Assembly (NCBI GenBank): GCA_029555085.1
Contig: JAKPTO010000028.1
Location: forward strand, 1-17,146
DNA from: a bacterium
Lineage (GTDB): Bacteria > Patescibacteriota > Patescibacteriia > UBA1558 > S5-K13
DNA: 17,146 nt
Reading direction: 5' to 3'
Shown here: positions 1 through 17,146 of the stretch, piece by piece
How the letters are laid out: every line of letters starts with the position of its first letter
How positions within the stretch are numbered: position 1 is the stretch's first letter
Program-made: the position numbers and the translations under genes
Notes under the pieces: model-generated
What the model was told of the DNA's origin: nothing
Databases searched by the model: none
What the model saw: only the letters and a program-made list of their open reading frames with translations

Positions 1-64
1 GTATGTTATTTTGATAAAGGCTCCAACAAATCCTTATTTTTGTGATAGAATCATATTGTGACAT
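1..64 (-). mobile_element. 5' fragment of a probable IS transposase, truncated by the window start
   Basis: The minus-strand ATG at 64 opens MSQYDSITKIRICWSLYQNNI and runs off the window. From memory this resembles HTH N-termini of CPR integrase-core transposases. The start sits inside a long inverted repeat (57-120). Only 21 codons are visible. Confidence 0.45.
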
Positions 65-120
65 AGATTTTGATATTTAATTGTTATATGCATATCAATT
101 ATATCATTTTCTATGTCGCA
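57..120. repeat. Long imperfect inverted repeat, possible IS end
   Basis: TGTGACATAGATTTTGATA (57-75) pairs imperfectly with TATCATTTTCTATGTCGCA (102-120). Inner arms are TAATTG/CAATTA around a central palindrome ATATGCATAT (86-95). Confidence 0.75.
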
Positions 121-206
121 TATTTATTTAGAATAGTACGGTATTTATAAAAAATTTTAATATTGATATACTAAATACATACTTTTATATTATTAAATAT
201 TTTTAT

Positions 207-1397
207 ATGGAAAAACAAATAAACATAGATGAGCTTCTAACTCGCGGAGTTCAAGACATAATAGGAAAAGAGGATTTAGAAAAAAAATTAAAATCCGGTG
301 AAAAAATGAAAATTTATATTGGCGCTGATCCTAGTAGACCAGATATCCATTTGGGTCACGCAGTCGCTCTTAGAAAATTAAAAAAATTTCAAGAATTAGG
401 CCACAAAATAATTTTTCTTATTGGGGATTTTACCGCGCAAATTGGTGATCCAACGGGTCGTGATGAAGCAAGAAAACAATTATCAATTTCCGAGGTGAAG
501 AAAAACGCAAAAACCTATCAAGAGCAAATTTCAAAAGTTTTAGATTTTAAGCATTCCAATAAGCCAGAAATTAAATATAATTCCACATGGAATAAAAAAT
601 TAAGATTTCAGGATTTAATAGAGCTGTCTTCAAATTTTACAGTTCAACAATTTTTAGAGCGCGACATGTACCAGAAAAGATTAAAAGAAGGAAAACCAAT
701 TTCACTTCATGAATTTTTTTATCCACTTATTCAGGCTTATGATAGTGTAGTTATGGATGTTGATATGGAAGTTGGTGGAAATGACCAGTTGTTTAATATG
801 TTATGCGGAAGAACGCTAATGCAAAAATTAAAAAACAGAAATAAAATTGTGATGACTTTTGAAATACTTGAAGGACTTGATGGGAGAAAGATGTCAAAAT
901 CATATGATAATTATATTGGAGTTAATGATGAGCCGAATAATATGTTTGGAAAAGTGATGTCTATTACGGATGATTTAATTATTAAGTATTTTACACTTTG
1001 CACTGATTTAGAAATGAGTGAAATTAAAGAATTAGAAGAAAAAATGAAGCAAGGTGAAAATCCAAGAAATTTAAAAGCGCGATTAGCTTATGAAATTGTG
1101 AGTATTTACCATGGAGAAAATAAAGCAAAATTATCGCAAGAAGAATTTGATAATGTTTTCAAAAATAAAGAAAAGCCAACTAATATAGAAAAAGTTTCTT
1201 TAAATAGTGATAAAAATATTGTTGATTTATTATCAGAGTTTAAACTTGTTTCGTCAAAAACAGAGGCGCGTAAAATGATTGAGCAAAACGCAGTAAAAGT
1301 AAATGATGAGAAAATTTTTGATATGAATTTTATATTTAAGAGTGGTGAAAAATATATAATACAAGTTGGAAAAAGAAGATTTTTGGAGATTGAATAA
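207..1397 (+). CDS. tyrS: Tyrosine--tRNA ligase
   Basis: Class I motifs GADPSRPDIHLGH (HIGH-like) and KMSKS, plus IGDPTG, YPLIQAYD and GGNDQ. C-terminal S4-like domain (SKTEARKMIEQNAVKVN...QVGKRRF). Confidence 0.98.
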   Translation: MEKQINIDELLTRGVQDIIGKEDLEKKLKSGEKMKIYIGADPSRPDIHLGHAVALRKLKKFQELGHKIIFLIGDFTAQIGDPTGRDEARKQLSISEVKKNAKTYQEQISKVLDFKHSNKPEIKYNSTWNKKLRFQDLIELSSNFTVQQFLERDMYQKRLKEGKPISLHEFFYPLIQAYDSVVMDVDMEVGGNDQLFNMLCGRTLMQKLKNRNKIVMTFEILEGLDGRKMSKSYDNYIGVNDEPNNMFGKVMSITDDLIIKYFTLCTDLEMSEIKELEEKMKQGENPRNLKARLAYEIVSIYHGENKAKLSQEEFDNVFKNKEKPTNIEKVSLNSDKNIVDLLSEFKLVSSKTEARKMIEQNAVKVNDEKIFDMNFIFKSGEKYIIQVGKRRFLEIE

Positions 1398-1424
1398 TTT
1401 TTATTAATTATTTATAATAAGTTT

Positions 1425-1589
1425 ATGGATAAAAATACAAAGACAAAAATTTCAAAAATTCAGAAAATAAAAAATGATTATTTACATTCTTTGAATTCTG
1501 TTATAAAAGATGGAAATAAAAAAATAGAAGAAATAATTAAAAAAGACGATGAACAAAGAATTAAAGATATATTAAATAATTTAAAATAA
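1425..1589 (+). CDS. Small hypothetical helical protein (54 aa, absent from the ORF track)
   Basis: ATG 1425 to TAA 1589 gives MDKNTKTKISKIQKIKNDYLHSLNSVIKDGNKKIEEIIKKDDEQRIKDILNNLK. It fills the gap after tyrS, and the next ATG is 4 nt after its stop. Confidence 0.7.
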   Translation: MDKNTKTKISKIQKIKNDYLHSLNSVIKDGNKKIEEIIKKDDEQRIKDILNNLK

Positions 1590-1593
1590 TTTT

Positions 1594-2487
1594 ATGGAAC
1601 ACGATAACAAAAATGAACGCATAGCATCACAGGAATCAATAGAGGATTCAAATATTAGTGCTGATGAGGCTCTGCGACGAGCCCGTGAAGAAATTAGTGA
1701 AGCAAATAAAATAGCTTTAGAAAATATTAATTTCCTAGAAAGTAAATTTTCTGATAATAAAGAAATTAAAGATGTTGTAGAGGGATTAAGGAAGGAAATA
1801 GAGCGAATGACTCGAGCGGTTGGCGATAATATCGATTTTATAAATGATAAAGAAAACTTAAGCCATGGGTCGGAACGGGAAGGCGAGAAGTCAGAGCAGG
1901 AGGGTGAAGAGCCATTACCACAGGAAATTATAAATCAGATTAATAATGAACAGGGCCTTATAGAATTATATGAGAAAGACATGGAGAGAAATAATAAATT
2001 TATTGATAAACATCAAATAGCATTAGAGGAGTTGAAAGATTATTTGGATTTGTTAGTAAGTAGGTCTAATTTTGCTAGTGATGTTGGGGGTTTTGAGTGG
2101 AAACTCGTTGAACCTACGGCAGAATATCAAGCAATTAGTAGAGAACAGGAACAGCATGAACAAATGCTATATTCTCAGGGTAAGTCATTTAATGAGGTTT
2201 ATGATGACCAAGATATTAGAGGATATAGAGAAAAATTAAGTAAAATAGAAGAGAGTAATAGCGAGATGGGAAAATTACTTCGCGCTTCTCACGGAAACGA
2301 AGAAATTGTATTAAAATCCATATCTGGCGCAATCGAAGTTGGTGGCGCAATGAAATTAGAGGATGCGTTTAATAAAGCTATAGAGTTTTATACAAAAGAA
2401 AATGAAAAAATACAAAATAATATTGTGAAGTATCAAAAAAACATCGAAGAATTAAAAAATTATAACAAAAACAAAGTAGAACAATAA
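1594..2487 (+). CDS. Hypothetical acidic coiled-coil protein
   Basis: 297-aa ORF rich in E, K and N with heptad-like stretches and no recognised motif. It is followed by a terminator. Confidence 0.75.
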   Translation: MEHDNKNERIASQESIEDSNISADEALRRAREEISEANKIALENINFLESKFSDNKEIKDVVEGLRKEIERMTRAVGDNIDFINDKENLSHGSEREGEKSEQEGEEPLPQEIINQINNEQGLIELYEKDMERNNKFIDKHQIALEELKDYLDLLVSRSNFASDVGGFEWKLVEPTAEYQAISREQEQHEQMLYSQGKSFNEVYDDQDIRGYREKLSKIEESNSEMGKLLRASHGNEEIVLKSISGAIEVGGAMKLEDAFNKAIEFYTKENEKIQNNIVKYQKNIEELKNYNKNKVEQ

Positions 2488-2499
2488 GTATATTATTTT

Positions 2500-2538
2500 A
2501 ATAAAAATCGGAACTTTTAAGTTCTGGTTTTTATTTTT
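2500..2538 (+). terminator. Intrinsic terminator after the tyrS cluster
   Basis: AATAAAAATCGGAACT-TTTA-AGTTCTGGTTTTTATT hairpin with G-U pairs and a T-rich tail, just after stop 2487. Confidence 0.75.
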
Positions 2539-2697
2539 GAATTATAAGATTAGAATAATGTTAATATCTATTATAGAGAGTGTTTTTCAAATTTTCTATA
2601 TTTATAAATTAGAAATATAGAACATTCGCTTTGTGAATTTCGTAAATATTTGATAGGTGGGGGGCTAGATAAAAGGAAGTATTATAAATAAAATTAT

Positions 2698-2726
2698 TTG
2701 CCATGGAGTTTTTATTGTGGTATATT
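2698..2726 (+). promoter_or_regulatory. Sigma70-type promoter for the helicase
   Basis: TTGCCA (2698-2703), 17-bp spacer, TATATT (2721-2726) with extended -10 TG. Confidence 0.55.
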
Positions 2727-2795
2727 GTTTTCTTGATATAATTTTTACAGGTTTAATTTTTATTTAAATTAACAATTATATATTTGGAGGAAATA

Positions 2796-4649
2796 ATGTC
2801 TAAGAAAAAAATTGTGGATTCTCACGATCAATTAGATATTTTTAATGATCGTACATTTGAGGTTGTGGATAATAAACACACCAAAAGAACTCCCGAAGAG
2901 GACTCTCAAAAAAAATTAATTGCATTAATTGGTTATCTGGGTTTTAGCCCAGAAATAGTAAAAGAAGAATGGAGGGATGTTTTTTATCTCCTTGACAATG
3001 GGTATATAAAAAACAGGTCTATCGAAGCACGGCCTTATGCTTTAGATATTGCATATGCATGTATAAAGTCAAATTCAATTGTTTGTCTTAATACTGGGCT
3101 GGGGAAAACTTATATAGAGCTTATAATTTCTATTCATTTTTTGAAGTATAAAAATGTTAGAAAAAAAGTTTTAATATTGTCCCCTTCAAAACCCTTGTGC
3201 CTTCAACATAGAGACAAGAGTAGAGAAATTTTACCAAATCACAGCGCTGAAGTATTAATTGGAGACATTCCAAGAAATAAACGCGAAAAGATTTGGCAAG
3301 AGAATAAAATAATTATAGCCACGCCTCAAACAATAATGAGTGAAATAAACAATGGGAGCGTCGTGGGGAGACCAGAAGATATTCAACTGGTCATATTTGA
3401 TGAAGTGCATCAAATGACAGGAAAATATGATTATACGAAGTTAGTTACTTTGTATAGAAATTCTGGTCAAAATATGCGCATATTGGGATTTACTGCATCT
3501 TTGGATTCTGATCAATCCAAACTCGAAGAATTAAAAAAGTTTTTTGGGGTAAGTGATGCAGGAGTTATAAGTCGTACAGAAAAAAGTCCAGATGTCGCTC
3601 CATATGTTTATGAAAGAGAGGTTTTTAGGGTTATTGTAGAAAGACAAGCGTGTAATTTTTGGGAATACCTGAGAAGAACTATAAAGGATGAGTTTTTATC
3701 CCTCCTGGATTCCTTAAAAAAGAAGTTGACCCATGTTCAATCTGAAAAGTATAATTTTTTAGATCTCTTAGAGTGTTCTCTATATAAAGATCAAAATGGA
3801 TATATCAACAGAATTAATGTAAAAGAATTCAATAAGCTAATGATGGCTCTTAAGTCGGTTCGGGAAAAAAATATTGATAATCCCGGCTGGTATCTTTCAA
3901 TGAAAGATTGGGGCCTCATAATGCTTTTCAATACTTGTTTGGTCATGATTGATATGGGAATTCACGAGTTAAGATGCTTCCTAGAGAGAAAGTTTTATGA
4001 AAAATTGAAACAAAAACCATCTCAGAGCGCATTTAATTCAAATTCAGCAATTGTTAAATGTAGAAAGGCTTTTTGTAAAGAGAATTTATGGACTCACGAG
4101 GTGTCATCATTAAAGTATGATCCAAAAAAATCGAAATACAATTGGCGTCTTGTTTACGAGGACGCAAAGCTACAAAAACTAGATTCTATTGTAAGAAGGA
4201 ATTTAGCAAAGCAAATCATGGTATTCGTTTCTTACAGGGATACAGTGAATAAGGTCGTGGAATATCTCAGGACAAGTTTTCCGGAAAAGAAAGTAGAAAG
4301 GTTTATTGGCCAATCCAATAAGATAAAAGACGCTGGAATGTCACAAAAAAACCAGGAAGATATTTTAACAAAATATAGAAACGGAGATGTAGATATTTTA
4401 GTCTCCACTTCTATAGGAGAACAAGGATTGAATTTTTCTTCTTTAGATGTTGTTGTTTTTTACGAACCAATTACTGATATAAGAAGAGTGATTCAGAGAA
4501 TGGGTAGAACAGCTAGATTTAGAAATGGCGCGGTGTATGTTCTCGCATATAAAGGCGAAGAAGAGCTTTTTTTAAACATAGCCTTCTCTAAACATGCAAA
4601 GGTGCAAAAAATAACAGGTTTTTATGAAAAAAATTGGGGTCGTTTTTAG
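2796..4649 (+). CDS. SF2 DExH helicase, Hef/FANCM/Mph1-like, without an ERCC4 nuclease domain
   Basis: Motifs: NTGLGKT (I), SPSKPLCLQH (Ia), IATPQT (Ib), DEVH (II), TAS (III), VFVSYRDT (IV), FIGQS..GMSQKNQ (Hef/FANCM-typical), STSIGEQGL (V), FYEP..IQRMGRTAR (VI). Start moved from TTG 2784 to ATG 2796 because GGAGG lies at 2786-2790. Confidence 0.88.
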   Translation: MSKKKIVDSHDQLDIFNDRTFEVVDNKHTKRTPEEDSQKKLIALIGYLGFSPEIVKEEWRDVFYLLDNGYIKNRSIEARPYALDIAYACIKSNSIVCLNTGLGKTYIELIISIHFLKYKNVRKKVLILSPSKPLCLQHRDKSREILPNHSAEVLIGDIPRNKREKIWQENKIIIATPQTIMSEINNGSVVGRPEDIQLVIFDEVHQMTGKYDYTKLVTLYRNSGQNMRILGFTASLDSDQSKLEELKKFFGVSDAGVISRTEKSPDVAPYVYEREVFRVIVERQACNFWEYLRRTIKDEFLSLLDSLKKKLTHVQSEKYNFLDLLECSLYKDQNGYINRINVKEFNKLMMALKSVREKNIDNPGWYLSMKDWGLIMLFNTCLVMIDMGIHELRCFLERKFYEKLKQKPSQSAFNSNSAIVKCRKAFCKENLWTHEVSSLKYDPKKSKYNWRLVYEDAKLQKLDSIVRRNLAKQIMVFVSYRDTVNKVVEYLRTSFPEKKVERFIGQSNKIKDAGMSQKNQEDILTKYRNGDVDILVSTSIGEQGLNFSSLDVVVFYEPITDIRRVIQRMGRTARFRNGAVYVLAYKGEEELFLNIAFSKHAKVQKITGFYEKNWGRF

Positions 4650-4662
4650 AACGACCCTTTTC
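4636..4662 (+). terminator. Intrinsic terminator overlapping the helicase stop
   Basis: GGGTCGTT-TTTAG-AACGACCC followed by TTTT. Confidence 0.8.
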
Positions 4663-4665
4663 TAT

Positions 4666-4693
4666 TTGATATTTATTAATTATGTTGTATAAT
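4666..4693 (+). promoter_or_regulatory. Sigma70-type promoter for Hsp20
   Basis: TTGATA (4666-4671), 16-bp spacer, TATAAT (4688-4693). Confidence 0.5.
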
Positions 4694-4747
4694 TTATTTA
4701 TAATTATGAACAAAATCCCCACATAGATTTGGGGTAAAAACAAAAAT

Positions 4748-5221
4748 ATGGGAAATAAAAAATCATTTGGATTATTTAAAAAATCTGAACCAGTAAAACA
4801 AAAAAGCGCTACAAGTAGACAGGATAAAATAAAAACAGAAGAACCGATTAGAAATACATTGCCAAAAAATTGGATTGAAGAAGAAGAGGAAGAAGGAGAA
4901 TTATTAGTAGATGTTTATCAGGAAGGTAATAACATTGTAATAAGATCAACGGTTGCCGGAGTGCGTCCAGAAGATATTGATATCGATATTAATAATGATA
5001 TGATAACCATAAGAGGCAAGAGAAAAGATTCTTCAGCAACAGAAGATGGCGATTATTTTTATAGGGAGTGTTATTGGGGAAGTTTTTCTAGATCAATTAT
5101 ACTTCCATGTGAGATACAAGCAAACAAAGTAAAAGCAGCTTTAAAAGATGGAGTTTTGACAGTGGTTTTGCCAAAGAGTTTGAAGGATAAATCCGTTAAA
5201 ATAAATGTTGAGAGAAAATAA
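4748..5221 (+). CDS. Hsp20/alpha-crystallin small heat-shock protein
   Basis: VDVYQ...VAGVRPEDIDI...TIRGKR...ECYWGSFSRSIILP...A.LKDGVLTVVLPK and a C-terminal IxV motif (INV). Confidence 0.95.
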   Translation: MGNKKSFGLFKKSEPVKQKSATSRQDKIKTEEPIRNTLPKNWIEEEEEEGELLVDVYQEGNNIVIRSTVAGVRPEDIDIDINNDMITIRGKRKDSSATEDGDYFYRECYWGSFSRSIILPCEIQANKVKAALKDGVLTVVLPKSLKDKSVKINVERK

Positions 5222-5238
5222 TTTGGAATTATGTTTTG

Positions 5239-5276
5239 ATTAAATGCTTTCTCAATGGGAGGCATTTAATTTTTTT
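5239..5276 (+). terminator. Intrinsic terminator after Hsp20
   Basis: ATTAAATGCTTTCT-CAAT-GGGAGGCATTTAAT 14-bp stem with G-U pairs, followed by a T run. Confidence 0.75.
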
Positions 5277-5284
5277 AAGAAAAT

Positions 5285-7123
5285 ATGGAAGAAAATGTTA
5301 AAAATTTAAAAAGAATATTTCTAAAATCAACAATTATTTTTTTTATAATTGTTTTTTTTATAATTATTTTGTTTCTTGTGTATAATGCTGTTTTTGCGCA
5401 AAGAGTTTATTTAGGTGTTTATGTTAGTAATAAGCATGTTGGGGGCATGACATATTCAGAGCTTTATAATTATATTTCCGACAAAATAAAACAATTTGAT
5501 TTAAATGGGATTAATTACAAATACGATAATTTTGTTTACAATATAAAACCAAACAGTGAGGAGATTGGTGACAGCGGATATAGATTGATATATTTTGAGC
5601 CAGATAAAACTTCAAAATTGGCTTATAGTTTTGGAAGAGAATCAAATTCTTTCAAAAATTTTTTAAATAAATTTTTGATCCTAATTTATCCAAAAAAAAT
5701 TCAACTTAACTATGATTTTAATAAAGAAAAATGGCAAGAAATTTTACGAGAGAAATTTAAGCAATTTGAAACAGATTTTGTATATCCAAAAGTTGGTTTT
5801 AGTGGTGATGATATTGTAATTTCAAAACCACAAGACGGAAAATTTTTTGACTATGAAAAAATAATTAGAATCACAGATAAAAAAATTAGTAATTTAGATA
5901 CTAGTGATGTTAATTTAGAGATTGAAATTAGTAAATGCCCAGTTTCAATAGATGAAGCAAACGCACAAAAAGAGCTAATAAATCAAATAATAAATTTAGG
6001 AGAAATTTCTTTAAAATTTGAAGATAAATCATGGAACATTAAATCAGATATTTATAAAAATTGGTTATTGGTAAAACAAGAAGATAAAAAAATTGTTATA
6101 GGGTTTGATTTTGATGATTATAAAAAATATTTAGAGGAAAACATTTCTAGGGAAATTAATATAGAAGTTCAGGATGCAAAATTTTCTATGAAGGGCGGAA
6201 AGGTGAATGAATTTATTGGAAGTCGAGATGGGCGAGAAGTTGATGTAGAAAAGACATTAGAAAATCTTGAAAGCAATATAAATGATTTAGTAAAAGAAAC
6301 ATTAGTTGTTGTTAATGTAACAAAGTCCGATATTTCTACAAACGATATAAATGATTTAGGAATAAAAGAAATTATTGGAACCGGTGAATCAGATTTTAAA
6401 GGAAGTTCAAAAAATAGAGTTCATAATATAAAAGTTGGCGCAGATAAATTAAATGGAATTTTAATTAAACCAGGAGAAGAATTTTATACAATAAAAAATT
6501 TATTACCAATTGATAAAGAAGGGGGATATTTATCAGAATTTGTTATAAAAGGAAACAGAACCGTTCTTGAATATGGCGGTGGGCTTTGTCAGATTGGAAC
6601 GACAATGTTTAGGGCAGCAATTCAATCAGGACTTAAAATTACCCAAAGAAGGCCACATTCTTATAGAGTTGTGTATTATGAGCCAGCTGGAATGGATGCA
6701 ACAATTTATGACCCAATGCCAGATTTAAGGTTTATAAATGATACTGATAATTATATTTTGATTCAAAGTAGAATAGAGGGAACAAAACTTTATTTTGATT
6801 TCTGGGGAACAAATGATGGAAGAGTTATAAATATTTCTAAGCCAGTTATTTATAATATAGTAAAACCCGGTCCAACAAAAATGATTGAAACTACGGATTT
6901 AAAACCCGGTGAAAAAAAATGTATAGAGTCAGCACATAATGGAGCTGATACATATTTTGATTATAGTGTTTTATACAAAGATGGAACAAAACACGAAGAA
7001 AGGTTTTCGTCTCATTATGTTCCATGGCGAGCGGTTTGTTTAATTGGCGCAACTGTTTCTAGTTCTAGCGCTACTGGAGAGATTGAAAATATAACAAGTT
7101 CTACAAGTTCAACAAGTGAATAA
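5285..7123 (+). CDS. VanW family protein with N-terminal TM anchor, probable PG_binding_4 regions and a G5-like tail
   Basis: N-terminal hydrophobic helix and GVYVSNKHVGGMT. VanW core: NRVHNI...LNGILIKPGEEF...YGGGLCQIGTTMFRAA...RRPHS...GMDATIY..DLRFINDT. Confidence 0.92.
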   Translation: MEENVKNLKRIFLKSTIIFFIIVFFIIILFLVYNAVFAQRVYLGVYVSNKHVGGMTYSELYNYISDKIKQFDLNGINYKYDNFVYNIKPNSEEIGDSGYRLIYFEPDKTSKLAYSFGRESNSFKNFLNKFLILIYPKKIQLNYDFNKEKWQEILREKFKQFETDFVYPKVGFSGDDIVISKPQDGKFFDYEKIIRITDKKISNLDTSDVNLEIEISKCPVSIDEANAQKELINQIINLGEISLKFEDKSWNIKSDIYKNWLLVKQEDKKIVIGFDFDDYKKYLEENISREINIEVQDAKFSMKGGKVNEFIGSRDGREVDVEKTLENLESNINDLVKETLVVVNVTKSDISTNDINDLGIKEIIGTGESDFKGSSKNRVHNIKVGADKLNGILIKPGEEFYTIKNLLPIDKEGGYLSEFVIKGNRTVLEYGGGLCQIGTTMFRAAIQSGLKITQRRPHSYRVVYYEPAGMDATIYDPMPDLRFINDTDNYILIQSRIEGTKLYFDFWGTNDGRVINISKPVIYNIVKPGPTKMIETTDLKPGEKKCIESAHNGADTYFDYSVLYKDGTKHEERFSSHYVPWRAVCLIGATVSSSSATGEIENITSSTSSTSE

Positions 7124-7128
7124 ATATT

Positions 7129-7617
7129 TTAAAGTATTTTGAGTCCAATATTTTTTGTTTCTGTATCTAAAATTGCAAAAGTGCTTTTGTTAAACATCCC
7201 AGCTAGAGTTCCGGGATTTATTAGTTTTGTATTATTTATGTTTTCTTCCCATGGTTCATGCGTATGTCCATAAAAAACAATATCAAATATATTTTTTTGT
7301 GCTAATTCTTTTGCTAAATTTGGGAAATGGCAGAATCCTATATTAAAATTATTTATTTTTAATTCCCCGATTTTTTCAAAAACAAAAACATTGTCAAAAT
7401 TGATATGTTTTTTTTCAAGTCCATGCATTTCATCAACATTTCCCAAGGATAGATAAATTTTTCCGTTAAAGTTTTTTGATAAGTGTTTTAATGTTTCAAG
7501 ATTTGTTACATCTCCGCAGTGAATTATTGTATTAATATTTTTTTCATTTAAAAAAGACAACATTTGGTCAATGCGTATAATGTTGTCATGTGTATCAGAA
7601 ATAATACCTATATACAT
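7129..7617 (-). CDS. YfcE/MJ0936-family metallophosphoesterase
   Basis: Calcineurin-like motifs ISDTHDN, HCGD, GNVD, GHTH and NPG. Confidence 0.93.
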   Translation of the reverse strand: MYIGIISDTHDNIIRIDQMLSFLNEKNINTIIHCGDVTNLETLKHLSKNFNGKIYLSLGNVDEMHGLEKKHINFDNVFVFEKIGELKINNFNIGFCHFPNLAKELAQKNIFDIVFYGHTHEPWEENINNTKLINPGTLAGMFNKSTFAILDTETKNIGLKIL

Positions 7618-7620
7618 ATA

Positions 7621-8604
7621 CTATTCTCCAAACCATTTTTGATATAGAAAATTAAAAAATCCATCTTCTTTCATTTTCATTATCTGAGCATCTATTTCTC
7701 CTCTTAATCCACTTTGTGGATTTATAGCTATTGCGTATTGTTGATTTTCTTCTATTCTTCTTGATATTTTAAACATGCTTTTATCTTTTATAAAATGAAG
7801 TATTGCTAATTCATCATATAAAACAGCATCTACATAAGCATTTTTTAATTTTTTAAAAGCCTTTTCTATTTTTAAATAAGAAATAGTTTTTATATTTTCT
7901 AATTTTAGTAGCCTTTCACTAGTTGAAGCGCGTTCAGTTGCAATTTTTTTACTACGAAGATCATCTATTGATTGAGGATCGAAATCTTTTTCTTTACGAA
8001 ATAATAAAATAAGAGATTTGATTATGTAAATTATAGATATTATAAACGCTAGCACAATTATTGCTCCGAATAATATTCGATCCTTTTTTTGGTATGGAGA
8101 TATATCATAAAAAGATAAATGATAAGCTGAATAATACAAATATTTAATAGATTCAATAATTCCATTTAAATAATTTGTGGATACAAATCCATAATTTTTT
8201 TTAGAGAACCATATAAAATTTGATATTGCGAATATAAACAAGGCAAAGAACAAAATTATTTTCAAGCACTCCTTTAAAATATTATTTTTTATAATGTCGA
8301 TAGTTTTTATTTTATTTTTTTTCCTTGAGAGTATTAATAATCCGCAACTCAAATAAGCTGTAGAAAAATCAAGATATTTTTCTCTTTCCGGATTTATTGT
8401 AATTCCAGATAGAGCCACTTCACAATTACCATTTTTTACACTATTCATGAGATCATTAAATGGCATTCTTACATATTTATATTGTATGTTGGCTCTTTTT
8501 ACTATTTCTTCCCATAAATCAATTTCAAATCCAGAATAACCATATTGATTTTTAGTCACAAATGGGCTAAGCAAAGATATTCCTACTTTTATTATCTTGT
8601 CCAT
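7621..8604 (-). CDS. GluR0-like protein: split amino-acid-binding domain (SBP family 3) around TM-pore-TM
   Basis: S1 half (GFEIDLW...ALSGITINPEREKYLDFS), TM1, pore-like segment, TM2, then S2 half (SIDDLRSKKI...DAVLYD...YAIA...MKEDG.FN.LYQKWFG). Start taken as ATG 8604 because the TTG at 8634 lies inside a palindromic repeat. Confidence 0.85.
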   Translation of the reverse strand: MDKIIKVGISLLSPFVTKNQYGYSGFEIDLWEEIVKRANIQYKYVRMPFNDLMNSVKNGNCEVALSGITINPEREKYLDFSTAYLSCGLLILSRKKNKIKTIDIIKNNILKECLKIILFFALFIFAISNFIWFSKKNYGFVSTNYLNGIIESIKYLYYSAYHLSFYDISPYQKKDRILFGAIIVLAFIISIIYIIKSLILLFRKEKDFDPQSIDDLRSKKIATERASTSERLLKLENIKTISYLKIEKAFKKLKNAYVDAVLYDELAILHFIKDKSMFKISRRIEENQQYAIAINPQSGLRGEIDAQIMKMKEDGFFNFLYQKWFGE

Positions 8605-8615
8605 ATAATTAATTT

Positions 8616-8646
8616 CAACCTTCGAGGTTGCCAACCTTCGAGGTTG
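8616..8646. repeat. Tandem pair of a 15-bp palindromic unit (REP-like)
   Basis: CAACCTTCGAGGTTG occurs exactly at 8616-8630 and 8632-8646. Each unit is CAACCT-TCG-AGGTTG. Confidence 0.9.
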
Positions 8647-8652
8647 GGACTT

Positions 8653-8976
8653 TTATTTTATTAACCAATTAAATATAGATAATACTATTGCAAATAAAAT
8701 TGCATACCAGAAATTTGTAATTTCAAATCCCGGAATCAGTTTTGTAGCAATGAAAACCATAAATCCATTTATAACAAGAGTAAAAAGTCCGAGGGTTATT
8801 ATATTTATAGGAAGTGTTAAAAAAACTAAAATTGGTTTTATTATTGCATTTAATATTCCTAAAACAAGAGCAACTAAAACTGCTGTTATAAAATTTGTGA
8901 CTTTTACCCCCCTTATTATATATGGAAGTATTAATATAAATAGAGAAGTAAAAAGCCATTTGAGAAGCATTTGCAT
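8653..8976 (-). CDS. YvlD/DUF360-like 4-TM membrane protein (Phage_holin_4_2 family)
   Basis: Signature ALVLGILNAIIKPILVFLTLPINIITLGLFTLVING...IPGFEI..FW.AILFAIVLS. Confidence 0.92.
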   Translation of the reverse strand: MQMLLKWLFTSLFILILPYIIRGVKVTNFITAVLVALVLGILNAIIKPILVFLTLPINIITLGLFTLVINGFMVFIATKLIPGFEITNFWYAILFAIVLSIFNWLIK

Positions 8977-9004
8977 ATATTTTATTAAATTATTAGATAT
9001 TTAT

Positions 9005-9033
9005 ATTATAGCATCCACATTTGTAGTTGACAA
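9005..9033 (-). promoter_or_regulatory. Sigma70-type promoter for the minus-strand operon
   Basis: On the minus strand TTGTCA (9033-9028), 17-bp spacer, TATAAT (9010-9005) with extended -10 TG. Confidence 0.65.
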
Positions 9034-9074
9034 AAATTAGTATATTGTTCTCTTTTTGTTTTTTGATGTAGGAC

Positions 9075-9103
9075 TTGATTTTTTATCAAAAATATATTAT
9101 ATT
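9075..9103 (+). promoter_or_regulatory. Promoter for tRNA-Glu, possibly also rpsO-pnp
   Basis: TTGATT (9075-9080), 17-bp spacer, TATATT (9098-9103). Confidence 0.5.
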
Positions 9104-9125
9104 TACCTTACTTTTTTATGTTTTT

Positions 9126-9200
9126 GCCGTTATCGTCTAGTGGTTAGGACACCAGGTTTTCATCCTGGTAACCGGGGTTCGATTCCCCGTAACGGTACCA
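9126..9200 (+). tRNA. tRNA-Glu (anticodon TTC)
   Basis: Acceptor GCCGTTA/TAACGGT, D arm GTC-TAGTGGTTAG-GAC, anticodon arm CCAGG-TTTTCAT-CCTGG, T arm CGGGG-TTCGATT-CCCCG and an encoded ACCA end; 75 nt. Confidence 0.97.
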
Positions 9201-9270
9201 CATAGCAAATTCGAAATATGAATTTTGAATTTTAAAACCAATATACGAAAATTTATAATTTAAAATTAAA

Positions 9271-9319
9271 TTGCGTTTACTTGGTAAAATGTTTTGTCCA
9301 ACATTTACTAGGTATGCGA
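9271..9319 (+). promoter_or_regulatory. Structured rpsO leader, candidate S15 autoregulatory element
   Basis: 20-bp hairpin (9271-9293 with 9300-9319) containing four G-U pairs and two small bulges, directly before the SD-like GAAAGGA and ATG 9336. Confidence 0.55.
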
Positions 9320-9335
9320 AAGAAAGGAAAAGATT

Positions 9336-9707
9336 ATGTTAGATAAACAAAAAAAGGACGAGATAATTAAGAAGTTTAAAACTCACAAAAACGATACTGG
9401 TTCTCCAGAAGTACAAATTGCAATTTTAACAGAAGAGGTGAAGGAGTTAACAGAACACTTAAAGCTTCACAAAAAAGATTTTTCATCTCGCAGAGGCTTG
9501 ATTAAAAAATTAAATCAAAGAAGAAGATTACTCAGATACCTAGAAAGAGAGAATCAAGAGAGTTTTCAAAAATTAGCAAAAAAATTAGACATCAAAATAA
9601 CAAAAGCCACAGACATTATCGAGGAGTCAGAAAAGAAAATGGAGGAAGATGTTGAGAAAGAGTTAGAAGAAGAGAGCGAGGAGGAAGCAGAGCAAGGGGA
9701 TGAATAA
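9336..9707 (+). CDS. rpsO: 30S ribosomal protein S15 with an acidic C-terminal extension
   Basis: [13 protein letters not shown]...[15 protein letters not shown]...RRRLLRYL, located upstream of pnp. Confidence 0.98.
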
Positions 9708-9760
9708 TCAATCCTGGTTTTTGCTTCTATAAAAAATTAAAAAATAATAGAAAAAATAAA

Positions 9761-12004
9761 ATGATAAGTCATAAAATTTTTAAAATAGAATTCGCAGGAA
9801 GAGAACTTTCTGTAGAGGTTGGTAAATATGCAGAGCAAGCAACAGCAAGTTGCTTGATAACATATGGTGGAACATCAGCTCTTGTAACTGTTGTTCAGGG
9901 CGATATAAGAGAGGGGATTGATTTTTTCCCGCTAGTTGTTGATTACGATGAAAAAATGTATGCAGCAGGAAAAATCAAAGGTTCAAAGTGGGTAAAAAGA
10001 GAAGGGAGACCCACGGACGAAGCTGTTTTAATAGGAAGATTAATAGATAGATCAATAAGACCACTTTTTAATGATAAGGCGAGAAGAGATGTTCAAGTTG
10101 TTTCAACAATTTTAGAATATGATGGAGAAAATGACCCAGCATTTGTATCTTTAATGGGGGTATCAATTGCGCTTTCAATTTCACCAATTGAATGGGATGG
10201 TCCGGTTGCTGGTTTTTTTGTTGGTCAAATTAATGGAGAAATGGTTTTAAATCCAACTCAAACTGCCCGTGATAAAAGTGATTTTGAAATTTTTGTAACA
10301 ACCACTCCATATGGAGTTGATATGATAGAGGCAAGATGCAAAGAAGTTAATAACGAAACAATTTATAATTCAATTGAATTTGCGGTAAAACATGGTAAAA
10401 AATTAATGAATTTTATTGAAGATATAACAAAACAAATTGGTCAGGAAAAAATTTCTTCAATTCCAGTATTATCAGAAGAAGAGCAAGAAGCCATTGAGTT
10501 TATAAATAAAAAAGTTGATGAATTTTTTGCCGGAGTTGATGTTTATAAAGTTTTTGTTACAGACAAGGTTGAAACAGAAGCGAATATTAAAAAACTAGTT
10601 GAAGATTTAAATCAGGTATTAAAAGATGATAATGAAGTTTCAAAAGAATTACGCTCAAAAGGAATCGCATTATTTAATGAGAAATTAGATGAAAAAGCGA
10701 GAGAAATGATTCTGAAAGAAAACAGACGCCCAGATGGAAGAAAAATGGATGAAGTTAGGGAAATCAGTTGCGAGGTTGGAATTTTTGAAAGAACCCACGG
10801 AACAGGATTATTCAAAAGAGGAAATACTCAAGTGTTATCAGTTGTAACTCTTGGCGCTCCCGGAGAAGAACAAATGATTGATGGAATGGAAGTCGAAGGA
10901 ACAAAAAGATATATGCATCACTACAATTTTCCAGGATTTTCCGTTGGTCAAATTTCTACAAACAAATCAACATCAAGAAGAGAAATAGGTCATGGAGCGC
11001 TTGCGGAAAATGCTCTTATTCCAGTTATACCAAGTAAAGAAGAATTTCCATATACAATTAGAGTTGTGTCAGAAGTTTTATCTTCAAATGGTTCTTCATC
11101 GCAGGCTTCAACTTGTGGTTCAACACTTGCCCTCATGGATGCTGGAGTTCCAATTAAACGTCCAGTTGCTGGAATTGCAATGGGGCTTATTACATCCGAA
11201 GACAAAAAAGATTATGTAATTTTAACAGACATTCAAGGCGTTGAAGATCATAGTGGTGATATGGATTTCAAAGTTGCCGGAACGGAAGTTGGTATTACAG
11301 CAATTCAACTTGATATTAAATCAAATGGAATTAGTTTGGAAATATGTCGCGAGACACTTGATAGAGCAAAGAAGGCAAGATTAGAGATTTTAGAAAAAAT
11401 GCAAAAAGTAATTGCAGAACCTAGAAAAGAATTGTCTCCATTTGCGCCAAAAATTATTACCCTCACAATTGATCCAGAACAAATAAGAGAAGTTATTGGT
11501 CAGGGTGGAAAAACAATAAATAAAATTATAGAAATGTTTGGTGTAGAAATTGATATAGATCAAACAGGATTAGTTTTTGTAACATCTCCTAATCAAGAAA
11601 ATGGAGACAAGGCAATTGAATATATAAAAGGACTATTGAAAAAAGTTGAACCAGGTGAAATTTATGAAGGTATTGTTACAAGAATAATTCCAGATCAAAA
11701 TGGCGGAGAAATTGGTGCTATTGTGGAGTTTTTGCCTGGAAAAGATGGAATGGTTCACATTTCAGAAATTAAATATGATAGAATTAATAAAATTTCTGAT
11801 ATTTTAAATATTGGCGATAGTGTAAAAGTGAAGGTAATGGAAGTTGACGAAGAAAGAGGAAGAATATCACTTTCTATAAAAGCTTTACTTCCTAAACCAG
11901 AGGGTTGGGAAGAAAGACCTCAAAGATCATTTAAATCACAAGGCGGTAACCCAAGATTTCAAAAAACATCAGGACCAAGAAGAAAATTTCATAAAAAATA
12001 TTAA
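9761..12004 (+). CDS. pnp: Polyribonucleotide nucleotidyltransferase (PNPase)
   Basis: RLIDRSIRPLF, RREIGHG, SNGSSS, GDMDFKVAG, KH domain (IGQGGKTI) and S1 domain (DGMVHISEI); conserved rpsO-pnp order. Confidence 0.98.
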   Translation: MISHKIFKIEFAGRELSVEVGKYAEQATASCLITYGGTSALVTVVQGDIREGIDFFPLVVDYDEKMYAAGKIKGSKWVKREGRPTDEAVLIGRLIDRSIRPLFNDKARRDVQVVSTILEYDGENDPAFVSLMGVSIALSISPIEWDGPVAGFFVGQINGEMVLNPTQTARDKSDFEIFVTTTPYGVDMIEARCKEVNNETIYNSIEFAVKHGKKLMNFIEDITKQIGQEKISSIPVLSEEEQEAIEFINKKVDEFFAGVDVYKVFVTDKVETEANIKKLVEDLNQVLKDDNEVSKELRSKGIALFNEKLDEKAREMILKENRRPDGRKMDEVREISCEVGIFERTHGTGLFKRGNTQVLSVVTLGAPGEEQMIDGMEVEGTKRYMHHYNFPGFSVGQISTNKSTSRREIGHGALAENALIPVIPSKEEFPYTIRVVSEVLSSNGSSSQASTCGSTLALMDAGVPIKRPVAGIAMGLITSEDKKDYVILTDIQGVEDHSGDMDFKVAGTEVGITAIQLDIKSNGISLEICRETLDRAKKARLEILEKMQKVIAEPRKELSPFAPKIITLTIDPEQIREVIGQGGKTINKIIEMFGVEIDIDQTGLVFVTSPNQENGDKAIEYIKGLLKKVEPGEIYEGIVTRIIPDQNGGEIGAIVEFLPGKDGMVHISEIKYDRINKISDILNIGDSVKVKVMEVDEERGRISLSIKALLPKPEGWEERPQRSFKSQGGNPRFQKTSGPRRKFHKKY

Positions 12005-12015
12005 AAAGTTTTGTG

Positions 12016-13488
12016 ATGGAAAAGTTTCATCCGAAATTTCATTGGCAGTTAGAAAAAAAAACAGAGAGCAGGAAAAAACTACTCATAATCTTTCTTGTTC
12101 TTTGTTTTATTTTTGGAATATTTTTTATAATAAAAAAAACTTTTTTTGTTCCAGAAAAAAATATAGCGCTAGAATTTTTATCTCCCAATAGTTCAAAAAT
12201 TATTTTTAGTACAAATAAGGCCGATTCGTTATTTAAAAAGTTGGGTCAGAATAAAATAGTTTCATATATTGAAAAATATACAGATGGAAGTAATTTTAGG
12301 GCTGGTAATATTTTATCTAAGTTAAGTAGAGAACTTGTTTGGGCGGAAAATGATAACAATTCACAGATTCTTTTGATAAAAACAAAAAGTTCAACATTTT
12401 TGCAGAGCGATATTTTAGGTTCTAGAAAAATAAAGGAAGAGAACTATAATGGAAAAAAACTTTATTCGTCAGATTTTTATTTTGAAAGCGAGAATTTATT
12501 CACAAAAAAAGATAAAATTTATTTTGCAAGATTGAATGAATATATATTTTGCATCTCAAATGATAAAGATTTTTTATATGAAACTATTGATAAGTATAAT
12601 TATTTTGAAAAAAATAAATTTAAAAACATAACAACAATAAGACATTTTGGAGATAAATCGGTTTTAAATATAAGTATATCAGATTATGATCTTTCCAAGA
12701 GTAATAGTTTTGTAAAAAATTTATCATTTTTAAATAATGTTTTATCTAGCAATACTGGAAATGTGGAAATAGATTTTTCTTTAAATTATGCGGATCTATT
12801 TATATCTTCAAATAAAAATTTTGATAAGAATAAAATTTCTGAAACAATGAAATATTATTTTATACCAGATTTAAATAATAATTATTTTTATTATAAAAAT
12901 TTTTCAAACACAATTAATTATTCAGAAAAAAATTTATTAAATTATGTTTCTGATTTTATAAATACAAATGTTGGGATAAAAGACGAAATTATTAATACAC
13001 AAAATTTGGGATTAATGATTTATAAAAATGGAAATTTCTTGATCGAAAGCGAGGACTATGAAAGCATCTCAAATGTTTTTAAAAAATTATTGTCAGTTTA
13101 TTTTCCAGGAACAAGAAGAATGAGTTTGCCAGATGGCACTGTTTCAGTAGAGTATTTTGCAGATCCAGGAAATGTAGAATTAAAGGAATTAACTGATAAA
13201 GATTTTGTTTGGTATTATGCTGATACGCCAGAAAAATCAAATTATGAGATGTTAAAATGTAATGATTTATTTTTTGTGTCCAGCGATAAACAAAAAATTA
13301 TAAATTATTGTACGAATAGAGATAAATTATCAATGTTTTTTACTCGCAAACAAGAAAATATAAAAGAAGTAATGTATATAGATGTTTCAAATAAATCAAA
13401 TTTTCCAATTTTGGGCTCAGTGAAAAATATTTTTGCTATAAATTTTGATGACGAGAATCGGGTTTTATTTTTCAGATTTTTTTATTGA
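12016..13488 (+). CDS. Hypothetical membrane-anchored protein
   Basis: About 490 aa with one N-terminal TM (LLIIFLVLCFIFGIFFII) after a basic patch. It starts 11 nt after pnp (GTG 12013 is an alternative start). No function recognised. Confidence 0.75.
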   Translation: MEKFHPKFHWQLEKKTESRKKLLIIFLVLCFIFGIFFIIKKTFFVPEKNIALEFLSPNSSKIIFSTNKADSLFKKLGQNKIVSYIEKYTDGSNFRAGNILSKLSRELVWAENDNNSQILLIKTKSSTFLQSDILGSRKIKEENYNGKKLYSSDFYFESENLFTKKDKIYFARLNEYIFCISNDKDFLYETIDKYNYFEKNKFKNITTIRHFGDKSVLNISISDYDLSKSNSFVKNLSFLNNVLSSNTGNVEIDFSLNYADLFISSNKNFDKNKISETMKYYFIPDLNNNYFYYKNFSNTINYSEKNLLNYVSDFINTNVGIKDEIINTQNLGLMIYKNGNFLIESEDYESISNVFKKLLSVYFPGTRRMSLPDGTVSVEYFADPGNVELKELTDKDFVWYYADTPEKSNYEMLKCNDLFFVSSDKQKIINYCTNRDKLSMFFTRKQENIKEVMYIDVSNKSNFPILGSVKNIFAINFDDENRVLFFRFFY

Positions 13489-13500
13489 TAATCTTTGAGC

Positions 13501-13529
13501 TTGATTTTTATTTTTAAATATGATATAAT
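13501..13529 (+). promoter_or_regulatory. Near-consensus sigma70 promoter with no credible downstream CDS
   Basis: TTGATT (13501-13506), 17-bp spacer, TATAAT (13524-13529) with extended -10 TG (13521-13522). Confidence 0.65.
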
Positions 13530-13535
13530 ATTATT

Positions 13536-13926
13536 ATAGATGAGAAAATATGCTGATTTACACCTATTTTCCCTACAATTTAAAAAATTTTGGTGATATA
13601 GTAGCCAAAAACAAAAATAAAAAATCATTCCTTTAAAAAGAGGTTTGATAAAAAATAAAAACAAAAGTTATCTCCCATAAAAAGAGAGAGATGACAAATA
13701 AAAATAGAGTAGGGTAAAGCAGTATATGAGAATTTGTGAGAAATGCTCTCGCAGGTTTCAAAATAACGATTTTATCAAATTATTTATGGTAATTTGATGG
13801 CCGTTTGAAGCTTGGGGAGTGGAACCTCCCTACGGCGAAAACAAAATATAAAATGGCCGTTTTAAGGGAGGTTTTCCCTTTTATAAAGCCAATTTACATA
13901 TATAAAAAGATCATCGCGGTCTTTTT
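13536..13926 (+). ncRNA. Candidate ~390-nt structured ncRNA of unknown family
   Basis: Flanked by a promoter and a terminator. A ~21-bp helix (13548-13570/13706-13727) encloses three hairpins and four more follow. It has many G-U pairs on the + strand and A-rich linkers. Confidence 0.6.
13904..13926 (+). terminator. Terminator-like hairpin closing the candidate ncRNA
   Basis: AAAAAGATC-ATCGC-GGTCTTTTT; the T-G pair works only on the + strand. Confidence 0.55.
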
Positions 13927-13936
13927 AATTTTGAAT

Positions 13937-13962
13937 AAAAAAGGAAGAGCCGAAGCTCTTCC
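13937..13962 (-). terminator. Intrinsic terminator of the 79-aa ORF
   Basis: On the minus strand GGAAGAGC-TTCG-GCTCTTCC-TTTTTT, 4 nt after the stop. Confidence 0.9.
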
Positions 13963-13966
13963 AATG

Positions 13967-14206
13967 TTATATTTTGAAACATTTTTTGATAATTTCGTCG
14001 ATTTGTTGTTTATCGACGATCTGTTCTTCTTCTGTGATTTTCGGTTTCCCGTTAATCATTTCAACTGTATAGAGAGTTATCTCTGAAAAGTTGAAGTTTG
14101 CCACGGGGATAATACACATGTCTTCATTTGTCTTTGTTGGATTTCCCACAAAGTCGTTGTGAGTAACCGCTCTTGAAATAAGTTCGGTGGCTTTTTGGTG
14201 TAGCAT
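13967..14206 (-). CDS. Small hypothetical protein (79 aa)
   Basis: ATG start, strong SD AGGGAGG (14217-14211) and its own UUCG-loop terminator. Confidence 0.75.
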   Translation of the reverse strand: MLHQKATELISRAVTHNDFVGNPTKTNEDMCIIPVANFNFSEITLYTVEMINGKPKITEEEQIVDKQQIDEIIKKCFKI

Positions 14207-14257
14207 TTTTCCTCCCTATTTTTTGTTATCGTGCTTTGAAGTATGTTATATTGATTA

Positions 14258-15013
14258 TTAAAATAAGTCAATGCCTATTGGCGCATGATCAGAGCCCATT
14301 ACTTTATCTAATATATATGCATTTTTAATATTTTTTATAAATTTTTTTGATACACAGAAATAATCAATGCGCCATCCGACATTTCTTACCCTTGCTCCAG
14401 CTCTGAAACTCCACCAAGAATATTGAATTTTTTTAGGATTTAAATATCTGAAAGTATCAATAAATCCGTTTTTTAAGAATTTAGTCATCCAATTTCTTTC
14501 TTCATGTGTAAAACCAGAAAGGCCCTCATTTTCTTTTGGGCGAGCAATATCAATTTCTTGATGCGCTACATTATAATCTCCACAAACAACTACTGATTTT
14601 TTCTTGTCTAGGGTTTTTATATGAGATAATAATTTATCATTGAATTTTATTTTATAATCGAGTCGTGATAGGTCATCTTTTGAATTTGGAAAATATACAT
14701 TTACTAAAAAAAATTTTTTCATTTCTAATATTTGTACTCGTCCTTCATCATGAGTATAAATTTTTTTTGAAACAACTTGATCTTCTAAGGAATTTTTTAT
14801 AAGCATCATTGTCCCGCTGTATCCGGGACGCTTTGCGCTATTCCAAAATTCATCATAGTCAAGGAAATCGAACTCTTCTTTATTTCGTGCATTGTCATCA
14901 ATTTTTATTTCTTGTAAACACAAAATATCAGGATTTTCTTTTTTTAGAAACTCTAAAAATCCTTTTTTAATTACAGCTCTAATTCCGTTTATGTTCCAAG
15001 AAATTATTTTCAT
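14258..15013 (-). CDS. xth: Exodeoxyribonuclease III / AP endonuclease (ExoA/Xth family)
   Basis: SWNINGIRA, LQEIK, GYSG, YFPN, GDYNVAH, YSWWSFR, GWRIDYF and SDHAP. Confidence 0.97.
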   Translation of the reverse strand: MKIISWNINGIRAVIKKGFLEFLKKENPDILCLQEIKIDDNARNKEEFDFLDYDEFWNSAKRPGYSGTMMLIKNSLEDQVVSKKIYTHDEGRVQILEMKKFFLVNVYFPNSKDDLSRLDYKIKFNDKLLSHIKTLDKKKSVVVCGDYNVAHQEIDIARPKENEGLSGFTHEERNWMTKFLKNGFIDTFRYLNPKKIQYSWWSFRAGARVRNVGWRIDYFCVSKKFIKNIKNAYILDKVMGSDHAPIGIDLF

Positions 15014-15019
15014 GAATTA

Positions 15020-15028
15020 ATTATAGCA
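15020..15028 (-). promoter_or_regulatory. Extended -10 promoter for xth, probably leaderless
   Basis: Minus-strand TGCTATAAT ends 6 nt before the ATG at 15013; no SD. Confidence 0.6.
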
Positions 15029-15035
15029 CATTTTA

Positions 15036-15064
15036 TTGTAAAATTTTTATAAAAGCGCTATACT
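15036..15064 (+). promoter_or_regulatory. Sigma70-type promoter divergent from xth
   Basis: TTGTAA (15036-15041), 17-bp spacer, TATACT (15059-15064). Confidence 0.55.
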
Positions 15065-15069
15065 ATAAG

Positions 15070-15192
15070 TAGTTAATAATACTCAGCGTTAATGAACTTG
15101 CTCACAATGAGCAACGAGTGTGAAAAAGAGTAAAGAGTAATTTTAACTAACAATCAAGGGGTGTGATGGAATAATTCCGTCCACCCATTTTT
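15070..15192 (+). ncRNA. Candidate ~120-nt small RNA
   Basis: Closing stems TAGTTAA/TTAACTA and TACTC/GAGTA, inner hairpin TTGCTCA-CAA-TGAGCAA, then a GC-rich terminator (15159-15186) with a T tract. Confidence 0.5.
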
Positions 15193-15196
15193 CTAT

Positions 15197-15228
15197 AAAA
15201 AATCAGTTCCTAAATAGGAACTGATTTT
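15197..15228 (-). terminator. Terminator of the CAP-domain gene, possibly bidirectional
   Basis: Perfect stem AAAATCAGTTCCT-AAAT-AGGAACTGATTTT with A and T tracts on both sides. Confidence 0.8.
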
Positions 15229-15281
15229 GTTTTATATAATATTGATTATTTTATATTTTTTCTGACTGTGTATATGCTATT

Positions 15282-16982
15282 TTAAAAAATTATAAGAAGA
15301 ATTAGTAAGATGATAAGAAGTATTGAGGAAATAATAATATCAGCATGTTGTTTTTTAATTTTTACAAATATATTTATCAAAAGAATTGTTATTGCTAGTA
15401 TGAGGAGTATTTTATAATAAATTGAGCTTATGCTAAATAAAGAGTTTAGTAGAGAATTGCTTTTGTGTTTTTTTGCAAAATTATATTGATTTATTGGAGA
15501 TGGTTTTGTAAGTATAATATCATCCCAATCTATGTCAGTTATTAATTCATTTCCAAAATCATCTGTTGCTTTCAATGAAACAGGAACAACAGGTTGAAAA
15601 AACGATTCTTGGTCTGTTAATAAATGTCCACTCCATTTGTTTGGAATATTTTCGTCTTTTACGAGTTGTATTTCTGTTCCTTCTATATATATACTTGCAT
15701 TTTTGGTGTCATCCGTTAAATATATTTCTGCAGATATAACATAATTATTTAAAGAATCTTTAGTTATAAAAATTTTAGTTTTTTCTGTGTCTGTGATTTG
15801 TGGAGCTGTTGTGTCTAAAATTATATTTTCAGTGCTCGTTGTTTGTGTGTCTGTTTGTGTTTCTGTTGTTTGAGTTTGTTTTTCAGCGAGAACATTTTTG
15901 TTGTTATCATTTTGAGTTGTTTGCAAGTTAGTATTATTGTTTTCTTGTTTTTCTGTTGTTGTAGAGCTTTGGTTTTCTGTCGATGTTACAGTATTTGATA
16001 AAACTAATTCTTTTTTGGATCCTGTTGTAGATGTTGAGGTTTCTGTTGTTTCAATTGTTTCTAACGGAGTTTCTACTGTTTCTTCTGGCGTTTGAGTTTG
16101 AATTGTTTTGGCAACATTTTCTGTTCCAAAATATTGAGCAGCAAATGTTGCGTCGTATTCTTTGTATTTTCCAGCTGAAATTCCAACGCCTATGTCTTGA
16201 AAATCAGGATCAATCATATTTTTATAGTGTGTGGGGCTGTTTTTCCACGCGTTCACTATTTCTTCGGCTGTTTGGAATCCTATTGCCAAATTTTCTCCAC
16301 CAAATTTGAAATTATAATTTGCTAACTTTAACCAATCAGCGACTCTTTTTCCATCTGGTCCCATGTGCGCAAAATATTGATTTATCATCATGTCTTCAAC
16401 TTTCCACATTGCAGCTTGAGTGAGTTTTGTGTTTTCTGTTAATTCCTGAATATTTAAATCTTTTCTTATTTTATTTGTGAGAGAAATTACTTTTCGACTT
16501 TCAGCAGAATAATAATCCGGACTCAATAGCGCTGTTAAAGGAGTGAGCGATGTTGCGAGAATTGTTATTAATTTTATAACGATTATGCTTACCGCATAGA
16601 ATAATAATCTCTTTGGTTGAAGAGCTTTTGGTCTGTAATTGTTGTTTTCATTAGGAACAACATAATCCCAAAAAGAAAGAGGATCTAACCCTAGTTGAAT
16701 TTCATCTCCATCTGATAATCCATCTCCGTCTGTGTCTGGATTATTTGGATCTGTTTTGTATTTATTAACCTCATCTCCATCTGATAATCCATCTCCGTCT
16801 GTGTCTGGATTATTTGGATCTGTTTTGTATTTATTAACTTCGTCTTCATCTGATAATCCATCTTCGTCTGTGTCTAGATTATTTGGGTCTGTTTTGCGTT
16901 TTTTAATTTCGTCCTCATCTGACAATCTTTTTTTATCAGAATTGAGTTGTTTACTTGCTTTTTTCATATATTTTTTATACAC
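15282..16982 (-). CDS. Membrane CAP/SCP-domain protein with N-terminal TSP3-like DxDxDG repeats and a Thr-rich linker
   Basis: KTDPNNPDTDGDGLSDGDE repeats and a TM, then CAP motifs LTNKIR...KLTQAA..K..DM....YFAH..PDG...GENLA.G......VNAWKNSPTHYKNM.DP.F.DIGVG. Two C-terminal TMs. The exact start is uncertain (GTG 16982 or the ATG five codons later). Confidence 0.88.
   Translation of the reverse strand: MYKKYMKKASKQLNSDKKRLSDEDEIKKRKTDPNNLDTDEDGLSDEDEVNKYKTDPNNPDTDGDGLSDGDEVNKYKTDPNNPDTDGDGLSDGDEIQLGLDPLSFWDYVVPNENNNYRPKALQPKRLLFYAVSIIVIKLITILATSLTPLTALLSPDYYSAESRKVISLTNKIRKDLNIQELTENTKLTQAAMWKVEDMMINQYFAHMGPDGKRVADWLKLANYNFKFGGENLAIGFQTAEEIVNAWKNSPTHYKNMIDPDFQDIGVGISAGKYKEYDATFAAQYFGTENVAKTIQTQTPEETVETPLETIETTETSTSTTGSKKELVLSNTVTSTENQSSTTTEKQENNNTNLQTTQNDNNKNVLAEKQTQTTETQTDTQTTSTENIILDTTAPQITDTEKTKIFITKDSLNNYVISAEIYLTDDTKNASIYIEGTEIQLVKDENIPNKWSGHLLTDQESFFQPVVPVSLKATDDFGNELITDIDWDDIILTKPSPINQYNFAKKHKSNSLLNSLFSISSIYYKILLILAITILLINIFVKIKKQHADIIISSILLIILLILLIIF
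16702..16929. repeat. 69-bp coding tandem repeat, about 3.3 copies
   Basis: Units start at 16702, 16771, 16840 and a partial at 16909. The first two are nearly identical and encode the 23-aa DEVNKYKTDPNNPDTDGDGLSDG. Confidence 0.9.
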
Positions 16983-17041
16983 TATTTTTTAATTTTTGTC
17001 AAATAAATCGTAATAGCCCAATAGCTTGGCAACGCTTTAAG

Positions 17042-17146
17042 TGTAATAATTAAATATATATACAATATAATAATTATTAATCTTTAAAGTGTATGGCATA
17101 TACTATTAATCCTAATTTACCAAGATTAAGAGCTAAAGCAGTTAAT
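17042..17146 (+). mobile_element. Left end of a probable IS481-like element; transposase starts at 17093 and is truncated
   Basis: TGTAATAATTAA at 17042 fits the 5'-TGT terminus of IS481 elements. ATG 17093 gives MAYTINPNLPRLRAKAVN, open to the window end, which from memory resembles CPR integrase-core transposase N-termini (MAYT.NP.LP.LR..AV). Confidence 0.65.

Follow-up and report, generated by a model that had tools for sequence, protein, structure and literature searches.

Behind pnp and a membrane-protein gene in a bacterium of the Patescibacteriota, a phylum of ultra-small (CPR) bacteria, lies an interval that offers no convincing protein gene, which raises the question of whether it holds an RNA gene of its own and, if so, what that RNA might do. 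We addressed this question in a 17,146-nt stretch of DNA (contig JAKPTO010000028.1, analysed over its full length and referred to here as the window), for which a preliminary description had proposed an undescribed, independently transcribed + strand RNA. Our best explanation, to which we assign a probability of about 0.6, is that positions 13536 to approximately 13882, with read-through to 13926, form an independent gene for an abundant, structured noncoding RNA of an uncatalogued family, with protein binding as its inferred mode of action. That this is a real, independent noncoding RNA gene is by itself close to certain, and here fold statistics, absence from Rfam, covariation and RNA-only cover in 4 runs all uphold the original proposal.

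A structured RNA transcribed from its own promoter

The near-consensus promoter reported to point into the gap is present as described (Table 1), and its position places the inferred transcription start at about 13536. It is kept in 4 genus genomes, in which the flanks diverge and the RNA region is more conserved than the flanks, and a promoter of the type TTGAC-N17-TGnTATA(A/C)T was found in 14/14 homologues examined. The gap was also rightly called devoid of a credible coding sequence: 13501-13926 contains no conserved ORF, indels among genus relatives are not multiples of three, and a 17-codon AUG frame at 13540 is absent from these relatives.

Folding of 13536-13926 gave a minimum free energy (MFE) of -105.6 kcal/mol on the + strand vs. 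a shuffle mean of -68.1 (z = -7.12, with 0/100 shuffles as good), compared with z = -3.29 on the minus strand, an asymmetry consistent with the earlier argument from G-U wobbles that selection acts on a + strand RNA. Metatranscriptome contigs, which carry no strand, exact-end or level information and none of which spans 13860-13882, cover 13544-13814, 13554-13854, 13552-13816 and 13612-13859 in 4 runs of 4 studies (depths 6-76), with zero cover of 12800-13531 on the upstream gene side in all four. Positions 13860-13867 were uncovered in all four runs, 13868-14018 was covered by one low-depth contig (X15, depth 3), a pattern with no bearing on the 3' end, and 6 RNA runs contain 58-66% of the words. 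In RNA libraries, representation of the RNA far exceeds that of the genes on either side. The discrete + strand transcript that had been anticipated is matched by RNA-only cover of 13544-13859 in 4 runs.

We give hardly any credence to the opposite reading, i.e., that the interval holds no functional RNA and consists of either chance hairpins in an AT-rich spacer or a small protein gene. AT-rich genomes do yield promoter-like and hairpin-like matches (8 promoter-like sites were counted vs. 4.7 expected), and the RNA region is overlapped by two ORFs (60 and 93 codons). However, the folding z-score, the compensatory changes described below, the conservation above the flanks and the RNA-only cover all argue against this reading, and neither these two ORFs nor the 17-codon frame is conserved.

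Table 1 Position and basis of the features at the RNA locus, in window coordinates
Feature	Position	Strand	Basis or remark
DUF3352-like 491-aa protein with N-terminal membrane anchor (context)	12013..13488	+	directly after pnp
Promoter: -35 TTGATT, 17-nt spacer, extended -10 TGaTATAAT	13501..13529	+	hexamer matches 10/12 plus TG
Closing helix P1, 5' strand	13548..13570	+	MFE, 4-genome RNAalifold
Hairpin H1 (UUUUGGU ... GCCAAAA)	13588..13610	+	MFE, RNAalifold
A/C-only single-stranded linker 1, ACAAAAAUAAAAA	13611..13623	+	unpaired in MFE and RNAalifold
Hairpin H2	13624..13649	+	RNAalifold; 2 pairs change on both sides
A/C-rich linker 2	13650..13666	+	MFE, RNAalifold
Hairpin H3, UCCY/GAGA module with C.A mismatch	13667..13695	+	MFE, RNAalifold
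Closing helix P1, 3' strand	13706..13727	+	MFE, RNAalifold
Small hairpin GUGAGA-AAUGC-UCUCGC	13736..13752	+	G:C to A:U compensatory change within genus
Helix P2 (AGGUUUCAAA with UUUGAAGCUU) around hairpin P3 (13774-13798)	13753..13813	+	covariance
Long terminator-like hairpin, then U tract UUUUCCCUUUU	13821..13882	+	covariation, MFE
Second hairpin, flanked by runs of A and of U; back-up or bidirectional terminator	13904..13926	+	MFE

A branched 5' domain with single-stranded A/C linkers

The closing helix, the three hairpins H1 to H3 and the A/C linkers between them had all been drawn from the letters of the window, and this arrangement was reproduced by MFE folding and by RNAalifold on 4 genomes. 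Within the genus, 21 pairs of P1 form in 100% of cases; one shows a C:G to U:A double change, and there are 6 single changes that wobble pairing accommodates. H2 differs in sequence among genus members with its pairing retained; at 4 sequences, covariation of the 5' domain within the genus is statistically weak (28/500 shuffles reach it). For 12 sequences of other families, taken by fold-based extraction and aligned by plain MAFFT, 11/13 pairs of the equivalent P1 covary, and 95.9% pairing vs. 71.5% in shuffled alignments was matched by 0/500 shuffles.

Relatives also have a hairpin at the H1 position. An A/C run of 11 nt or more occurs in 13/14 family RNAs and recurs in many syntenic RNAs of other families, this tract being the best conserved primary sequence across families. 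The exact UCCY...GAGA string of H3 is present in 11/14 family RNAs, and the C.A plus U.G module was recognised by eye in relatives from other families; a descriptor scan for the UCCY/GAGA hairpin was over-strict and uninformative, missing even the copies in the RNA itself (1 match vs. 3 in the reversed genome).

Conservation of the A/C tract is the point in favour of a trans-acting base-pairing regulator that would use conserved single strands or loops as seeds. The partners of such a tract would, however, be U/G-rich runs, and because these abound in a 29% GC genome the tract has little specificity. Searches of the family genomes turned up no Hfq, and the size and rigid multi-helix layout of the RNA are unlike those of typical seed-type sRNAs, leaving this reading a very slim prospect.

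A covarying 3' domain and its terminators

Across the 3' domain, 96.8% of cells are paired vs. 81.2% in shuffled alignments and 22/40 pairs change on both sides, a covariation reached by 0/500 shuffles (slid controls, 35-59%), in an alignment (A6) that was made with the covariance model (CM) and is biased towards its own structure. The small hairpin downstream of P1, originally placed at 13730-13758, is supported by compensatory changes and has counterparts in the paralogue (GGGAA/UUCCC) and in the genome G013 (GAGAGCAU/AUGCUCUC). Its GCUCUC segment (13745-13750) can instead pair with GGGAGU (13815-13820), which is the pairing chosen by RNAalifold and the CM. The hairpin expected at 13772-13800 was confirmed at about 13774-13798 as P3, and 9/11 pairs of P2 and P3 change on both sides.

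Farther downstream our scheme departs from the preliminary one, in which two local hairpins occupied 13800-13836 and 13854-13891. These are alternatives costing +3 to +15 kcal/mol in 14/14 homologues, where the MFE fold is a single long hairpin in which GGAACCUCCC (13821-13830) pairs with GGGAGGUUUU (13866-13875) and ACGGC (13832-13836) pairs with GCCGU (13856-13860), with an A-rich loop between. Its helices have 9/16 pairs that change on both sides and 95-100% of cells paired, and other-family relatives terminate in an equivalent GC hairpin with A/U loop and U tract. Because this covarying hairpin replaces part of the earlier 3' pairing scheme, the main 3' end may lie near 13882 instead of 13926, giving an RNA of about 347 nt. 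The terminator originally proposed at 13904-13926 is retained in part: it forms in the MFE structure and its stem varies compensatorily among four genus members, but a simple terminator scan did not pick it up, and the main end is likely the one upstream. The RNA gene has both its own near-consensus sigma-70 promoter and a covarying, GC-rich terminator hairpin.

The competing pairings in this domain also bear on whether the RNA could be a conditional-termination device (attenuator or riboswitch-like), in which an anti-terminator would compete with the terminator and so control how far transcription runs on into the 3' tail or the genes downstream. Its segments GAGAG, CUCUC, GGGAG, CUCCC and GGGAG are arranged such that each neighbouring pair can pair, the alternative fold is only 3-5.5 kcal/mol dearer in 7/14 homologues, and in other families a DksA/TraR-lspA gene pair follows on the same strand as the RNA. 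In the other 7/14 homologues, however, the alternative costs 9.5-15 kcal/mol (overall range +3.0 to +15.1, with the terminator fold as MFE in 14/14), and no conserved ligand pocket is visible because the stretch separating the switching segments differs both in sequence and in the number of hairpins. Nothing lies on the + strand after the RNA in the window, where the next genes are convergent, and the next gene in several other families has a consensus-like promoter of its own after the terminator. We consider such a switch very improbable.

Comparison with known RNA families

A search with Rfam 15 (4227 models, including OLE, raiA, ROOL, GOLLD, HEARO, Y RNA and T-box) returned tRNAs only, both in the window and on 9 homologue loci and 20 syntenic loci. 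The RNA family is uncatalogued and absent from Rfam 15, which supports the earlier view of an undescribed RNA. The covariance models likewise agree with the earlier statement that no tmRNA, RNase P, SRP or T-box RNA is seen here: RNase P RNA and tmRNA have genome copies elsewhere (G000:C48, 191.9 bits, and G000:C5, 91.1 bits), and for SRP RNA neither RF00169 nor RF01854 matched in the window's own genome, also at E up to 10. As a separate observation, no trace of an SRP system was found in the lineage carrying the RNA, with RF00169 matching 0/61 relatives, PF02978 of Ffh giving 0 matches and PF00448 just 22.9 bits (in the ORF right after secY), and no SRP-GTPase motifs found in the six-frame translation.

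The 6S model (RF00013) had no match in the same genome and none at E up to 10 on 13400-14000. Several features would nevertheless suit a functional analogue or very divergent form of 6S RNA, which would bind the RNA polymerase holoenzyme and adjust transcription to growth state: the genome has no other 6S candidate, and the RNA is a stand-alone one, abundant in libraries, with a strong, near-consensus sigma-70 promoter and two paralogues, as for 6S-1 and 6S-2, the two 6S paralogues of Bacillus. In 3/3 other-family loci tested, moreover, the next gene encodes a zinc-finger protein of the DksA/TraR family, whose members bind RNA polymerase. Yet 6S RNA is a single rod closed by its 5' and 3' ends around a large central bubble, whereas the window RNA has a multi-branched 5' domain followed by a 3' rod and terminator hairpin, lacks both central bubble and 5'-3' closing stem and, at 350-390 nt, is about twice the usual 6S length. 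We regard a 6S role as improbable.

CsrB/RsmZ and CrcZ resemble the window RNA in being multi-hairpin RNAs with repeated units. CrcZ has A-rich Hfq/Crc sites, and repeated single-stranded A-rich (AAN-like) motifs as in a CrcZ/Hfq-type decoy are found here too, unpaired in the folds; weak CrcZ alignments fall on these tracts, at 8-18 bits in the window vs. a 95-bit cut-off. Unlike CsrB/RsmZ, the RNA has no conserved GGA loops, GGA occurring in one loop only (UGGAAC, 13820-13825) that reads UGAAAC in other genera, and unlike either class most relatives outside the family have single units. Genes for Hfq and CsrA were found in 0/14 and 1/14 family genomes, respectively, the window's own genome having no CsrA. 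OLE, raiA, ROOL, GOLLD and HEARO, whose functions are partly unknown, are similarly several hundred nt long, ornate, covarying, lineage-restricted and prominent in RNA libraries, but none matched, and the host (Patescibacteria), motif set and neighbourhood differ.

Distribution within the family and beyond

A plain DNA search of 61 relatives gave full-length matches in 3 same-genus genomes only, together with one 67-nt piece in G007, the remaining matches being A-rich low-complexity sequence. Model R1 found matches in 12/86 order genomes, all in the window's family (f1), and model R2 in 13/14 family genomes, with at least 2 matches in 11 of these, so that the homologues earlier anticipated among Patescibacteria are in evidence. 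Most family genomes carry a second, shorter paralogue; in the window's own genome (G000:C43) it adjoins a T2SSE ATPase gene, away from the pnp locus.

Applied to 151 class genomes, R2 gave only weak matches (21-31 bits) outside the family, and those whose alignments were inspected were ordinary terminators. A pattern scan identified 6 loci in genome contigs (4 from genomes already in the comparison), 22 in metagenome contigs, of which 6 score with R2 and the other 16 are unrelated repeats or coding DNA, and 0 in viral contigs; MAFFT alignment of a 75-nt core suffered a register shift and gave no usable consensus. A third model, R3, built from other families only and containing no f1 sequence, matched 20/36 sampled pnp-downstream loci, 12 of these 20 being its own training rows, and gave no match on the other 16/36 sampled loci outside the family. 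Counted apart from the training rows, R3 matched 9 further loci, one of them an f1 paralogue (L062, 36.8 bits, E = 8e-5). On the window RNA itself R3 reached 12.9 bits with filters off (E = 1.2, below significance), so that for the window copy the case for homology to the wider RNA is made by synteny and layout.

A conserved neighbourhood and a probable relative in other families

The remark that a position downstream of rpsO-pnp might be meaningful gains weight from the order pnp, membrane protein, RNA, which is held across the window's family and in many other families. The DUF3352-like gene adjoins the RNA in 9 family genomes and lies within about 2 kb in 2 more, pnp is directly upstream of it in 6/6 tested, and a distant homologue of the protein occurs in G022. 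The wider order is pnp, DUF3352-like membrane protein, RNA and then usually a DksA/TraR gene and lspA; the small ORFs that come next in other families, at first assigned to rplM and rpsI, in fact encode products of DksA/TraR type and LspA.

The RNAs in these places share a layout that begins with a leader hairpin and a long P1 around H1, an A/C-only single strand of 13-35 nt and a hairpin with a conserved C.A/U.G pair step. The 3' domain that comes next is rod-like and variable, and the terminator hairpin completes the series. The hairpin-plus-linker unit is present in 1-3 copies in the window's family, and most other relatives have one copy per element. It is likely that the window RNA is homologous to this wider syntenic RNA of the same class and, judging from synteny, promoter and box layout and element order, it is probably a local, elaborated version of an RNA present in many families of that class.

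The box in question is a perfect DnaA-box 9-mer, TGTGGATAA, located about 100 nt before the -35 element in 17/22 loci outside f1 and 17/22 f1 loci. It is missing in the window's genus copy and kept in its paralogue; a DnaA-box search in the window gave 7 matches with at most 1 mismatch vs. 5.8 expected, none near the RNA. Through this DnaA-box-like element, synthesis of the RNA would probably be tied to growth or replication state.

The same neighbourhood could point to a role in RNA decay, with the RNA as a decoy for, or partner of, the decay enzymes and PNPase in particular, whose KH/S1 domains the single-stranded A-rich tracts might engage. In every family genome whose contigs permit the check, the RNA gene comes after pnp with one gene between, the same order recurs in many other families, and the long A/C-only single strands are conserved. 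A precedent for such an association is Y RNA, which is part of an Rsr-PNPase complex and is likewise structured, but here the PNPase link is suggested by gene order alone, no Y RNA or YrlA match appeared in the Rfam scans and no tRNA-like module was seen. Gene order is, moreover, weak evidence for an RNA that has its own promoter, is separated from pnp by a membrane-protein gene and has a paralogue elsewhere, beside the T2SSE ATPase gene. A PNPase role is in our assessment decidedly improbable.

A possible protein-binding function

Our preferred account of function, which we hold tentatively and at somewhat less than even odds, is that the RNA acts as a protein-binding scaffold or decoy within a small RNP. 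Its candidate recognition sites would be the single-stranded A/C tract, which is invariant, and the C.A/U.G hairpin; the hairpin-plus-linker unit would have been duplicated in the window's family. A defined RNP scaffold fits better than a multi-site sponge, as had also been suggested, because the repeats are confined to the family and most relatives are single-copy. Against protein binding, the conserved upstream neighbour resembles an envelope protein, not an RNA binder, and genes for the two decoy-associated proteins considered above were found in 0/14 (Hfq) and 1/14 (CsrA) family genomes.

A bolder version, which we think unlikely, makes the RNA a subunit of a class-wide CPR RNP, switched by DnaA, that couples replication or growth to RNA turnover or transcription. 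DnaA would here act via the box, set precisely at about 135 nt ahead of the transcription start. A hint of the coupling to RNA turnover or transcription is the constant position of the RNA, with pnp on one side and a DksA-like gene on the other.

Implications for Patescibacteria

The accessible portions of the literature on Patescibacteria mention no catalogued or studied noncoding RNA beyond the universal ones. Because it is abundant, covarying and spread over many families of one class, with a conserved promoter, upstream box and neighbourhood, an RNA of about 350-400 nt offers a handle on regulation in a group whose biology has been deduced mainly from protein genes. With the alignment as its basis, a model of this new RNA family would sharpen the annotation of thousands of MAGs. 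The RNA also lends itself to pull-down, structure probing and cryo-EM, and the link to the DnaA box is a testable hypothesis. A homologue in a phylum member that can be both cultivated and genetically manipulated, should there be one, would allow direct tests of function.

A structured RNA gene downstream of pnp

The gap between the upstream 491-codon ORF and the convergent ORF that follows holds no conserved ORF, and carries a near-consensus promoter. Folding the + strand from 13536 to 13926 gave a minimum free energy of -105.6 kcal/mol against a shuffle mean of -68.1 (z = -7.12, with 0 of 100 shuffles as stable), while the minus strand reached z = -3.29. Both this fold and a four-genome consensus recovered the closing helix of the 5' domain proposed in the preliminary description, together with its three enclosed hairpins, its linkers made only of A and C, and the final hairpin of the RNA; a further hairpin at 13774-13798 was recovered in the same way. 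We read a long hairpin as a terminator because a U tract follows it. The local hairpins previously drawn in this region are possible alternative folds, but in each of the 14 homologues they come at a cost of 3.0-15.1 kcal/mol. Five successive segments here (GAGAG, CUCUC, GGGAG, CUCCC and GGGAG) can each pair with their neighbours, a pattern that would allow a possible switch.

Positions of the RNA, its elements and associated features (window coordinates unless a contig of the same genome, C43 or C47, or a cut-out locus, L075, is named)
Feature	Position	Strand	Remark
tRNA	9126-9197
491-aa DUF3352-like protein gene	12013-13488	+
Promoter	13501-13529	+	TTGATT-17-TGaTATAAT; 10/12 hexamer matches plus TG
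Closing helix	13548-13570 / 13706-13727	+
Hairpin	13774-13798	+
Long terminator hairpin	13821-13875	+
Final hairpin	13904-13926	+
Convergent ORF (79 codons)	13967-14206
566-aa protein gene	15282-16982	-
Type B paralogue, shorter	C43 ~7055-7440 (L075 ~1350-1735)	+	second locus of model R2
Type B 3' domain	C43:7205-7382		32.6 bits
9-mer cluster 1	C43:6901-6974		four in 75 nt
9-mer cluster 2	C47:41412-41514		three

The stretch was found in fourteen DNA runs and six metatranscriptome runs. We compared window positions 12800-14600 with the RNA contigs of four runs, each from a different study, and found contigs of 99-100% identity covering 13544-13814, 13554-13854, 13552-13816 and 13612-13859, the last with adapters on its flanks and a depth of 76. 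The upstream gene (12800-13531) had zero RNA-contig cover in all four runs, and the only other RNA contigs in the compared region were one of depth 3 at 13868-14018 and a mismatched one of depth 2.6 in xth. Contigs carry no strand, exact ends or level; the contrast in cover with the flanks speaks against DNA carry-over and for an RNA far more abundant than its neighbours. The depth-3 contig (X15) reaches from the 3' hairpin of the RNA across the two terminators into the 3' part of the convergent ORF, and may represent read-through from either side.

Further downstream, the 566-aa protein carries bacterial TSP3 repeats and a CAP (cysteine-rich secretory) domain; it also weakly matches a Ca-binding domain that takes its name from binary toxins, and is probably a secreted or surface protein.

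Conservation and covariation within the family

BLAST returned full-length copies at 84-89% identity in three genomes of the same genus, and in the genus alignment the promoter and RNA are conserved between divergent flanks, with 13795-13895 invariant. Of 86 genomes of the order, a covariance model of the 3' domain (R1) matched 12, every one from the window's family (11 of 13 plus the window's own genome; 0 of 72 elsewhere). A refined model (R2) matched 13 of 14 family genomes, the missed one being 79% complete, and gave two or more matches in eleven of them. The second locus is a shorter paralogue (type B), present in the window's own genome on contig C43, which agrees with the window RNA in promoter type and also has an A/C tract, a UCCU/GGAGA hairpin and a terminator hairpin. 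In 4 of the 5 genomes examined, the type B RNA and a T2SSE (PilB-like) ATPase gene are transcribed divergently; tRNA genes lie close by.

All 14 family RNAs cut out have the promoter TTGAC-N17-TGnTATA(A/C)T, and 13 contain a stretch of 11 nt or more made up of A and C only. The motif UCCY...GAGA occurs in 11 of the 14, the remaining three having GAGG; read from the sequences, it folds as a hairpin with a C.A mismatch beside a U.G or C:G pair.

Covariation was measured on 13 distinct 3' domains in an alignment made by, and so biased towards, the covariance model. Paired cells amounted to 96.8% vs. 81.2% in shuffles, 22 of 40 pairs were altered on both sides, and the covariation score was 0.458 vs. 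0.200 (0 of 500 shuffles as high), with pairing falling to 35-59% for slid partners. The clearest cases are the long terminator hairpin (CCUCCC/GGGAGG to CUCCCC/GGGGAG or GCUCCCC/GGGGAGC) and its inner stem (ACGGC/GCCGU to GGCUC/GAGCU or GGGUC/GACCU). Within the genus (n = 4), the 5' domain was 99.4% paired with 3 double changes, a weak result reached by 28 of 500 shuffles. Between the first and second terminators of three relatives' loci (L055, L056 and L057, from genomes G005, G007 and G012), short units such as UUUAGNG, UUAGC and UACGGG are repeated in tandem 4-7 times with a period of 7, with nothing clear in the window copy.

A wider RNA recognized by synteny

For the upstream 491-aa protein Pfam gave no match; it carries a membrane anchor at its N-terminus and is DUF3352-like by language-model features. 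Used as a query, it was found in 12 of 13 family genomes and 0 of 72 elsewhere. Its gene directly precedes the type A RNA in 9 genomes and lies within ~2 kb in 2, with contig ends in 2 others; pnp is immediately 5' of it in 6 of 6 family genomes from other genera. The protein changes quickly, with 26-31% identity from genus to genus in a single family, and throughout the order its gene stays between pnp and the RNA.

From each of 16 genomes in the order's six other families we took the 4.5 kb that follow pnp. In thirteen of them, a 440-530-codon ORF stands before a gap of 270-800 nt that is free of ORFs and carries a consensus-like promoter; in one sampled genome (G022) the ORF is distantly homologous to the window protein, at 23% identity over 403 aa. 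These gaps share an order of elements: leader hairpin, long closing helix (P1), GC hairpin, A/C tract, a hairpin with a C.A/U.G step, more helices and a GC terminator hairpin whose loop is A/U. This layout recurs in part of 20 further families of the class. In a plain MAFFT alignment of 12 of these 5' domains, 11 of 13 P1 pairs were altered on both sides, with pairing of 95.9% vs. 71.5% and a score of 0.627 vs. 0.181 (0 of 500 shuffles as high; slid controls 41-57%).

A covariance model built from these 12 domains, with no sequence from the window's family (R3), matched 21 places in 59 loci: its own twelve rows, eight new loci outside the family, and one type B RNA inside it (L062, 36.8 bits, E = 8e-5). 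Outside the family this amounts to 20 of 36 sampled loci, own rows included. Against the window with filters off, R3 gave only 12.9 bits (E = 1.2), at the correct place and strand, so what links the window copy to the wider RNA is synteny, the layout of promoter and box, and the order of elements, not a significant score.

DnaA-box-like 9-mers upstream of the promoter

A 9-mer that perfectly fits the DnaA-box consensus, mostly TGTGGATAA, lies 100-102 nt before the -35 element in 12 loci outside the family. Of 22 such loci, 17 have it somewhere in the 260 nt upstream, and it is usually the sole such 9-mer in the 4.5-kb locus. Inside the family, one to four boxes lie 110-208 nt ahead of the start in 17 of 22 RNA loci, with none before any of the four type A (post-pnp) copies in the window's genus. 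The window's genome has 73 such 9-mers, and they form clusters of at least three at just two sites: ahead of the type B RNA, and ahead of mraZ-rsmH, between it and a pseudouridine synthase gene. Since the second of these clusters adjoins mraZ-rsmH, what reads the boxes could be MraZ or another factor rather than DnaA. In L058-L060 (from genomes G013, G010 and G008), the stretch from the upstream gene to the RNA promoter contains a perfect inverted repeat, AACTTATCCAC-N6-GTGGATAAGTT, with the 9-mer as one of its arms; a terminator hairpin and a palindromic operator are equally possible readings of this repeat.

Relation to known RNAs and possible function

At gathering thresholds, Rfam 15 matched only a tRNA in the whole window. 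Relaxing to E up to 10 added only sub-threshold noise in the RNA region (best 21 bits vs. a 66-bit cut-off), including weak CrcZ rows that align to its A-rich tracts, and 0 of 20 syntenic loci outside the family matched any Rfam family. The window's genome (1.02 Mb, 53 contigs, 99.4% complete, 29% GC) has its RNase P RNA and tmRNA elsewhere, and the 6S and SRP RNA models found no match in it. The fold of the window RNA is unlike that of 6S RNA, and our literature search on candidate phyla radiation bacteria found no mention of 6S RNA.

We rejected identity with SRP RNA on the missing model match, and also because neither Ffh nor FtsY turned up in the genome: PF02978 had 0 matches, PF00448 reached only 22.9 bits in an ORF after secY, and SRP-GTPase signature motifs were not found. 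SecY was detected at 343.8 bits, so the protein search works. PF00448 had no real match in 41 genomes of the order and none at E <= 1e-10 in 101 of the class, and RF00169 (SRP RNA) matched 0 of 61 relatives. These searches found no trace of an SRP system in this genome, which does have SecY, or in the relatives covered; our literature search found no published account of such a loss. The same search (Patescibacteria, candidate phyla radiation, Komeilibacteria) found no such structured RNA, and passages from a 2024 review (PMC11665869) mention no non-coding RNA.

An Hfq gene was found in 0 of 14 family genomes and a CsrA gene in 1 of 14, so the known sponge systems do not apply. Nothing regulated was found downstream of the RNA in the window. 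We infer that the best fit is a protein-binding scaffold or decoy, a role to which the conserved, obligatorily single-stranded A/C tract, the hairpin with a conserved non-canonical step and the high abundance would point. In 3 of 3 loci tested outside the family, the genes after the RNA encode a DksA/TraR zinc-finger protein and signal peptidase II; with pnp before the RNA and a DksA-like gene after it, this neighbourhood suggests RNA decay or RNA polymerase as its field of action.
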